Shown here: positions 1 through 64,000 of the stretch, piece by piece
Numbering within the stretch: position 1 is the first letter of the stretch
Layout: each line of letters starts with the position of its first letter
DNA from: Acidimicrobiales bacterium
GTDB lineage: Bacteria; Actinomycetota; Acidimicrobiia; Acidimicrobiales; SHLQ01
Length of the DNA stretch: 64,000 nucleotides
Direction of reading: 5' to 3'
NCBI GenBank assembly: GCA_965216815.1
Contig: OZ244202.1
Coordinates: 145,694-209,693, forward strand
Notes under the pieces: generated by a model
Told to the model about the DNA's origin: nothing
Database searches by the model: none
What the model saw: only the letters and a program-made list of their open reading frames with translations
Position numbers and translations under genes: made by a program

Positions 1-8
1 CGCGGGGT

Positions 9-1076
9 TTGTCGGCGGGCGACGTGCATGTCGAAGGCGACAGGATCTCAGGCGACGCGGTCGAAGCCGGGGCCACGATCGACGCGACCGACTGCATCGT
101 GGCTCCCGGGTTCATCGACCTGCAGATCAACGGCGGCTTCGGCCTAGACCTCCGGAGCGACCCTGAGGCGATGTGGCAGCTCGCGCGACAACTACCGCAG
201 CACGGTGTCACCGCGTTCCTGCCGACGATCGTCTCCGCGCCACGCGACCGCATCGCGGCAGCGCAGTCGGCGCTTCAACGACGGCCGGCCGATGCGCCAG
301 GGGCGCTCCCCCTCGGCTTGCACCTGGAAGGGCCGATGCTCAACGAGCGGCGCGCCGGCGCCCACGACCCGTCGTGGCTCGTCGAAGCGAGCCTCGAGGT
401 GATCGACGGCTGGTCGTTCGATGCCGGGGTCGCGCTCGTAACCCTGGCACCCGAGCTCGACGGAGCGCTCGAGGTCATCGGGTCGCTTCGTGGCCGAGGT
501 GTCGTGGTCTCCGCAGGGCATTCCGACGCAACCGCCGACGAAGCAGCTGCCGGTTTCGATGCCGGCGTCTCGATGGTCACGCATCTGTTCAACGCGATGA
601 GGCCCTTCGGTCACCGCAACCCCAACCTCGTCGGCGTCACACTCACCCGCGACGACATCGTGGCCGGTCTGATCGCCGACGGCGTCCACGTCGACCCCCT
701 CGCCGTTGCTGCCGCCTGGCGTGCCAAGGGCCCCGATGGAGTTGCTCTCGTGACCGACGCAGTCGCCCCGACGGCGACCGACACCGCAAGCGAGAACGTT
801 CGGACCCCCGACGGCGTCCTCGCCGGGAGCCTGCTGCCGATGGACGAAGCGGTGCGCAACCTCCACGAGTTCACCGGCTGCACGGTCACCGAGGCGCTTC
901 GAGCCGCATCGGCCACACCCGCCCGCGTGCTCGGCGACCCTCATCGAGGATCGCTCTCGCCTGGATCGGTCGCCGACGTTGTAGTCCTCGACCCCGAGCT
1001 CCGGGTTCTCGTTACCATCTGCGCCGGCGACGTGGCCTACGTCGCCGACTCCGCGGTCAACCGCTTCCACAGCTGA
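9..1076 (+). CDS. nagA: N-acetylglucosamine-6-phosphate deacetylase (frame is open to the window edge, so may be 5'-partial)
   Basis: PGFIDLQING, LHLEGP, GAH, AGHSDA, THLFNAM, IADGVHV, LVTDA, LAGS amidohydrolase/NagA motifs. Confidence 0.9.
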   Translation: MSAGDVHVEGDRISGDAVEAGATIDATDCIVAPGFIDLQINGGFGLDLRSDPEAMWQLARQLPQHGVTAFLPTIVSAPRDRIAAAQSALQRRPADAPGALPLGLHLEGPMLNERRAGAHDPSWLVEASLEVIDGWSFDAGVALVTLAPELDGALEVIGSLRGRGVVVSAGHSDATADEAAAGFDAGVSMVTHLFNAMRPFGHRNPNLVGVTLTRDDIVAGLIADGVHVDPLAVAAAWRAKGPDGVALVTDAVAPTATDTASENVRTPDGVLAGSLLPMDEAVRNLHEFTGCTVTEALRAASATPARVLGDPHRGSLSPGSVADVVVLDPELRVLVTICAGDVAYVADSAVNRFHS

Positions 1077-1131
1077 GAGGCAACGCCGAAACTCCCGCGG
1101 CCCCAGTCGACAACCGTGACAGAATCCCCCG

Positions 1132-2364
1132 ATGGTGGAGATCGACGACTACGACGCTGCACGAGACCGTGACGCAGTCGCCCGGATCTGGCACGAAGTC
1201 GGTTGGACCGATGGTGATGAGAGGGAGGCCCGAGGTCTGGCCACATTCTTCGACGGCGGTCGATCACGGGTCGCGCGCGTCAACGGCGACGCCGAGTGCG
1301 CAGTCCACCGTAGCCGCGGCCGCGTGAGGTACGCCGACGACGACCTCGACGTGTGCCTGATCTCGGCGGTCACGGTCGGTCGGGTCGCCCGGCGCCTCGG
1401 CCTCGCATCGAAGATGACCGCCTCGGCGCTGGTCGAAGGCGCCGCGGAAGGCGCCCATGTCGGCTACCTCGGCATGTTCGAGGAGGGCTTCTACGATCGT
1501 CTCGGATTCGGCACCGGTTGCTACGAACATCGGCTCACCTTCGATCCATCGTCCCTGGATGTCGCCGTTTCCGACCGAACTCCGGTCCGGCTCGGCCCCG
1601 AGCACGCCTCGGAGGTTCATGATCTCCTGGTGCGCCGCGCACGCTCACACGGCGGGCTCGTCACTCTCGAGTCCGAGACGATCGCGGCCGAATTCGACTG
1701 GTTCGAATCGCCGATCGGCCTCGGCTATCGCGACGGCGCCGGCAAGCTCACACACGCAGTTCTCGGCGAGGCGAAGGGCGAGACCGAGGCGGACCTTACC
1801 TGGATGCTGGCAGAGGAGCCGGAGGGAATCGTCGAACTGCTGGGCCTCGTTCGCTCGCAGAGTGACCAGTGGGTACAGGTTCGGATGTACGAACCTCCCG
1901 AGGTCCAGCTCCAAGACCTGATCGACGCCCCGATAAGGCAGCGGCGGACCCGCACGCTCGCCGGCGGCGGCGTGCCGTACGAGTCGATCGCATGGTGGCA
2001 GGCACGCATACTCGATCTCGGTGCGTGCATCGGGCGTTGCAGAGTCGCGGGAGATCCGGTGAGCTTCGTGCTCGATCTACACGATCCCCTCGACGACCGC
2101 GACGATCTCGATGCTGAGCCGCCCGGCTTGTCAGGGCAATGGACGGTGCGACTCGGTGCCGAGTCGAGCGCGGTCCGCGGAGTCGACGACGACAACCTAC
2201 CGGTGTTGCGGTCGGGCGTTGGGCCCTTCTCACGTTGGTGGCTGGGCGTGCGGACCGCATCGGTACTGGCCCGAACGACCGATCTCGACGCTCCGGCCGC
2301 GCTGCTCGATGCGCTCGACCGCGCTCTCTGCCTCCCGGCCCCCCACCCCGGCATCGAGTTCTGA
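1132..2364 (+). CDS. Eis-like GNAT acetyltransferase with C-terminal SCP2-like domain
   Basis: ISAVTVGRVARRLGLASKM acetyl-CoA motif A, FYDRLGFG motif, ~410 aa Eis-like length. Confidence 0.75.
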   Translation: MVEIDDYDAARDRDAVARIWHEVGWTDGDEREARGLATFFDGGRSRVARVNGDAECAVHRSRGRVRYADDDLDVCLISAVTVGRVARRLGLASKMTASALVEGAAEGAHVGYLGMFEEGFYDRLGFGTGCYEHRLTFDPSSLDVAVSDRTPVRLGPEHASEVHDLLVRRARSHGGLVTLESETIAAEFDWFESPIGLGYRDGAGKLTHAVLGEAKGETEADLTWMLAEEPEGIVELLGLVRSQSDQWVQVRMYEPPEVQLQDLIDAPIRQRRTRTLAGGGVPYESIAWWQARILDLGACIGRCRVAGDPVSFVLDLHDPLDDRDDLDAEPPGLSGQWTVRLGAESSAVRGVDDDNLPVLRSGVGPFSRWWLGVRTASVLARTTDLDAPAALLDALDRALCLPAPHPGIEF

Positions 2365-2384
2365 TCGGCGTGGCCGCTGGTTCG

Positions 2385-3047
2385 CTAGCCCTCCTGACAC
2401 CGCGCGGCGAGCGCGTCCGCGTTGTCGACGATCGTCTCGGCGCCCGCAGCCAACAGTCGCTCGGCGAGTGCGGGGGTCGCATGCTTGCCGGCCGTGAACC
2501 CGATGACCTCCATTCCAGCCGCTACCGCCGCTGAAACGCCCGGAGGGCTGTCCTCGATGACCACACAATCTGCCGGGCGCGCACCGATCCGCTCGGCGGC
2601 GTGGAGGAACACGTCGGGCGCCGGCTTTCCCCGCTCGACCATCTGGGTGCTGAACACGTGATTGCGCTCGAAGTGCCGGTCGAGATCGGTGAGCTCGAGT
2701 GAGAGCCTGATGCGCTCGAGCCCGCTGCTCGAAGCAACACAACGCGGCAATGACAGTCCCTCGAGGAGGGCCGGCACGCCTTCGACCGGTTCGAGCCGAT
2801 CTGGGAACGCCGCCAGCGCCGCCTCCTGCACCTCGGCGCTCAGCCCATCTGGCACCTCACGATCGAAATCGGCGGCGAGGCTCGTCATCATGTCGCGATA
2901 GCTGAGCCCCACGTATCGCTCGGCGATCTCTCCAGCGGTAACCGGGAACCCTGCGGCGGTCAGCATCGCCGACTCGATCTCGATCACGATCGCTTCGCTG
3001 TCGACCAGTACGCCGTCGCAGTCGAAGATCACCAGTGACGGAGCCAT
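2385..3047 (-). CDS. HAD-IA family hydrolase/phosphatase
   Basis: IFDCDGVLVDSE motif I, GKPAPDVF, VIEDSPPG. Confidence 0.9.
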   Translation of the reverse strand: MAPSLVIFDCDGVLVDSEAIVIEIESAMLTAAGFPVTAGEIAERYVGLSYRDMMTSLAADFDREVPDGLSAEVQEAALAAFPDRLEPVEGVPALLEGLSLPRCVASSSGLERIRLSLELTDLDRHFERNHVFSTQMVERGKPAPDVFLHAAERIGARPADCVVIEDSPPGVSAAVAAGMEVIGFTAGKHATPALAERLLAAGAETIVDNADALAARCQEG

Positions 3048-3093
3048 CGAGCGAGGCTACCGGCCCGGCCCCAGAGGGCTATTGTCCGCCCCG

Positions 3094-3864
3094 ATGCGTA
3101 GGAGCCTCGACGACAAGACGGCGTTCATCACCGGCGCCGGACAAGGGGTGGGCCTGGCGACCGCGCTCCGCCTCGGTTCTCTTGGGGCCGACGTCGCGGT
3201 CGTCGATGTGGCCGTCGAGCGCGCCGAGGCAGCCGCCGCGGCGTTGACCGAGAGCGGCATCGAGGCTGCTGCTGTCGTCGCCGACGTGACCGACTACGCC
3301 GGTGTCGGCAATGCCGTAGCCTCGACGCTCGAGAGGTTCGGCCGCATCGACATCGTGGTCAACAACGCAGGCAATGTCGGCGCCTCAGGTGAGTGGACGC
3401 TCGACCGCTTCTGGGAAACAGAGCCAGCGCAGTGGAAGGCGTTCATCGATGTGAACCTCTATGGCGTGCTCAACTGCTGCCGCCAGGCTCTGCCGTCGAT
3501 GATCGAACAGGGCGATGGCGGACGTCTCATCACCGTCGTCTCCGACGCCGCCCGGACGGGCGAGCCGCGCCTCGAGGCCTATGCCGCGGCCAAGGCCGGC
3601 GCCGCCGGTTTCATGCGATCGATCGCCAAGGCGGTCGGCCGCTACGGCATCACCGCCAACAGCGTCGCTCTAGGAACGCTCGCCAATCCGTTCTACGACG
3701 CCATGACTCCCGACGAATTGTCGGAGCGATTGTCGAACTACGCTATCCGCCGTCCCGGCCAACCCGACGAGGCAGCGGCACTCATCGCCCATCTAGCAGG
3801 GCCCGACGCCGAGTGGATCACCGGACAGACCTACGTTCTCAACGGCGGTGCAAGCACGTCCTGA
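3094..3864 (+). CDS. SDR family oxidoreductase (FabG-like)
   Basis: TGAGQGVG, NNAG, YAAAK; ATG at 3094 lies just downstream of a TATTGT -10-like box. Confidence 0.9.
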   Translation: MRRSLDDKTAFITGAGQGVGLATALRLGSLGADVAVVDVAVERAEAAAAALTESGIEAAAVVADVTDYAGVGNAVASTLERFGRIDIVVNNAGNVGASGEWTLDRFWETEPAQWKAFIDVNLYGVLNCCRQALPSMIEQGDGGRLITVVSDAARTGEPRLEAYAAAKAGAAGFMRSIAKAVGRYGITANSVALGTLANPFYDAMTPDELSERLSNYAIRRPGQPDEAAALIAHLAGPDAEWITGQTYVLNGGASTS

Positions 3865-3893
3865 AAGCCGCTTCCTAGCGCCCGAATGCACGA

Positions 3894-3958
3894 GGGGTCA
3901 GGCACCGAGTTCACAACGCACTTGGACCCAGATCACTTTGAGCTCGGTGCCTGACACC
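3894..3958. repeat. 65-bp REP-like palindromic repeat, family A, copy 1
   Basis: Arms GGGGTCAGGCACCGAGTTCA / TGAGCTCGGTGCCTGACACC; same length and sequence type as 28591-28655 and 57843-57907; lies between convergent genes. Confidence 0.9.
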
Positions 3959-3996
3959 GCTGAATTGGCGCCTTCGGTCAAGCGACAGGTGGTCAC

Positions 3997-5223
3997 CTAT
4001 CCGCTCACGCTCCCCGCACCGATCTCCCTTTCGAGAGGCGTGCGGAACCGAGGCACGACGACGGTGCCCGAGAGCCAATCCGAGAGATCGGCCGCCGCTT
4101 CGTCTATGCGGTCAGCGACCGCGGCGCCGACATCGACGAACAGCTCCGAAACGACCTCGCCGTCGGGTCGCTGGCCCCAGCCGCCGACGATGCGACCGTC
4201 GACCCACACGGTCGGGCCGATGTTGCCATAGCGGTCGAAGAGACGGCCCAGCTCGTGCTCGCCAACGTGACCGAGGTACCAGTCGCGCTCCTTCCACCCC
4301 ATCGGCGTCGGGTCGAGCGACGCGAGCAGCGCTACCGACCCGTCCTCCGCAACCGGCTCTGGCTCGTCGTCGGCGGACACGTATGCCGTACCCCCGTCGA
4401 TCTTCACCTCGATCGCGCCGCAGTCCGCCAGAGCCTTGCGTGTCTGGCCGACCGTCCACCCAGTCCACCATTTGCAGTCATCGAGTGTCGCCGGACCGAA
4501 TGTGGCGAGGTACGAACCGAGCACTGCTGCTGCACCCTCCTCCACCGACACGCCATCGAGGTCGTCGACGATGTCGGCCATCGGCGCATACCGATACTGG
4601 CTCGACAACCACGATCCGGTCGGCCTCACCCTCACGATCGTTCCGTCCATCGTCATTCGCGAGAGCACCAGGGTCGTGATGGTCGTCTCGGCCTCGTACT
4701 TCTTGCCCTTGTTCATGACCAGCTTGGTTCGCAGCGCGGGGACGTCGCCGGACAGATCGCGGGCGAGCGCCTCGCCCCGAGCGGTCAGCGCTTCGAGCAC
4801 GTCGCGCTTGACCGCGCTGATGAACTCCGCCGGGCGGTGTCCGCCGACACCGCCGTCGGCGAAGACCTTCTCTAGTCGTGCGTTCTCACGCTCGGCGATC
4901 TTGCGGGTGCTCGACGCGTGAACGGCCGGAACCAGATGCCGGGGAACCACGAAGAGCGTGCGCCGCATGCCGAGTACCCGGACGATGCTTCGCTCGTCGT
5001 ACAGAGCAGCTTCGTTGGCTGCCACCGTCGTTGACGATCCGTCGGCGGCGAGGGTTCGAGCACGAAGGGCGAGGTGAACGGTCGCCGGATCGGTTGCGTG
5101 CAGGGCAGCCATCGCCTCGGTAACCGACTCGGCATCGCCGGACGACTCAGCCGCGGTGAGTCGATGTCGCCGAACGATGCGAGCGCGGCGCTCGCGATCA
5201 GCTATCGCTCGCGTCGACCGCAT
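3997..5223 (-). CDS. HTH_42 winged-helix protein, AlkZ/YcaQ-like DNA glycosylase (AZL2-type HATD motif)
   Basis: LHATDPATV motif, MRRTLFVV, YLATFGPAT..D..WWTG, PTVWVDGRIVGGW; start at 5223 chosen, ORF extends to 5289. Confidence 0.85.
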   Translation of the reverse strand: MRSTRAIADRERRARIVRRHRLTAAESSGDAESVTEAMAALHATDPATVHLALRARTLAADGSSTTVAANEAALYDERSIVRVLGMRRTLFVVPRHLVPAVHASSTRKIAERENARLEKVFADGGVGGHRPAEFISAVKRDVLEALTARGEALARDLSGDVPALRTKLVMNKGKKYEAETTITTLVLSRMTMDGTIVRVRPTGSWLSSQYRYAPMADIVDDLDGVSVEEGAAAVLGSYLATFGPATLDDCKWWTGWTVGQTRKALADCGAIEVKIDGGTAYVSADDEPEPVAEDGSVALLASLDPTPMGWKERDWYLGHVGEHELGRLFDRYGNIGPTVWVDGRIVGGWGQRPDGEVVSELFVDVGAAVADRIDEAAADLSDWLSGTVVVPRFRTPLEREIGAGSVSG

Positions 5224-5303
5224 CGTGCGACCATACCAACGGCGACCGCACCGAAAACACGGGCAGGTGGTGCTCACCATCGCTGTCATGCAAGGGTGGC
5301 ACC

Positions 5304-6431
5304 ATGCTCTCGCCGCTCGACGATTTCCCCATCCACCAGGTCCCCCGACCGATCACCATCCCCGCCACGACCGACACGAACGCGTACGGCCGGTACTGGT
5401 TCGGCGGCGTCGCTCGAAGCGGCTCGCTGCAGGTCGAGGCGGCGTTCGGTCGGTACGCGAACCTCGGAGTGGTCGACGGTCACCTCTCCTTCGTCGTCGA
5501 TGGCACGCAGCACGCGTTTCACGCCTCTGGCGCAGCGCCGATCGACCCGACCGACACGGCGATCGGCCCGTTCCGCCTCGAGATCGTCGAACCGATGCGT
5601 GTGCTGCGGATCACAGTCGACGACAACGACACGGGCATCTCGGGCGAGCTCGAATGGCGCAACCGCACGGGTGCGCTCGCCGAAGACCACACGTTCATGG
5701 ATGCCGGCACGACCCGCATCATCGACATGTTGCGATTCACCCAGTTCGGAACCTGGGCCGGCTCGATAACCGCGGCCGGCACGACGACGACCTTCGGTCA
5801 CGACGAGGTGTTGGGCATACGCGACCGCAGCTGGGGCATACGTCCGGTAGGCGAGAAGGCACCCGGACGGCCCTCCCCCATGTCGCCCAACGCCTGGCTG
5901 TGGGCGCCGATCCATTTCGACGACGAGTGCCGCCTGTTCGGCTACTTCCAAAAGATTGGTGGCGAGTACTGGCGCGCCGACGGCTTCAGGGTGCCCGTTC
6001 ACGACGATCCACCGGCGACCACCACCGAAGACGATGACGGCGTCATACGTCTCGACCCCGTCGGTCAGCGACTCGAGTTCGAGCCCGGAACCCGCATGGT
6101 CGCCCGCGCCGAATTCGACATCGAGCCCGCCGAGGGCGACCCCTACACCATGGTTCTCGAGCCGCAAATGCGATTCCTCATGCGGGGTATCGGCTATGGC
6201 AGTGCCGAGTGGGGCCATGGGGTGTGGCACGATGAAATGGCGATCGGTGGTGAGTCTTGGGCGATGGCCGACGTCGACCCGCTGGACCCGACGGCGCAGC
6301 ACGTTCACCACCTCGTCAGGGCCACGATCGGCGACGAGGTCGGCGTGGGCGTACTCGAACAGATCATCTTCGGTCCGCACAGCCAGTTCGGCTTTCACGA
6401 CATCCTCGACGGCGCTGGCGGGCCGCAGTGA
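5304..6431 (+). CDS. Conserved actinobacterial hypothetical protein (DUF7064/7065-like beta-rich fold)
   Basis: MLSPLDDFPIHQ N-terminus and RDRSWGIR motif; stop overlaps the P450 start. Confidence 0.65.
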   Translation: MLSPLDDFPIHQVPRPITIPATTDTNAYGRYWFGGVARSGSLQVEAAFGRYANLGVVDGHLSFVVDGTQHAFHASGAAPIDPTDTAIGPFRLEIVEPMRVLRITVDDNDTGISGELEWRNRTGALAEDHTFMDAGTTRIIDMLRFTQFGTWAGSITAAGTTTTFGHDEVLGIRDRSWGIRPVGEKAPGRPSPMSPNAWLWAPIHFDDECRLFGYFQKIGGEYWRADGFRVPVHDDPPATTTEDDDGVIRLDPVGQRLEFEPGTRMVARAEFDIEPAEGDPYTMVLEPQMRFLMRGIGYGSAEWGHGVWHDEMAIGGESWAMADVDPLDPTAQHVHHLVRATIGDEVGVGVLEQIIFGPHSQFGFHDILDGAGGPQ

Positions 6432-7615
6432 CCAGCGAGCAGCTCTTCCGGCTTCGTTCCGGCGAGAGCTGGCGCTCGCCGTGGGAGGACTATCGGCGAC
6501 TGCGCGACATAGATCCGGTTCACCGGGTCGAACGTGACGATGCGATCGACTACTGGGTGCTGTCGCGTTTCGAAGAGGTCTTCGACTCGGTTCGCGACAC
6601 CACGACGTTCTCCTCGGCCGATGGCCTGACCCCCGACCCCGACGCAGCGTCGATGTTCGACGACGACGCCCGACCGATCGTCATGATGGACCCCCCTGAG
6701 CACACCGCGATGCGGCGGCTGGTGAGCAAGCCCATGACGCCTCGCCGGGTGCGGCCCATCGACGACATGGTGAGGGGGTTCATCGACGAGCGCCTCGATC
6801 GGGTTTCAGATCTCGGTGATTGCGACATCGTAGAAGTGCTGTTCAAGCCGTTGCCCAGTTTCGTGGTCGCGCACTACCTGGGAGTACCGCCCTCCGACCG
6901 TGCCCGATTCGACGGCTGGACCAACGCGATCGTTGCCGCCAACGCGTCGTCGGACTTCTCGTCGGCGGCCGACGCGTTCGCGGAGCTGTTCGCATTCGGC
7001 GAGGAACTGATTGCGCGGCGCCAGACCGAACCGGGCGACGATCTCGTGTCGCTGCTGGTCGAAGCGGGTCCCGATGCGGCGTCTGCGGGGTGGATCGTCG
7101 GCTTCGTGTTCACCATGGTCACCGGTGGCAACGACACGACGACCGGTCTCCTCGGTGGTGCCGCCGAGCTCTTGACCGAGCATCCCGACCAAAGACAACT
7201 CCTCATCGAAGAGCCGTCGCGCATCGCAGTGGCGGTCGACGAGTTCCTGCGCCTGACCTCCCCGGTCCAGAACCTCGCACGCACCACCACCCGAGACGTC
7301 GAGCTCCACGGCAGCACGATCCCGGCCGGTTCGAAGGTGATGTTGCTGTATGCGTCGGCCAACCGAGATGAGCGCGAGTTCGGCGACGACGCCGGCGAGC
7401 TCGACGTCGGTCGAGACATCGACAAGATCGTCAGCCTCGGCTACGGCGCGCACCACTGCCTGGGCGCAGCGGTAGCGAGGCTGCAGGGCGAGATTGCCAT
7501 CACGAGGCTGCTCGACCGCTTCCCCGACTTCACCGTCGATGCGGCAGCGGGCAGGTTCGCTCCAGGCTCCTTCGTGCGCCGCTACGAGTCGCTGCCGTTC
7601 TCCACGGGGTCCTGA
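6428..7615 (+). CDS. Cytochrome P450, CYP130-like
   Basis: GTG at 6428 overlaps the upstream TGA; FTMVTGGNDTT I-helix, EFLRLTSPVQ ExxR, GYGAHHCLG heme-Cys; LFKPLPS.VVAHYLGVP recalled from M. tuberculosis CYP130. Confidence 0.92.
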   Translation: MTSEQLFRLRSGESWRSPWEDYRRLRDIDPVHRVERDDAIDYWVLSRFEEVFDSVRDTTTFSSADGLTPDPDAASMFDDDARPIVMMDPPEHTAMRRLVSKPMTPRRVRPIDDMVRGFIDERLDRVSDLGDCDIVEVLFKPLPSFVVAHYLGVPPSDRARFDGWTNAIVAANASSDFSSAADAFAELFAFGEELIARRQTEPGDDLVSLLVEAGPDAASAGWIVGFVFTMVTGGNDTTTGLLGGAAELLTEHPDQRQLLIEEPSRIAVAVDEFLRLTSPVQNLARTTTRDVELHGSTIPAGSKVMLLYASANRDEREFGDDAGELDVGRDIDKIVSLGYGAHHCLGAAVARLQGEIAITRLLDRFPDFTVDAAAGRFAPGSFVRRYESLPFSTGS

Positions 7616-7650
7616 TCGCCCGCATTGCTGCGGACGACGAGCGAAGCAGG

Positions 7651-8763
7651 TCAGCGCCAGTCGAGCTCGAGTCGATCATGTCCCGACACGAGGTGATCGA
7701 CACCGTCGACGGTCACGTCCGCACGGTCCCAGGCCTCGATCACCTCGGTGCCGGCGTCGACCGAGAACACCCACCTGAACTCCTCCCCCACATCGAGCGT
7801 GCCGTTTCCGTTCGCATCGGAGGAGCTGACGAACGACGGGGAGCTGGGCAGGAGCGTATGGGCGACATCGTCGATGGCCACGACCGCTGAGACGTCCCGA
7901 TAGGGCGAGTGCGACCAGCCCAGGCGTCGGGTGGTCAGCTCGACTACCGCGGAGTCGTCCGACCGGTCGAGCAACCCGAGGTCGGCATTGGCCCCGATGG
8001 TGAAGATCTCGATCGAATCGCTCGCCGAGAGCGGCATTCCCGACGACTGGCCGGTGGCGGTGGCGGTGTTGCGGTGGATGTTCGGCGACGCCACCAAGAC
8101 GCTCGCCGTGTAGCTCCAAGCCTCACCCGGCGAAAGCACGCCGTCGCCGCCCACATCTCCCGAAACGTAGCTGAGGACGACCGTGTTGTCGGTCACGACG
8201 ACGTCGGTGACCGGTCCAGGACCGGGGTTCGTCACGACGACACTGATGTTCACCGTTTGGGAGTTGATGACCAGGTACAGGTTCGGCCCGACCTCGGTCG
8301 CGTCGGAGGACTTGTCGATGAGCAGCTGGCCCGGCGGTGTCGTCGTCGTTGTCGGAGGGATCGTCGTCGACGTCGTCGTGGGTGCAGCGGTGCTCGTCGT
8401 CGCGACGACGGTCGTGCTGGTGGGCGGTGCGGGCTCGGTCGTCGTCGATGACGTGTTCGGTGCAACCGTGGCCGGGGAGACACCGCTGGGGCTGGTCGGC
8501 GTGGGGGCAGCGGGTGGCCGGACCTCGTCGCCCGTCGCCACCTCAGGAGCACAGCTGCAGTTCGCCGCAGCCGACGCCTCACCTATGTCTCCGTCGAGCG
8601 CGAAGACGAGGGCTACCAGCACGAGCGCCGAGGACCGAGCGAGACGATGCCCGCGCCAGCGAAGCAAGATCGCGCCGGTTGCGAGTGCGGCCAGTGCCAT
8701 CACCACGAGAACGACGCTCGACGATCCGGTGTATGCAAGGCACTCACAGGTGGGTTGATCCAT
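7651..8763 (-). CDS. Surface protein: N-terminal LAYTG + TM + basic patch, second hydrophobic segment, Pro/Thr-rich linker, DUF11/DUF7507-like repeats
   Basis: Start ATG 8763 (MDQPTCECLAYTG); VTNPGPGPVTDVVVTD..GDGVLSPGEAWSYTAS..NTATATG repeat signature; the longer ORF to 9741 is antisense to the BVMO. Confidence 0.7.
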   Translation of the reverse strand: MDQPTCECLAYTGSSSVVLVVMALAALATGAILLRWRGHRLARSSALVLVALVFALDGDIGEASAAANCSCAPEVATGDEVRPPAAPTPTSPSGVSPATVAPNTSSTTTEPAPPTSTTVVATTSTAAPTTTSTTIPPTTTTTPPGQLLIDKSSDATEVGPNLYLVINSQTVNISVVVTNPGPGPVTDVVVTDNTVVLSYVSGDVGGDGVLSPGEAWSYTASVLVASPNIHRNTATATGQSSGMPLSASDSIEIFTIGANADLGLLDRSDDSAVVELTTRRLGWSHSPYRDVSAVVAIDDVAHTLLPSSPSFVSSSDANGNGTLDVGEEFRWVFSVDAGTEVIEAWDRADVTVDGVDHLVSGHDRLELDWR

Positions 8764-8931
8764 CACCGTCCATCGGCCCAAACACATCGCCGGTTGAGTC
8801 CCGGCGCGTTCGACGCAGAGAATTGGCCGTTCGACCCACTCGGCATCGCCGCAGGTTTCAGGCCCGGTGGCGGAAACCGACAGCACTGGTGCAAGACTGG
8901 CCGACGGACTGATCACCTCCGGAGCTGATCG

Positions 8932-10713
8932 ATGACAACCGATGACCGAGCCAGTCAGGACGCGATCGAGGCGGCCCGAGTCCGCTACGCAGCCGAGCGG
9001 GCGAAGCGCCTGCGATCCGACGGCAACGCCCAGTACCAGGAGTTCACCGGCGACCTCGCCGAATTCGATGCCGACCCGTGGGTCGAGCCGGGCTTCGAGC
9101 GAGAACCGGTCGTCGAGGAGGTCGAGGTCCTCATCGTCGGCGGCGGTTTCGGCGGAATGCTGACAGCGGTCAACCTGACCCGCGAGGGCATACGCGACTT
9201 CCGGATCGTCGAGAAGGCCGGCGATTTCGGCGGCACCTGGTACTGGAACCGCTACCCGGGTTGCATGTGCGATGTCGAGTCGTACACCTACATGCCGCTT
9301 CTCGAAGAAACCGGCTACATGCCGACCGAGAAATACGCGAGCGCCACCGAGATCTTCGAGCACTGCCAACGCATCGGCAAGCAATTCGACCTCTACCCGC
9401 ACGCGCTCTTCCAGACCGAGATGGACACGGCGCACTGGGACGATGACGCACAGCGCTGGTTGGTGAAGACGACCCGCGACGACGAGATCTCGGCTCGATT
9501 TCTCGTCACCGCCGGGGGCATCCTCCACAAGGCGAAGCTCCCCGGAATATCCGGAATCGCCGACTACGAAGGCAAGGCGTTCCACACCGCCCGCTGGGAC
9601 TTCTCCTACACCGGAGGTAGTCCCACCGAACCGATGGACAAACTGTCCGACAAAAGAGTCGGCGTCATCGGCACGGGCGCGACTGCCGTGCAGGTCGTTC
9701 CCCAACTCGCCCGGACCGCGAAGGATGTCTATGTGTTCCAACGCACGCCGTCAGCGGTCGGCGTGCGCAACCAGGGTCCCACCGATGTCGAATGGTTCAA
9801 GAGCCTGAAGCCGGGTTGGCAGGAGAAACGCCTTCGCAACTTCACCCGTGCGGTGACCGGCGAGAAGCCCGAACAAGACCTGGTCGGCGACGGCTGGACC
9901 GACATCTTGTGGGAGAACACCCAAGAGCCGGGCGCGACGCCCGAAGAGCAGGCAGAGCTCGACCGCATCGACTTCGAGGTCATGGAGGGGTTGCGCCGGA
10001 GGGTCGAGGAGATCGTCGAGGATCCCGAGACAGCAGAGAAGCTCAAGCCCTGGTACGGCAAACACTGCAAGCGAGTGTGCTTCCACGACGACTACCTGCC
10101 GGCGTTCAACAAGCCGAACGTGCACCTCGTCGACACCGATGGACGAGGTGTCGAGCAGATCACAAAGGACGGCGTCGTCGTCGACGGCAAGGAGTACCCG
10201 GTCGACCTCCTGGTCTTCGCCTCGGGCTTCGAGGTGACGACAGGGCTGGTGCGACGCCTCGGTTTCGATCCGAAGGGACGTGACGGCGTAGCGCTCAGCG
10301 AACGCTGGTCCGATGGTGCACACACGCTCCACGGCATCCTCACCGCCGAGTTCCCGAACCTCTTGATCATCAGCACGGTCCAGGCCGGGTTCGGCACGAA
10401 CTTCGTGCACTTTCTCGGCGAGTCGGCCAAACACGTGGCCGCGCTCATCAAGACCTGCAACGACGAGGGCATCGCGACGATCGAAGCCACGCCGGAGGCC
10501 GAGGACGCCTGGCTCGACAAGCTCTACGGCCTCGCTGCAGGTTTGGGCAGGTATTCGTCGACCTGCACGCCCGGGTACTACAACAGCGAGGGCAGCTTCA
10601 CACCAGAAGGTGCCCGCAACGTCGTCTACCCAGGCAGCCTGTTGCACTACGCGGAGGAGCTTCAGCGCTGGCGCGAAGCCGGAGACCTCGCCGGGACCCA
10701 CACCACCCGCTGA
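8932..10713 (+). CDS. Baeyer-Villiger monooxygenase (type I flavoprotein monooxygenase)
   Basis: [28 protein letters not shown] fingerprint, GTGATA. Confidence 0.93.
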
Positions 10714-10752
10714 CAGACCCAAAAGATGCTGCAATTTCGGGGCAATGAGGAC

Positions 10753-10774
10753 TGTCACACCCCCTGGTCACACT
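10753..10774 (+). promoter_or_regulatory. Possible PafBC/RecA-NDp-like leaderless promoter
   Basis: TGTCAC-N10-CACACT, 6 nt before ATG 10781; resembles the TGTCGG-N10-TANNNT consensus with mismatches. Confidence 0.4.
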
Positions 10775-10780
10775 GGGGGC

Positions 10781-11188
10781 ATGAAGGTACTTGTAGCGAC
10801 AACAACAGCGCAGGGCATGGTGCCCGGCGACTACAACCACGCGGTCGACGGCGAGCTCGTCTACGTTCCTGAAGCCGACTGTTGCGATCCGTCTTGCGGG
10901 TGCGACAGGGGCTTCGCGGGAGTGGCCAGCGCGCGCGCAACCACCACAGCGATGGTCGTCGATCGGCCCGATCTGACCGAAGACGACGTGTCGATTGCCC
11001 TCATCGACGGGCTTACGCGTCAAGGCTGGCTCGAGGACGGCTGGGGCGAGGTCAACGAGGAGCTGTTCGAGCAGTACTGGGCCATGCTCGAGCTGATCAC
11101 GCTCAACTTTGCACCCGGGACGATCGTCGAACGCTCGGGCAACGAGGTTCGGCAACGACCGATCACCGGGCTGCGCGATGCGGCATGA
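10781..11188 (+). CDS. Conserved actinobacterial hypothetical protein (DUF7715-like, Cys-rich)
   Basis: MKVLVAT..QG..GDY..VDGELV, CCDPSCGCDRGFAG, ATTTAMV pattern. Confidence 0.75.
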   Translation: MKVLVATTTAQGMVPGDYNHAVDGELVYVPEADCCDPSCGCDRGFAGVASARATTTAMVVDRPDLTEDDVSIALIDGLTRQGWLEDGWGEVNEELFEQYWAMLELITLNFAPGTIVERSGNEVRQRPITGLRDAA

Positions 11189-11191
11189 GCC

Positions 11192-12049
11192 TCAGACGCG
11201 AACCGCTTCGTTGCATCCGATCGTCGTGCGGTGCAACAGCCGCTCGTGGCCGTCGTAGCCACCCGTCGCCCGGTGTATCACGCATCGGTTGTCCCACATC
11301 ACCAAACTGTCGGGCTCCCAACGATGCGTGTATCTGAACTCGTCGCGCGTCTGCCACTCGTAGAGCTCGAGGAGCAGCTCGATCGCCTCATCGTCGGCCA
11401 TTCCCACTATGCCGATGATGTAGCCGATCGTTGAGTACAGCGTTGCCTCGCCGGTTTCGGGGTGGGTCCGCACCAGCGGATGGACTTGCGTGGCATAGGC
11501 CTCGTCGCTGATCACGATCTTCATCGCACGATCCGCGCCCTCGTCGGCTTCGCCGTAGAGCCCATCGGGGGCGTAACCCTGCCTGGCGGAGTGAATCGCG
11601 TCGACGCCGTCGATGCGGCTGCACAGCTCGTCTGGCATCGCGGCCAGCGCTGCGACCTGGTTGACGAAGATCGTGTCACCGCCACAAGGCGGGATGACCT
11701 TCGCGTACAAGCAGGTCCCGTCGGGCGGGTGGGCCTGAAAACTCCAGTCGGCGTGCCAGCTCTCCGCGAACACAGGGGCGGTCTCGTCGGCTCTGCGGTG
11801 GATCGCCGCGATATTCGGGTGCCCCTCGATCGACTCGAAAAACGGATCATCGCCGAACGGGCCGAAATACAGAGTGAAGCGTTCGAGCTGGTCGTCGGTC
11901 AGGGCCTGGTCGGGGATTGTGAGAACCCGGTGTTTCAGCCATGTCGCTCGGATCTCGGCGATCTCGTCGTCGCTCAACTCTCGGCGCAGGTCGATGCCGC
12001 GCACGGCTGCACCGCAGCTTTCGCCGCTCGGTGTCACCTCGATCGTCAT
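11192..12049 (-). CDS. TauD/TfdA family Fe(II)/2-oxoglutarate dioxygenase
   Basis: WHADWSF HxD, HPLVRTHPETG, WDNRCVIHRA, LHRTT. Confidence 0.92.
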   Translation of the reverse strand: MTIEVTPSGESCGAAVRGIDLRRELSDDEIAEIRATWLKHRVLTIPDQALTDDQLERFTLYFGPFGDDPFFESIEGHPNIAAIHRRADETAPVFAESWHADWSFQAHPPDGTCLYAKVIPPCGGDTIFVNQVAALAAMPDELCSRIDGVDAIHSARQGYAPDGLYGEADEGADRAMKIVISDEAYATQVHPLVRTHPETGEATLYSTIGYIIGIVGMADDEAIELLLELYEWQTRDEFRYTHRWEPDSLVMWDNRCVIHRATGGYDGHERLLHRTTIGCNEAVRV

Positions 12050-12081
12050 CGGCTCACTGTCGCGGCATCGACCCGGGCGCG

Positions 12082-12687
12082 TCAATCGCTCGACAGGACC
12101 GCCACGAGGAAATCGGAGCCGGATTCATATGGCCTCAGATCCCACGTCGCGAGCTCCACGTCGATCTTCAAACCCCCGGCGCGCGCATCGGCGCGGAAGT
12201 CGTCGAACTCATAGTCTCGGCCGGCCCCGAACCCCACGACGATTCGGCCATCATCTCGCAAGTGCCGTCGAAGGCGTTCGAGTACCACCCGGCGGGTCGA
12301 TGGTCCGAGGAACGGCATGACGTTGCCGGCGGCCACGATCACGTCGAAGCCATCGTCGATGCCCTGTGCCGGGAGGTCGAGCTCGGCGAGATCGCCGACG
12401 AGCCAGGTCGGGCCCGGATGATCCTCGATGGCAGCGGCGATGAGAGCGGCGTCACCGTCGACGCCAACGACCTCGTGACCACACTCGGCGAGAAACGCCC
12501 CGACGCGGCCGGGCCCACAGCCTGCGTCGAGGATGCGGGCTCCGCGTGGTGCCATCGCGTCGACCAACCTGGCCTCGCCGGCCAGGTCGGCACCTTCCGC
12601 CGCCATTTTGCGAAACCGCTCGATGTACCACTGCGAGTGCCCCGGCTTCTCCTCGAGGAGCTTCTGCCAGTTGCTCTTGTTGACCAC
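12082..12687 (-). CDS. Class I SAM-dependent methyltransferase
   Basis: RILDAGCGPGR, GEARLVDAM, AGNVMPFL; GTG at 12687 follows a GAGG RBS. Confidence 0.88.
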   Translation of the reverse strand: MVNKSNWQKLLEEKPGHSQWYIERFRKMAAEGADLAGEARLVDAMAPRGARILDAGCGPGRVGAFLAECGHEVVGVDGDAALIAAAIEDHPGPTWLVGDLAELDLPAQGIDDGFDVIVAAGNVMPFLGPSTRRVVLERLRRHLRDDGRIVVGFGAGRDYEFDDFRADARAGGLKIDVELATWDLRPYESGSDFLVAVLSSD

Positions 12688-12771
12688 GCAACACCTCTGC
12701 CCGTCGGCTGAGCGAGCCAGGCTAGGGCGGTTTCGAGCGGTCGGCGGTTTCGATCGGACTACGGTGCCGCA

Positions 12772-13275
12772 ATGGACCTCAACGCTGACACGATCTTGCA
12801 TTATCTCCGTCACGCCTTCGGTGGGATGGAAGGGGTACTCGAACGGGTCGACGACGACACGGTGAACGCCCGACCAGCCGACTGGGGAACAAACTCGATC
12901 GCGGGGCTCGTCGTTCACTGCTGTGAGCTGACCCCGTCGTGGTTTATGACTCCGGGGCTCGGACGCGAGTCCGAACGCGACCGGGACGCGGAGTTCGAAG
13001 CGACCGCCACGGTCGAAGAGCTACAAGCTCGTATCTCCCAGACCGTCGATCGACTTGCACCCCTCGTCGAGGAGTTCGTGGCGGGACCAACAGCCCTCGA
13101 CCACGAATACCGCGCGTTCCTCCCAGGCGGCGACCGGTCCGATTCGGCGCTGGTCATACACGTGCTCGAGGAGCTGTTCCAGCATCTCGGACACATGGAG
13201 GTGACCGCCGACGCCCTTGCCGGTAACTATGAACGCGGCGGGCGGAGTAGAAGCACGGGTGTGGATTCGACGTAG
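12772..13275 (+). CDS. DinB/DUF664 family protein
   Basis: NSIAGLVVH and HVLEELFQHLGH metal-binding His pattern. Confidence 0.82.
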   Translation: MDLNADTILHYLRHAFGGMEGVLERVDDDTVNARPADWGTNSIAGLVVHCCELTPSWFMTPGLGRESERDRDAEFEATATVEELQARISQTVDRLAPLVEEFVAGPTALDHEYRAFLPGGDRSDSALVIHVLEELFQHLGHMEVTADALAGNYERGGRSRSTGVDST

Positions 13276-14102
13276 CGGCGGTAGTCGGGGTCGTCGCCCC
13301 AGCGCTTCTCGGCGCGCCGTTCGAGCATCGGTACTCCGCTTATCCGCGTGATCAGTACGAACACGAAGACCGGGGAGATCAAAGTCAGCCAGCGCCAGCC
13401 CGACAGCGTCGGTACCGCCATGGCCGCGATGCCGACCCACAGGGCGATCTCTCCGAAGTAGTTCGGATGGCGTGACCAACTCCAGAGGCCGGTGGTGATG
13501 AACCGGCCCTCGTTCTCCGGCTGCAACCGAAACCTCCGCTTCTGGTCGTCGGCGACGACCTCGATTACAAACCCGACGATCCAGATCGTGACCCCGGCGG
13601 CCGCCCACCCGTCGAGGTCGACCGGGTCCTCGGTGGTCATCGCAGCCAAGCCAGCCGCCAACGTCGTGCTCACCCAGAGGCCCTGGAGAACCCAAGTCAT
13701 GAAGAAGCGCGGCCCGTTGGTCTTGATCCGATCGAAACGGCCGTCCTGGCCGTCGCGGACGACCCGGCGGAACAGAAACGTCCCGAGGCGGCCGGCCCAG
13801 ACGAGAACGAGCGCTCCGACGACAGCGGCCCGGGCGTCGACCGGACCACCAGCCACGAGCGCGACGATCACCGAGGTCGCATAGGTCACCGAGCCGGTCA
13901 GGTCGTAGAAGCGCTCGGTCTGCGCCTTGAAGGCCGGCACAAAGGCCGCCGCGTTGATCAGGAACGCCAGCGTGACTACCAGGCCGAACAACGGGACTCC
14001 ACCGACCTCCACGCTGCCCACGGACCCCGCCGCGGCTAGCGCCACCCCGAGCGCGATGGCCACCACGGTCCCCGCGAGGGACACGCGATCGGCTTTGCTC
14101 AC
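13227..14102 (-). CDS. DUF1295 family membrane protein (steroid 5-alpha-reductase-like)
   Basis: FYDLTGS, WAGRLG, DGRFD, ADDQK, TTGLWSWSRHPNYFGE. Confidence 0.9.
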   Translation of the reverse strand: MSKADRVSLAGTVVAIALGVALAAAGSVGSVEVGGVPLFGLVVTLAFLINAAAFVPAFKAQTERFYDLTGSVTYATSVIVALVAGGPVDARAAVVGALVLVWAGRLGTFLFRRVVRDGQDGRFDRIKTNGPRFFMTWVLQGLWVSTTLAAGLAAMTTEDPVDLDGWAAAGVTIWIVGFVIEVVADDQKRRFRLQPENEGRFITTGLWSWSRHPNYFGEIALWVGIAAMAVPTLSGWRWLTLISPVFVFVLITRISGVPMLERRAEKRWGDDPDYRRYVESTPVLLLRPPRS

Positions 14103-14127
14103 CTCGACCCGGCAGCGCCGCTTGCGA

Positions 14128-16761
14128 TCACCGCGGCGCGAACTCGAGCACTTGCTGGAAGGTCGGCCGGTTCGTCGACCGCATCGTGTCCTCGATGAGT
14201 CCGGGCTGGAATGACGTCCGCAAGGTCTCCGATCGCCACTGCGTCGGGTCGTCGCCCTGTTCGACCGCCAGCTTCTGCGCGATCTCCTCGACCACACCCC
14301 ACAGCGACTCCCGACAAGCGTCGATGTCGCCCTCGCCGCAGTATTGGAGGTTGAACGGACCCTCGACGTCATCGCCGAGCAGAGTGCGCAGATCCTTGTC
14401 GACGATGCTGTGGCCGTTGGAGCCACGGAGGCTCCGATCGTCCATGACCTGTTCGGTCAGATCGCCGAAGACAGGTCGGACCACCTCTTCGACCAGCGGA
14501 TCCCACAGCTGCGCGATGATCGCCGGCCCGGCGTGATCGTTCTCACCATCGTCGTCCGCATCGACCTGAGGGGCGGCGTCTTCGAGCCACGAGTCGAGCT
14601 CTTCGACGACGGCTGCCGCCAGGTCGCTGGGCGGCTCCCCACCCTCGAGCACATCGCTGACCACAGGCCAGACCAACGAGTCGATCGCTTGGGTCGCGGC
14701 GCGGTTCATGACCCCGACCACGTCGGCCAGCTCGGCTTCCTCGGGGAACGGCTGGAAGATCTCGACCCGTTGCACCGACCCGTACGACTGGTTGTCCCCG
14801 TGCATGAATCCCGGAGCTGCCTGGTTGTTCCAGTTGAGCAGCTGACCATCGGGGTGACCGATGGCGTGCGGGTGCTCGTCTTGTTCGAGAAAGCCCTGCC
14901 ACTCGTAGTCGCCGGTGCCCAACGTCGGCAGTCGCCGGTCGAGCCCGTCCGCACGCACCGGCAGGTATCCCGACGACAGGAACGCCGTGTCTTCGCGATT
15001 CACATACGACCAGTTGAACGTGAACCCGAACGTGTTCGCGATCTCAAAGAAGTCTTCGGGCGTCTCGGCGTCGCCCTCGGTCATCGACTTGAGTGCCCCG
15101 AGGTTGAGCCCGTCCCGACCAAACGTCGAACGCTGACGCGCCAAGGCCACCGGTTCACCGTCGACGGTGGCGTGGCCGATCACAGGTCCGTGCACCGTCG
15201 TCGGGTAGACGACGGGAGCGCCGTTGAGCGTGCCCGCGTCGAACATCTCGAAGGGCACGCACTCGCCCTCGAACTCGTAGTGATCGGACTCCGCTGTCTG
15301 CGTCGAGCCATCGGGATTGCACAGAACCTCGACGAAGACGTCGCGCACGTCGTGGCCGGCGGAGGTGAGGCTCCAGGCGTAGTCGGTCGTGCGCCCCAAC
15401 AGCACGTACATCGAGAGTCCCGGCACGACCGCGCCCTGCGCTTCGATGCCGGGTGCACTCAGGTGCATCTGCTGGACTATCTCGGGGTAGTAGTAGCCGA
15501 GTTGCGGGCCCATGACAGCGAGCGTGGTCCCGTTGACCGAGTGTTCGCGGTCGACCATCAGCCAGTTCGAAGCCTCCCGGTGTGGCACCGCGCCGGCCGC
15601 CGGATAGTGCACGTCCTGGTCGGTGCTTGCCGCGCCCTCGGTATCGTCGTCACTCCCGCCGTCCCCGTCGGGCGCGGGTTCCTGGACCGGGTCGAGCGAT
15701 GTCACCGAACCGGCGTCGAGCACCACCGAGCCCGTCACCTCGCCGCCGGTCAGGACCGGGTAGTCGAACCGCGTGTCGATCGTGGTCGGAGCCTCCGGGT
15801 CATCGAAGAGCATCACGTCGTCCCACGCTTGGCGACCGGTCTCCTCGCCCAGACCGGCCTCGAGGACCGATAGCAGGTTCGCGTTCTGGGCCTCGGCGCC
15901 GCCGCCGGCCCCGAAGATCGACCCGATGAACGCCGTAACTGCGACGACGTCGTTCACCGTCGCCGGTTCCTGATCGACGTCGTTTTCCTCCCAGTAGGCG
16001 GTCATACCTTCGGCGTAGGCTGTCGCGTCGCTGATGATCTCCTCACCGTCGTCGCCGTAGGTCTCACGGATGAGCTCGACCTGGTCGGTCACGAGTTGTT
16101 CGGTGGCGTCGCTCGGTTCGAACTGCTGACCGCTCGTGACCAAGGCGAATGCGTCGATTCCGGGAATGTCGGCGACGGCGGCGCGAGCCGGTCCGCGACC
16201 GAGCTGTACGAGCAGCGCACGATCTCGGGCGGTGACCCAGCCGGCGCCGTATGCCATGTCTTCGCGCGTCTCGCCGCTGACATGGGGGACACCGAATTCG
16301 TCGTAGAGGATCGTGGTGCCCTCACGCGGCGTCGGCTCCTCGGTCGTCTCACCTACAGGCTCGAAATTCTCGGGCAGGAAGAGGTCTTCGATGTCCTGGT
16401 CGGTGACCTCGTCGCGCAGAGGTGTCAGCCCGTCATAGAGCGGAAGCTGATCGAGCGAATGCTCGTTGGTCGGAATACCGCCGTAGTTGCCAGGCGGCAG
16501 CACGTAATAGGCGCGGTCCTCGGTGATCGCGTCCACAGCACTCGTCGACGACGACTCCGTGACGTCGCCCGCGGTGGTGGTCGTCGAGTCGGCTTCAGCG
16601 GTCGTGGTCGACGCACCGTCGTCATCGGCGTCGTCGTCGCCCGAACACGCCGAAGCGATGAGGGCGAACGCGGCGAGCGCGACGATGAGGCGTCGTGCAA
16701 CTCCCGTTGTGCGCCGGGCGGGAATGCCCGCTGTGTCGGTTTCGGGTGCTTCGCTCTTCAC
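14128..16761 (-). CDS. Penicillin acylase family (Ntn hydrolase) lipoprotein
   Basis: Lipobox IASAC, DEFGVPHVSG, YGAGWVTARDR, A|SNW nucleophile site, GPQLG, NWNN, NRPTFQQ; GGAGA RBS before GTG 16761. Confidence 0.88.
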   Translation of the reverse strand: MKSEAPETDTAGIPARRTTGVARRLIVALAAFALIASACSGDDDADDDGASTTTAEADSTTTTAGDVTESSSTSAVDAITEDRAYYVLPPGNYGGIPTNEHSLDQLPLYDGLTPLRDEVTDQDIEDLFLPENFEPVGETTEEPTPREGTTILYDEFGVPHVSGETREDMAYGAGWVTARDRALLVQLGRGPARAAVADIPGIDAFALVTSGQQFEPSDATEQLVTDQVELIRETYGDDGEEIISDATAYAEGMTAYWEENDVDQEPATVNDVVAVTAFIGSIFGAGGGAEAQNANLLSVLEAGLGEETGRQAWDDVMLFDDPEAPTTIDTRFDYPVLTGGEVTGSVVLDAGSVTSLDPVQEPAPDGDGGSDDDTEGAASTDQDVHYPAAGAVPHREASNWLMVDREHSVNGTTLAVMGPQLGYYYPEIVQQMHLSAPGIEAQGAVVPGLSMYVLLGRTTDYAWSLTSAGHDVRDVFVEVLCNPDGSTQTAESDHYEFEGECVPFEMFDAGTLNGAPVVYPTTVHGPVIGHATVDGEPVALARQRSTFGRDGLNLGALKSMTEGDAETPEDFFEIANTFGFTFNWSYVNREDTAFLSSGYLPVRADGLDRRLPTLGTGDYEWQGFLEQDEHPHAIGHPDGQLLNWNNQAAPGFMHGDNQSYGSVQRVEIFQPFPEEAELADVVGVMNRAATQAIDSLVWPVVSDVLEGGEPPSDLAAAVVEELDSWLEDAAPQVDADDDGENDHAGPAIIAQLWDPLVEEVVRPVFGDLTEQVMDDRSLRGSNGHSIVDKDLRTLLGDDVEGPFNLQYCGEGDIDACRESLWGVVEEIAQKLAVEQGDDPTQWRSETLRTSFQPGLIEDTMRSTNRPTFQQVLEFAPR

Positions 16762-16828
16762 CGGGTCTCCTTGCCGTCGGCCGGCGTCGGGCGACACCGG
16801 ACGGCGAGCCGAACGTTAGTTGCAGTAG

Positions 16829-17503
16829 TCAGTCGATCCCGAACTCCGACGCGATTCGATCGATTCGGCGCTGCTGCTCAGCCATCGTCGCTTCCAGGCT
16901 GGCGACTCGGTCTGCGAGCGAAGGCACAGCTTCCGTTTGAAGCGGCGGTTCGACCTCATGCGCCGGGGCCGGCTGCCGGTCGAACGACTGCGCCGGTTCG
17001 TCCTGTCCGTCCTCGGTCCAAACCTGCACTATGCGGGGTTCGCGCTCGCCGGGTCTGCGTTCGAGTCGCTGGACGAAGGGCTCGGGTCGAGCGGCGAGCC
17101 GGTCGATGGCTCCCTCGACTGCGCTGTCGTCGCCCAAAGGTCCGCTCGCATACCGCTCGGTTCGGGTGACGACCTCGCGAAGAGTCTGCGGCCCGCGCAG
17201 CAACAACACCGAGAGCACCGCGAGCTCGTGGCCGTCGAGGCCGAGAGCCTCGTCGGCGATGTGTTTGTGCTTGCCCACACGGTGTCCGGCACCGGTTACC
17301 GTCCGTGCGAGCCCGAGCTGGCGGAGCTCGAGCATCAGCTCGTCGACCTCTCGCTCCGTGTATTCGACGACCGGGTCGCGGTTGGTGGTCTGGTTGCAGG
17401 CGGCTCTCAGCGCGTTGGTGCTGAGCGGGTAGCTGTCCGGCGTGGTCTCGGCCTTCTCGATGAGACAGGCCAGCACCCGGGCTTGTTTGGCGGTGACGTC
17501 CAC
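16829..17503 (-). CDS. DUF480/YceH family protein
   Basis: RVLACLIEKAETTPDSYPLSTNALRAACNQTTNRDPV and LLLRGPQT. Confidence 0.9.
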   Translation of the reverse strand: MDVTAKQARVLACLIEKAETTPDSYPLSTNALRAACNQTTNRDPVVEYTEREVDELMLELRQLGLARTVTGAGHRVGKHKHIADEALGLDGHELAVLSVLLLRGPQTLREVVTRTERYASGPLGDDSAVEGAIDRLAARPEPFVQRLERRPGEREPRIVQVWTEDGQDEPAQSFDRQPAPAHEVEPPLQTEAVPSLADRVASLEATMAEQQRRIDRIASEFGID

Positions 17504-17566
17504 GCACCTCTCCTACGCCACACCACGAGGCCCCGCAAGTGTCGCTGTACGTTTCGACTCGAAGGA

Positions 17567-17594
17567 CAGCGGTTGGATGTCCGCGCAACCGCTG
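17567..17594. terminator. Hairpin downstream of the ywiC-like gene (possible terminator)
   Basis: Perfect 9-bp arms CAGCGGTTG / CAACCGCTG; no U-tract. Confidence 0.35.
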
Positions 17595-17608
17595 ACCTAC
17601 CTGCTCGC

Positions 17609-18433
17609 TCAGGCGAGGTGCACCGAAGCCGCGGTGACCGCAACGACGAACAGACCGAAAAACATCTGCTGGAATCCGATCACCTTCGCTGGGCGCGGTT
17701 CGGCGCGGACGGCGGCGAGGTTGATCGCACCGACAGCGGCGATCGCGACGACGGGCGCAAACGGGATCGCATCTACCGCCCACGCGATCGCTGCGACGGC
17801 CACTTCCAGCACTTGCGCGGCATCGCTAAGCCAGAGCTGGAAAGGCCGACCGTGCAGGCGCATCAGCTGGGTTCGCACGTACGGGATGGCCGCAGCCGAA
17901 CGGGCGGCGACGACACTCCAGAGCCCCAGGGCGAGCTTCGAGTCGGCACCGTCGATGAGCGCGATCGCTGCCGCCACCGATCCGATGCCGATCGTTCCGG
18001 CGAGTTCCGGAATCAATCGGCGTCCGCGGCTGCGCATGTCGAACCACAGCTCGAGGGCTACGAGCGGAGCCGCGATCGCCAGGGGCACCCAGAAACGTCG
18101 CTCGGCGCCGCTCGCGGCGACGGCGGCCAGAGCAACGATGAGCGCGATCTCGATCAGCGCAACCCACAGCGCCAAGGTCGTCCGCGGCAGCCAACGCTTG
18201 CGCCACACATCGACGAGGAGGAGCTTCACGGGCGTTCGCGCGACGAACGCGAGCATCGCTGCGATGCCGAGTGCGAGGCCCGGCCACGACCAGGCGGACA
18301 GAAGGCCGAGGAGAACCGGTTCGGCGGTGAGACTCCAGCCGCCGTGTTCGGTCGGCACCGCGACCTGCCTCCACATCGGCCTACCCGACACCGCGGAGGC
18401 CGCGGCCGCGCCGCGCGGGTCGATGGTCGTCAC
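17609..18433 (-). CDS. YwiC-like membrane protein
   Basis: VPTEHGGW motif, multiple TM segments, IPYVR; start overlaps the Rrf2 stop. Confidence 0.82.
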   Translation of the reverse strand: MTTIDPRGAAAASAVSGRPMWRQVAVPTEHGGWSLTAEPVLLGLLSAWSWPGLALGIAAMLAFVARTPVKLLLVDVWRKRWLPRTTLALWVALIEIALIVALAAVAASGAERRFWVPLAIAAPLVALELWFDMRSRGRRLIPELAGTIGIGSVAAAIALIDGADSKLALGLWSVVAARSAAAIPYVRTQLMRLHGRPFQLWLSDAAQVLEVAVAAIAWAVDAIPFAPVVAIAAVGAINLAAVRAEPRPAKVIGFQQMFFGLFVVAVTAASVHLA

Positions 18434-18843
18434 GGAGGCCCCTCGGCGAGTGGTGCGTCGGCGATAGACGTGGCGTCGAGCTCAAGTAGCAGCTTCTGTC
18501 TCGCGCGCATCCACGGAACGTGAAGCGCGCAGGTCCCATCGATGTCGCACAGCCGATCGGCCAGGACGCAGAGTCCGGAGTCGGTCGGCCCCTCGATCGC
18601 TTCGATCACCTCGAGCACCGAGACGTCGTCGAGCGAGACCTCGAGCGAGTATCCGCCGCTCGGACCCGGGTCGGACCGCACCCAACCGATGCGGACGAGC
18701 GGGTTGAGAACTTGGGACACGAACCCCGACGACGAGCCGACGGCCGCGGCCAGGTCGGGACCCTTCATCCGCCCGCGGCGAGAGGCAAGCACTCGCATTG
18801 CGCGGACCGCAAGGTCGCTCTTTCGCGTAACTTCAAGTCGCAC
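18430..18843 (-). CDS. Rrf2 family transcriptional regulator with three Cys (probable Fe-S sensor)
   Basis: VRSDPGPSGGY, LEVIEAIEG, C-x6-C-x5-C-x2-H; TATTCT 6 nt before GTG 18843. Confidence 0.9.
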   Translation of the reverse strand: MRLEVTRKSDLAVRAMRVLASRRGRMKGPDLAAAVGSSSGFVSQVLNPLVRIGWVRSDPGPSGGYSLEVSLDDVSVLEVIEAIEGPTDSGLCVLADRLCDIDGTCALHVPWMRARQKLLLELDATSIADAPLAEGPP

Positions 18844-18936
18844 AGTGAAAGAATAGCGACGACAGGTCCGGCCCACTAGCCGACCCACCTCGGTCCGTGT
18901 CCACGACCAACCCCAGGGTGTTGGTCGCGAAGTACG

Positions 18937-19998
18937 GTGCAGTTCATGTGGGCAATGATCGTCAAGGAGATCCGTCAGCTGGGACGCGATCGCCGAACGG
19001 TCGGAATGCTCGTCGGGCTCCCGCTCATCTTGTTGATCGTGTTCGGCTACGCGGCGAATTTCGGTGTCGATGAGATCAACGCCGACATCTACGGCCCCGG
19101 CGCATCCCAGGCGGTTGAAGCGTTACCGGATCGGGTGTCGATCAAGCGGATCGATCCGGATGCGACTCGAGAGGACGCCGAGTCGCGTCTGCGATCGGGT
19201 CGGATCGACATGGTCGTCTTGGCCGACCCCGCCAACCCCTCTGCGCTGATCGACGGGTCGTCGCTGTTCGCTGCGCAGGCGGCATCCGCGGCTCTCTCGA
19301 GCTCCGATTCCCCGCTCCGCCCCGAGGTTCTATTCAACCCCGACCTCGAGACGTCATGGATCATGGTGCCGTCGCTCGCCGGTTTGATCATCGCCTTCAT
19401 CGGCACGATCGTGACGAGCCTCGGCTTGGTTCGTGAACGCCAGGCGGGGACTCTCGAACAGCTCGCTGTGATGCCGTTGCGCCCGAGCGATGTGATCGTC
19501 GGCAAGATCGCACCGTACTTCGCAATCGCCTTCGTCGACATGATCATCATCACCGTGCTCGGCGTCGTGTTGTTCGGCGTGCCTTTCGAGGGCTCAGTCG
19601 CCTTGTTCGGGCTCGGCGCGGCGGTATTCCTCCTCGTCGTGCTCGGTATCGGTGTTCTCATTTCGACCGTGTCCCAGAACCAAGGCCAGGCGATCCAGAC
19701 GGCGATCTTCTTCCTGCTTCCCCAGATCCTGTTGTCGGGCATGATCTTCCCGCTCACCTCGATGCCGTGGGGCGTGCGCTGGATCGGCTACCTGCTGCCG
19801 CTCACATATTTCATCGACATCTCACAGGGCATCATGCTCCGCGCCGCTCCGTTCAGCTCGCTGTGGGTCTCCTACCTCGTGCTCGCAGTGATGGCGGTGT
19901 TCACCCTCGGCGTCGCCGTGTTGCGATTCCGTCGCGACCTGGCCCCAAACGTCGCCCTTCGCGACCCCGGTGTCAGACCACGGGGTCGCGAAGAATGA
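18937..19998 (+). CDS. ABC-2 type exporter permease
   Basis: KEIRQLGRDRRT, VRERQAGTLEQL, PQILLSG, LPLTYF. Confidence 0.9.
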   Translation: MQFMWAMIVKEIRQLGRDRRTVGMLVGLPLILLIVFGYAANFGVDEINADIYGPGASQAVEALPDRVSIKRIDPDATREDAESRLRSGRIDMVVLADPANPSALIDGSSLFAAQAASAALSSSDSPLRPEVLFNPDLETSWIMVPSLAGLIIAFIGTIVTSLGLVRERQAGTLEQLAVMPLRPSDVIVGKIAPYFAIAFVDMIIITVLGVVLFGVPFEGSVALFGLGAAVFLLVVLGIGVLISTVSQNQGQAIQTAIFFLLPQILLSGMIFPLTSMPWGVRWIGYLLPLTYFIDISQGIMLRAAPFSSLWVSYLVLAVMAVFTLGVAVLRFRRDLAPNVALRDPGVRPRGREE

Positions 19999-20816
19999 CG
20001 TTTGGAGTAAGAGATCTGGTCGTGTGTCTCGGATCGAAGACCGTGCTCGACCAGGTGTCGGTCGATTTTCCGGCCGGCGAGGTCACAGCGCTCGTCGGCG
20101 GTGACGGGGCCGGGAAGACGACGCTGCTGCGGTGCGCATCCGGGCAGGTCCACGCCGTCGACGGGAGTGTCTCACGGCCCGACAAGACCCGCCTCGGTTC
20201 GATGCCGGCGACGTCGGGGACCTGGCCCGACCTAACGGTCGACGAGAACATCGATTTCGTGAGACGTGCCCATGGGATGGCGACAGCATCGGTGTCAGCT
20301 CGCCGCGACGAACTGCTCGAACGGGCAGGACTCGACAAGGCCCGTAAACGCCTCGCCGGCGACCTCTCGGGAGGCATGCGCCAAAAGCTCGGGTTCGTAC
20401 TGGCCGTCCTGCACGAACCCGATCTCCTGATTCTCGACGAACCGTCGACGGGCGTCGACCCGGTCAGCAGGGTCGACCTGTGGCGCCTGATCGCCCTCGC
20501 CGCCGCCGGCGGAACTGCGGTTGCCATGGCGACCTCATACCTCGACGAAGCCGAACGCGCTTCGTCGCTGCTGGTGCTCGACCGAGGTCGCGCCCTCGCG
20601 CAGGGAACCGCCGATGAGGTCATCGACACCGTTCCCGGCTCGGTTCTGCGGGTCGACGATCCGACGAGCCCCGAGCGTTCATGGCGGCGGGGTCACGCGA
20701 TCCACGAGTGGATACCCGCCGGTCAGGCTCCCCTCGACGGCATCCCGACAGAACCCGACCTCGAGGACGTTCTGATCGCACGCATGATCAGCGAGCGGAT
20801 CGAGGTTCCCGGATGA
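19995..20816 (+). CDS. ABC transporter ATP-binding protein
   Basis: GGDGAGKTT, LSGGMRQK, LILDEP; ATGA overlap with the permease. Confidence 0.9.
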   Translation: MTFGVRDLVVCLGSKTVLDQVSVDFPAGEVTALVGGDGAGKTTLLRCASGQVHAVDGSVSRPDKTRLGSMPATSGTWPDLTVDENIDFVRRAHGMATASVSARRDELLERAGLDKARKRLAGDLSGGMRQKLGFVLAVLHEPDLLILDEPSTGVDPVSRVDLWRLIALAAAGGTAVAMATSYLDEAERASSLLVLDRGRALAQGTADEVIDTVPGSVLRVDDPTSPERSWRRGHAIHEWIPAGQAPLDGIPTEPDLEDVLIARMISERIEVPG

Positions 20817-21685
20817 TCCTCGCATCCGCCGAGGACGTCACTCGCCGATTTGGTGACTTCACTGCGGTCGATGGTGCTTCGCTCGATGTCGGGAGCAGTG
20901 AAGTCGTCGGGCTGTTGGGAGCCAACGGCGCAGGCAAGACGACTCTGATCCGCATGCTTCTCGGACTGTTGCCGGCCACCGAGGGGCAGGTGACGCTGCT
21001 CGGTGGTCCACCCTCGCGCCAGACGCGCCGACGGCTCGGCTATGTGCCCCAGGGGCTCGGGCTCTACGTCGACCTCACCGTCGAGGAGAACCTCGAGTTC
21101 GTCCGCCGAGCGTTCGGAACCGCCGACGACCATGCCGGTCTGCCCGAAGACCTCGAGGGAATACGTCACGATCTGGTCGGCGACATCGGGCTCGGCAGGC
21201 AGCGACGCCTGGCATTCGCCGCTGCGCTAGGCCACGCACCGGAGCTGATCGTGCTCGACGAACCAACATCCGGTGTCGACCCACTCGCACGGGCGCGCCT
21301 TTGGGATCAAATCCGAGCTTCGGCCGAGGGCGGAGCAGGAGTGCTGGTGACAACGCACTACATGCAGGAGGCACAGCAATGCGACCGGGTCGTGGTGATG
21401 ACATCGGGTCGGGTCGCGGCTTCCGGATCGGTTTCCGATGTCATCGGCGACCTCACCGTGGTGGAGGTGACCAGCGACGCGTGGGCCACGGCGTTCTCGG
21501 CCCTCGACACGTCGGGTGCAGCGGTCAACCTCGCCGGCCGGCGCGTGCGGGTGACCGGGTCGACCGTGGCCTCGGTCCACGACACGCTCGCCGAGGTTGG
21601 GCTCACGGCCACGATCGAGGCGGTCCCGGGCACGCTCGACGAGGCCATGGTGGTCTTAGCCGCCGCGCGTGAGCCCGTTGAGTAG
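20813..21685 (+). CDS. ABC transporter ATP-binding protein
   Basis: GANGAGKTT, IVLDEPTSGVDP, TTHYM; ATGA overlap. Confidence 0.9.
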   Translation: MILASAEDVTRRFGDFTAVDGASLDVGSSEVVGLLGANGAGKTTLIRMLLGLLPATEGQVTLLGGPPSRQTRRRLGYVPQGLGLYVDLTVEENLEFVRRAFGTADDHAGLPEDLEGIRHDLVGDIGLGRQRRLAFAAALGHAPELIVLDEPTSGVDPLARARLWDQIRASAEGGAGVLVTTHYMQEAQQCDRVVVMTSGRVAASGSVSDVIGDLTVVEVTSDAWATAFSALDTSGAAVNLAGRRVRVTGSTVASVHDTLAEVGLTATIEAVPGTLDEAMVVLAAAREPVE

Positions 21686-21720
21686 GACAGGGGGTCTGTC
21701 CCCCTGTCCTACTCAACGGG
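21674..21720. terminator. Perfect 21-bp inverted repeat, probable bidirectional terminator
   Basis: CCCGTTGAGTAGGACAGGGGG-TCTGT-CCCCCTGTCCTACTCAACGGG between convergent genes. Confidence 0.75.
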
Positions 21721-22780
21721 GGTTGAGCTCGATCTCGGTGGCCTTGATCGATGTCCAGATCGGCGTGCCGGGCGCGAGATCGAGCGCCGCCGCAGCGGCC
21801 GGCGTGACGTCGACGCTGAGTGGGAGCGGCTGGTCGAGGGTCACCCGGGTGATGTCTCCCAGCGGCTCCAGCTCGGCAACCGCGCTTCGCCAGCTGTTGC
21901 GAGGGCTCCCGTGGGGTTGTTCGGCGTGGAGTGCGATCGCGTTGGGGTGAATCGTGATGAGCACCGAACCCTCGGTTCGGGTGTCGGCGCTGCGCAGCTC
22001 GATGCCGTGATCGTCGAGCTCCAGGCTGCCTCCGACGTTTCGACCCGACAGCAGGTTCAGACCGGCAAACGCGGCCACGTACGGGGTGGCCGGTCGGCGA
22101 CGGATGTCGTCACGAGTGCCGGTCTGGGTGATCGAGCCGCCTTCGATGATCAGAATCCGATCGGAGAGCAGGAATGCGTCTGCGGGCTCGTGCGTGATCA
22201 GCAGCCGTGGACCGTCGAAACCGTCGAGGTGGGCACGGAGCGCGGTTCGCAGCCGACCCTTCGTTTCGACATCGAGAGCGGCGAGCGGCTCGTCGAGCAA
22301 CAGCAGTGTCGGTTCGGCCGCAAGGGTGCGGGCGAGCGCAACACGCTGGGCTTGACCACCTGAGATCTCCGAGGGGCGGCTGTGCACGATGTCGTCGAGA
22401 TCGAACCGCTCGATCCAGATGCGCGCGCTCGCCCGGGCGTCGGCCCGGTTCGCTCCTGTGACCGAGGGTCCGAAGGCGACGTTGTCGAGTACATCGAGGT
22501 GCTCGAACAGCAGGTATCGCTGGAATACGACCCCGACGCCACGCTCCTCGGTCGGAACGAATAGGCCGGCCTCGGGGTCATCGAGAACTAGGCCGTTCAA
22601 CTCGATGCGACCACGATCGATCGCAGCGATGCCCGCAAGCGCGTCGACCACCGTCGACTTGCCCGCCCCGTTGGGACCGACCAGCGCTGCGGTCTCGCCC
22701 GGCTCGATCGACATCTCGACATCGAGCATGAAGTTCTCACTTCGGCGAACGACCAGGTTGCATTCGAGTCCGGTACTCAC
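21713..22780 (-). CDS. modC: Molybdate ABC transporter ATP-binding protein with TOBE domain
   Basis: GPNGAGKST, ISGGQAQR, GSPRN..IKATE TOBE; GTGA overlap with modB. Confidence 0.85.
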   Translation of the reverse strand: MSTGLECNLVVRRSENFMLDVEMSIEPGETAALVGPNGAGKSTVVDALAGIAAIDRGRIELNGLVLDDPEAGLFVPTEERGVGVVFQRYLLFEHLDVLDNVAFGPSVTGANRADARASARIWIERFDLDDIVHSRPSEISGGQAQRVALARTLAAEPTLLLLDEPLAALDVETKGRLRTALRAHLDGFDGPRLLITHEPADAFLLSDRILIIEGGSITQTGTRDDIRRRPATPYVAAFAGLNLLSGRNVGGSLELDDHGIELRSADTRTEGSVLITIHPNAIALHAEQPHGSPRNSWRSAVAELEPLGDITRVTLDQPLPLSVDVTPAAAAALDLAPGTPIWTSIKATEIELNPR

Positions 22781-23586
22781 GTCGCCGTCCACCATCGATC
22801 GCGAAAGATCGTCAGGACGACGAGCGACACAACGACGAGGACCAGGCTGATCGCAACCGCGGTGTCTCGATCGGAGTCGAGCGCGACGAACACCGCCAGC
22901 GGCAACGTCTGGGTGCGCCCCTGGAGGTTCCCGGCGAAGGTCACGGTAGCTCCGAACTCGCCGAGCGCTCGCGCCCACGCAAGCACGACCCCTGCCTGAA
23001 GCGCGGGGCCGATCATCGGTAGCGTCACGCGACGAAAGACCGTGAGCCTCGATGCCCCAAGGCTCGCTGCCGCGTGCTCATAGCGACGGTCGGCACCCGA
23101 CAGAGCGCCCTCGACCGTGATCACCAGGAACGGCATGGCGACGAACGTATTCGCCGCTATCACCCCCCAGAACGAGAATGGCAACAGAAAGCCGGTCGCC
23201 TCCTCGAGCGGCTCGCCGACCAGTCCCCGTCCACCGAACGCGAACAGCAGCGCCGCTCCCCCGACGACCGGTGGAAGCACCATCGGCAGCGTCACCATCG
23301 CGCGGACGAAACGCCGTCCGGGGAAATCGACCCGCGCGAGAATCCAAGCCAGCGGTACGCCCAACACCAGCGACAGGAAGGCCGACACCACCGAGGTCAC
23401 GACCGACAGCCAGAGCGCGTCGGTGACGACATCGGAGCCGATGAGATCGCCGAGGTCGCTCCACGGCGTGCGCGCGAGCAGGCCGATCAGGGGAAGGACG
23501 AACAGAGCTGCGCCCACCAAACCGAGGATGACGAGCGGCCAGGGTGGCCTCCGACCCACGATGCGACGCCGCGACCCGTCGGTCAC
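22777..23586 (-). CDS. modB: Molybdate ABC transporter permease
   Basis: LPMVLPPVVGG, WARALGEFGAT, TQTLPLA. Confidence 0.92.
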   Translation of the reverse strand: MTDGSRRRIVGRRPPWPLVILGLVGAALFVLPLIGLLARTPWSDLGDLIGSDVVTDALWLSVVTSVVSAFLSLVLGVPLAWILARVDFPGRRFVRAMVTLPMVLPPVVGGAALLFAFGGRGLVGEPLEEATGFLLPFSFWGVIAANTFVAMPFLVITVEGALSGADRRYEHAAASLGASRLTVFRRVTLPMIGPALQAGVVLAWARALGEFGATVTFAGNLQGRTQTLPLAVFVALDSDRDTAVAISLVLVVVSLVVLTIFRDRWWTAT

Positions 23587-24350
23587 GACGCACCGAAACC
23601 GTGCTCGACGAGGATCTCCCGACCTTGCGGCGACAAGACGAATTCGATGAACACGTCGGCCGCCGTCGGGTTCGGGGCCTCGACGAGAGCAGCGATCGGG
23701 TATTGCGCCGACGGGGCCTCGGCGATCGGTATTCCGTCGATGTCGGGGCTGGCCAGCACCTCGGTGGAATAGACGATCCCAGCGTCGAGCTCCTCAGCCG
23801 CGAGACGCGTTGCGAGCGCGCGGACACTCGATTCCTCGGTGTCGACCGAAGCCTCCACGCCCGCACGAGCGAGCGCGTCGCGTGCTAGATCGCCACACGG
23901 GACACCGACCGCGCAGAGGCCGACGAGAAGGTCGGCGCGGGCGAGGTCGGCGAGACCGCCGACCTCGCCCGGGTTTCCATCGGGCACGCCTATCACGACT
24001 CGGTTGGTGGCGAACACGACCGGATCGTCGACCACCGCTCCTTCGTCGACAAGCCGTGCCATGTTCGAGGCGTCGGCCGATGCGTACACATCGACCGGTG
24101 CTCCCTCGAGTACCTGCTCGCGCAACGACGAGCTCCCCGCAAAGTTCAGTTCGACCTCGACGTAGGCGTGCTCCGATTCAAAGGCATCGGCGATCTCACC
24201 GAATGCGTCGGTCAGTGAGGCTGCCGCCGACACGCGGACGGTCTCACCGTCACGGCCCCCGCACGCGCCGAGCGCGACCAGCCCAGCGACCAACAAGACC
24301 GATCCGCAAAGACGGTGTCGGACACCGACGGTGTCAGCACTGAGCACCAC
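23583..24350 (-). CDS. modA: Molybdate ABC transporter substrate-binding lipoprotein
   Basis: Lipobox LGAC, AAASLTDAF, FAGSSSL, VPCG, AGIVYSTE. Confidence 0.92.
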   Translation of the reverse strand: MVLSADTVGVRHRLCGSVLLVAGLVALGACGGRDGETVRVSAAASLTDAFGEIADAFESEHAYVEVELNFAGSSSLREQVLEGAPVDVYASADASNMARLVDEGAVVDDPVVFATNRVVIGVPDGNPGEVGGLADLARADLLVGLCAVGVPCGDLARDALARAGVEASVDTEESSVRALATRLAAEELDAGIVYSTEVLASPDIDGIPIAEAPSAQYPIAALVEAPNPTAADVFIEFVLSPQGREILVEHGFGAS

Positions 24351-24351
24351 T

Positions 24352-25422
24352 TCACACCGGCGTGTTCGCGGCGGAGTCGAACTCTCGCAGTCCGAGCTCG
24401 TCGACGAGGGGTGCGCTGATCTCCTTCGAGAACTCGTCGAGAGGCAGCCCGGTCCCGTCGGCGATCCGGTTCATGCGCTCGAAGTTGCCGATGACTCCAG
24501 CGACCTCGATCACGCCTCGATCACCGATCGCGTCACGCAATGCGTCACGCGCCCGATCGAGGTCGTCGAGCGCGACCATCGAGGCGTCGACGAAATCGAG
24601 AATCGCCCCACCGGCGGGCACGCCCGACTCGGCTTGGCGGTCGACGATGCTCCTCTCGTCGACGTCCTGCTCCTCCCGATCGCTGCTCGCACGGAGCAGC
24701 AGGGCGTGCGACGCCGTTCAATAGAAGCACTCGTTCAATGCCGACACCCGTGCAGCGATCAGCTCCATCTGCGACCGGCTGATCGCCCTGTCGCCGTTCT
24801 TGGTGACGTCCATGACGCCATCCGGGTCGAGGTACTGGACGGAGTTGAGGTCATCGGTCTCCCGGGTCGTCTGCGGCACGAGAGTGAGAGCGCGCAGCAC
24901 CCTGCCCTTCGGCGCGTGGTCCCCCGCTGCCGCAACAGGAACCCAAGCCCCGATGTCGTCGAGGTTGGCCGGGCGCTCGCCCGAAGGCTCACCGGGTCGC
25001 GGTTCAGGTAGAGCATCGACCGGCAGGCCGGCGGCGGTGTTGACCCGATCGATCGCGACGACACAGCAGACGATCCCGAGCAGCTCGACGTAATGGCCCT
25101 CGGTGAAGTCGGCGCCGAGAGTCGCTCTCAGCCACGACTCGGTGAGCCGACCTGGGTCGGTCGCGATGCGATGTACCGCATCGACGGCACCTTCGCTCAG
25201 CAGACCGTCGGCAACCGTCAGGTGGGCACCGCCGACCGCTGCGGGCGAGACCGCGTCCTTGCGAGCCGCGCACAGGTCGCATCGGCCGGCCGCACGGGTC
25301 TCGGCCGCGATCGCGACGCGCCCGGTGCCCGTCCACCACGTTCCGGGCCGGCCGAGCGCGACCCAGAATCGCGCATGCGCTGCGTCGAGCTCATCGCCGA
25401 GTGTGGTCGGTGCATCCGTCAT
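24352..25422 (-). CDS. AhpD/CMD-like alkylhydroperoxidase-related selenoprotein (in-frame UGA at 24718-24720; 356 aa, Sec235)
   Basis: ORFs 24718-25422 and 24352-24621 share a frame, separated only by TGA: ..RVSALNECFY-U-TASHALLLRAS..; SECIS-like hairpin follows. Confidence 0.8.
24682..24717 (-). promoter_or_regulatory. Candidate bacterial SECIS element
   Basis: 17 nt after the UGA: stem GCUGCUC / GAGCAGC with loop CGUGC (G at loop position 2, followed by U). Confidence 0.65.
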
Positions 25423-25426
25423 CGCA

Positions 25427-26188
25427 TCAGTAGATCACAGAGCTGACGGTGCTGAGGCCGATCGGGCCGTCGAGATCGTGCACTGCACAACTGGCGGCGG
25501 ACACTCCCGCAGCGTTGCGGTGGAAGATCGTCTCGAACCCGATCCAGTCGCTCACGGGTAGCCGGGCGAGGTTCAGCGTGATGTCGGCGTTGATGAAATC
25601 GAGCCCGCCGTCTCCCCAGTTGGCGACCGGGCTGGCGAGATCGGCGGCTGTCGCAACCCGCACGAACGGGGTGACCGTCTCACCGGCGAGGAGTTGTGCA
25701 TTGTCGCGGGTCCAGCCGCGGCTGCGGGCGCTCCCGAAAAAGCCTTCGGGCCCCTCGCGGAACTCCCACACGTCGTTGTCCTCCATGCCGTCGGGGACCA
25801 CGAGCGTTTCGGGATGTGGCAGATCCCATGGCTTGGTCGACCAGACCTCGCGCAATTGCCGGTCGTCTGTGCGGGCGATGAGCGCGCGGGCGCGGGCCAG
25901 CTCCCGCCCACCCGAGCCGAGCGACAGGTCGACCACACGCACACGGCCACCGTCGCGAATTCGCTCGGCGTCGACCGTGATCGGCGCCATCGGCGGAGAC
26001 CGAAACATGTCGATCGTCAGCCGAGCCGGTAGCCAACCGTCGTCGAGATGGCCCGCCTCGACCCCGCGTGCGGCGAGACCGGCGAGCAGCCGGCCGTGCA
26101 GCATGTCCTCGGACCATGGCGCATGCGCGTGAGACCTCGGTACCGCTGCCCCGTCTTCGAGGTCGAACCACGCGGAGGTCTCGGTCAC
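25427..26188 (-). CDS. Acyl-CoA thioesterase-like double hot-dog protein
   Basis: PWSEDMLHG, ADLASP, FINADITLNLARLP. Confidence 0.85.
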   Translation of the reverse strand: MTETSAWFDLEDGAAVPRSHAHAPWSEDMLHGRLLAGLAARGVEAGHLDDGWLPARLTIDMFRSPPMAPITVDAERIRDGGRVRVVDLSLGSGGRELARARALIARTDDRQLREVWSTKPWDLPHPETLVVPDGMEDNDVWEFREGPEGFFGSARSRGWTRDNAQLLAGETVTPFVRVATAADLASPVANWGDGGLDFINADITLNLARLPVSDWIGFETIFHRNAAGVSAASCAVHDLDGPIGLSTVSSVIY

Positions 26189-26215
26189 GTCGGGCGCCGA
26201 CTATACATACTCGAC

Positions 26216-27421
26216 ATGGCAGACGTCGACGACACGACCCTCGATCCCGCCGAAGCCGAGGCCTTTCGCGAAAAGGCCCGCTCCTTCCTAGAGACTCACT
26301 GCATCTCCAGCCCCACGTTCGAACAAAGCCAGGCCTACTTCAAGGCGCTGGCCGACGAGGGGCTCGGCGGGATCGTCTACCCCAAAGATTTCGGCGGAGC
26401 CGGGCTGACGAAGGACCACGACAAGATCTTCCGCGAGGTCGCAGCTGCCTTTCCGGCCATGAACTCGGACTTCATCATCAGCCACGGCATGTGCCTTCCG
26501 GTGCTAAACGACTTCGGGACCGAGGAACAGAAGCGGGCGTACATGCCCGACTGCATCGCCGGCCAGACGCTGTGGTGCCAGATGTTCTCCGAACCTGGAG
26601 CGGGGTCCGATGTCGCCAGCCTTCAGACCAAGGCCGAGCGCGACGGCGATGAGTGGATCATCAACGGGCAGAAGGTGTGGACCACGCTCGCACACAAGAG
26701 CGACTACGGCGTCATCATCGCCCGCACCGACCCCGACGTCGTGAAGCACGCGGGGATCTCGATGTTCATCCTGCCGATGGATGCGCCCGGAGTCGAGGTA
26801 CGCCCCATTCACCAGATCGACGGCGGGTCACATTTCAACGAGGTCTTCTTCACCGACGTTCGCATCCCGGTCGACAACCTTCTCGGCGAGCTGAACAACG
26901 GCTGGAACCAATCGACCGCGATGCTCATGTACGAGCGCGTCGCCATCGGGACCATCGGCGGCGGGTCGATCAAGCAACCGACGTTCGAAATGCTCAAGAA
27001 GGCCGCCGCAGCGGGAGACCGCCTCGACGATCCGACCGTCCGCCAGGACCTGATGCGCATCTACTCGATGGAAACGACCAAGTCCCTGGTGTCGCTGCGC
27101 ACTCGCGCCGAGATGCAGGCCGGTCGCGCACCTGGCCCCGGCGGCTCGATCGGAAAGCTCTTCGGCTCGGTCATCGCTTGGCGCACCCGCGAGCTCGCGG
27201 CGAACCTGCTCGGCCCTGGTTCGGTCGCGTGGGACACCGACGATGCGGGCGGAGACAAGTTGTCGAGCTACACGCTCAACTCGTTCCAGTCGTCGATCGC
27301 CGGCGGGACCGACGAGATCCAACGCAACATCATCGGCGACCGCGTGCTCGGACTGCCCCGCGACATCAGCGTCGACAAGGGCGTTCCGTTCCGGGAGCTG
27401 AAGGTCGGAACCCAGCAGTAG
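26216..27421 (+). CDS. Acyl-CoA dehydrogenase
   Basis: WCQMFSEPGAGSD, NGQKVWT, FNEVFF, IAGGTDEIQRNIIGDRVLGLP. Confidence 0.93.
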   Translation: MADVDDTTLDPAEAEAFREKARSFLETHCISSPTFEQSQAYFKALADEGLGGIVYPKDFGGAGLTKDHDKIFREVAAAFPAMNSDFIISHGMCLPVLNDFGTEEQKRAYMPDCIAGQTLWCQMFSEPGAGSDVASLQTKAERDGDEWIINGQKVWTTLAHKSDYGVIIARTDPDVVKHAGISMFILPMDAPGVEVRPIHQIDGGSHFNEVFFTDVRIPVDNLLGELNNGWNQSTAMLMYERVAIGTIGGGSIKQPTFEMLKKAAAAGDRLDDPTVRQDLMRIYSMETTKSLVSLRTRAEMQAGRAPGPGGSIGKLFGSVIAWRTRELAANLLGPGSVAWDTDDAGGDKLSSYTLNSFQSSIAGGTDEIQRNIIGDRVLGLPRDISVDKGVPFRELKVGTQQ

Positions 27422-27431
27422 GGCCCAGAGG

Positions 27432-28574
27432 ATGCGCCGCACGATCTTCGACGACGAGCACGATCTGTTCAGGGCGGCGGTTCGGGGTTTCATCGAGGCA
27501 GAGATCGTGCCGAACGCGAAGGCGTGGGCCGACGCCGGCATCGTCGATCGGGATCTCTTCTCGCAGGCCGGCGACGCAGGGCTGTTGGCCATGGCCGCGC
27601 CGGAGGAGCACGGTGGCGGCGGAGTCGACGACTTCCGATTCAACTTGGTCATAGCCGAGGAGATCCACTACGCGGGAATGGCCGCCGCCGGCCTGGGCTG
27701 GACCCTCCACAACGACATCTGCCTGCCGTATTTCCTCGATCTGTGCACGTCCGAGCAACAGGAGCGGTGGTTACCGGGCATCGTGAGCGGCGAACTGATC
27801 ACGGCGATCGCCATGACCGAGCCGGCGATCGGTTCCGACCTCGCATCGATGTCGACCACCGCGCTGCTCGACGGCGACCACTACATCGTCAACGGCTCGA
27901 AGACGTTCATAACCAACGGCATCAACGCAGATCTGGTGATCACCGCGGTGAAGACCGATCCGGGCGAGAAGCACAGCGGCATGTCGCTGCTGGTTCTCGA
28001 GCGCGGCATCGACGGCTTCGAACGAGGTCGCAACCTCGACAAGATCGGGTTGCACGCGCAGGACACGGCCGAACTGTTCTTCACCGATGTGCGAGTGCCA
28101 GCGGCGAACCGCCTCGGAGATGAAGGCAAGGGGTTCGCCTATCTCGTTCAGAACCTTCCCCAGGAGCGATTGTCACTCGCAATGAGCGCGGTTGCCGCGG
28201 CCCGCCAGGCACTGCGCTGGACCGTCGACTACGCGAAGGAACGCGAAGCGTTCGGGCAGCCTCTGATGGGGTTTCAGAACACGCGGTTCCTGCTCGCTGA
28301 GCTGGCAACCGAAGTCGAGATCGGCGAGGTGTTCATCGACCGTTGCGTCGAGGCCCGCCTGGCGGGCGAGCTCACCACCGAAGAGGCGTCGATGGCGAAA
28401 TGGTGGGGCACCGAGCTTCAGAACAAGGTGATCGATCGCGGGGTTCAGGTGCACGGCGGCTACGGCTACATGACCGAGTACCCGATCGCCCAGGCCTACG
28501 CCGACGCGCGGGTCACGACGATCTTCGGCGGAACCACCGAGATCATGAAAGAGATCATCGCCCGGTCGCTGTGA
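27432..28574 (+). CDS. Acyl-CoA dehydrogenase (long-chain type)
   Basis: AIAMTEP..GSDL, NGSKTFITNG, QVHGGYGYM, IFGGTTEIMKE. Confidence 0.93.
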   Translation: MRRTIFDDEHDLFRAAVRGFIEAEIVPNAKAWADAGIVDRDLFSQAGDAGLLAMAAPEEHGGGGVDDFRFNLVIAEEIHYAGMAAAGLGWTLHNDICLPYFLDLCTSEQQERWLPGIVSGELITAIAMTEPAIGSDLASMSTTALLDGDHYIVNGSKTFITNGINADLVITAVKTDPGEKHSGMSLLVLERGIDGFERGRNLDKIGLHAQDTAELFFTDVRVPAANRLGDEGKGFAYLVQNLPQERLSLAMSAVAAARQALRWTVDYAKEREAFGQPLMGFQNTRFLLAELATEVEIGEVFIDRCVEARLAGELTTEEASMAKWWGTELQNKVIDRGVQVHGGYGYMTEYPIAQAYADARVTTIFGGTTEIMKEIIARSL

Positions 28575-28590
28575 TTCACGCGAGCCCATC

Positions 28591-28655
28591 GGTGTCAGGC
28601 ACCGAGCGCACAACGATGTCGGTCAAAGAGCGCCTTGCGCTCGGTGCCTGACACC
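28591..28655. repeat. 65-bp REP-like palindromic repeat, family A, copy 2
   Basis: Perfect 20-bp arms GGTGTCAGGCACCGAGCGCA / TGCGCTCGGTGCCTGACACC. Confidence 0.9.
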
Positions 28656-28704
28656 CGTCGGCACCCTTCGCAATCGAGCGATCACTCGTCTAGGTTCCCC
28701 GACC

Positions 28705-30855
28705 ATGTCGATCGCGATCACCGAAGAACACCAAGCCCTCGCCGAGACCGTGTCGGATTTCCTGACCAAGCACGACGCACGGTCGGCTGCCCGCGAGCTG
28801 CTCGAATCGACCGACGAGCCTGTACCTGCGTTCTGGGATGAGCTGGTCGGTCTCGGCTGGCTCGGTCTGCACCTTCCCGAAGATCACGGGGGATCCGGAT
28901 ACGGGCTCGAGGAGCTCGTGATCGTGGTCGAAGAGCTCGGCCGTGCCGTGGCACCGGGAGCGTTCGTGCCAACGGTGATCGCGAGCGCCACGGTCGCAGT
29001 CGCCGGCGACGACGCAGCGAAGTCATCGCTGCTCCCTGCGCTAGCCGATGGTTCGAAGACGGCGGCGGTCGCAGTCGATGGCTCGGTGACCGCCGACGAT
29101 GGCTCGGCGAAAGGCGAGGCGATCGTGCTCGCCGGCGGATCTGCCTCGCTCGTCGTGGCACCAGCTGGTGACGACGTGGTCATCGTCGAGCTTGAAGCCA
29201 AAGCTGCGATCGAGACTCCGGCGAACCTCGACCCAACCCGTCGATCGGCGCGGGTCACCTTCGACGCGGCACCAGCGACCGTGCTGGCTGGGGCGAGGCA
29301 GACCCTCATCGACGTAGCGCGCGTGGTCTTGTCGGCAGAAGCCGTCGGGATCGCGCGGGAATGCACCGAGCTCGCGGCCGACTATGCACGCGAGCGCGAG
29401 CAGTTCGGTCGCCCGATCGCCATGTTCCAGGCGGTCAAACACCACTGCGCCAACATGATCGTCGCCACCGAGCTCGCCACGAGCGCCGTTTGGGATGCTG
29501 CACGCGCCGCCTCGACCGGAGGCGACCAGCTTCGCTACGCGGCCGCCGCAGCGGCAACGCTCGCTGCGCCCGCGGCCGACCTGTGCGCCAACCTCTCGAC
29601 TCAGGTGCACGGCGGCATCGCCATCACCTGGGAACACGACGCTCACCTGTACATGCGAAGAGCGACGACACTGCTCAGCTACCTCGACGCCGACGCCGCA
29701 GCATCTGATCTGACCGAACTCGTTCGAAGGGGTGTGACCCGAGCGAAGACGGTCGAGCTCCCCCGGGAAGCCGACGCAATCCGCGATGAGGTCAAGGAGT
29801 TCGCGAACTCGATCAAGGATCTCAGCGCCGACGAACAGAGGACCGAGCTGATCAAGACCGGATACGTAATGCCGCATTGGCCCAGGCCCTACGGGCGTGA
29901 AGCGGGGGCGATCGAGCAGCTCGTCATCGAGCAGGAGTTCGACTCGGCGGGGATAACCCGACCCGGATACGGCATCACCGGGTGGGTGATCCTCACCCTG
30001 ATCCAGTACGGCACCGACGATCAGGTCTCCCGCTGGGTCGAACCGGCGCTCAACCAAGACGTTATCTGGTGTCAGCTCTTCTCCGAGCCCGACGCTGGCT
30101 CCGACGCAGCCGGTGTCAAGACACGGGCCACGCGCACCGACGGCGGCTGGCTGATCAATGGCCAGAAGGTGTGGACCAGCGGCGCCCACGTCGCCGGCAT
30201 GGGGTTCGCCACCGTGCGCACCAACCCCGATGTGCCCAAACACGACGGCATCACGATGGTTGTCATCGACATGCACGCCGAGGGGGTCGAGGTGCGTCCG
30301 CTCAAGATGACCACGGGCAACTCCGAGTTCAACGAGGTCTTCTTCAACGACGTGTTCGTTCCCGACGACGATGTCGTCGGGCCGGTCGACGGCGGTTGGA
30401 CCGTCGCGCGCGCAACACTCGGCAACGAGAGCGTGAGCATCGGCGGCGGGCAGGGCGGAATGGCGACGCCACCTTCGGCGGTCGTGTCTGCCTTCGATGC
30501 CCACCCTGAGCGGCTGTTCGGCGGCGCCGGCCGCGTCGGGCGCTACATCGCAGATCATCAGGCGATGGGGCTGCTCAACCTGCGCAGCGCAAATCGGGCG
30601 GTCGCTGGTGGCGGACCTGGGCCAGAGGGCGCGATGACCAAGCTGATCCTCTCGGAGCTGGGTCACGAGGCCGCTGCGATGCTGACCGAGCTCCAGGGCC
30701 CCGACGCAGCGTTCATCGATGGGGAAGCCGCCATGAGCAACATGCTCGTGCTGATGCATCGCGGCATGTCGATCGCAGGTGGGACCTCTGAGATCAAACG
30801 CAATCAGATCGGCGAACGCATCCTTGGACTACCGCGCGATCCGCTGATCAAATAG
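28705..30855 (+). CDS. Two-domain fused acyl-CoA dehydrogenase (FadE22/FadE34-like architecture)
   Basis: 716 aa; degenerate first ACAD domain (QVHGGIAITWEH) and complete second domain (WCQLFSEPDAGSD, IAGGTSEI). Confidence 0.9.
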   Translation: MSIAITEEHQALAETVSDFLTKHDARSAARELLESTDEPVPAFWDELVGLGWLGLHLPEDHGGSGYGLEELVIVVEELGRAVAPGAFVPTVIASATVAVAGDDAAKSSLLPALADGSKTAAVAVDGSVTADDGSAKGEAIVLAGGSASLVVAPAGDDVVIVELEAKAAIETPANLDPTRRSARVTFDAAPATVLAGARQTLIDVARVVLSAEAVGIARECTELAADYAREREQFGRPIAMFQAVKHHCANMIVATELATSAVWDAARAASTGGDQLRYAAAAAATLAAPAADLCANLSTQVHGGIAITWEHDAHLYMRRATTLLSYLDADAAASDLTELVRRGVTRAKTVELPREADAIRDEVKEFANSIKDLSADEQRTELIKTGYVMPHWPRPYGREAGAIEQLVIEQEFDSAGITRPGYGITGWVILTLIQYGTDDQVSRWVEPALNQDVIWCQLFSEPDAGSDAAGVKTRATRTDGGWLINGQKVWTSGAHVAGMGFATVRTNPDVPKHDGITMVVIDMHAEGVEVRPLKMTTGNSEFNEVFFNDVFVPDDDVVGPVDGGWTVARATLGNESVSIGGGQGGMATPPSAVVSAFDAHPERLFGGAGRVGRYIADHQAMGLLNLRSANRAVAGGGPGPEGAMTKLILSELGHEAAAMLTELQGPDAAFIDGEAAMSNMLVLMHRGMSIAGGTSEIKRNQIGERILGLPRDPLIK

Positions 30856-32026
30856 CACCCGCGCCCAGATACCGCTCGCGCTTGGGTGGATGAACGTTCG
30901 CGAGGGTCAGGTCGCCGCCGTAGTGCTCGGCGACCCTGTGATCCATCACGCGACGCCACAGCGGCGGTATGCACGCCAGCACGAGCATGCCTGCGTATCC
31001 GGAGGGGAGCTGGGGCGCATCGTCGAAATGCCGCAGCGCCTGGTAGCGGCGAGTGGGATGCGCGTGGTGGTCGGAGTGCCGTTCGAGCTGATAGAGGACG
31101 AGGTTCGATGCTCGGTGGTTCGCGTTCCACGAGTGCTCGGGTCGGCAGCGTTCGTAGCGCCCCGCGGCGGTGCGCTGGCGTGCGAGCCCGTAGTGCTCGA
31201 TGTAATTGACGACCTCGAGCAAACAGAACCCGACGATCGCCTGGATGACGAGGAACGGGATCACTATGGGGCCGAACACGACGACGATGACTACGAACAG
31301 CACCGCGCTCATGAGCCAGCCGAGAACGATCTCGTTGCGCAGGCCCCAGACTCGGTGCCCTTGGGCGACGAGTCGCTTCGACTCGATCTGCCACGCCGAG
31401 CGCATGCTCCCTATGACCGTTCGCGGGAGGAACGCCCAAAACGACTCACCGAGACGGGCACTAGCAGGATCCTCAGGCGTCGAGACGCGTAGGTGGTGGC
31501 CCCGATTGTGTTCGACGTAGAAATGGCCGTAGGCCGATTGCGTGAGCGACAGACGCGACAGCCATCGCTCGTGGCGCGGGCGCTTGTGACCGAGCTCGTG
31601 TGCGGCGTTGATTCCGACCCCGGCGACGACCCCCACTGTCAGCGAAAAGCCGATCATGTCGATGGCCGAGAGGTCACGCGTGTTCACGATGTGCGCCCCA
31701 TAGAACAGACCGAAGAACTGGAGCGGCACGAACGAGTACAGAACGGCGCGATACCAGAGGTCGGCCTCGAGGCGGGGCACCTCCGACTCGGGAGGGTTCG
31801 ACTTATCGAGGCCGAACACGAAGTCGAGCAACGGCACGGCGACGAGGATCGCGATCGGACCGAGCCACCAGAACACCGGGCCGCTCGCGTCGGCCAAGGC
31901 CGCAGCGCGCAATGGCAACAGGGGCACGATGAGGCTGAACAACCAGAGGTACTTTCGGCGATCCCTCCAGCGCTTCGATGCCGGCGGAGCGGCCGCGGAT
32001 TCGGTATCGGTCGCGGGCGCGGTCAC
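30848..32026 (-). CDS. alkB: Alkane 1-monooxygenase
   Basis: AHELGHK, EHNRGHH, NYIEHYG, LERHSDHHA histidine boxes; GTG overlaps the TetR stop. Confidence 0.95.
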   Translation of the reverse strand: MTAPATDTESAAAPPASKRWRDRRKYLWLFSLIVPLLPLRAAALADASGPVFWWLGPIAILVAVPLLDFVFGLDKSNPPESEVPRLEADLWYRAVLYSFVPLQFFGLFYGAHIVNTRDLSAIDMIGFSLTVGVVAGVGINAAHELGHKRPRHERWLSRLSLTQSAYGHFYVEHNRGHHLRVSTPEDPASARLGESFWAFLPRTVIGSMRSAWQIESKRLVAQGHRVWGLRNEIVLGWLMSAVLFVVIVVVFGPIVIPFLVIQAIVGFCLLEVVNYIEHYGLARQRTAAGRYERCRPEHSWNANHRASNLVLYQLERHSDHHAHPTRRYQALRHFDDAPQLPSGYAGMLVLACIPPLWRRVMDHRVAEHYGGDLTLANVHPPKRERYLGAGAI

Positions 32027-32652
32027 GTGACGACCTCCTGTCGTGGGACGAACTGGTTCGCTTCTGCGAGTCGCTGGAGCTCGATGGTGCCGTTCACGAC
32101 CATCGCGGCTACCGCCCGCGCCACCAGTTCTGGTGGGTCGTCGGGCGCGCTGATCGCGTAGGACACCAGTAGGCGCACGAGAACATCGGCGCTTCTCCTG
32201 GCAACGACGGGATCGAGACCGCTGAATCGTTCGTGGAGTTGTTCCTCGGCGCGGGCGCGCAAGGTACGGGTTGCTGCACCCGAATCGTCGGTGAGCACCG
32301 GTAGCAACGCCTCGGGCTCTGTTCGCAACAGTCGATCGAGCAGCGGATGCTCGCGGGCGAACCGAAGCAGTCTCGTGATCATCGATTCGAGCACGGCTGC
32401 CGGGTCGGATTCGCCGAGATCGTCGACCTCGACCGTGACGACATCGGCGGCCCGTGTCATTTCCCGCTGCACGGTGGCGGCGACAATCGCATCGAGGTTG
32501 CCGACGTGCTTGTAGAGCGTCGGGCGGCTCAGCCCAGCCCTCTGAGCCACGTCGGCCATCGACAGTCGACGGATGCCGTGTTCGGCCGCTGCCGCGAAGG
32601 CCGCATCGAGGATGCGATCGACGACGCCGCCGTCTACTGCGGTGACTTCCAT
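32023..32652 (-). CDS. TetR family regulator (AlkX-like)
   Basis: N-terminal HTH LSMADVAQRAGLSRPTLYKH, HPLL..LL..EPE.LLP.LT motif; directly upstream of alkB. Confidence 0.88.
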   Translation of the reverse strand: MEVTAVDGGVVDRILDAAFAAAAEHGIRRLSMADVAQRAGLSRPTLYKHVGNLDAIVAATVQREMTRAADVVTVEVDDLGESDPAAVLESMITRLLRFAREHPLLDRLLRTEPEALLPVLTDDSGAATRTLRARAEEQLHERFSGLDPVVARRSADVLVRLLVSYAISAPDDPPELVARAVAAMVVNGTIELQRLAEANQFVPRQEVVT

Positions 32653-32659
32653 GCCGGCC

Positions 32660-32688
32660 AGTATTTACAGATTTCACCTGTTTGTCAA
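32660..32688 (-). promoter_or_regulatory. SigA-like leaderless promoter of tetR-alkB with overlapping palindromic operator
   Basis: TTGACA-N17-AATACT, 7 nt before the ATG; imperfect IR TTGACAAA-N9-TCTGTAAA. Confidence 0.6.
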
Positions 32689-32780
32689 TGTGACTGCAGG
32701 CACGGTCGGACGCGTGGTCGTGACCGATCCGCGCAGTGCCAGGTTTCGCACGGGCCTAGGCAGCCGTCCACAATGGACGA

Positions 32781-35695
32781 ATGGCGACCGCCCCGGAGCC
32801 CGCCCAACCAATGATCGGCAGGGAACTCGAAACCGCGCGCCTGCGCGACGTGGCCGAGGTCGTCGTCGACCACGGAGCTCAGCTGGTCTTCGTACGCGGC
32901 GAGGCCGGGCTGGCAAGTCGACGCTCGCCTCGGCGATGCTCGGTAGCCTCGCCGAGGCCGGTTGGGGCACACACGTCGGGAATTGCGTCGACTACGCGGA
33001 TCGTGCAATTCCGTTCGGACCCATCGTCACCATCCTCCGCTCGGTGCTCGTCGGCGACCTCGAGGTTGTCGACGAGCTGGTCGCGCACCATCGGCGCGAC
33101 CTCGCAGGGCTGTTGCCCGAGCTCGCCGACGATCAGGCGACGGGAGCCGACGAAGGCGAGGTCGACCGGCTGTTCGACGCGATCGCCGGCCTGATCTCCA
33201 ACGCGGCGCAGCGCAGGCCGCTCGCTCTGCTCGTCGAGGACATCCATTGGGCCGACAGCTCCACTCGAGATCTGTTGACCGAGCTGGTCGTTGGGCTCGA
33301 CGATGCCGAGGTCTTGCTCGTCGTCACCGAGCGCACCGGCAGCACCGATCGCCAACACCCGATGCGTACCTGGATCGCCGAGCAGCTCCGCCGCGGCAAC
33401 GTGCACGATGTGACGCTCACGAGCTTCGCCCGCGAGGACCTCGCCGCCCAGGCCGAGGCACTGCTCGATTCGACGCCCGACTCCGGGCTGCTCGACGAGC
33501 TGGAAAAGCGCACCGGCGGCAACCCGTTCTTCGCGGCCGAGCTCCTGCGAGCGCGACAAGCCGGAGTGCACGAGGTTCCGGCTTCGCTGGCCGACTTCTT
33601 GACCTCGCAGCTGTCGCGTCTCGACGACTCCGAACAGGAACTGCTCCGGGCACTCGCGGTCCTCGGTGGCTCAGCCGATCATCGGCTGCTCGGGGCGATG
33701 TGTCCACAGACCGACCTGTCGGCAACGGTTCGGGAGTTGTACGACGCATCGATCCTCGTCACGGACGGAGAAGCCTTCCGCTTCGCACACGCCCTCATAC
33801 GTGAGGCGATCCTCGACGACATCCTGCCCTTCGAGACCGAGGTGCTTCACCGGCGGGCCGCCGAGGCGATACTCGCCGAGCCTGGAAGGGGCGAATCTCT
33901 GGCCGACACAATCGCGCTCGCCCTTCACTGGTCAGCGGCCGGTGACGCCGACCGGTGCCTGACGACGACGATCGAGGCGGCCGAGGCAGCTGCCCGCGTG
34001 GCTGCCTTGGAGTCGGCGGCCGACCTGACCCTCGTCGCCCTGCGCACCTGGCCCGCGTCGACCGACCCTGAAAAGCTAGCCGGGACGACTCGCGACGAGC
34101 TCCTGGTCCAGGCCGCCGAGCGCCTCGCGAGCTTCTATCGCGGCGAGGAGGCGATTGCTCTCATCGAAGAAGCTCTCGGCGGATGGGCTCGCGACCTGCC
34201 CTCCGGGCGGCGGGCTCGACTACACGCCCTGATGGCGCCGATCCTCTGGCAGCTCGGCAAGGCGGTCGAGGCCGGACTGATCCTCGAGGAGGCGGCACGC
34301 CTCATCGGCGACGAGGTATCGGCCGACGCTGCCCACGTGCATCATCAGGTATCCAAGAACGCGGTTGCGAAGACTTGGATTCACCCTGCCCTCGAAGCCG
34401 CCGAGAAGGCGATCGAGATCGCCGAGGTTCACGGCCCACTGGTCGTACTCGTCGAGGCGCTGACCGTGAAGGCACTCGCGGTCGGAGTAACCGACGATCT
34501 GGCCGAGGGAGTCGCGCTCGCCAGGGAGGCACGGGAGATGGCGCTCGCCGAGGGACTCGTGCCTCAGGTCGCAAACGCCTACCGCACCGAGATGCAGGTG
34601 ATCCTGTTCCAGGACGGACGTACCGAAGCGTGTCTCGATGCATGCCGCAACGGGCTCGCATACGCCGAGCGCCATTGCGGTCCGCGATGGCGCGCCGATT
34701 TCCGATGGGACCTGTGCCTCGGGCTCATCGAATCGGGTCGGTTCGAAGAGGCCGAGCGCATCCTCGAGTACCTCCTCGATACCGAGCTCGACGGCCTTCG
34801 GAGGCTCACCGTGCTCCAGGCCGCCGGCCTCGATGCGCTGGGGCGCGGAAAGCTCGAATCGGCGGAGTCGTTCTTCGAGGAGGCGGACCAGATCTCGGAG
34901 GGGTTCGGGTCCGCACAGGAGACGGGTTTTCAAGGCCGCCTTCTGGCCGAGCTCGCCCGCAAGCAGGACCGACTCGATGAGGCTCTCGACCACATCGACG
35001 GGGCGCTGAAGCTACAGCTCGCGGGAGACAACCTCACCTTCGTCCGCGAATCGATCGTCGAACGCATCCGAATCGTCCGGGCTCTCGCGGCCCAGGGCGA
35101 CGACCGAGTCGAAGCACTGACCGCGAGCATCGACGAACAGATCGCCGGGTTCGAACCGATCGGCCCAGCGAACGTTGCGTGGGCGGCGCTCATGGAGCTC
35201 GAGCGAGAAGCGTTGGCAGGAACGATCGAGGTCGAGTCTGGCCAACGAGCGGTCGATCTGCTCGACCGTGCCGGCTACCTCCTCGAAGCCGTGCACGCCC
35301 GTTTGCTGATCGCCGACCATCTCGACTCGGTCGGCGAGTCAGACGCCGCCAAGTCGCTTCGCGACGAGGCCGAAGAGGTGGCGTCGGAACACGGCATGAC
35401 ATCGATCCTCCACGCCGAACAACCCGACCGGGCGGTGAAACCCGAATCGGTCGAATTACCGCATTTCCTCACGGTCAGGGAGGTCGAGGTGATGTCGCTG
35501 CTCGCCGAGGGCCTGACGAACAAGGCGATTGGCGAACGCCTCTTCGTCAGTCCGCGCACGGTCAGCACCCACGTCTCGAACCTGTTGGCCAAGCTCGGCG
35601 TGGCGACGAGGGGCGAAGCCGCTGCGGCATATCACCGCCTCGGTCTGGCCGAGGTCATCGACCTCCGCGACTCCGAGGCGGTGAGCGTGCGCTAG
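32781..35695 (+). pseudogene. Large AAA-ATPase/LuxR-HTH regulator, frameshifted in the Walker A loop (one G missing at 32907-32909; possibly a sequencing error)
   Basis: MIGRELE..VRGEAG in one frame continues as AGKSTLA in the next; EDIHWAD, TGGNPFF, C-terminal LTVREVEV..TVSTHVSNLLAKLG. Confidence 0.8.
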
Positions 35696-35753
35696 CACGC
35701 GCTCACCTTTCGCTATCTTGCTCGTGCATGACAGCGATCTGGCTCGTTCTCAG

Positions 35754-37496
35754 ATGATCGAGGATCCCCTGACCGGTCTTGCCCTGATCGCGGTTCTCGC
35801 CGTGGTCGCGCAGTGGCTCGGAGCCCGCCTCAACATCCCTTCGGTACTGTTCCTGTTGCTCGCGGGTCTCGCAGCAGGTCCTGTTATCGACCCTGACGAG
35901 CTGTACGGCGACCTGCTCTTTCCGGGTATCGGTCTGGGCGTCGCCGTGCTCCTGTTCGAAGGCGGCACGAGCCTGCGTTGGCGCAACCTCACGCTCGGTC
36001 GTGCGTCGGTCATACGCCTGGTCACGATCGGTGCCGCCATCGCATGGATCGTCGGCGCCACCGCAGCCGCTGCTCTGCTCGACGTCGACCGAAACGTGGC
36101 TGTTCTGATCGGTGCTGTGCTTGTCGTTTCCGGACCGACCGTCGTCATGCCGTTGCTCAGGGTCGTTCGCGCTCGCGAGCCCGTCGACTCGATCCTTCGG
36201 TGGGAAGGGATCGTCATCGACCCGATCGGCGCCGGTCTCGCGATCGTCGTCCTCGACGCCATCGTCGAAGACCGGTCCTTGCCGCAGGTGATACTCCGCA
36301 TCGTCACAACGTTCGGAGCCGGTCTCGCCGTTGGAGCGGTCGCCGCGTTCATCCTCATCACCTCTTTGCGCCGAGGTTTCATCGCCGACCACCTTCACAT
36401 CCCGGCCACGCTCGCCGCCCTCATAGCTGCCTATGCGGTCTCCAACGAACTGCGACCCGAGGCCGGTCTCGTAGCGGTGACGCTCCTCGGGATGGCGTTC
36501 GCCAACCAGCGCGGCGCTCCCGCAGGACACATCGCGGAGTTCAACGAACACCTCGGCACCGCGGTGTTGGGGATCCTGTTCGTGATGCTCGGCGCGCGCG
36601 TCGAGATCGACGAGATCGTCGACAACCTCGCTGCGAGCGCTGGTATAGCGGCCGCTCTCATCCTCATCGCGAGACCCGCATCGGTCCTCGCTGCGACGGT
36701 CGGAACCGACACGACATGGCGGTCTCGAGCCTTTCTCATGACGCTTGCGCCGCGTGGCGTCGTTGCCGCAGCAGTGGCATCTCTGTTCGCGCTCGAGCTC
36801 GAGCACAACGAAGTCGACCCCGGCCCGATGGTGCCGGTCGTGTTCAGCGTGGTCGTGATCACCGTCACTATCGCCTCAACGCTTGCCATGTTCGGTGCGA
36901 AGCGATTGCGTATCGCGCAGCCCAAGCCGACCGGCGTCGCACTCATCGGCGGCGGCTCGTTCGCCATCGCCTTCGCCGAGGCGCTGAACCGACTCCACGT
37001 GCCGACGATTCACATCGGGCTCGACGAGGAGAACCAGCCGGCGGCGTTCGAAAGAGGCCAGCTGGTCTACCGGGGTCGACTGGACAGCGACGAGTTCCAT
37101 GAGACCGTCAAACAGGTCGGCGTGAGCACAGCGGTGGCGTTGTCGGGGGTCGATTACCTCGACAGCTACGCGACCGAGCGCCTCACCGCCGAGCTCGACA
37201 GCACGAACCTCTACAGACTCGGGTTCGAAGAGGAACCCGACGAGGCGGGCACATCGCACACGGTGAAACCAAGCCTGCTGATGCCCGCTTCGATGACCGC
37301 GCAACGCGTGGCACAACACATGAACAACGGGGGCCGAGTGCGAACCGTCGCCGGCCCCCACCACCCAAGGTCGGGCTGGCTCACGCTGTGTCGGGTCGGT
37401 CAGGCGGGCAACGTGGTGTTCGACGCCGATCCGACTGCCGCGGGTCGAGACGACTGGCTCATTCAGCTCGGTCCAGGGATCAATCCCGACGCCTGA
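35754..37496 (+). CDS. Cation:proton antiporter (CPA1/NhaP-like) with C-terminal cytoplasmic domain; start uncertain
   Basis: LLFEGG, VSGPTVV, WEGIVIDPIGA, APRGVVAAAV. Confidence 0.9.
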   Translation: MIEDPLTGLALIAVLAVVAQWLGARLNIPSVLFLLLAGLAAGPVIDPDELYGDLLFPGIGLGVAVLLFEGGTSLRWRNLTLGRASVIRLVTIGAAIAWIVGATAAAALLDVDRNVAVLIGAVLVVSGPTVVMPLLRVVRAREPVDSILRWEGIVIDPIGAGLAIVVLDAIVEDRSLPQVILRIVTTFGAGLAVGAVAAFILITSLRRGFIADHLHIPATLAALIAAYAVSNELRPEAGLVAVTLLGMAFANQRGAPAGHIAEFNEHLGTAVLGILFVMLGARVEIDEIVDNLAASAGIAAALILIARPASVLAATVGTDTTWRSRAFLMTLAPRGVVAAAVASLFALELEHNEVDPGPMVPVVFSVVVITVTIASTLAMFGAKRLRIAQPKPTGVALIGGGSFAIAFAEALNRLHVPTIHIGLDEENQPAAFERGQLVYRGRLDSDEFHETVKQVGVSTAVALSGVDYLDSYATERLTAELDSTNLYRLGFEEEPDEAGTSHTVKPSLLMPASMTAQRVAQHMNNGGRVRTVAGPHHPRSGWLTLCRVGQAGNVVFDADPTAAGRDDWLIQLGPGINPDA

Positions 37497-37584
37497 AGAC
37501 GCCGCGGCCTAACCTTCTCGTTTCGGCTGCAGCGCGTCACGCATGCGCGACTATCTGCAGAAATTTCGGGGGAATCGGAGACAG

Positions 37585-37986
37585 ATGAGCGATCGGGACA
37601 CACCTTCGGAACCGCCGTCGGCCTACGAACGCGGACTGGCGAAGATCACCGAGGTCTACGCCGGCGACGTCGCGGCTATGCCCGAGGGCACGATGCCGTT
37701 CTACGACGTCATGATGCGGTCGCTTTTTGCCGAGGTCTGGGATCGCGACGTGATGTCGATACGCGACCGCCGCCTGCTGCTGCTCGGCGTGATCGCAGCG
37801 CAGGGCCAGACCGACACGTTCGCCATCCAGGCGAGCGCTGCACTCGCGCGCGATGAGCTGTCACCCGATGAGCTGCGTGAGACTCTGATCATGCTCGCTC
37901 CATACGCCGGTTATCCGAACGTGGCCGGTCTCATCGGTCCGGTCGAAGAGGCGATAGCTGCCCATGAGGCCAAGGGCGACGGGTGA
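37585..37986 (+). CDS. Carboxymuconolactone decarboxylase family protein
   Basis: LFAEVWDR..SIRDRRL, YAGYP. Confidence 0.82.
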   Translation: MSDRDTPSEPPSAYERGLAKITEVYAGDVAAMPEGTMPFYDVMMRSLFAEVWDRDVMSIRDRRLLLLGVIAAQGQTDTFAIQASAALARDELSPDELRETLIMLAPYAGYPNVAGLIGPVEEAIAAHEAKGDG

Positions 37987-39200
37987 GCGACGAACGCACC
38001 ACGCCGAGCCTCCCAGCAGCGCTGCGCGAGTGGTTCACCTCCCCTCCACGCGCACACGGCGACCAACGGCACGATCGGGTCGTCAGCTTCCTCGAACTGT
38101 TCTACGACCTCGTGTTCGTCGTGCTCATCGCACAGATTTCGAACACGCTCGCGGCTCATGTCTCCTGGAGCGGAGTTCGGGACTTCGCGATCGTCTTCGG
38201 CCTGATCTGGATCGCGTGGGCGAACGGAAGCCTCTATCACGAGCTCCACGGGAGAGAGGACGGACGGGGGCGAACCGGCATCTTCGGTCAGATGATGCTG
38301 CTGGTACTCGCCGCCGTGTACGCCACCCACGCTGCCGATGATCTCGACGACGGCAGGGGCTTCGCCCTCACGTTTGCCGCTCTGCTGGCGGTTCTCGCGC
38401 TGCAATGGTGGTCGGTTCGTGCTCACGACGTGGCGACCTACAGGCCACTCATCGGCCGTTACGTCGCTGGCTCGGTCGCGGCTGCGGTAGCGATGGCGGC
38501 GAGCGCGCTCACCGACGACATCGACCTGCGACTCTGGATCTGGGCAGGCGTAGTGGTGCTCACCGTCGCCGGTGTCATCGCGTTCAATCTGACCCTGGCT
38601 CCAGAGCACCGCGACGTGTTCACCGTCACCGAGTCCACCTCCGAGCGATTCGGGCTGTTCACGATCATCGTGCTGGGCGAGGTCGTCGTCGGGGTCACCG
38701 ACGGACTGTCCGAAGCCGACCGCGACATCACCACGATCGCCGTCGGTCTCTTCGCGCTATGGATCGGCTTTGGCCTCTGGTGGCTCTACTTCGACCTCGC
38801 AGGCCGGCGCTCGCCCGTCGATACACAGCCACGGAAGGTCACGTGGATACACGCTCACCTCCCTTTGGCCGGGGGCATAGCGGCTAGCGGGGCAGCTTTC
38901 GTAGGCCTCATCGGACATGCCGGCGATGGCCGCACGTCGAGTCCCACCGCCTGGCTGATCGCAGGCGCGGTCGCTACGACACTGCTCAGCCTCGCCGTGC
39001 TCGTCTCGACCCTCGAGCCCCACGCCGGCAGCCGAACCGCGCCGGTCACACTGACCGTCGGCGCGGCGGTGGCGCTCGTCCTCGGCTGGGTTCGCCCTGA
39101 CCCGCTGTGGATCGCCATCCTCCTCGCGGCTTTGCCGATGCTGATCTGGCTCGAGACCTTCGCGAGCTTTGCGAGGGCCGGCGAACGCCTCGACGGGTGA
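37983..39200 (+). CDS. Low temperature requirement protein A (LtrA) family membrane protein
   Basis: FLELFYDLVFV, ERFGLFTIIVLGE, WWLYF, HLPL. Confidence 0.9.
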   Translation: MSDERTTPSLPAALREWFTSPPRAHGDQRHDRVVSFLELFYDLVFVVLIAQISNTLAAHVSWSGVRDFAIVFGLIWIAWANGSLYHELHGREDGRGRTGIFGQMMLLVLAAVYATHAADDLDDGRGFALTFAALLAVLALQWWSVRAHDVATYRPLIGRYVAGSVAAAVAMAASALTDDIDLRLWIWAGVVVLTVAGVIAFNLTLAPEHRDVFTVTESTSERFGLFTIIVLGEVVVGVTDGLSEADRDITTIAVGLFALWIGFGLWWLYFDLAGRRSPVDTQPRKVTWIHAHLPLAGGIAASGAAFVGLIGHAGDGRTSSPTAWLIAGAVATTLLSLAVLVSTLEPHAGSRTAPVTLTVGAAVALVLGWVRPDPLWIAILLAALPMLIWLETFASFARAGERLDG

Positions 39201-39218
39201 CCTCGTGGCGCTGATCGA

Positions 39219-40229
39219 TCAGATCGGCGGGGGGAGCACGAGTCGGACACCGGTGCGCGCCGCGAAGTAGTCGACCATGTCGTCGGCCACCGAGTTCCAG
39301 GTCGCGAGCGGCACGTCACGACCCAGCCGATGGCTGACGACCGCGGTCAGCTCGCTCGCACAGCGCAGCGCCTCGTAGTAGCGCTGATTGAACAGATCCA
39401 CACCCGTTTCCGATACGTACGCGGCGGTGAACCGCTTGGTCATCCCGGTTCCCAGTCTGGCGACGATCCGCTGGATGGGTCTCGGCGCGTCGACCGGCGC
39501 CAACTGAAACGTCATCGCGGCCCAGCCGACATCGAAGGCCGGCTCTGCGATCGTCACGGTCGTCCAGTCGATGACCGCCGTCAGCTCGCGTCCTTCGAAG
39601 ATCATGTTGCCGGGGTGCAGGTCGCCGTGGCATATGGCGGCCTCGGCGCGGGGCTTGGGGATGTTGCCGCGCAGCCACGCGACGCCATCGGCGAACCCTT
39701 CGGCTCCGTCGTCGATTGCCTGCTCGAGTCGCGACAGCCACCGCTCGGTGCCGGTCTCCACGGTCGACAGCTGAGTGAGCAGCGGCGCCGGATCGACCGC
39801 GTGGAGCGCAGCCTGGGTCCTTGCGGTCAGCTCCGGCACGGTGTTGATCCATCGATACGCGTAGCCGACAAGGTCACGTGTCGAGATGCCGTCGAGCATC
39901 GCGGCACCCGGCACGCGGTCCATGACGAAGAAGTGCCGGCCGAGCAACCGCGAGTCCTCATCGAAGTAGCGCACGTCGGGTGTCGCGTAGCCGCTACGAG
40001 CGAGGTACCGCTGTGTAATCGCTTCGCGACGCACCATCGACGTTTCGACCTCGGAAGGGAACAACCGAACGACGAGGGGGCCGTCCCAAGGCAGGGCAGC
40101 GTCGAGCTGGAACGCGTGGTTTTCGGTGTAGAACCCGCCGCTCAGCGGTGTCGGCGGCTCTCGGTAGGTGGGCCGCTCGGGCAGAACCGGAGCCAACGCC
40201 TCGAGCAGCGCATCGTCGAGCACGCGCAC
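39219..40229 (-). CDS. Aminoglycoside phosphotransferase (APH) family kinase
   Basis: CHGDLHPGNM, VIDW, FFVMDRVPG. Confidence 0.88.
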   Translation of the reverse strand: MRVLDDALLEALAPVLPERPTYREPPTPLSGGFYTENHAFQLDAALPWDGPLVVRLFPSEVETSMVRREAITQRYLARSGYATPDVRYFDEDSRLLGRHFFVMDRVPGAAMLDGISTRDLVGYAYRWINTVPELTARTQAALHAVDPAPLLTQLSTVETGTERWLSRLEQAIDDGAEGFADGVAWLRGNIPKPRAEAAICHGDLHPGNMIFEGRELTAVIDWTTVTIAEPAFDVGWAAMTFQLAPVDAPRPIQRIVARLGTGMTKRFTAAYVSETGVDLFNQRYYEALRCASELTAVVSHRLGRDVPLATWNSVADDMVDYFAARTGVRLVLPPPI

Positions 40230-40242
40230 ATCCTACCTTTGG

Positions 40243-40293
40243 CCGAAATTGAGAGGATCAGCCGCGCATAGCGATGCTCATCCTCTCAATTTC
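40243..40293. repeat. ~50-bp palindromic repeat, family B, copy 1
   Basis: 14-bp arms GAAATTGAGAGGAT / ATCCTCTCAATTTC; 51 bp identical to 45942-45992. Confidence 0.92.
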
Positions 40294-40335
40294 AGGGAGG
40301 ATGGCCTGGCTGCCCATCGGCATACAGTGCTGACG

Positions 40336-42585
40336 ATGATTTGGAGGCTTGGCGGAGCTCATCTCGCAGGAATCGTGCTCGCCAGTTTCGCAGGACGTCG
40401 CTCGATACGAACTGGGCTGCTCGTTGCCGCAATCGCTCCAGCGGCAACCGCGCTTTGGGCAACCGCGCTGCTCGTCGAGGATCGGCCCGCTGCGGTGCAC
40501 GAGATCGTGTGGATAGAGGGCCTCGACGTGGCGTTGCGCTTTCGCACCGACTCCCTCGCTCTTGCGATGACGGTGCTCGTCTCGGGCATCGGAGCGCTCG
40601 TGTTCGTATACGCCAGCGGCTACTTCGCGCCCGACGCACGCGCCGGTGTGCGGTTTCCGGCCTCGCTCCTCGCGTTTTCGACATCGATGCTCGGCCTCGT
40701 CTGGGCCGACTCGGTGTGGACCCTCTTCATCTTCTGGGAGCTGACCTCGATCACGTCGTTCCTCCTCGTGGGCCACAGCCACGAGCGGGCGGAGGTACGC
40801 GACGCCGCGCGACGCGCGCTCATGATCACGGGGGCTGGTGGCCTGGTTCTGCTCGCGGGTCTTTTGGTACTCGTCCAGGAAACCGGCACGGCCACGCTGA
40901 CCGGCCTGTCACCGGTGTCGGGAACCAGCGCCGCGGTCGCTGCGGTGCTCGTCATGGTCGGTGCGGCAACGAAGTCGGCGCAGGTTCCTTTCCACGTATG
41001 GCTGCCAGGCGCCATGGCTGCGCCGACACCGGTGAGCGCATATCTGCACTCGGCCACGATGGTCAAGGCCGGGGTTCTTCTCGTCGCCGTCATCGGTCCG
41101 GCATTTGCAAACGTAGGAGCTTGGAGGGCGCTGGGGCTCTCGTTTGGCATTGTCTCGATGCTCTGGGGCGCTGTCGGGGCGCTCCGTGACCGAGACGCGA
41201 AGCTGATCCTGGCGTGGGGCACGATCTCCCAGCTCGGCCTGATGGTCGTGCTGTTCTCACTCGGATCCGCAAAGGCGACGTTCGCCGGCGTAGCGCTGCT
41301 CATCGCACACGCCCTGTTCAAGGCAGCCCTGTTCCTCGTCGTGGGCGAGATCGACATCCGAACCGGGACGCGCGATGTCGAGGCGCTCGGTGGTCTCTGG
41401 CGCTCGATGCCGGTCGCCTTCGCGGTCGCCATGCTGGCGGGGTTGTCGATGGCGGGCGCGCCGCCTCTCTTGGGCTTCATGGCCAAGGAGGCTGCCATCG
41501 AGGCGGTGCTGGCGTTGTCGGGCGCCGAGAAGGCGATCGTCACGATCGCAGTCGTCGGCGGATCGGTTCTTACTGTCGCCTACACGGTGCGATTCATGAT
41601 CGCTGTCTTCGGGCCCGGGCCGGCCACCGAGGTCTCCGATCGACGAGCCGCCATGACCGGGCCCGCTCTGGTCCTCGGTGCCGCCGGCGTCGCCGGGTAC
41701 ATCGCCGTCGACGCTGTCAACAGCATCGTCGTCGACGCCGCGTCGGGGATCGACACCGGCGCATCGGTATACGAGCTGATCCGCTGGCCTGGGCTGAAGA
41801 CCGCGTTCGTCATATCGATGGCGGTGCTCGCAAGCGGAGCCATCGTCGGCGCCGCCATCGCTCGACGAAGGCCCGGCGTGCCGGAACCCCGGGGGGCCGA
41901 TGCAGCCGACCGGTCGATCGAAACGATCCTGACGGGTGCCCCGCGCATCACGGCCCGCATCCAGCACGGCTCGTTGCCGGTATATGTCGTGACGCTCGCC
42001 GCTGCCGCCGCTATCGCCACAGTGCCGTTCCTCACAGTTGCGACCACTTCCCATCTCATCTGGTGGGACGGGCCGATGCAGGCGGCGCTGGCCGTCGTGA
42101 TAGTCGCGACCGCTGTCGCCGGTGTCTTCGTGGATTCGCGGCTCGGGGCTGCGCTCGTACTTGGAGCGATCGGGATCGCTGTCTCGGGGTTGTTCGTGGT
42201 CCACGGCGCACCCGATCTCGCCCTCACACAGTTGTTGGTGGAAACAGTCATCGTCGTCGGGTTCGTACTTGGCCTCGGCCACCTACGACGCCGCTTTCCC
42301 GAGTCGAGCAACCGGTGGCGCTTAGCGCGAGTCGTGCTCGCTGTCGCCGGCGGGCTTGCCGTCACGACCGCTCTTGCCTCGTCGGCGTCGGCTCCGTCGG
42401 GAACCGCCCCTGTCGAGTCCCTGACCGTGGGCGCTGTCGACGAGGGCGGAGGCAACAACGTCGTCAACGTCATCCTCACCGATATCAGGGCGCTCGACAC
42501 CCTCGGCGAAGTCGTCGTGCTCGCCACGGTCGCCGTGGGCATCATCGCCCTGGCGCGCGTGCGCCGCCAAGAGGCATCGACATGA
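40336..42585 (+). CDS. mrpA: Multisubunit Na+/H+ antiporter subunit A
   Basis: FWELTSITSFLL, TKSAQVPFHVWLPGAMAAPTPVSAYLHSATMVKAG, APDLALTQ, NVVNVILTDIRALDTLGE. Confidence 0.92.
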   Translation: MIWRLGGAHLAGIVLASFAGRRSIRTGLLVAAIAPAATALWATALLVEDRPAAVHEIVWIEGLDVALRFRTDSLALAMTVLVSGIGALVFVYASGYFAPDARAGVRFPASLLAFSTSMLGLVWADSVWTLFIFWELTSITSFLLVGHSHERAEVRDAARRALMITGAGGLVLLAGLLVLVQETGTATLTGLSPVSGTSAAVAAVLVMVGAATKSAQVPFHVWLPGAMAAPTPVSAYLHSATMVKAGVLLVAVIGPAFANVGAWRALGLSFGIVSMLWGAVGALRDRDAKLILAWGTISQLGLMVVLFSLGSAKATFAGVALLIAHALFKAALFLVVGEIDIRTGTRDVEALGGLWRSMPVAFAVAMLAGLSMAGAPPLLGFMAKEAAIEAVLALSGAEKAIVTIAVVGGSVLTVAYTVRFMIAVFGPGPATEVSDRRAAMTGPALVLGAAGVAGYIAVDAVNSIVVDAASGIDTGASVYELIRWPGLKTAFVISMAVLASGAIVGAAIARRRPGVPEPRGADAADRSIETILTGAPRITARIQHGSLPVYVVTLAAAAAIATVPFLTVATTSHLIWWDGPMQAALAVVIVATAVAGVFVDSRLGAALVLGAIGIAVSGLFVVHGAPDLALTQLLVETVIVVGFVLGLGHLRRRFPESSNRWRLARVVLAVAGGLAVTTALASSASAPSGTAPVESLTVGAVDEGGGNNVVNVILTDIRALDTLGEVVVLATVAVGIIALARVRRQEAST

Positions 42586-43016
42586 TCGCCTCGCGTTCAC
42601 CGATCGTGCGCCTGGGTATCAGGGCTGCGACGCCGATGGCAATCGTCGTCGGCACCTACCTCCTCTTCGCGGGACACAACAGGCCGGGCGGTGGGTTCGC
42701 GGCCGGACTCGTCTTCGGGGCGGTGATCACGCTGCGCACGGTTGTAGGCATGCAACGACCCACCCATGCGACCGGCCTCCTCGCAGCGGGCGCCGCAACG
42801 GTCTGTGCGGTCGCCGTCGCGCCTCTGGCGTGGGATCTCACGTTGCTCGACCAGAAGGTGGTGACCGCGACCCTTCCGCTGCTCGGCAAGATCAAGAGCG
42901 GCAGCGCTCTACCCTTCGACATCGGTGTGGCGGCCATCGTCGTCGGCCTGGTCATAGCGGTCCTCGACGGACTGTCGACCACAGATCCTGGTACGCCCGA
43001 GAAGGTCGAGCGATGA
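42582..43016 (+). CDS. mrpB: Na+/H+ antiporter subunit B
   Basis: GHNRPGGGFAAGL, FDIGV; ATGA overlap. Confidence 0.9.
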   Translation: MIASRSPIVRLGIRAATPMAIVVGTYLLFAGHNRPGGGFAAGLVFGAVITLRTVVGMQRPTHATGLLAAGAATVCAVAVAPLAWDLTLLDQKVVTATLPLLGKIKSGSALPFDIGVAAIVVGLVIAVLDGLSTTDPGTPEKVER

Positions 43017-43372
43017 GCACCGCCCTCCTCGCTGCGACATGGGGGCTGACGACGGTCGGCATCTACCTGATCACGGCACGGTCGCTCAGCCGCATCATCC
43101 TCGGCTTCTCACTTCTCGGCCACGCCGCGGTCATCGCCCTGTTGGCCTCCGGCGGACCGCCCCGCGCCGCGCCGATCGCCGGGCAGGCCACCGCCGCCCT
43201 GTCCAACCCACTCCCCCAGGCGCTTGCTCTGACAGCCATCGTCATCTCCTTCGGACTCACCCTCTTCCTTCTCGCTCTCGCCGGCCGCCAACACGAACTG
43301 TCCGGCGACGACTTGGTGGAAGACGACCTCGAGGACAGACGAATCGCAGAAGCCGAGGGAGACCCGTCGTGA
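43013..43372 (+). CDS. mrpC: Na+/H+ antiporter subunit C
   Basis: NPLPQALALTAIVISFG. Confidence 0.92.
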   Translation: MSTALLAATWGLTTVGIYLITARSLSRIILGFSLLGHAAVIALLASGGPPRAAPIAGQATAALSNPLPQALALTAIVISFGLTLFLLALAGRQHELSGDDLVEDDLEDRRIAEAEGDPS

Positions 43373-44844
43373 ATGCGCTCATCGCCGCGACGATCATCGC
43401 TCCGATCCTGGGGGCTGCGTCAGGTCTCGTCGCCAAGACGACGCGCTGGCGAGACGCCGTAACCATCGCCGGGCTCGGAGTGGCCGCGGTCTCATCGATC
43501 GTCATCTTGATTCGGGTAGCCGCCGACGGAACGCACGTCATGAACGTCGGCGGGTGGGATCCCGAACTCGGAATCGTGCTCGTCGCTGATCTGTTCGCGG
43601 CGCTGGTCCTGCCGGTAGCGCTGGTGATCATCTTCGTGGTCGAGTTCTTCGCCATCGGCCAGCGTCGCACCGCTTGGGGCGCAAACCCCGAGCTCGCCGG
43701 GCCACTCCTCGGCGTGCTTACCGCCGGCGTGTCGCTGGCGATCCTCACCGGCGACCTGTTCACGCTCTTCGTCGCCTTCGAGCTCATCTTGGTGTCGAGC
43801 TACGTGCTTCTCACGAACCAGGGCCGACGCGCACAGGTTCGTTCGGGCATGACCTATGTCGTCATGAACCTCTTCTCGTCGACCCTGTTCCTTTTCGGCC
43901 TCGGCTTCGTGTACGCGTCGACCGGAACGGTGAACCTCGCGCTTCTGGCCGAGCGGATACCCGAGCTTCCCGATGGCGTGCGACTGGGCATCGGTGCCTG
44001 GTTCTTCGTCGTGTTCGGCACCAAGGCCGCTGTGTTCCCGCTCTTTTCATGGCTTCCCGACTCCTACCCGACCGCACCGACCACGATCACCGCGGTCTTC
44101 GCCGGACTGCTGACGAAGATCGGCATCTACGCGATGATCCGCTTCCACACGCTCACCGGCATGGACGAGCTCGGCACGACGATGCTCGTCATCGCCGGTG
44201 CGACGATGGTCATCGGCGCTATCGGAGCGCTGGCTCAGTCAGACGTGAAGCGCATTCTGTCGTTCCACATCATCAGCCAGATCGGATACATGCTGATGGG
44301 CCTCGGGTTGTTCACCGTCGCCGGAACAGCCGGAGCGATCCTGTTCCTCATCCACCACATGCCGGTCAAGACAATCTTGTTCCTCGTCGGTGGCCTGATC
44401 GAGAACGATCAGGGCACGAGCAGCCTCGACCGGTCGGGCGGGCTCGCGGCCCGCCGCCCGCTCATCGCCGCCTTCTTTGCGATACCGGCGCTCAGCCTCG
44501 CCGGTCTGCCGCCATTTTCGGGATTCGCCGCCAAGTTCTCCGTCATCTCCGCCGGCATTGCCGAAGCGGCGACACCGATCGTCGTCCTGGCTCTCGTCGC
44601 GGGCGCACTGACGTTGTTGTCGATGACCAAGATCTGGATCGGCGTGTTCTGGGGAACGTCGGCCGGACACGAGTCGGCCGCGGATGCGCCCGGCAACCAA
44701 ACCGCGATGCTCGCTGCCACCGGTCTGGCAGTTGCTGGAACGCTGTTCATCTCGATCTTCGCCGGCACAGTGCTCGACCTCAGCAGCCGAGCGGCCGAAG
44801 ACCTTCGCTCGACCGCGACATACATCGCCGAGGTGCGGGCGTGA
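43369..44844 (+). CDS. mrpD: Na+/H+ antiporter subunit D
   Basis: DLFTLFVAFE, KAAVFPLFSWLPDSY, LLTKIGIYA, GLPPFSGF. Confidence 0.92.
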   Translation: MNALIAATIIAPILGAASGLVAKTTRWRDAVTIAGLGVAAVSSIVILIRVAADGTHVMNVGGWDPELGIVLVADLFAALVLPVALVIIFVVEFFAIGQRRTAWGANPELAGPLLGVLTAGVSLAILTGDLFTLFVAFELILVSSYVLLTNQGRRAQVRSGMTYVVMNLFSSTLFLFGLGFVYASTGTVNLALLAERIPELPDGVRLGIGAWFFVVFGTKAAVFPLFSWLPDSYPTAPTTITAVFAGLLTKIGIYAMIRFHTLTGMDELGTTMLVIAGATMVIGAIGALAQSDVKRILSFHIISQIGYMLMGLGLFTVAGTAGAILFLIHHMPVKTILFLVGGLIENDQGTSSLDRSGGLAARRPLIAAFFAIPALSLAGLPPFSGFAAKFSVISAGIAEAATPIVVLALVAGALTLLSMTKIWIGVFWGTSAGHESAADAPGNQTAMLAATGLAVAGTLFISIFAGTVLDLSSRAAEDLRSTATYIAEVRA

Positions 44845-45347
44845 GCCCTCTGATTCGCCCCCACCGCCTCGCAACGCTTGTCGTGCTTACGTTCGTCTGG
44901 TGCGCGCTGTGGGGCGAGGCGACGGTCGGCAACGTCATCACCGGGCTCGCATTGGCGATCGGTGTCACCGCGCTCGGCGTGGGCACCTCAGGTTTGGGCG
45001 GCATTCGACTGTTGCCTCTTCTGCGCCTGGCCTGGCTGGTCTGCGTCGACCTCGTGAAGTCGACGGCGAGCGTCGCTCTCGAGACCGTGACGCCCCAGGA
45101 CCGCACAGAGGAGTCGATCGTCGCGGTCGAGGTCGGGCGCGAGAGCCGCGATCACATGTTGCTGCTCATCGTTGCGGTCACACTCACACCCGGCACTGCG
45201 GTTGTCGACGCCGATCCCGACACCGGCACGTTGTACCTCCACCTACTCCACGATCACCGCCGAATCGCCACGCGCGAGCACGTCGAGGAGTTGTCCCGTC
45301 TCGCCTGCCAGGCACTACCGACCACCACGAGGACGCAGACACCATGA
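44841..45347 (+). CDS. mrpE: Na+/H+ antiporter subunit E
   Basis: WCALWG, TLTPGT, LYLHLL. Confidence 0.88.
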   Translation: MSPLIRPHRLATLVVLTFVWCALWGEATVGNVITGLALAIGVTALGVGTSGLGGIRLLPLLRLAWLVCVDLVKSTASVALETVTPQDRTEESIVAVEVGRESRDHMLLLIVAVTLTPGTAVVDADPDTGTLYLHLLHDHRRIATREHVEELSRLACQALPTTTRTQTP

Positions 45348-45616
45348 CCTCCGCCGCACTTTTTTGTTTCGCTTTCGCCGGAGTCGCCGGCACGATCCGA
45401 TTGCTCATCGGCCCGGGCCTGCCCGACAGGGTCATGGCACTCGATGTGGTCCTCATTTCGTTGATGGGCGCCATCGCGGTCGACGCCGGGCGACGCGAGG
45501 ACTCGACGTACCTGGTGCTGCTCGTGGTGATCGCGATAATCGGATTCACAGCGACGGTTGCCGCCAGCAAGTTCATCGAGCACGAGCACACCCGTGAGAC
45601 CGGAGGTTCGCTGTGA
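45344..45616 (+). CDS. mrpF: Na+/H+ antiporter subunit F
   Basis: RLLIGPGLPDRVMALD, IGFTATVA. Confidence 0.88.
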   Translation: MTSAALFCFAFAGVAGTIRLLIGPGLPDRVMALDVVLISLMGAIAVDAGRREDSTYLVLLVVIAIIGFTATVAASKFIEHEHTRETGGSL

Positions 45617-45951
45617 GTGTCATCGCCGACGCGCTCATGCTCGGTGGTGGAGCGATCGCCGTGCTCGCCGGCGTCGGCCTGCTGCGGTTCGGAACCGCCT
45701 ACGCCCGCTTCCACGCCGCCGGTAAGGCGAGCCCTGTCGCGTTTCTCGTCGCCGCGCTGGGTGCGGCGATCCATCTCGGCGCTCAGGGTGCCGCGTACCT
45801 GCTGATCGCAGCATCGGCGATGGTGCTCACCCTCCCTGTTGGGGTGCATGTGCTGTTCCGCGCCGTTCACCGCACGTCACCGAACGACCACCTCGTCGTC
45901 GACGACCTGGCACCTGCCGAAGCCGGCGATACGCCAGATGTCCGAAATTGA
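45613..45951 (+). CDS. mrpG: Na+/H+ antiporter subunit G
   Basis: GLLRF..YARFHAAGK, LTLPVGVH. Confidence 0.88.
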   Translation: MSVIADALMLGGGAIAVLAGVGLLRFGTAYARFHAAGKASPVAFLVAALGAAIHLGAQGAAYLLIAASAMVLTLPVGVHVLFRAVHRTSPNDHLVVDDLAPAEAGDTPDVRN

Positions 45952-45993
45952 GAGGATCAGCCGCGCATAGCGATGCTCATCCTCTCAATTTCG
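45942..45993. repeat. ~50-bp palindromic repeat, family B, copy 2
   Basis: Identical to copy 1; contains the stop codons of mrpG and the GH2 gene. Confidence 0.92.
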
Positions 45994-47742
45994 TGGAGGG
46001 AGGATCGCCCGGTGGATCTTGCGCAGGCGCTCGGGCGGGATCTTGAAGACCGCACGGTCGTAGGTCAACAGACCGTTGATCTCACCTTCGACGTCGGTCG
46101 TCTGGGTGTAGATTGCGCCGGCTAGACCGTCCGGGACGAGTCTCGCGATGAGGTTGGTGAGATCGGTGTAGGCCGCGTCGAGTGCCTCCGGCGTGTCGGC
46201 CGTCTCGTAGCCCCAGCCCGTCTCAGCCCACATGTGATCGGTGACCGCCAGCTTCAAACCGCCGTACTCGCCGTAGACCACAGCGCGATCGACCTCGGCG
46301 CCAGGGAACCGCTCGGGTTCGCGATAGACGTGGTGGTCGCGCATGTCACCCGAGCCGGTGTCGACCCAACCGCTCGGGCCGTCGACCAGACGCGTGGGAT
46401 CGCGGTCGGCCACGTGCGCGAGCGTCGCGTCGGTTTCGTGTTGGCCCCAACCCTCGTTGAAGGGCACCCAGACCACGATCGAACAAAAGGGCTCGAGCGC
46501 GTCGAGCATCGCATCGAGATCGCGTCTGAAACCCGCCGGGTCACGCCCAGGAGATATCTCGTCCCACGCCATGTCCTCCGGCGCGACCCCATCGGCCAGC
46601 TGGGTACCGAACGCGACCATGTCGAACCTAGTCGAAGGCATGTCCTGCCACACGAGCGCGCCGAGCCGATCGGCATGCCAGTACCAGCGCGCCGGCTCGA
46701 CCTTGACGTGCTTGCGGATCGTGTTGAACCCCATCGCCAATGTCGCGTCGATGTCGAACGCCAACGCTTCGTCGGTCGGTGCGGTGTAGAGACCGTCGGG
46801 CCACCAGCCCTGATCGAGCGGTCCGAAATGGAAGATGGGCTCGCCGTTGAGCGCCAGACGCAGATGGCCGCTGTCGTCTCGAACGGTGCCGACCTCGCGC
46901 GCACCGAAGTAGCTGTCCACCCGATCATCGGGCGCCCCCGGTGAGCTCAGCCGGACCTCGAGATCGTAGAGATGCGGGTCGGCCGGCGACCATGCACGCA
47001 GCGTCTCGAGCTCGAGGCGGACCTCAGCGACTCCGTCGAGCACAGTCGCATTGCCCGCGGCCACCACGTCGTCGCCGTCGCTGGCTTCGACAGCGATCCC
47101 GCTGCCGGGCGCAGCATCGCTGGTGCGGCAGCGTACAACCACGGCACTCGAAGCAAGGTCGGTTCGCGTCACCACCGATTCGATCGATGCCGCGGGCACC
47201 GGTTCGAGCCAGACGGTCTGCCAGATACCGGCGACCGCCGTGTACTGGATGCCGAACGGTCGCAGCGCTTGCTTGCCGAGGGGCTGATCTCCCGTATCGG
47301 TCGGGTCGGTCATCGATACGACGAGCTCGTTGTCGCCGCCGTCGGCGAGGGCAGCGGTGATGTCAATATGGAACGGGCCGAACCCGCCGACGTGGGAGCC
47401 GACCCTTTCGCCGTTCACGCGGATCTCGCACGCGTGGTCGACAGCGCCGAAATGGAGACGGAGCCTCTCACCTTCATCGAGCAGCGGTGTGCTGAATTGA
47501 CGACGCATGCTCAGCACCTCGTCGGGCTGCAGTGTGTGATCGAGCCCGCTCAGATGTGACCCGGCCGGGTAGGGCACGAGGATGCGCTCATCGAAATCGG
47601 GTGACTCGCCGGGCGCGTGGATCGCCGCATCCCACCAGCCGTTGAGGTTGACCCATCGTGGACGAACCAACTGCGGCCGCGGGTACTCCGGAAGTGGTTG
47701 TTCGGGGTCGACGTCGTCGGCCCAGCGTGTGAGCAGTGCCAC
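45985..47742 (-). CDS. Glycoside hydrolase family 2
   Basis: EYPRPQL, LHFGAVD, GIWQTVWLE, LDQGWWPDG, RKHVKVE, WVPFNEGW, GEYGG. Confidence 0.92.
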   Translation of the reverse strand: MALLTRWADDVDPEQPLPEYPRPQLVRPRWVNLNGWWDAAIHAPGESPDFDERILVPYPAGSHLSGLDHTLQPDEVLSMRRQFSTPLLDEGERLRLHFGAVDHACEIRVNGERVGSHVGGFGPFHIDITAALADGGDNELVVSMTDPTDTGDQPLGKQALRPFGIQYTAVAGIWQTVWLEPVPAASIESVVTRTDLASSAVVVRCRTSDAAPGSGIAVEASDGDDVVAAGNATVLDGVAEVRLELETLRAWSPADPHLYDLEVRLSSPGAPDDRVDSYFGAREVGTVRDDSGHLRLALNGEPIFHFGPLDQGWWPDGLYTAPTDEALAFDIDATLAMGFNTIRKHVKVEPARWYWHADRLGALVWQDMPSTRFDMVAFGTQLADGVAPEDMAWDEISPGRDPAGFRRDLDAMLDALEPFCSIVVWVPFNEGWGQHETDATLAHVADRDPTRLVDGPSGWVDTGSGDMRDHHVYREPERFPGAEVDRAVVYGEYGGLKLAVTDHMWAETGWGYETADTPEALDAAYTDLTNLIARLVPDGLAGAIYTQTTDVEGEINGLLTYDRAVFKIPPERLRKIHRAILPPRN

Positions 47743-47784
47743 AAGATGACGTTAGCCCCGCACCGGTGCGGCCTAGCCTGAACC

Positions 47785-48579
47785 ATGCGACGAAATGACG
47801 TCGAGCGGGCCGCCGCGAGGCTGCGCACCGCCGCAAACGAGGCGACACCTTGTCCGCCGGTTCGCGACATTCTCGGAACCGACACCGATCTCGATGTCGC
47901 CTACGCGACCCAGCAGGTCAACACCGAACTCGACATCGCCGCAGGTCGCCGCATCAGCGGTCGAAAGATCGGACTGACCTCGGCAGCGGTGCAATCGCAG
48001 CTCGGTGTCCATCAACCCGATTTCGGCACGCTGTTCGCAGATATGGAGGTCGGCGACGGGCTCGAGACCGACCTCGGCCGCCTACTCCAGCCGCGAGTGG
48101 AGGCCGAGGTGGCGATCGTGCTCGGTGACGATCTCGACAAGGGCGAACACACCTTCGTCGACATCATCTCAGCGACCGCGTTCGCGCTGCCGGCAATCGA
48201 GGTCGTCGACAGTCGCGTCGCCGACTGGAACATCACCATCGTCGACACGATCGCCGACAACGCGAGCTGCGGTTTGTACGTCATCGGAGGAAGGCCCGTG
48301 CCGCTCGAATCGGTCGATCTCCGCAAGATACCGATGCGGATGGCTGTCAACGGCGAAGACGTCTCGACAGGGGAAGGGTCGGCATGTCTCGGGCACCCAC
48401 TCCACGCCGCCCGCTGGTTGGCCGACGTGCTCTGCAAACGCGGTACACCGCTGCGAGCGGGCGAGGTCGTCATGACCGGGGCGCTCGGTCCGCTGGCGTC
48501 GGTTTCCGCGGGTGATGTGATCGAAGCCGACCTAGGCCCGCTCGGGACGGTGTCCACAACCATGTCGGGGGGCGAGTGA
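47785..48579 (+). CDS. mhpD: 2-keto-4-pentenoate hydratase
   Basis: [40 protein letters not shown]. Confidence 0.9.
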
Positions 48580-49529
48580 TGGCCACAACCAAGTGCGCAA
48601 TAGTCGGCTCGGGCAACATCGCGACCGACCTGATGATCAAGTCGAAGCGCACGTCGGAAACCATCGAGCTGGTCGCGATGGCCGGCATCGACCCTGAGTC
48701 CGACGGCCTCGACCGCGCTGACCGCATGGGCCTCGCGACAACCGCCGAGGGAATAGACGGACTGACCCGTCTCGACGAGTTCGACGACATCGACGTCGTG
48801 TTCGACGCGACGTCTGCCGGCGCTCACGCTCGCCATGACGAGGTTCTGCGCGCAGCGGGCTAGCGCATTGTCGATCTGACACCGGCGGCAATTGGCCCTT
48901 ATGTCGTGCCGTCGGTGAACATCGACGCGCACCTCGAATCGCCCAACATCAACATGGTGACCTGCGGAGGACAGGCGACCGTGCCAATGGTGGCCGCAGT
49001 CAACCGGGTCGCCCCTGTCGCGTACGCCGAGATCGTCTCGTCGATCGCCTCGCTGTCGGCCGGACCTGGCACGCGGGCCAACATCGACGAGTTCACAGAG
49101 ACGACAGCGCGCGCACTCGAGACGGTCGGAGGAGCACAGCTCGGCAAGGCGATCATCGTCCTCAATCCAGCCGATCCTCCGTTGATCATGCGCAACACCG
49201 TGTTCTGCCTCGTCGAAACGGGCGAACCCGAGGACCTCGAAGAGTCGATCCACTCGATGGTCGAAACCGTGCAGCGCTACGTTCCCGGCTACCGGCTCAA
49301 ACAGCGGGTGCAATTCGAGCGCCTCGACGAGGGCTCGCCGGTGCGCATCCCCGACCTCGACCGCAAGTTCACGGGTTGGAAGGTCTCGATCTTTCTCGAG
49401 GTGGAGGGCGCCGCGCACTACCTCCCCGCCTATGCCGGAAACCTCGACATCATGACCTCGGCCGCCATACGCACCGCCGAGGCGATCGCCCGGGCCGATG
49501 TCGAACAGTCAAGGAAGGCGGCACGATGA
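48579..49529 (+). pseudogene. mhpF: Acetaldehyde dehydrogenase (acylating) interrupted by an in-frame TAG at 48861-48863
   Basis: [58 protein letters not shown] all in one frame. Confidence 0.85.
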
Positions 49530-50536
49530 GCGACCCGACCCGCGTGTATGTGCAGGACGTGACGCTGCGCGACGGCATGCACGCCATCCGCCATCAGTAC
49601 ACGATCCAGCACGTGCGCAGCATCGCTACTGCCCTCGACGCCGCCGGAGTTGACTCAATCGAGGTCGCCCACGGAGACGGTCTCGCCGGGTCGTCGTTCA
49701 ACTACGGCTTTGGAGCCCATACCGATTGGGAATGGCTCGAGGAGGTTGCGCCTCTTCTCGAGAACGCGAAGCTGGCAACGCTTCTGGTTCCCGGCATCGG
49801 CACGCTCGACGACCTCCGGCATGCTCACGACTTGGGTGTAGCGTCGGTGCGGGTCGCAACGCACTGCACCGAAGCCGACATCTCCGAACAACACATTGCC
49901 GGCGCACGAGACCTCGGCATGGACGTGGCCGGCTTCTTGATGATGAGCCATATGAACGACGCTGCCGGACTGGCCGAACAGGCCCGCATCATGGAGGCTT
50001 CCGGAGCCCACTGCGTGTACGTAACCGATTCGGGCGGAAGGCTCACGATGGGCGACGTACGGGACCGCATTCGCGCCTATCGCGGCGCTCTCGATCCCGC
50101 CACCGAGATCGGTATCCACGCGCACGACAACCTCACCTTCGCCGTCGCCAACTCGGTCGTGGCTGTCGAAGAAGGTTGCGTCCGGGTCGATGCATCGCTG
50201 GCCGGCATGGGTGCCGGAGCCGGGAACTGCGCGCTCGAGGCGTTCATCGCAGTCGCGAACATCGAGGGTTGGCAACACGGCTGCGATGTGTTCGCCCTGA
50301 TGGATGCTGCGGAGGATCTCGTCCGCCCCCTCCAGGACCGACCCGTACAGGTTGATCGCGAAACGCTCAGCCTCGGATACGCCGGCGTCTATTCGAGTTT
50401 CCTGCGCCACGCGGAAAAGGCATCGGAGACTTATGGGATCGACACCCGCGACATCCTCATGGAGCTGGGGAAACGCCGCATGGTCGGTGGCCAGGAGGAC
50501 ATGATCGTCGATGTCGCACTCGACATGACCAAGTAA
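49526..50536 (+). CDS. mhpE: 4-hydroxy-2-oxovalerate aldolase (DmpG/MhpE)
   Basis: [39 protein letters not shown]. Confidence 0.93.
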
Positions 50537-50580
50537 CACGCGCGCAGGCTGGACGAACCGGCCGGCCGGACGGCCGAGTT

Positions 50581-50633
50581 CCGTTCTAGGGAGGAAAACC
50601 CACGTCAGCGGTGCGTTAAACGCCAAATTTCGG
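50581..50633. repeat. 53-bp intergenic repeat, family C, copy 1
   Basis: 46/53 identical by manual alignment to 60914-60966. Confidence 0.8.
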
Positions 50634-50640
50634 AGGGTCG

Positions 50641-51495
50641 TCAGGTGACGATCCGGTAGATGACGGTTCCGCGGACGTGAACGTGTTGGGTCTTGGCGTC
50701 GGCGACCTCGACGTCGGCCCAGAACAGCTCGTCGTCCCGGGCGACCACCCATCCGTATCCGACGAGGTCGTCGGCTCGTAGTGAACCGACTACCTGGGCC
50801 TGCAGGGCCGCGGTCGATGCCTTGTGGTTCCCGGGTCCGACCGCGGCCCAGGCCGCCATCGCCCCGGTCGTGTCGAACAAGCCGAGGGCAGCGCCCTCGT
50901 GGAACGCACCGGCGCCGTCACCGTTGGCGTCGCCGAGCGGCATGACGATTCGGGCTTCGCCGTCAACCATGTGCTCGACCTCGATACGACGGGATTTCGT
51001 GAACGGCATCGTGCCGATGAAGGGACCCATGGCACCTGGATCGCTTTCGCGTTTGTCGCCCCGCGCCGTCAGCGGCTCGCCCGGTTCATCGTCGTCACGG
51101 CCCCGCACCAATGAGGTGACGTGGGAGATCGGCTTCTCGTCGGCGGTGGCGATGGTGGTCTCGGTGAAGCACATCTGTTTGCCCCGGCGCAGAAGCGTCG
51201 TGGTCGAGGTCACGTCCTCGCCGATCGCGGCGGACAGGTAGCTCACCTGGCAATTGGCCGTGTGAAACGTCGAGAACTCTTCGCCGAGCACGTTGCGGGC
51301 GATCGCGTGTCCTCCGACGAGGCCGAGCGATGCGGCGCATCCGCCGTGGAGCGCGTCGCCCGGATTGCTGTTCTCGGCACGAAAGGGCAGCACCAGCGTC
51401 GCCGAGGTGTCGGTGATCTCGCCGACCTCGATGCCGAGCCCCGCACCGTACGGGCAATCCTCGATCAGCTCCGATTGGCTAGGTTTCATGTCCAC
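50641..51495 (-). CDS. PaaI-family thioesterase, tandem hot-dog domains
   Basis: NPGDALHGG and second AFHEG..DTTG motif. Confidence 0.8.
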   Translation of the reverse strand: MDMKPSQSELIEDCPYGAGLGIEVGEITDTSATLVLPFRAENSNPGDALHGGCAASLGLVGGHAIARNVLGEEFSTFHTANCQVSYLSAAIGEDVTSTTTLLRRGKQMCFTETTIATADEKPISHVTSLVRGRDDDEPGEPLTARGDKRESDPGAMGPFIGTMPFTKSRRIEVEHMVDGEARIVMPLGDANGDGAGAFHEGAALGLFDTTGAMAAWAAVGPGNHKASTAALQAQVVGSLRADDLVGYGWVVARDDELFWADVEVADAKTQHVHVRGTVIYRIVT

Positions 51496-51544
51496 AGTTC
51501 ACCGGCCCCGAGCCCGACCGTCGAATCGTCCACCGGAGCTTCCC

Positions 51545-52120
51545 ATGCCAACGCCACGCATCTCGATGCTCAGCCCCGAGGACTCGGTCGCCGCGGCAGC
51601 CGAGGCAGGGATACCGGCCCAGTTCGGCGAGCTCAACATCTTCCGCACCTTGTTACGCCGGCCGGCGACCGCAAAGGCGGTGAGCGACCTGTTGTTGTCG
51701 ATGTTGGTCGGAGGTGCGCTCGACGATCGGCTCCGCGAGCTCGTCATCATGCGGCTCGGGTGGGCCACCGCCTGCGACTACGAGTGGACCCAGCACTGGT
51801 CCGTGGCCCAGGACTTCGGGTGCTCGCCCGACGACCTTCTGGCCGTGCGCGACTGGGAGAACGCGTCGTCACTCGGAGACGTCGAGCGCGCCGTCCTGGC
51901 CGCCACAGACGAGACACTCGCGACCGGAGCTGCGTCGCAGGCCACGATCGCCCGGTGCCGACAGCTATTCGAATCCGAAGAAGAGGTGGTCGAGCTTGTC
52001 ACCGCCATAGCGACGTGGCGAGCGGTATCCCAGATCGTCAGAAGCCTCGACATCCCGCTCGAGGACGGGGTCGAATCCTGGCCGCCGGACGGCATCGCCG
52101 GCTCGACCGGCGACCCATGA
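51545..52120 (+). CDS. CMD/AhpD-like protein
   Basis: LDDRLRELVIMR, CDYEWTQHW. Confidence 0.85.
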   Translation: MPTPRISMLSPEDSVAAAAEAGIPAQFGELNIFRTLLRRPATAKAVSDLLLSMLVGGALDDRLRELVIMRLGWATACDYEWTQHWSVAQDFGCSPDDLLAVRDWENASSLGDVERAVLAATDETLATGAASQATIARCRQLFESEEEVVELVTAIATWRAVSQIVRSLDIPLEDGVESWPPDGIAGSTGDP

Positions 52121-53220
52121 CCGCTGCGACCGCACTCGTGCTCAATCGCCCACGCGAGTTCGAGCGAAGGGAGTTCGAGCTCCCAGAGCTTGGCGAGGAG
52201 GACGGCCTGTTGCGCATCGAGGCCTGCGGCCTGTGCGGCACCGACCACGAGGAGTACACCGGCCACCTGCCCGCGCCCTACGCGTTCATCCCGGGCCACG
52301 AGGCCGTCGGCATCGTCGAAGCGGCAGGCGCGGCTGCCATCGAACGCTGGGACGTCGAGGTCGGAGACCGCGTCGCCGTCGAGGTGTTCATGTCGTGTCG
52401 ACGCTGCGACGAGTGCAATTCGGGCACATACCGGCGCTGCGTTCACAACGGCCTCGCCAACATGTACGGGTTCATCGACGTCGACAAGGCCCCAGGGCTG
52501 TGGGGCGGCTACGCCTCGCATTTGTATCTGGCGCCCGACTCACTGCTGCTCCCGATCCCCGACCCGCTCGATCCGATCGTCGCCACGTTGTTCAACCCGC
52601 TCGGCGCAGGGATTCGCTGGGCGGTGGAGGTTCCCGACACCCAACCTGGCGACGTCGTCGTCGTGCTCGGCCCCGGAATCCGCGGCATCAGCGCCGCCGC
52701 CGCAGCCAAGGCCGCCGGCGCAGCGTTCGTCATGGTCACCGGCCTGGGTCATCGTGACACCGACCGTCTCGCCACAGCAGCCCGGTTCGGCGCCGACGTA
52801 GTGGTCGACGTATCTACCGTCGACCCGGTTCGCGCGCTCAGAGACGCCGTCGGTGGCCTGGCCGACATCGTGGTCGACGTCACCGCCAAGGCCCCAACCG
52901 CTCCCGGTCAGGCGATCCAGCTGGTGCGAACCGGCGGGACGGTAGTGCTGGCCGGCACCCGCGGAAGCACCGATACGCCCGGTTTCGATCCGGACCTCAT
53001 CGTCTACAAGGAGATTCGGGTTCTCGGCGCGCTGGGCGTCGACGCCGCCAACTACCGAGCAGCCATCGATCTACTCGAAGCCCAGACCTTCCCGTTCGAG
53101 GACCTCTCCCGACAAACCGCAGGGTTCGAGCAAATCGAGACGCTCGTACAGACGATGGCCGGCGAAACCGACGCAACAGCACCGATCCACGCCGTCTTCA
53201 CGCCCTTCCTCCGAAATTGA
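52117..53220 (+). CDS. Zinc-dependent alcohol dehydrogenase (MDR)
   Basis: CGLCGTD, PGHE, CxxCxxC..C structural Zn site, GPGIRG. Confidence 0.9.
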   Translation: MTAATALVLNRPREFERREFELPELGEEDGLLRIEACGLCGTDHEEYTGHLPAPYAFIPGHEAVGIVEAAGAAAIERWDVEVGDRVAVEVFMSCRRCDECNSGTYRRCVHNGLANMYGFIDVDKAPGLWGGYASHLYLAPDSLLLPIPDPLDPIVATLFNPLGAGIRWAVEVPDTQPGDVVVVLGPGIRGISAAAAAKAAGAAFVMVTGLGHRDTDRLATAARFGADVVVDVSTVDPVRALRDAVGGLADIVVDVTAKAPTAPGQAIQLVRTGGTVVLAGTRGSTDTPGFDPDLIVYKEIRVLGALGVDAANYRAAIDLLEAQTFPFEDLSRQTAGFEQIETLVQTMAGETDATAPIHAVFTPFLRN

Positions 53221-53263
53221 GAGGATGAGCATCGCCATGCGCGGCTAATCCTCTCAATTTCGG
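53211..53263. repeat. ~50-bp palindromic repeat, family B, copy 3 (inverted relative to copies 1-2)
   Basis: 16-bp arms CCGAAATTGAGAGGAT / ATCCTCTCAATTTCGG; contains the ADH stop codon. Confidence 0.92.
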
Positions 53264-53311
53264 CGCAGGACAATCGGGACCAGCCCATCCCCTTCTGTAT
53301 TGTGGTGGGCG

Positions 53312-54598
53312 ATGAGCACCCTCCTACCGCTGCTGCTCATCGCGGTGATGGTCGGGTTCAACGCGATGTACGTCGCAGCCGAGTTCGCCGCCGTGGGGTC
53401 TCGCCGGTCTCGCGTGCAGGAGGACGCCGAGGCAGGAAGCGGGGTCTCGCGCCGTCTGTTAGCGATTCTCGAGGACTCCCGCCGACTCGACGACTACGTC
53501 GCCGCCTGCCAGATCGGCATCACGATCAGCAGCCTCGTCGCTGGTGCATACGGTCAGGCCGCGCTCACACCGAAACTGGAAGATGCGTTCGGGTCGGCCA
53601 GCAGGGCGGTCGCCGTCTTGATCGTCCTGGTCGCGATAACCGCGCTCCAGGTCGTCCTCGGAGAGCTGTTGCCGAAGACAGCCGCCCTCCGCTACCCCGA
53701 GCGACTGGCGACCGCCACGCTGGTACCGATGCGGATCAGCCAGTGGTTGTTCCGACCCCTCGTCGCCGTCTTCAACGGCTCGGCATTCGCATTGATGAGA
53801 GCCTGGAACCTAGAAACCGAACACGGGCACGCTCACGTCCACTCGCCCGAAGAGCTCGCCGGCCTATACCGGGAGAGCGCTGCAGGAGGGCTCATCGACG
53901 CAGCCGAACGAGACATGCTCGCCGGTGTCCTGAACGTCGAGGACCGCATCGTTCGCCAGATCATGACGCCGCGGGTCCGGCTGGCGACCGTGCACGCAGA
54001 CGATCCGATCGACGAGGCGCTGAGCCGTCTGGCCGCTAGTCCCTACACCAGGTTCCCAGTCGTCGAGGGCGGCGACGACGTCACTTCGATCGTCAGCCTG
54101 CGTGATCTCTACGCCCACCGCGGCGACGGAGCGGTCGTCGCTGACGTGGCTCGTCCAGCTCTCGATGTTGCCGAATACGCCTCGGTTCCGGCGTTGTGGC
54201 GTCGACTGCGCGCCGCCGATCAACACTGCGCCATGGTGGTCAACGAGTTCGGCTCGGTCGTCGGCATGGTGACGCTCGAGGACGCGATCGAGGAGATCTT
54301 CGGCGAGGTCCTCGACGAGTTCGATCTAGAGGAAGACCCGATCTCGATCACCGAGGGCAGAGTGTTGGTACGCGGCGACGTGCTCGTCGACGCTCTCGTC
54401 GAGCGGTTCGCTCTCGATTCACCGACCGCCGACGTGGACACGGTCGGCGGTCTCGTCTGGCACGAGCTGGCACGACGCCCCCGCATCGGCGACACGGTCG
54501 AGGTCAAGGGAACCAGCGTCGTCCTTCGCGTCGATTCGATGGACGGGACCGCTGTCACGATGGTGAGCTTCGACTTGCCGGATGGGTTCACCGAATGA
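53312..54598 (+). CDS. Hemolysin-family/CNNM protein (DUF21-CBS-CorC)
   Basis: YVAAEFA, CQIGIT, GELLPK, IMTPR, VNEFG..TLEDAIEEIFGE. Confidence 0.9.
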   Translation: MSTLLPLLLIAVMVGFNAMYVAAEFAAVGSRRSRVQEDAEAGSGVSRRLLAILEDSRRLDDYVAACQIGITISSLVAGAYGQAALTPKLEDAFGSASRAVAVLIVLVAITALQVVLGELLPKTAALRYPERLATATLVPMRISQWLFRPLVAVFNGSAFALMRAWNLETEHGHAHVHSPEELAGLYRESAAGGLIDAAERDMLAGVLNVEDRIVRQIMTPRVRLATVHADDPIDEALSRLAASPYTRFPVVEGGDDVTSIVSLRDLYAHRGDGAVVADVARPALDVAEYASVPALWRRLRAADQHCAMVVNEFGSVVGMVTLEDAIEEIFGEVLDEFDLEEDPISITEGRVLVRGDVLVDALVERFALDSPTADVDTVGGLVWHELARRPRIGDTVEVKGTSVVLRVDSMDGTAVTMVSFDLPDGFTE

Positions 54599-55893
54599 TC
54601 GCGAAGGTAGCGATCCCGATGCTGGTGATCCTCGTGCTCGTTGCGGTCAACGGCATCTTCGTCGCCGCCGAGTTCGCGCTGGTCGGAGCGCGCCGCAGCC
54701 GCCTACAGACCTTGGCCGAGGGTGGCAGCCGGGTCGCACGATGGCTAGTCGACGTGTTCGATCGTCCGACCGGCAAAGACGCGTACATCGCGGTCGCCCA
54801 GCTCGGCATCACCCTCGCCAGCATCGGTCTCGGCATGTACGGCGAGCCCGCCGTCGCCAAGTGGCTCTACGGACCATTCGAGGACTGGGGCCTGTCCGAG
54901 GCCGCCGCCCACACAGCCGGGTTTGCCGTTGCCCTCGGCCTCATCACCTACATGCATGTCGTGTTCGGCGAGATGATCCCCAAAGCGCTGGCGCTTCAGG
55001 CGCCCGAGCAGGTGAGCCTGAGGGTCAACCCGGTCATGCGGCTCTTCAGCGTGCTGTTCCGGCCCATGGTCAACGCGTTGAATGCCATCGCGCTCGGCCT
55101 CCTGCGCCTGCTGGGCATCCCCGAGCCCGACAAGCGACTGTCGCTGCACACGAGCGCCGAGCTCGAGATCGTCACCGATGAAGCCGCCGACAGCGGCCAG
55201 CTCGGTGCGATGCAGCGGGCGATGATCCACAACATCTTCGACCTCGAGGAACGTCATGCCGGCGAGCTGATGACGCCGCGCGCCGAGATCGATGCCCTCG
55301 ACATCGGCACCTCGACCGCCGAGCTGGCGCGAAGCATCGAGCGATCTGGCAGAAGTCGGTATCCGGTCGTCGACGGCGACCTCGACCACGTGGTCGGCAT
55401 GCTCCACGTCAAGGACTTCATCCGTGCCACCCAGCCCGGTCCGCCTCCCGATCTGACCGAGCTACTGCGCCCACTGCCGACGGTGGCCGCGAGCGTGTCG
55501 GCCGAACGGCTGCTCGAGAGGTTCAAGCGAGAACGCAGCCATGCGATTCTCGTGGTCGACGAGTTCGGTGGCACGCTCGGCCTGGTGACCCTCGACGATC
55601 TGATCATTGAAGTGATGGACGAGGAGGTGGCGGTCGATCCGACCGAGGTGGTCGGACACGACGACGGCAGCCTGAGTCTGGCGGGTGGTGTGACCCTCTC
55701 GGAGCTGCGTGACGACTACGGCATCGACTTCTCCGGATCCGATGCGACGACGGTCGCGGGTTTGGTGCTCGCGGCGCACGGCCGGGTGCCAGCGGTGGGC
55801 ACGAGCGTCGAGTCGAACGAACACCTCTTCGAAGTCGAGGAGGTCGACGGGAGGCGCATCACCCGTGTACGGCTCCGCGTTCCCCGAAACTGA
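54595..55893 (+). CDS. Hemolysin-family/CNNM protein (DUF21-CBS-CorC), second copy
   Basis: FVAAEFA, QLGIT, GEMIPK, MTPR, VDEFGG; ATGA overlap. Confidence 0.9.
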   Translation: MIAKVAIPMLVILVLVAVNGIFVAAEFALVGARRSRLQTLAEGGSRVARWLVDVFDRPTGKDAYIAVAQLGITLASIGLGMYGEPAVAKWLYGPFEDWGLSEAAAHTAGFAVALGLITYMHVVFGEMIPKALALQAPEQVSLRVNPVMRLFSVLFRPMVNALNAIALGLLRLLGIPEPDKRLSLHTSAELEIVTDEAADSGQLGAMQRAMIHNIFDLEERHAGELMTPRAEIDALDIGTSTAELARSIERSGRSRYPVVDGDLDHVVGMLHVKDFIRATQPGPPPDLTELLRPLPTVAASVSAERLLERFKRERSHAILVVDEFGGTLGLVTLDDLIIEVMDEEVAVDPTEVVGHDDGSLSLAGGVTLSELRDDYGIDFSGSDATTVAGLVLAAHGRVPAVGTSVESNEHLFEVEEVDGRRITRVRLRVPRN

Positions 55894-55935
55894 GAGGATT
55901 AGCATCGCCATGCGCGGCTAATCCTCTCAATTTCG
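55884..55935. repeat. ~50-bp palindromic repeat, family B, copy 4
   Basis: Two mismatches to copy 3; contains the stop codon of the second CNNM gene. Confidence 0.92.
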
Positions 55936-55941
55936 CCAAGA

Positions 55942-56658
55942 TCAGGGGACGATGCGTACCGAGGTGATGCCGCCGTCGAGGCGCAGTTCGACGCCGGTAG
56001 TGAAGGTGGACGGGTCTGCGAGGTGGACAACGGCGGCAGCGACCGATTCGGGCGGCACGAGACCGCCGAGCGGTTGGCGGGCCTCCAACTCGGCGCGAGT
56101 AGATGCCGGGTCGTCGCTGTCCTCGATGAGTCGACGAACCCACGGTCCATCGACGGTGCCGGGCGACACGCAGTTGACGCGCACACCATGGGCGACCTCG
56201 TCGGCGGCCATGGCCATCGTCAGGGCGCGCACCGCACCCTTCGACGCCGAGTAGACGGCGCGTTCGACCAGCCCGACCTCGGCAGCTACCGAGCACGTGT
56301 TGACGATCGCGCCGCTCCCCCGCCTTCGCATGCCCGGAAGCGCGGCGGCGCTCAGCCTTGCTACCGCGAATACGTTCACGTCGAAGACCCGCCGCCACTC
56401 GTCGTCGGTCGCTGCGACGACGTCGCCGACCGCCCCGACTCCGGCGTTGTTGCACAACACGTCTATGCCGCCGTGTTCTGCCTCGATCGCTGACACGGCA
56501 TCGACGCACTGCCGCCGGTCGGTCAGGTCGACGCCGTCGCGGATGTCGAGTCCGACGACCGTGTCGCCGAGCTGCTCGAACGCAGCCACGATCTCGGTGC
56601 CGATCCCACCGGCCGATCCAGTCACGACAACGGTGCGTTCGCCGATCGTGTCGGTCAC
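55942..56658 (-). CDS. SDR oxidoreductase, probable 2-keto-3-deoxy-L-fuconate dehydrogenase
   Basis: TGSAGGIG, NNAG, YSASK, VSPGTVDGPW; close to a fuconate dehydratase gene. Confidence 0.75.
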   Translation of the reverse strand: MTDTIGERTVVVTGSAGGIGTEIVAAFEQLGDTVVGLDIRDGVDLTDRRQCVDAVSAIEAEHGGIDVLCNNAGVGAVGDVVAATDDEWRRVFDVNVFAVARLSAAALPGMRRRGSGAIVNTCSVAAEVGLVERAVYSASKGAVRALTMAMAADEVAHGVRVNCVSPGTVDGPWVRRLIEDSDDPASTRAELEARQPLGGLVPPESVAAAVVHLADPSTFTTGVELRLDGGITSVRIVP

Positions 56659-57740
56659 GGGCTCTCCTCCACGGCTGCGATCACCGATTCGATCCGGTCG
56701 AGCGCCTGATCGATGCTCGCGTCGCCGACGAGGACTTCGCGCAGCGCCACCCAGCCCGCATCCTCGATATCGGGGAACCGCGCCATCGCCGGATAGGTGA
56801 TCATCTGATCTGCGATCGCTTCTCGTGTGAGCGCGAGTCGCCGGGCATCGATCTCGTCGACCGGCTCGACGCTTTCGAAGGCGGCATCGTTCGCGCACAC
56901 CGACCCGGCCGACGCATCGGCGGCGTGGGCCGATTCACCGCACAGCTCGGTCACGAGGTCGAGCGCTCCGTCGACGTCGCCGCACGTGGTCGGGATCGCC
57001 CAGCTGTGACATCCCGAGTAGGTGACCCGCCGCTGCGGACCCGCCGGGTACGGGTGTGGTTCGAGCGCGAGGTCCGACCCGCGGATTCGGCCGGTAGCGC
57101 CGGGCCAGCTCGCGGCAGCGGCAAGGCGGCCGTCGATCAGCGCCGCGTCGACCTCGTCGTAGTGCCAGTTCACGAGATCGTCAGGTCCGGCGGCAGTGAT
57201 ACGGCGGAGCGTTTCGACCGCTTCGGCGGCAACGTCGCGGTCGACCGACGCGCCGTCGCTCAGCAGACGGCCACCGGCGCCGACGATCAGCTCGAAGAAC
57301 GTGCCGAAAAGCCCCGACTCGCGCCCTGGCATTCCGAAGGCGTGCCCGCTCTCGGCGGCGCGCACGACATCGTCCCAGCTCGACGGTGCGTCGGCGAGCT
57401 GTGTGGGGTCGACCCACATGATCCGAACGTCGATCACTCGCGGAACCGACAGCAGGCGGCCATCGACGCGGCACAGCTCGACCGCCGCCGGCGACAGTGC
57501 GCCCACGACTCCGGCATCGAGCAGGTCGTCGAGCGGGCGGAGCCACTCGGCCTGCGAAGGCGCGTACTTGCCGTGGGTCGACAACACATCGATTTGCTCA
57601 CCGGCCGCGAGCATCTCTGCGACCCGACGATTGAGAGTCGGATGGTCGGCGTGCAAGACGACTTCGATATCACGCCCGGCGAACCGCTCGTAGGCCGTGT
57701 CATACATCGGCCCGCCGACGAGGGCCACCCGCATCGTCAT
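56655..57740 (-). CDS. Sugar ABC-type solute-binding-fold protein with no visible signal peptide
   Basis: IDVLSTH, LRPLDD, VPRVIDVR, PSSWDD, SWAIP SBP_bac_1-like motifs. Confidence 0.75.
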   Translation of the reverse strand: MTMRVALVGGPMYDTAYERFAGRDIEVVLHADHPTLNRRVAEMLAAGEQIDVLSTHGKYAPSQAEWLRPLDDLLDAGVVGALSPAAVELCRVDGRLLSVPRVIDVRIMWVDPTQLADAPSSWDDVVRAAESGHAFGMPGRESGLFGTFFELIVGAGGRLLSDGASVDRDVAAEAVETLRRITAAGPDDLVNWHYDEVDAALIDGRLAAAASWPGATGRIRGSDLALEPHPYPAGPQRRVTYSGCHSWAIPTTCGDVDGALDLVTELCGESAHAADASAGSVCANDAAFESVEPVDEIDARRLALTREAIADQMITYPAMARFPDIEDAGWVALREVLVGDASIDQALDRIESVIAAVEESP

Positions 57741-57762
57741 CGCCGAAGGCTCGCATCTTTCG

Positions 57763-57907
57763 GACACCGAACTCAAAGTGACCCTGGCCCCAACGCAAGG
57801 TGTCAGCCACCGCGCGGTTAGATGCCTTAGCCCTGACCACATGGTGTCAGGCACCGAGCTCACAACGCGTTTGCACCAAGATCACTTTGAGCTCGGTGCC
57901 TGACACC
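57763..57907. repeat. Family A cluster: full copy at 57843-57907 plus degenerate partial copies at about 57763-57842
   Basis: Arms GGTGTCAGGCACCGAGCTCA / TGAGCTCGGTGCCTGACACC; upstream GACACCGAACTCAAAGTGACC is an inverted partial copy. Confidence 0.85.
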
Positions 57908-57936
57908 GGTTGGTTCGCGGACCATACGCTGGGGCC

Positions 57937-58911
57937 GTGGCCGCTATCAGGACGGACTCCACTCGGTCGTTGGGCAGCTCCGGCGTCCACGTCACCGCCA
58001 TGGGCCTGGGGTGCGCGCCGCTCGGCAACCTGTTCCGAGCTGTGAGCGACGACGACGCGCGTGCGACCGTCGACGGTGCGCTCGGGGCAGGCATCGACTT
58101 CTACGACACCGCACCGCTGTACGGCAGCGGGCTGTCGGAGACGCGGCTCGGCGAACTGGTCGCCGGGCGCGATGTGGTCATCTCGTCGAAGTGTGGGCGC
58201 GTTCTCGACGAGGCCCTCTCGCCCGACCCGATCTTCGTCGGCGCCCTCGACCGGGGCCCGCGCTTCGACTTCTCGCCCGCCGGCATTCGAACATCGGTCG
58301 AGTCGTCGCTGGAGCGACTCGACCGCGACAGGCTCGACATCTGCTGGGTCCACGACCCCGACGACCACGAACCCGAGGCACGCGACGCCGCGTTCCCCAC
58401 GTTGCGATCCCTGCAAGACGAGGGACTCGTCCGCGCCGTCGGAGTCGGGATGAACGAACCGGCGATGCCGACACGGTTCGTGAACGATGGTCTGGTCGAT
58501 GCCGTGCTGATCGCAGGATGCTGGTCGTTACTCGACCAGAGTGCGGGAGAGGAGCTGCTTCCCACATGTGCCGAGCGCAACATCGGGGTGGTCGTAGGCG
58601 GGGTGTTCGGCTCCGGTGTGCTGGCCGATCCGTGGTCGACCGAGGCCACGTACAGATACGAAACGGCGGCACCTCAGATCGTCGAGCGCGCTCGCGCCCT
58701 TCATCGTCTGTGCGACCAACACGGCGTGCCGCCGCTCGCAGCCGCCGTTCGGTTCCCCTTTCGACACGAAGCCGTGAGCAGCGTCATCGTTGGGGCGCGC
58801 TCGGCCGACGAGATCGCCGCAAACGTCGAGGCATTCGAAACCGACGTACCCGATGAACTGTGGACCGAAATGGTCGCGGCCGGTCTGTTGGCCGAGGATG
58901 TGCTGGCATGA
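57937..58911 (+). CDS. Aldo/keto reductase, probable L-fucose (D-threo-aldose) 1-dehydrogenase
   Basis: GLGCAPLGNL, YDTAPLYG, SSKCGR, VHDPD, GGVFGSG; TACGCT 6 nt before the GTG. Confidence 0.82.
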   Translation: MAAIRTDSTRSLGSSGVHVTAMGLGCAPLGNLFRAVSDDDARATVDGALGAGIDFYDTAPLYGSGLSETRLGELVAGRDVVISSKCGRVLDEALSPDPIFVGALDRGPRFDFSPAGIRTSVESSLERLDRDRLDICWVHDPDDHEPEARDAAFPTLRSLQDEGLVRAVGVGMNEPAMPTRFVNDGLVDAVLIAGCWSLLDQSAGEELLPTCAERNIGVVVGGVFGSGVLADPWSTEATYRYETAAPQIVERARALHRLCDQHGVPPLAAAVRFPFRHEAVSSVIVGARSADEIAANVEAFETDVPDELWTEMVAAGLLAEDVLA

Positions 58912-60194
58912 GAATTACCGGCTTCGAGACGTTCGACCTGCGCTTTCCGACCTCCCGTGGTCTGCATGGGTCCGATGCCATGAACCCCGACCCCGACTAC
59001 TCGGCCGCCTACGTCATCCTCACCACAGACACCGACGAGATCGGCTGCGGCCTGACGTTCACCATCGGCCGCGGCAACGACGTGGTGTGCGCAGGCATCG
59101 ACGCTCTCGCGCCGTCGGTCGTCGGGCTCGACATCGACAACGCAGCGGGAGCGATGGGAGCGTTGGCTCGTCGATTGGTCGGCGACTCCCAGCTTCGCTG
59201 GATCGGTCCCGAAAAGGGTGTGATGCACCTGGCCACAGCAGCAGTGCTCAACGCGACATGGGATCTCGTAGCCAAACGCGCTGGCATGCCCGTTTGGCAA
59301 CTGCTCTGCGCGATGTCGCCGTCGGAGATCGTCGAGCTCGTCGACTTCCGCTACCTGACCGATGAGCTGACACCGGCCATGGCCCTCGATCTGCTCGAGT
59401 CGCGCCGTGACGGTCTCGACGATCGCGTCGCTGCGCTGCAAGAGAACGGCTTCGCCGCCTACACCACCTCGGCCGGGTGGCTCGGCTACGACGACGAGAC
59501 CGTGCGGGAGCGCTGCCAGGAAGCCATGCGGGCCGGGTTCGGCGCGGTGAAGCTGAAGGTCGGAGCCGACATCGACGCCGACGTCGCCCGCCTCGAGCTG
59601 GTGCGATCGGTCATCGGCGACGACTTCAGCCTCATGGTCGATGCCAATCAGGTCTGGGACGTGCCCGAGGCGATCGACGCGATACGAGCACTTCAGCGCT
59701 TCGATCTGGGCTGGGTCGAGGAACCGACCAGCCCCGACGACGTGCTCGGTCACGCCGCTATCGCCCGTGCCATGTCACCCACACCGATCGCGACCGGCGA
59801 GATGGCCCAGAACCGAGTCGTGTTCAAACAACTCCTTCAGGCCGATGCGATCGGAATAGCCCAACCCGATTCGTGCAGGCTGGCGAGCGTCAACGAGTTC
59901 ATCGCTGTCCTGCTCCTCTGCGCCGCACGCGACGTGCCGGTGTGTCCTCACGCGGGCGGGGTCGGGCTCAACGAGTACATAGTTCACCTCGCCGCGTTCG
60001 ATCAGGCCGCGGTTGCGGCGACGCCGGACGGCCGCATTGTCGAATACGTCGCCCACTGCTCGGAGCACATCGTGAACCCGGTGGTCGAACGCGGCGGCCG
60101 CTACCTGCTGCCCGAACGGGCCGGTTACGGCGCCGAGTTCATCGGGGCATCGGTCGCGGAGTTCCGGTTCCCGCATGGAGCGGCATGGCGGTGA
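58908..60194 (+). CDS. L-fuconate dehydratase (enolase superfamily)
   Basis: RFPTS..GSDAMNPDPDYSAAY, FTIGRGN, AYTTSAGWLGY, KLKVG, DANQ, EEPTSPDD, CPHAGGVG. Confidence 0.92.
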   Translation: MRITGFETFDLRFPTSRGLHGSDAMNPDPDYSAAYVILTTDTDEIGCGLTFTIGRGNDVVCAGIDALAPSVVGLDIDNAAGAMGALARRLVGDSQLRWIGPEKGVMHLATAAVLNATWDLVAKRAGMPVWQLLCAMSPSEIVELVDFRYLTDELTPAMALDLLESRRDGLDDRVAALQENGFAAYTTSAGWLGYDDETVRERCQEAMRAGFGAVKLKVGADIDADVARLELVRSVIGDDFSLMVDANQVWDVPEAIDAIRALQRFDLGWVEEPTSPDDVLGHAAIARAMSPTPIATGEMAQNRVVFKQLLQADAIGIAQPDSCRLASVNEFIAVLLLCAARDVPVCPHAGGVGLNEYIVHLAAFDQAAVAATPDGRIVEYVAHCSEHIVNPVVERGGRYLLPERAGYGAEFIGASVAEFRFPHGAAWR

Positions 60195-60358
60195 GCGAGT
60201 TCGACCGCTACCTCACGTAGCGGCGTAGCGAACCGGGGCGTTGCACATGTTGTACTTCGGCATCCCCTGGCAGCACCTGACCGATCAGGCCCCAACGCAC
60301 CAGGTCTTCTACCTCGTTCGGCTCAGTAATTGGCGTCGTGCACCGGCGAAACCGCAAG

Positions 60359-60892
60359 GTGTCAGGCGCTGGGGACTCGGTCGTGAAGATCAACAGCCAC
60401 CGCGCGCCGCTCCGGACCGCGCCGTCGACGCTGAGCGATGTCCGGCTGGCGGCAGCCACCGATGTCGTCGAGGAGTGGAACTCACCCGACGGTTCGAGGA
60501 TCGTCGTCGTGCCCGTGGGCCACGACGGCATCGAGACGATCGAGGTCACCTGGTCGACATCGCTCGTCGACGACGTGGGTTCGTTTCTGTGCGAGGCCCT
60601 GGGCGGTGTCGACGACGACGGCACGATTTCGATCGGCCATTCGCGGATCGCTCTCGAGGCCGGCGAGCCCGTGGGCGACATCGGTGAGCTCGACGCCACC
60701 GGTATGCGATACCTGACGGTGCAGGTGCGCGACGTCGACCACGAGCATGGGCGCGTGCTCGCTCTGGGAGCTACGGAAGGCGCGCCACCGCGAACCCTCG
60801 GTGAGACTGCGCACATCTCGTTCGTTCGGGCTCCCGACGGCACATGGATCGAGCTCTCTCAGAGAGCCTCGCTCACCCGGCCCCTCACCTGA
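60359..60892 (+). pseudogene. VOC/glyoxalase-family protein, apparently missing its N-terminus
   Basis: GDSVVKIN, YLTVQVRDV, SFVRAPDGTWIELSQ; upstream sequence does not look VOC-like and has no convincing start. Confidence 0.55.
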
Positions 60893-60913
60893 ACCCCACG
60901 CAGCCCGCTCGAC

Positions 60914-60966
60914 CCGTTCTAGGGAGCAAAACCCACGTCTGACGTGGGTTAGGCGCCAAATTTCGG
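60914..60966. repeat. 53-bp intergenic repeat, family C, copy 2
   Basis: Contains the perfect palindrome AACCCACGTC-T-GACGTGGGTT. Confidence 0.8.
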
Positions 60967-61051
60967 GAGGTGTGTCCCCTACGATGCCAGGGATGCCGAC
61001 GGATCGTAAACGCGCGGGCCGAGACGACTACCCGCCTGGTGAGCAGCTCCG

Positions 61052-62653
61052 ATGATCCTCGCGATCCGGACGAAGCTGTTCTGGCTCGTCGTCGCACTGA
61101 CAGCGCTGTTCGTCGCACTGGCCATCGTCTCGACGGCCTGGTGGCTGGCTCCCGCCGTGGTCACTGGGGTACTCGCTCTGCTGGGCCTGCGCGACATCGC
61201 TCAACCACGACACAGCATCCTTCGCAACTACCCGATCGTGGGCCATCTGCGTTACCTGCTCGAAGACGCCGGCCCCGAGATGCACCAGTACATCGTCGAG
61301 AACGACACGGAGGGCAAGCCGTTCAACCGTGACACCCGGTCGCTCGTCTACCAGCGTGCAAAGGACGTGGCGGACAAGAAGGCGTTCGGAACCGAGCTCG
61401 ACGTCTACGCCGAGGGCTATACGTGGATGGTCCACTCGGTCGCTCCAAAGCCGATGCCCGACGACCCGGTGGCAGCACTGCGGGTGCGCATAGGTGGCGC
61501 TCAATGCACAGAGCCCTACGACTCATCTGTCTTCAACATCTCGGCGATGAGCTTCGGTGCCCTTGGCCATGCTGCGATAACGGCGATGAACACCGGCGCG
61601 CGCGATGGCGGGTTCGCGCACAACACCGGCGAGGGCGGGTTGAGCCGCCATCACCTCGAGCCCGGCGGCGACCTCGTCTGGCAGATCGGCACCGGCTATT
61701 TCGGTTGTCGGGCCGCCGACGGCGGCTTCTCCGAGCAGCTGTTCGCAGAGAATGCCGGCCACGAACAGGTGAGGATGATCGAGCTCAAACTGTCGCAGGG
61801 AGCCAAGCCCGGCCACGGTGGCATCCTTCCCGGCAAGAAGGTGACCGGCGAGATCGCCGCAGCGCGTGGCGTGCCCGCCGGCAAGGACGTGTTCTCCCCC
61901 ACCTATCACCGCGCATTCTCCACTCCCCGCGAGATGTTGGGCTTCATCGCACGACTTCGCGAGCTGTCCGATGGCAAGCCGATCGGGTTCAAACTGTGTG
62001 TCGGCAAGCCGATCGAGTTCATGGCGATCGTCAAGGCGATGATCGAAACCGACACCTATCCCGACTTCGTGGTGGTCGACGGTGCCGAGGGCGGTACGGG
62101 CGCGGCGCCGCTGGAGTTCTCCGACAACCTCGGCACACCGTTGATCGACGGGTTGATGTTCGTGCAGAACGTGTTGGTCGGTGCCGGCGTGCGTGATCGG
62201 GTCCGCATCGGCGCTTCCGGCAAGCTCGTCACCGCCTCGGCGATCGCCCGTGCGATGGCCCTCGGCGCTGACTTCTGCACCTCGGCGCGCGGCTTCATGT
62301 TCGCAGTCGGCTGCATCCAGTCACAGCACTGCCACACAAACCGTTGCCCAGTCGGTGTGGCGACCCAGGATCGGAAGCTCCAGCGCGCCCTGGTCGTCGA
62401 CGACAAGGCGAAGAGGGTCGAGCAGTTCCACCGAAACACCGTCGAGGCATTGGCCGAGCTCGTCGCGGCGATGGGTCTCGATCATCCGAGCGAACTGACG
62501 TCGGGGATGATCCTCAAACGCGACGTGCACCTGAGAGTCGAGCCGTTCACGGAAATGGCGGCGACCCACCCACCGAACTGCCTGATCGCAGGCACCGCGC
62601 CCGCCGACTCGCAACAGCTCTGGGACCAGGCGACCGTCGAACGCTTCTCGTGA
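61052..62653 (+). CDS. FMN-binding glutamate synthase family protein with N-terminal TM helices
   Basis: NISAMSFG, NTGEGG, KLSQGAKPGHGG, DGAEGGTGAAP, CIQSQHCHTNRCPVGVATQ. Confidence 0.92.
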   Translation: MILAIRTKLFWLVVALTALFVALAIVSTAWWLAPAVVTGVLALLGLRDIAQPRHSILRNYPIVGHLRYLLEDAGPEMHQYIVENDTEGKPFNRDTRSLVYQRAKDVADKKAFGTELDVYAEGYTWMVHSVAPKPMPDDPVAALRVRIGGAQCTEPYDSSVFNISAMSFGALGHAAITAMNTGARDGGFAHNTGEGGLSRHHLEPGGDLVWQIGTGYFGCRAADGGFSEQLFAENAGHEQVRMIELKLSQGAKPGHGGILPGKKVTGEIAAARGVPAGKDVFSPTYHRAFSTPREMLGFIARLRELSDGKPIGFKLCVGKPIEFMAIVKAMIETDTYPDFVVVDGAEGGTGAAPLEFSDNLGTPLIDGLMFVQNVLVGAGVRDRVRIGASGKLVTASAIARAMALGADFCTSARGFMFAVGCIQSQHCHTNRCPVGVATQDRKLQRALVVDDKAKRVEQFHRNTVEALAELVAAMGLDHPSELTSGMILKRDVHLRVEPFTEMAATHPPNCLIAGTAPADSQQLWDQATVERFS

Positions 62654-62702
62654 TTCGGGAGTCTCGCTCGGGCTCTGGCTGACCCAGTTGGGGTCCGCAC
62701 CG

Positions 62703-63230
62703 TCAACCTTCCGAGTCGCGGCCCGACGGCAGCGTGATCGACACTCTGGCGCCTCGGCCCGGCCTGTTGGTCGCATGGCTCGTTCCGCCGTGGGCCGACA
62801 CGATCGCGGAGACGATCGACAGTCCGAGGCCGGCCCCACCACTACGGCGGACGCTGGCCCTCGACCCCCGTTGAAATTTATCGAAGACGCGGGCGATCTG
62901 CTCCTCCTCGAAACCCGGACCTGAATCGGCGACGTCGATCACCACATGGCTCGCCTCGCGGGTGATCGTGATCCGGACCGGCGTACCCCGAGGCGTATGA
63001 GCGCGGGCGTTGTCGAGCAGGTTCGAGATCACCTGCGTGAGCCGGTATTCGTCACCCTCCACCATGGCGGTACGAGGGCCGTGATAGCTGACCGGTCGGT
63101 CGGGCTCGATAGCGAGACACTCGTCGATCGCCCCCTTCACGAGCGGCACCAGATCGACCGGTGCCGACTCGAGCTCGTGCCCACGATCGAGCCGGGCGAG
63201 CAGCACGAGGTCTTCGAAGAACCGCCGCAT
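62703..63230 (-). pseudogene. Sensor histidine kinase C-terminal fragment (HATPase_c only)
   Basis: EDLVLLARLD, NLLDNA, DSGPG, GAGLGL; in-frame TAG immediately before the ATG; no H-box or sensor domain. Confidence 0.75.
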
Positions 63231-63322
63231 CTACAACAGGTCCGCGCCCGCGGGCTCCCAAATCATGGGTCGATCCTAGGGTGCCAACGCGACTAGTTTC
63301 GGTGCCATGAGCGTTTGCGGAA

Positions 63323-63859
63323 ATGTGCATAGGCGAAGCTCCCCACCGCAGAGGCGCAGGGGCAACCTTGCGCGAATCGACTTCCCGAGTGGCCCCCGTG
63401 CACGGTGAGGTAACCCAGTTCATGGCCGCACCGATCGGCCGTGTATGGGACCTGGTGTGCGACATCATGCGCATCGGCGAGTTCAGTCCCGAGACCTTCG
63501 AGGCCGAGTGGCTCGATGGAGCTACCGAGGCTGCAATCGGGGCGCGCTTTCGCGGCCACGTCAAGCGCAATCAAAGAGGGCCGACCTACTGGAGCGAGTG
63601 CGTGGTCACCGATCTCGTGCCCGAGAGACGATTCGGTTTCGACGTCGTGGCCGGCGGAAGAGCACTGAACCACTGGCAGTTCGATCTCCAACCAGCCGAC
63701 GGCGGAACCGACGTCACCGAGTCGTTCAAACTGGCCGACCGACTTCCCATGCGCATCTACTGGAAGCTGCTCGGCCGCTGGCGCTCGCAGACCAACCTCG
63801 AGGGCATGGACGCCACGTTGGTTCGCATGAAAGAAGTAGTCGAGGCCGAAGGAGCCTGA
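63323..63859 (+). CDS. SRPBCC family protein (true start probably GTG 63389 or 63398)
   Basis: VWDLV.D..RIGEFSPE, GARFRG, GGTDVTESF. Confidence 0.88.
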   Translation: MCIGEAPHRRGAGATLRESTSRVAPVHGEVTQFMAAPIGRVWDLVCDIMRIGEFSPETFEAEWLDGATEAAIGARFRGHVKRNQRGPTYWSECVVTDLVPERRFGFDVVAGGRALNHWQFDLQPADGGTDVTESFKLADRLPMRIYWKLLGRWRSQTNLEGMDATLVRMKEVVEAEGA

Positions 63860-63869
63860 GTTAGCACCG

Positions 63870-64000
63870 TCAGCGCGCGGCGTCGAGCCGGACGAGGCCG
63901 TCGAGTATCAGGTCGAGCACGAGTTCGAAGCTGCTTTCGGTATCTCCATCGAGATGCTGCTGCACATGGGTGATGGTGAAGGGGTGTTCGTCGGGCGAGA
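63870..64000 (-). CDS. TetR family regulator C-terminal end (5'-partial)
   Basis: Manual translation ..EHPFTITHVQQHLDGDTESSFELVLDLILDGLVRLDAAR*, typical TetR_C ending. Confidence 0.7.
   Translation of the reverse strand, partial: SPDEHPFTITHVQQHLDGDTESSFELVLDLILDGLVRLDAAR

Follow-up and report, generated by a model that had tools for sequence, protein, structure and literature searches.

AhpD proteins share the active-site pattern E-x11-C-x-x-C-x3-H, which Mycobacterium tuberculosis AhpD (1gu9 / 1knc) presents on the AhpD/CMD fold. The same fold occurs in the debrominase Bmp8 (6ohi / 6ohj), whose Cys-based chemistry acts on a halogenated pyrrole. Human Sestrin2 (5cuf_A) carries two AhpD-like lobes in one chain, and its redox Cys sits in the N-lobe. 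Deinococcus radiodurans DR1765 (6k40) is a single-domain protein of 197 aa; according to a review, its loss leads to H2O2 sensitivity and the cysteines of its CxxC matter (PMC8945050). Single-domain AhpD-like selenoproteins of the COG2128 / TIGR01926 type, ~180 aa long, have a CxxU in their AhpD/CMD-fold domain (Zhang and Gladyshev 2005, 2008). A further family, NF041238 (AhpD_rel_CFYUT, 'alkylhydroperoxidase-related (seleno)protein'), is, according to a 2026 review (PMC13188914), the "hypothetical protein 1" that the Sargasso Sea selenoproteome listed in 2005.

Here, we analyzed a locus on the minus strand of a 64,000-nucleotide stretch of Acidimicrobiales DNA (the window). On sequence evidence, we consider it likely (probability roughly 0.87) that 24352..25422 is one gene for a 356-residue NF041238 member with the UGA at 24720-24718 as predicted selenocysteine (Sec) codon, a downstream hairpin as SECIS element, AhpD-type CxxU chemistry and two AhpD-like lobes. 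The features of the locus are collected in Table 1.

Table 1. Features of the locus and its neighbors, in window positions.
Feature	Position	Strand	Evidence or remarks
Complete selenoprotein gene	24352..25422	(-)	ATG 25422, Sec-UGA 24720-24718, terminal UGA 24354-24352, 356 aa; NF041238 match
In-frame UGA, predicted selenocysteine codon U235	24718..24720	(-)	column TGA in 25 homologous loci, TGC in 1; aligned to second Cys of AhpD-type CxxC
Terminal UGA, read as stop	24352..24354	(-)	1 nt ahead of modA GTG start; homologs finish at same place
Candidate bacterial SECIS hairpin	24681..24701	(-)	stem 24694-24701 with 24681-24688, loop 24689-24693; MFE hairpin, bSECIS rules, covariation
Active-site motif E220-x11-C232-F-Y-U235-T-A-S-H239	24706..24765	(-)	invariance in 20/20; alignment to solved AhpD proteins
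C-terminal AhpD/CMD-fold lobe with CxxU, ~residues 148-344	24391..24981	(-)	Pfam CMD 25.2 bits; PDB profile from E 6e-13; structural Z 8-12
N-terminal lobe, ~residues 1-135, predicted diverged AhpD/CMD-like fold	25018..25422	(-)	pLDDT 93.3 folded alone; top structural matches AhpD/CMD
Subtype-specific C48-D-L-C51, start of helix 49-56	25270..25281	(-)	in 4/20 aligned members
Acyl-CoA-thioesterase-like gene, upstream	25427..26188	(-)	PF13622, 33.9 bits; stop 4 nt before selenoprotein ATG
modA, downstream	23583-24350	(-)	TIGR01256, 114 bits vs 62.5
modB, downstream	22777-23586	(-)	TIGR02141, 217 bits vs 182.6
modC-like ATPase with TOBE domain, downstream	21713-22978 (longest ORF)	(-)	modC model 192 vs 285, below cut-off

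Two ORFs form one reading frame across an in-frame UGA

The initial annotation had proposed that two ORFs on the minus strand are one frame joined across a UGA, and that ordinary gene callers split the gene. Both claims proved correct. A plain caller (table 11) lists two ORFs, the first of which runs over 234 aa from the ATG at 25422 (24718..25422) and ends in ...ELIAARVSALNECFY, followed by the TGA at 24720-24718. Past this TGA, the frame continues as TASHALLLRASSDREEQDV... and stays open until the TGA at 24354-24352, and the translated read-through product has 356 aa with U at position 235. The earliest in-frame start codon beyond U235 is a GTG at 24621, corresponding to residue 268. Residues 236-267, with the family-invariant H239, L243, and S246 among them, would thus be absent from a downstream gene with its own start.

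The read-through protein matched the NCBIfam equivalog NF041238 with 402.3 bits (E 2e-120, cut-off 175), residues 10-349 aligning with positions 3-356 of the 357-position model; the window gene scored 393.6 bits in the scan of the genome. The motif C-F-Y-U-T for which the family is named is present with UGA as U (NECFY-TGA-TASH, at 24720-24718). We found no defining difference from the family, of which the window copy is a subtype with an additional N-terminal CxxC. The match to the Pfam CMD domain (PF02627, residues 211-251) was marginal, with 25.2 bits against a gathering threshold of 23, and the models of AhpD proper (TIGR00777, 15.5 bits, cut-off 191.95) and of peroxidase-related proteins (TIGR01926, 41.5 bits, cut-off 81.8) both scored below threshold.

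The window protein is a correct selenoprotein call in an already catalogued family and not a new kind of protein. The initial annotation had in fact allowed that related (seleno)protein families might be catalogued, and NF041238 bears the name of the very motif that it had spotted. Of its "hidden selenoprotein", only the second word holds: with the family catalogued and in the literature since 2005, curated annotation as it now stands does not overlook such a gene. The annotation of the locus should join ORFs 24718-25422 and 24352-24621 in a single selenoprotein CDS that has a transl_except at 24718-24720, which the present NCBI rules (NF041238) already permit.

The UGA column is conserved in homologs from five phyla

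TGA occupied the same column in all 20 loci of the same taxonomic family (window locus included) and in 4/4 loci of other phyla. Of three loci from a second family within the class, two had TGA and one TGC. The 25 Sec-form homologs that we inspected, which span five phyla, all carry TGA at this position of C-x-x-U-x-x-x-H. A Cys-form relative (G058) has TGC in the UGA column and reads CFYCTLGH. A locus search with a single protein had returned 4 loci only, and scans with the family HMM were far more productive: in the taxonomic family to which the window belongs, 44 NF041238 match rows from 42 genomes lay above cut-off. Of these rows, 42 contained the in-frame TGA, and the two without it span only model positions 1-237 and 5-37.

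The homology search suggested in the initial annotation thus found sequence kept on both sides of the UGA. The UGA forms a Sec/Cys pair with the Cys of G058 and with the CxxC of the solved AhpD-type proteins 6k40, 3c1l, and 2pfx. Judged from these alignments, the sharing of the TGA column is far beyond chance.

The genome encodes the Sec machinery and a SECIS-type hairpin follows the UGA

We searched the genome for the four genes of Sec insertion and found them all, as the initial annotation would have predicted. selA (375.7 bits), selB (266.1 bits, adjoining selA) and selD (381.2 bits) scored above their curated cut-offs, as did the tRNA-Sec (selC, 68.4 bits), which has the anticodon TCA. The selD product itself contains Sec (GAGUGCK). 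A molybdopterin oxidoreductase gene of the same genome contains one further in-frame TGA.

The hairpin 3' of the UGA has 8 bp, a 5-nt apical loop (CGUGC), a distance of 24 nt from UGA to loop and a folding energy of -12.4 kcal/mol. Bacterial SECIS elements have been described by a set of rules: a loop of 3-9 nt, a stem of 4-16 bp, a G among the first two nucleotides of the loop, a UGA 16-37 nt away and an MFE <= -7.5 kcal/mol (PMC13188914). The window hairpin lies within all of these ranges, as do 21 of the 26 Sec-forms; the remaining 5 fail the energy threshold only. The Cys-form showed 0 contiguous pairs in the hairpin register, that is, no SECIS-type hairpin.

Is the hairpin itself conserved? 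In the covariation analysis, 92.2% of the cells were paired, versus 25-55% in slid controls. Three of the eight pairs were altered on both sides, and the observed score was reached by none of 500 shuffles. The inner 5 bp were held in 24/24 sequences. Alignment columns 24, 27, and 33, all third codon positions, were also invariant in 24/24, and column 33 ends the codons of four different residues. Part of the nucleotide conservation may reflect a conserved L-L-R/S-x-S peptide. The stability of the window hairpin did not exceed that of a shuffled G+C-rich stretch (z -0.71), and a 76-nt fold of the window favors another structure (z -2.15). Because stability alone is thus insignificant, we rely on the comparative evidence, which points to a SECIS-type element. 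An Rfam scan of 24300-25500 (E up to 10) returned no SECIS family; its mir-3960 row was rejected as a chance match (E 0.94, 23.7 bits versus 73). On the 3' side of the terminal UGA at 24354-24352, no structure above background was found (z -0.26).

The C-terminal lobe carries an AhpD-type active site with predicted Sec

E220, C232, U235, and H239 were invariant in 20/20 aligned members. In a PDB profile search, the CxxU motif aligned with the ELxA...CxYC...H of 6k40 (E 6e-13) and also with 3c1l and 2pfx. Thus, the AhpD active-site pattern is present in the window protein with predicted Sec for the second Cys, exactly where the initial annotation had placed the UGA. DR1765 is the best solved sequence relative: its ELxA...C-x-Y-C-x-x-S-H aligns with E220...C232-F-Y-U235...H239, yet it has Cys instead of Sec and covers the C-lobe of the window protein only.

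The AF2 model of the full protein was confident (pLDDT 91.4, pTM 0.92), and AhpD/CMD structures matched its C-lobe with Z 8-12 over residues 148-344. M. tuberculosis AhpD shares the fold (Z 8.8 for the C-lobe, Z 6.6 for the N-lobe) and the E-x11-CxxC-x3-H pattern but is very distant in sequence (E 0.04). The single-domain CxxU selenoproteins resemble the window protein in the place of the motif, whereas the window protein has an extra N-terminal lobe of ~150 aa.

The N-terminal lobe suggests a Sestrin-like layout

No Pfam family matched the N-terminal lobe. When the lobe alone was compared with 48,161 chains, the top 7 matches were AhpD/CMD proteins (Z 8.3-5.5), although such Z values can arise from common helical arrangements; it also matched residues 68-218 of Sestrin2. 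Aligning the N-half with the C-half (hhalign) gave only a weak sequence signal of duplication (E 0.0095, probability 4%). The best structural match of the whole chain was Sestrin2 (Z 16.5, rmsd 3.7 A over 240 residues, model 2-327 on 68-477); both proteins have two AhpD-like lobes per chain, as predicted in the case of the window protein. By sequence, no Sestrin appeared among the Pfam matches with E up to 0.1 or the PDB profile matches with E up to 10. The redox site also differs, being in the N-lobe of Sestrin2 and, as CxxU, in the C-lobe of the window protein.

The initial annotation had further noted an N-terminal CDLC as a possible second redox centre. The pair is present, but only 4 of the 20 aligned members have it, namely the window protein and the products of the Binatia, Spirochaetaceae, and Hydrogenedentota loci. 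It is therefore not essential to the family chemistry. The four cluster in the tree with a support of only 81/90, which places the window protein beside three sequences from other phyla; at this support, we assign no direction to a possible horizontal transfer.

Proposed mechanism and alternatives

Taken together, these results suggest the following mechanism. As a bacterial SECIS, the hairpin at 24701-24681 would bring SelB, loaded with Sec-tRNA(Sec), to a ribosome that has paused on the UGA, and the final UGA, which has no SECIS-type element, would terminate translation. Since Sec would stand at the second Cys position of the AhpD active-site pattern, we expect a selenol/thiol oxidoreductase whose site lies in the C-terminal AhpD-fold lobe. 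U235 would attack the oxidised substrate, possibly a peroxide or a partner protein oxidised to a disulfide or sulfenate, and C232 would resolve the intermediate to an internal Se-S bond; a reductant would then regenerate the site. We take these roles of U235 and C232 to be the same as in M. tuberculosis AhpD. With a second, diverged AhpD-like lobe at its N-terminus, as predicted, the chain would be a pseudo-dimer like Sestrin2, and in the window subtype the N-lobe CxxC might act as an additional redox centre. One could go further and view NF041238 proteins as a bacterial version of the Sestrin architecture that uses selenium, the CxxC and CxxU of the subtype forming an internal relay that recycles the Se-S bond without an AhpC or lipoamide partner; this we regard as a doubtful extension.

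The same two ORFs could in principle reflect a decaying gene in which translation ends at the UGA, so that the cell makes only a fragment of 234 residues, perhaps along with one of 89 residues that has its own start. That is all that the plain table 11 listing would say, yet a broken gene hardly accounts for 25 homologs in five phyla with the same TGA column and conserved flanks, for invariant residues between the UGA and the first restart, or for a conserved SECIS-type hairpin in a genome with the full Sec machinery, and we give this reading almost no credence. Could both products be made? Termination competes with Sec insertion at bacterial UGA codons in general. Scarce selenium could then yield mainly a truncated N-lobe with a CxxC role of its own, the full protein appearing only when selenium is available. 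This lobe folds confidently alone and carries the CxxC in the window subtype; however, the CxxC is missing in 16/20 members, so that a stand-alone function is not a family trait. Such dual output seems improbable to us, if clearly less so than gene decay.

Finally, the protein may be a true selenoprotein with a chemistry other than peroxide or disulfide reduction, such as reductive dehalogenation like Bmp8, decarboxylation or another CMD activity. NF041238 has no established function, and Bmp8 ranks second among the structural matches (Z 12.1 over 172 residues, model 92-340). A link to small-molecule metabolism is hinted at by one paralog clade (motif C-[HY]-F-U-L-F-A-H), which adjoins luciferase-like monooxygenases (4/4) and FMN reductases (3/4), and the Binatia locus has a tryptophan-halogenase-type flavoenzyme (PF04820, 107 bits) two genes upstream. 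Against this, Bmp8 matches in sequence with E = 1 only, compared with 6e-13 for AhpD-type CxxC proteins, and the complete E-x11-CxxU-x3-H pattern is invariant. The halogenase neighbor occurs in one of the four loci of the window subtype and is absent at the window, where no halogenated-pyrrole pathway surrounds the gene. We therefore judge another chemistry unlikely, although less remote than the two preceding readings, and favor the AhpD-type selenol/thiol oxidoreductase.

A selenoprotein specialist would find nothing surprising in these results. What they add is a clean SECIS model for the NF041238 family, for which the Cys-form serves as negative control, evidence for reading the so far unannotated N-terminal half as another AhpD-like lobe in a Sestrin-like layout, and, in the CxxC subtype and the paralog clade tied to luciferase-like monooxygenase / FMN reductase genes, starting points for biochemistry.

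Genomic neighborhood

Among 64 flanking ORFs from 17 loci, we found no neighbors common to the whole family, and no AhpC-type partner, lipoamide-system gene or reductant lies beside the window gene. The linkage to mod genes (Table 1) was not seen at homolog loci; the L022 ABC transporter, considered as a molybdate system, was ruled out by NCBIfam. A promoter-like site is located at 26229-26200 on the minus strand.

Conservation of an in-frame UGA in a catalogued selenoprotein family

On the minus strand, a 234-codon ORF starts at the ATG at 25422 and ends ...QMELIAARVSALNECFY, followed by a TGA at 24720-24718. Past this TGA the frame stays open as TASHALLLRASSDREEQDV... up to a second TGA at 24354-24352, giving a 356-residue product if the first TGA is read as U (U235). 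The initial annotation had described two ORFs joined by an in-frame UGA into 356 aa, and the translation, open to 24352, bears this out.

The product matched the NCBIfam equivalog NF041238, the alkylhydroperoxidase-related (seleno)protein family, over nearly its full length (E 2e-120, 402.3 bits versus a cut-off of 175; residues 10-349 on positions 3-356 of the 357 in the model). The match to the Pfam CMD domain (PF02627) was marginal (25.2 bits versus 23, residues 211-251), and TIGR00778, a 51-residue core domain, was barely above its cut-off (28.5 versus 27.8). The protein did not reach the cut-offs of TIGR01926 (41.5 bits versus 81.8), TIGR00777 (AhpD; 15.5 versus 191.95), or TIGR04030 (21.8 versus 233.15). 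A full-text search found NF041238 named in a 2026 review (PMC13188914), which equates the family with 'hypothetical protein 1'; the latter was first described, from four sequences, in the 2005 Sargasso Sea study (PMC1088965). That study and the 2008 GOS paper (PMC2398784) additionally report shorter CxxU selenoproteins, named 'AhpD-like' and 'CMD domain'. Both the kind of protein and the exact family are already catalogued: the family was published in 2005, and its curated NCBI name is the very motif spotted in the initial annotation. That annotation was right in both observation and interpretation when it called a Sec-containing AhpD-like protein, as judged by the family match, the UGA column, the candidate SECIS hairpin, and the Sec machinery. 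What we add is modest: a SECIS model built by comparison and controlled by one Cys-form, a predicted Sestrin-like architecture of two lobes, and the definition of a CxxC subtype.

We scanned 42 genomes of the window's taxonomic family, its own genome included, with NF041238. The model matched at E <= 0.001 in 36 genomes and over the cut-off in 30. An in-frame TGA was present in 42 of the 44 over-cut-off match rows, one TGA in 39 and two in 3; the two rows lacking a TGA span just 1-237 and 5-37 of the model and stop short of the Sec column. All 20 excised family loci, the window locus counted, carried the TGA at the same place, within C-x-x-U-x-x-x-H; one of them (L043) has a second TGA at the C-terminal end, probably its stop codon. 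A pattern search over one genome per species added four loci, from Binatia, Spirochaetaceae, Hydrogenedentota, and a deltaproteobacterial MAG, and all four have TGA in the Sec column. Across the window's phylum, 4 of 401 sampled genomes gave matches, all inside the window's class, and these contributed two Sec-forms and one Cys-form (TGC, CFYCTLGH, in genome G058). The overall tally was 26 Sec-forms, including the window, and 1 Cys-form.

The 20-sequence protein alignment contains 20 invariant columns, among them E220, C232, U235, H239, L243, and S246. The earliest in-frame start codon past the UGA is a GTG at 24621, corresponding to residue 268, and several invariant residues lie between the UGA and this codon; two separately initiated genes are therefore excluded. 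The homolog search proposed with the initial annotation found UGA or Cys at the column and invariant residues around it, and we retain the single read-through product.

NF041238 is multiplied in the taxonomic family of the window, where a single genome can hold as many as 6 matches (G016, G017, G020, G023, G026, G036, G040, and others), in contrast to its presence in only 4 of the 401 genomes sampled across the phylum. Among these matches are many one-TGA frames of ~196 aa that cover the C-terminal half (C-lobe) only (model ~144-339); these are single-domain AhpD-like selenoproteins.

A conserved hairpin downstream from the UGA

A candidate SECIS hairpin begins 16 nt past the UGA, and its loop begins after 24 nt. 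Taken alone, the window hairpin did not exceed shuffled sequence in stability (z -0.71), so we turned to comparative evidence from 24 sequences, aligned without gaps from the UGA onward. Standard pairs occupied 92.2% of the 192 pair cells, versus 25-55% when the 3' partners were slid by 1-3 columns. Both sides had changed in 3 of the 8 pairs (7 cells), and the inner five pairs were kept in all 24 sequences. None of 500 column shuffles came up to the real alignment in paired fraction or covariation score; because related sequences can beat shuffles without any structure, sliding the partners is the fairer control. Within the hairpin region, synonymous sites are frozen: a Leu codon is CTC and a Ser codon AGC or AGT in 24/24, and column 33 is G in every sequence, though it is the third base of an Ala, Val, Leu, or Gly codon depending on the member. 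The loop G (column 29) is invariant and is followed by T in 90% or more of the sequences.

Published rules for bacterial SECIS elements (PMC13188914) specify a loop of 3-9 nt, a stem of 4-16 bp, a UGA-to-loop distance of 16-37 nt, a G at loop position 1 or 2 with G or U as the usual next base, and an MFE <= -7.5 kcal/mol. The window hairpin falls within all these limits (-12.4 kcal/mol), as do 21 of the 26 Sec-forms (21-nt piece). The other five fall short of the energy threshold alone (-4.8 to -6.8 kcal/mol) and retain the loop G and 5 or more contiguous pairs. The Cys-form, a control of one sequence, has zero contiguous pairs in the hairpin register, and no comparable structure follows the terminal UGA at 24354-24352. 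The bSECIS check suggested at the outset yields a hairpin that follows the published rules and is conserved, with covariation, across the 24 sequences.

Sec machinery of the genome

The window's own genome (G000; 4.50 Mb, 2 contigs, 97.2% complete) was expected to hold selA, selB, selC, and selD if UGA is decoded as Sec. The full system is there, all above cut-offs: tRNA-Sec (68.4 bits versus a gathering score of 47; called tRNA-SeC, anticodon TCA, by ARAGORN), selA (375.7 versus 267.9), selB (266.1 versus 242.25), and selD (381.2 versus 125). The selD gene has an in-frame TGA giving the active-site motif GAGUGCK and is itself a selenoprotein gene.

Three other frames of this genome were noted (Table). 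The first, a molybdopterin oxidoreductase (PF00384, 230.5 bits), contains one in-frame TGA and is probably a Sec-containing formate-dehydrogenase-type enzyme. The second, small and CMD/AhpD-like, also contains one in-frame TGA (TIGR01926 29.1 bits, below cut-off) and may be a further AhpD-like selenoprotein. The third, free of internal stops, weakly matches peroxidase-related/AhpD-like proteins (TIGR01926 29.6 bits, below cut-off) and is a Cys-type relative within the same window.

Table. Coordinates of the features discussed (window positions unless prefixed; G000, the window's own genome; L, excised homolog loci)
Feature	Position	Strand	Remarks
Selenoprotein gene	24352-25422	-	
SECIS candidate hairpin	24701-24694 paired with 24688-24681	-	8 bp, loop CGUGC
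Acyl-CoA-thioesterase-like gene	upstream of selenoprotein gene		PF13622; stop 4 nt before ATG
modA, modB, modC-like ATPase	downstream of selenoprotein gene		modA start 1 nt past stop
modC-like ATPase, longest ORF	21713-22978	-	overlaps modB by ~200 nt
Two acyl-CoA dehydrogenase genes	26048-28574	+	
Peroxidase-related/AhpD-like match	51614-52060 (G000:C1:197307-197753)	+	
Molybdopterin oxidoreductase	G000:C1:83733-85004	-	~61 kb before window
selA and selB, neighbouring	G000:C1:950762-952985	-	selB adjoins selA
tRNA-Sec	G000:C1:972668-972759	-	~20 kb from selA/selB; selD at separate place
Small CMD/AhpD-like frame	G000:C1:1032672-1032995	-	
selD	G000:C1:1660377-1661297 (L018:1501-2421)	+	
Spirochaetaceae locus	L021:1443-2694 (thioredoxin-domain and DsbD-type genes)	+	

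Active site and predicted structure

We compared the family profile with solved proteins and matched 6k40 (D. radiodurans AhpD-like DR1765; E 6e-13), 3c1l (4.9e-12), and 2pfx (6.6e-12). In these alignments E220 and H239 pair with the conserved Glu and the His, and C232 and U235 with the first and second Cys of CxxC, in agreement with the proposed placement of CxxU at the CxxC position of AhpD. In M. tuberculosis AhpD, the second motif Cys acts as attacking nucleophile and the first as resolving residue. By analogy with these roles, we infer that the window protein is a selenol/thiol oxidoreductase: U235 would attack the substrate, and C232 would resolve the intermediate through an Se-S bond. 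According to a review (PMC8945050), loss of DR1765 renders D. radiodurans H2O2-sensitive, with the CxxC cysteines needed for complementation, and M. tuberculosis AhpD passes electrons from the lipoamide system to AhpC, its own peroxidase activity being possible.

From the 20-sequence alignment, AlphaFold2 gave a confident, all-helical model (pLDDT 91.4, pTM 0.92). Foldseek against the PDB matched AhpD-core and peroxidase-related proteins over about half of the chain (E ~4e-3, TM to target 0.55-0.72) and, weakly, Sestrin2 over the whole chain. An exhaustive aligner ranked human Sestrin2 at the top (5cuf_A; Z 16.5, rmsd 3.7 A over 240 residues, model 2-327 on chain 68-477). Five further matches lay on the C-terminal part of the model: Bmp8 debrominase (Z 12.1, model 92-340), 2pfx (Z 11.3, model 156-338), Atu0492 and SMU.961 (both Z 10.9), and M. 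tuberculosis AhpD (Z 8.8, model 172-327). Pfam and PDB profile searches detected no sequence similarity to Sestrins.

The N-terminal 150 residues matched no Pfam family and, folded alone, gave a pLDDT of 93.3. Its best 7 hits among 48,161 chains were AhpD/CMD proteins, the group already retrieved by the C-lobe (Z 8.3 for 2pfx, 7.3 for 2gmy, 7.2 for 3lvy, 6.6 for 1gu9 and 6ohi, 5.6 for 4g9q, 5.5 for 2q0t; modest values, in a tool that cautions on helical folds), followed by the Sestrin2 N-lobe (Z 4.8, chain 68-218). Comparing the halves with each other as profiles gave only a weakly positive result (E 0.0095, probability 4%). We regard the N-lobe as AhpD-like because the match list is consistent, not because of any single score, and read the modelled chain as two fused AhpD-like lobes, of which the C-lobe would be active and the N-lobe diverged.

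An N-terminal CxxC subtype

The initial annotation had also pointed to an N-terminal CDLC pair as a possible second redox centre. The pair exists (C48-D-L-C51), but an N-terminal CxxC occurs in just 4 of the 20 aligned members, the window protein and three full-length sequences of other phyla, and at the sequence level it is therefore a feature of a subtype. In the AlphaFold2 model, CxxC sits at the N-terminus of helix 49-56, as CxxU does at the start of helix 233-249. The four sequences cluster in a maximum-likelihood tree with moderate support (81/90), and the window protein is 42-45% identical to the other CxxC members versus 33-40% to copies in its own taxonomic family.

Gene neighbourhood

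The selenoprotein gene is tightly packed between its two neighbours (Table). Upstream of the thioesterase-like gene there is a promoter-like site, and nothing resembling a terminator was found in between (consensus matches only in both cases). Two acyl-CoA dehydrogenase genes diverge from the thioesterase-like/selenoprotein/modABC string. In the longest ORF of the modC-like ATPase the ABC domain starts only at residue 86, and the true start probably lies further downstream. This protein did not reach the modC cut-off (192 versus 285); its best likeness is the tungstate ATPase WtpC, likewise below cut-off.

The window arrangement was not repeated around homologs, and 64 flanking ORFs at 17 loci included no family-wide neighbour. 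In a paralog clade with the motif C-[HY]-F-U-L-F-A-H (L038, L040, L041, L042), a luciferase-like monooxygenase lies beside 4/4 genes and an NADPH-dependent FMN reductase beside 3/4, with KDPG aldolase and YjeF_N each in the flanks of 3/4; this looks like a conserved gene cluster. At the Spirochaetaceae locus, thioredoxin-domain and DsbD-type transmembrane genes, possible redox partners, lie directly 5' of the CxxC-subtype selenoprotein gene. A halogenase-type flavoenzyme is encoded two genes 5' of the Binatia selenoprotein gene. We treat the monooxygenase/FMN reductase, thioredoxin/DsbD, and halogenase neighbours as leads, not as evidence for function.
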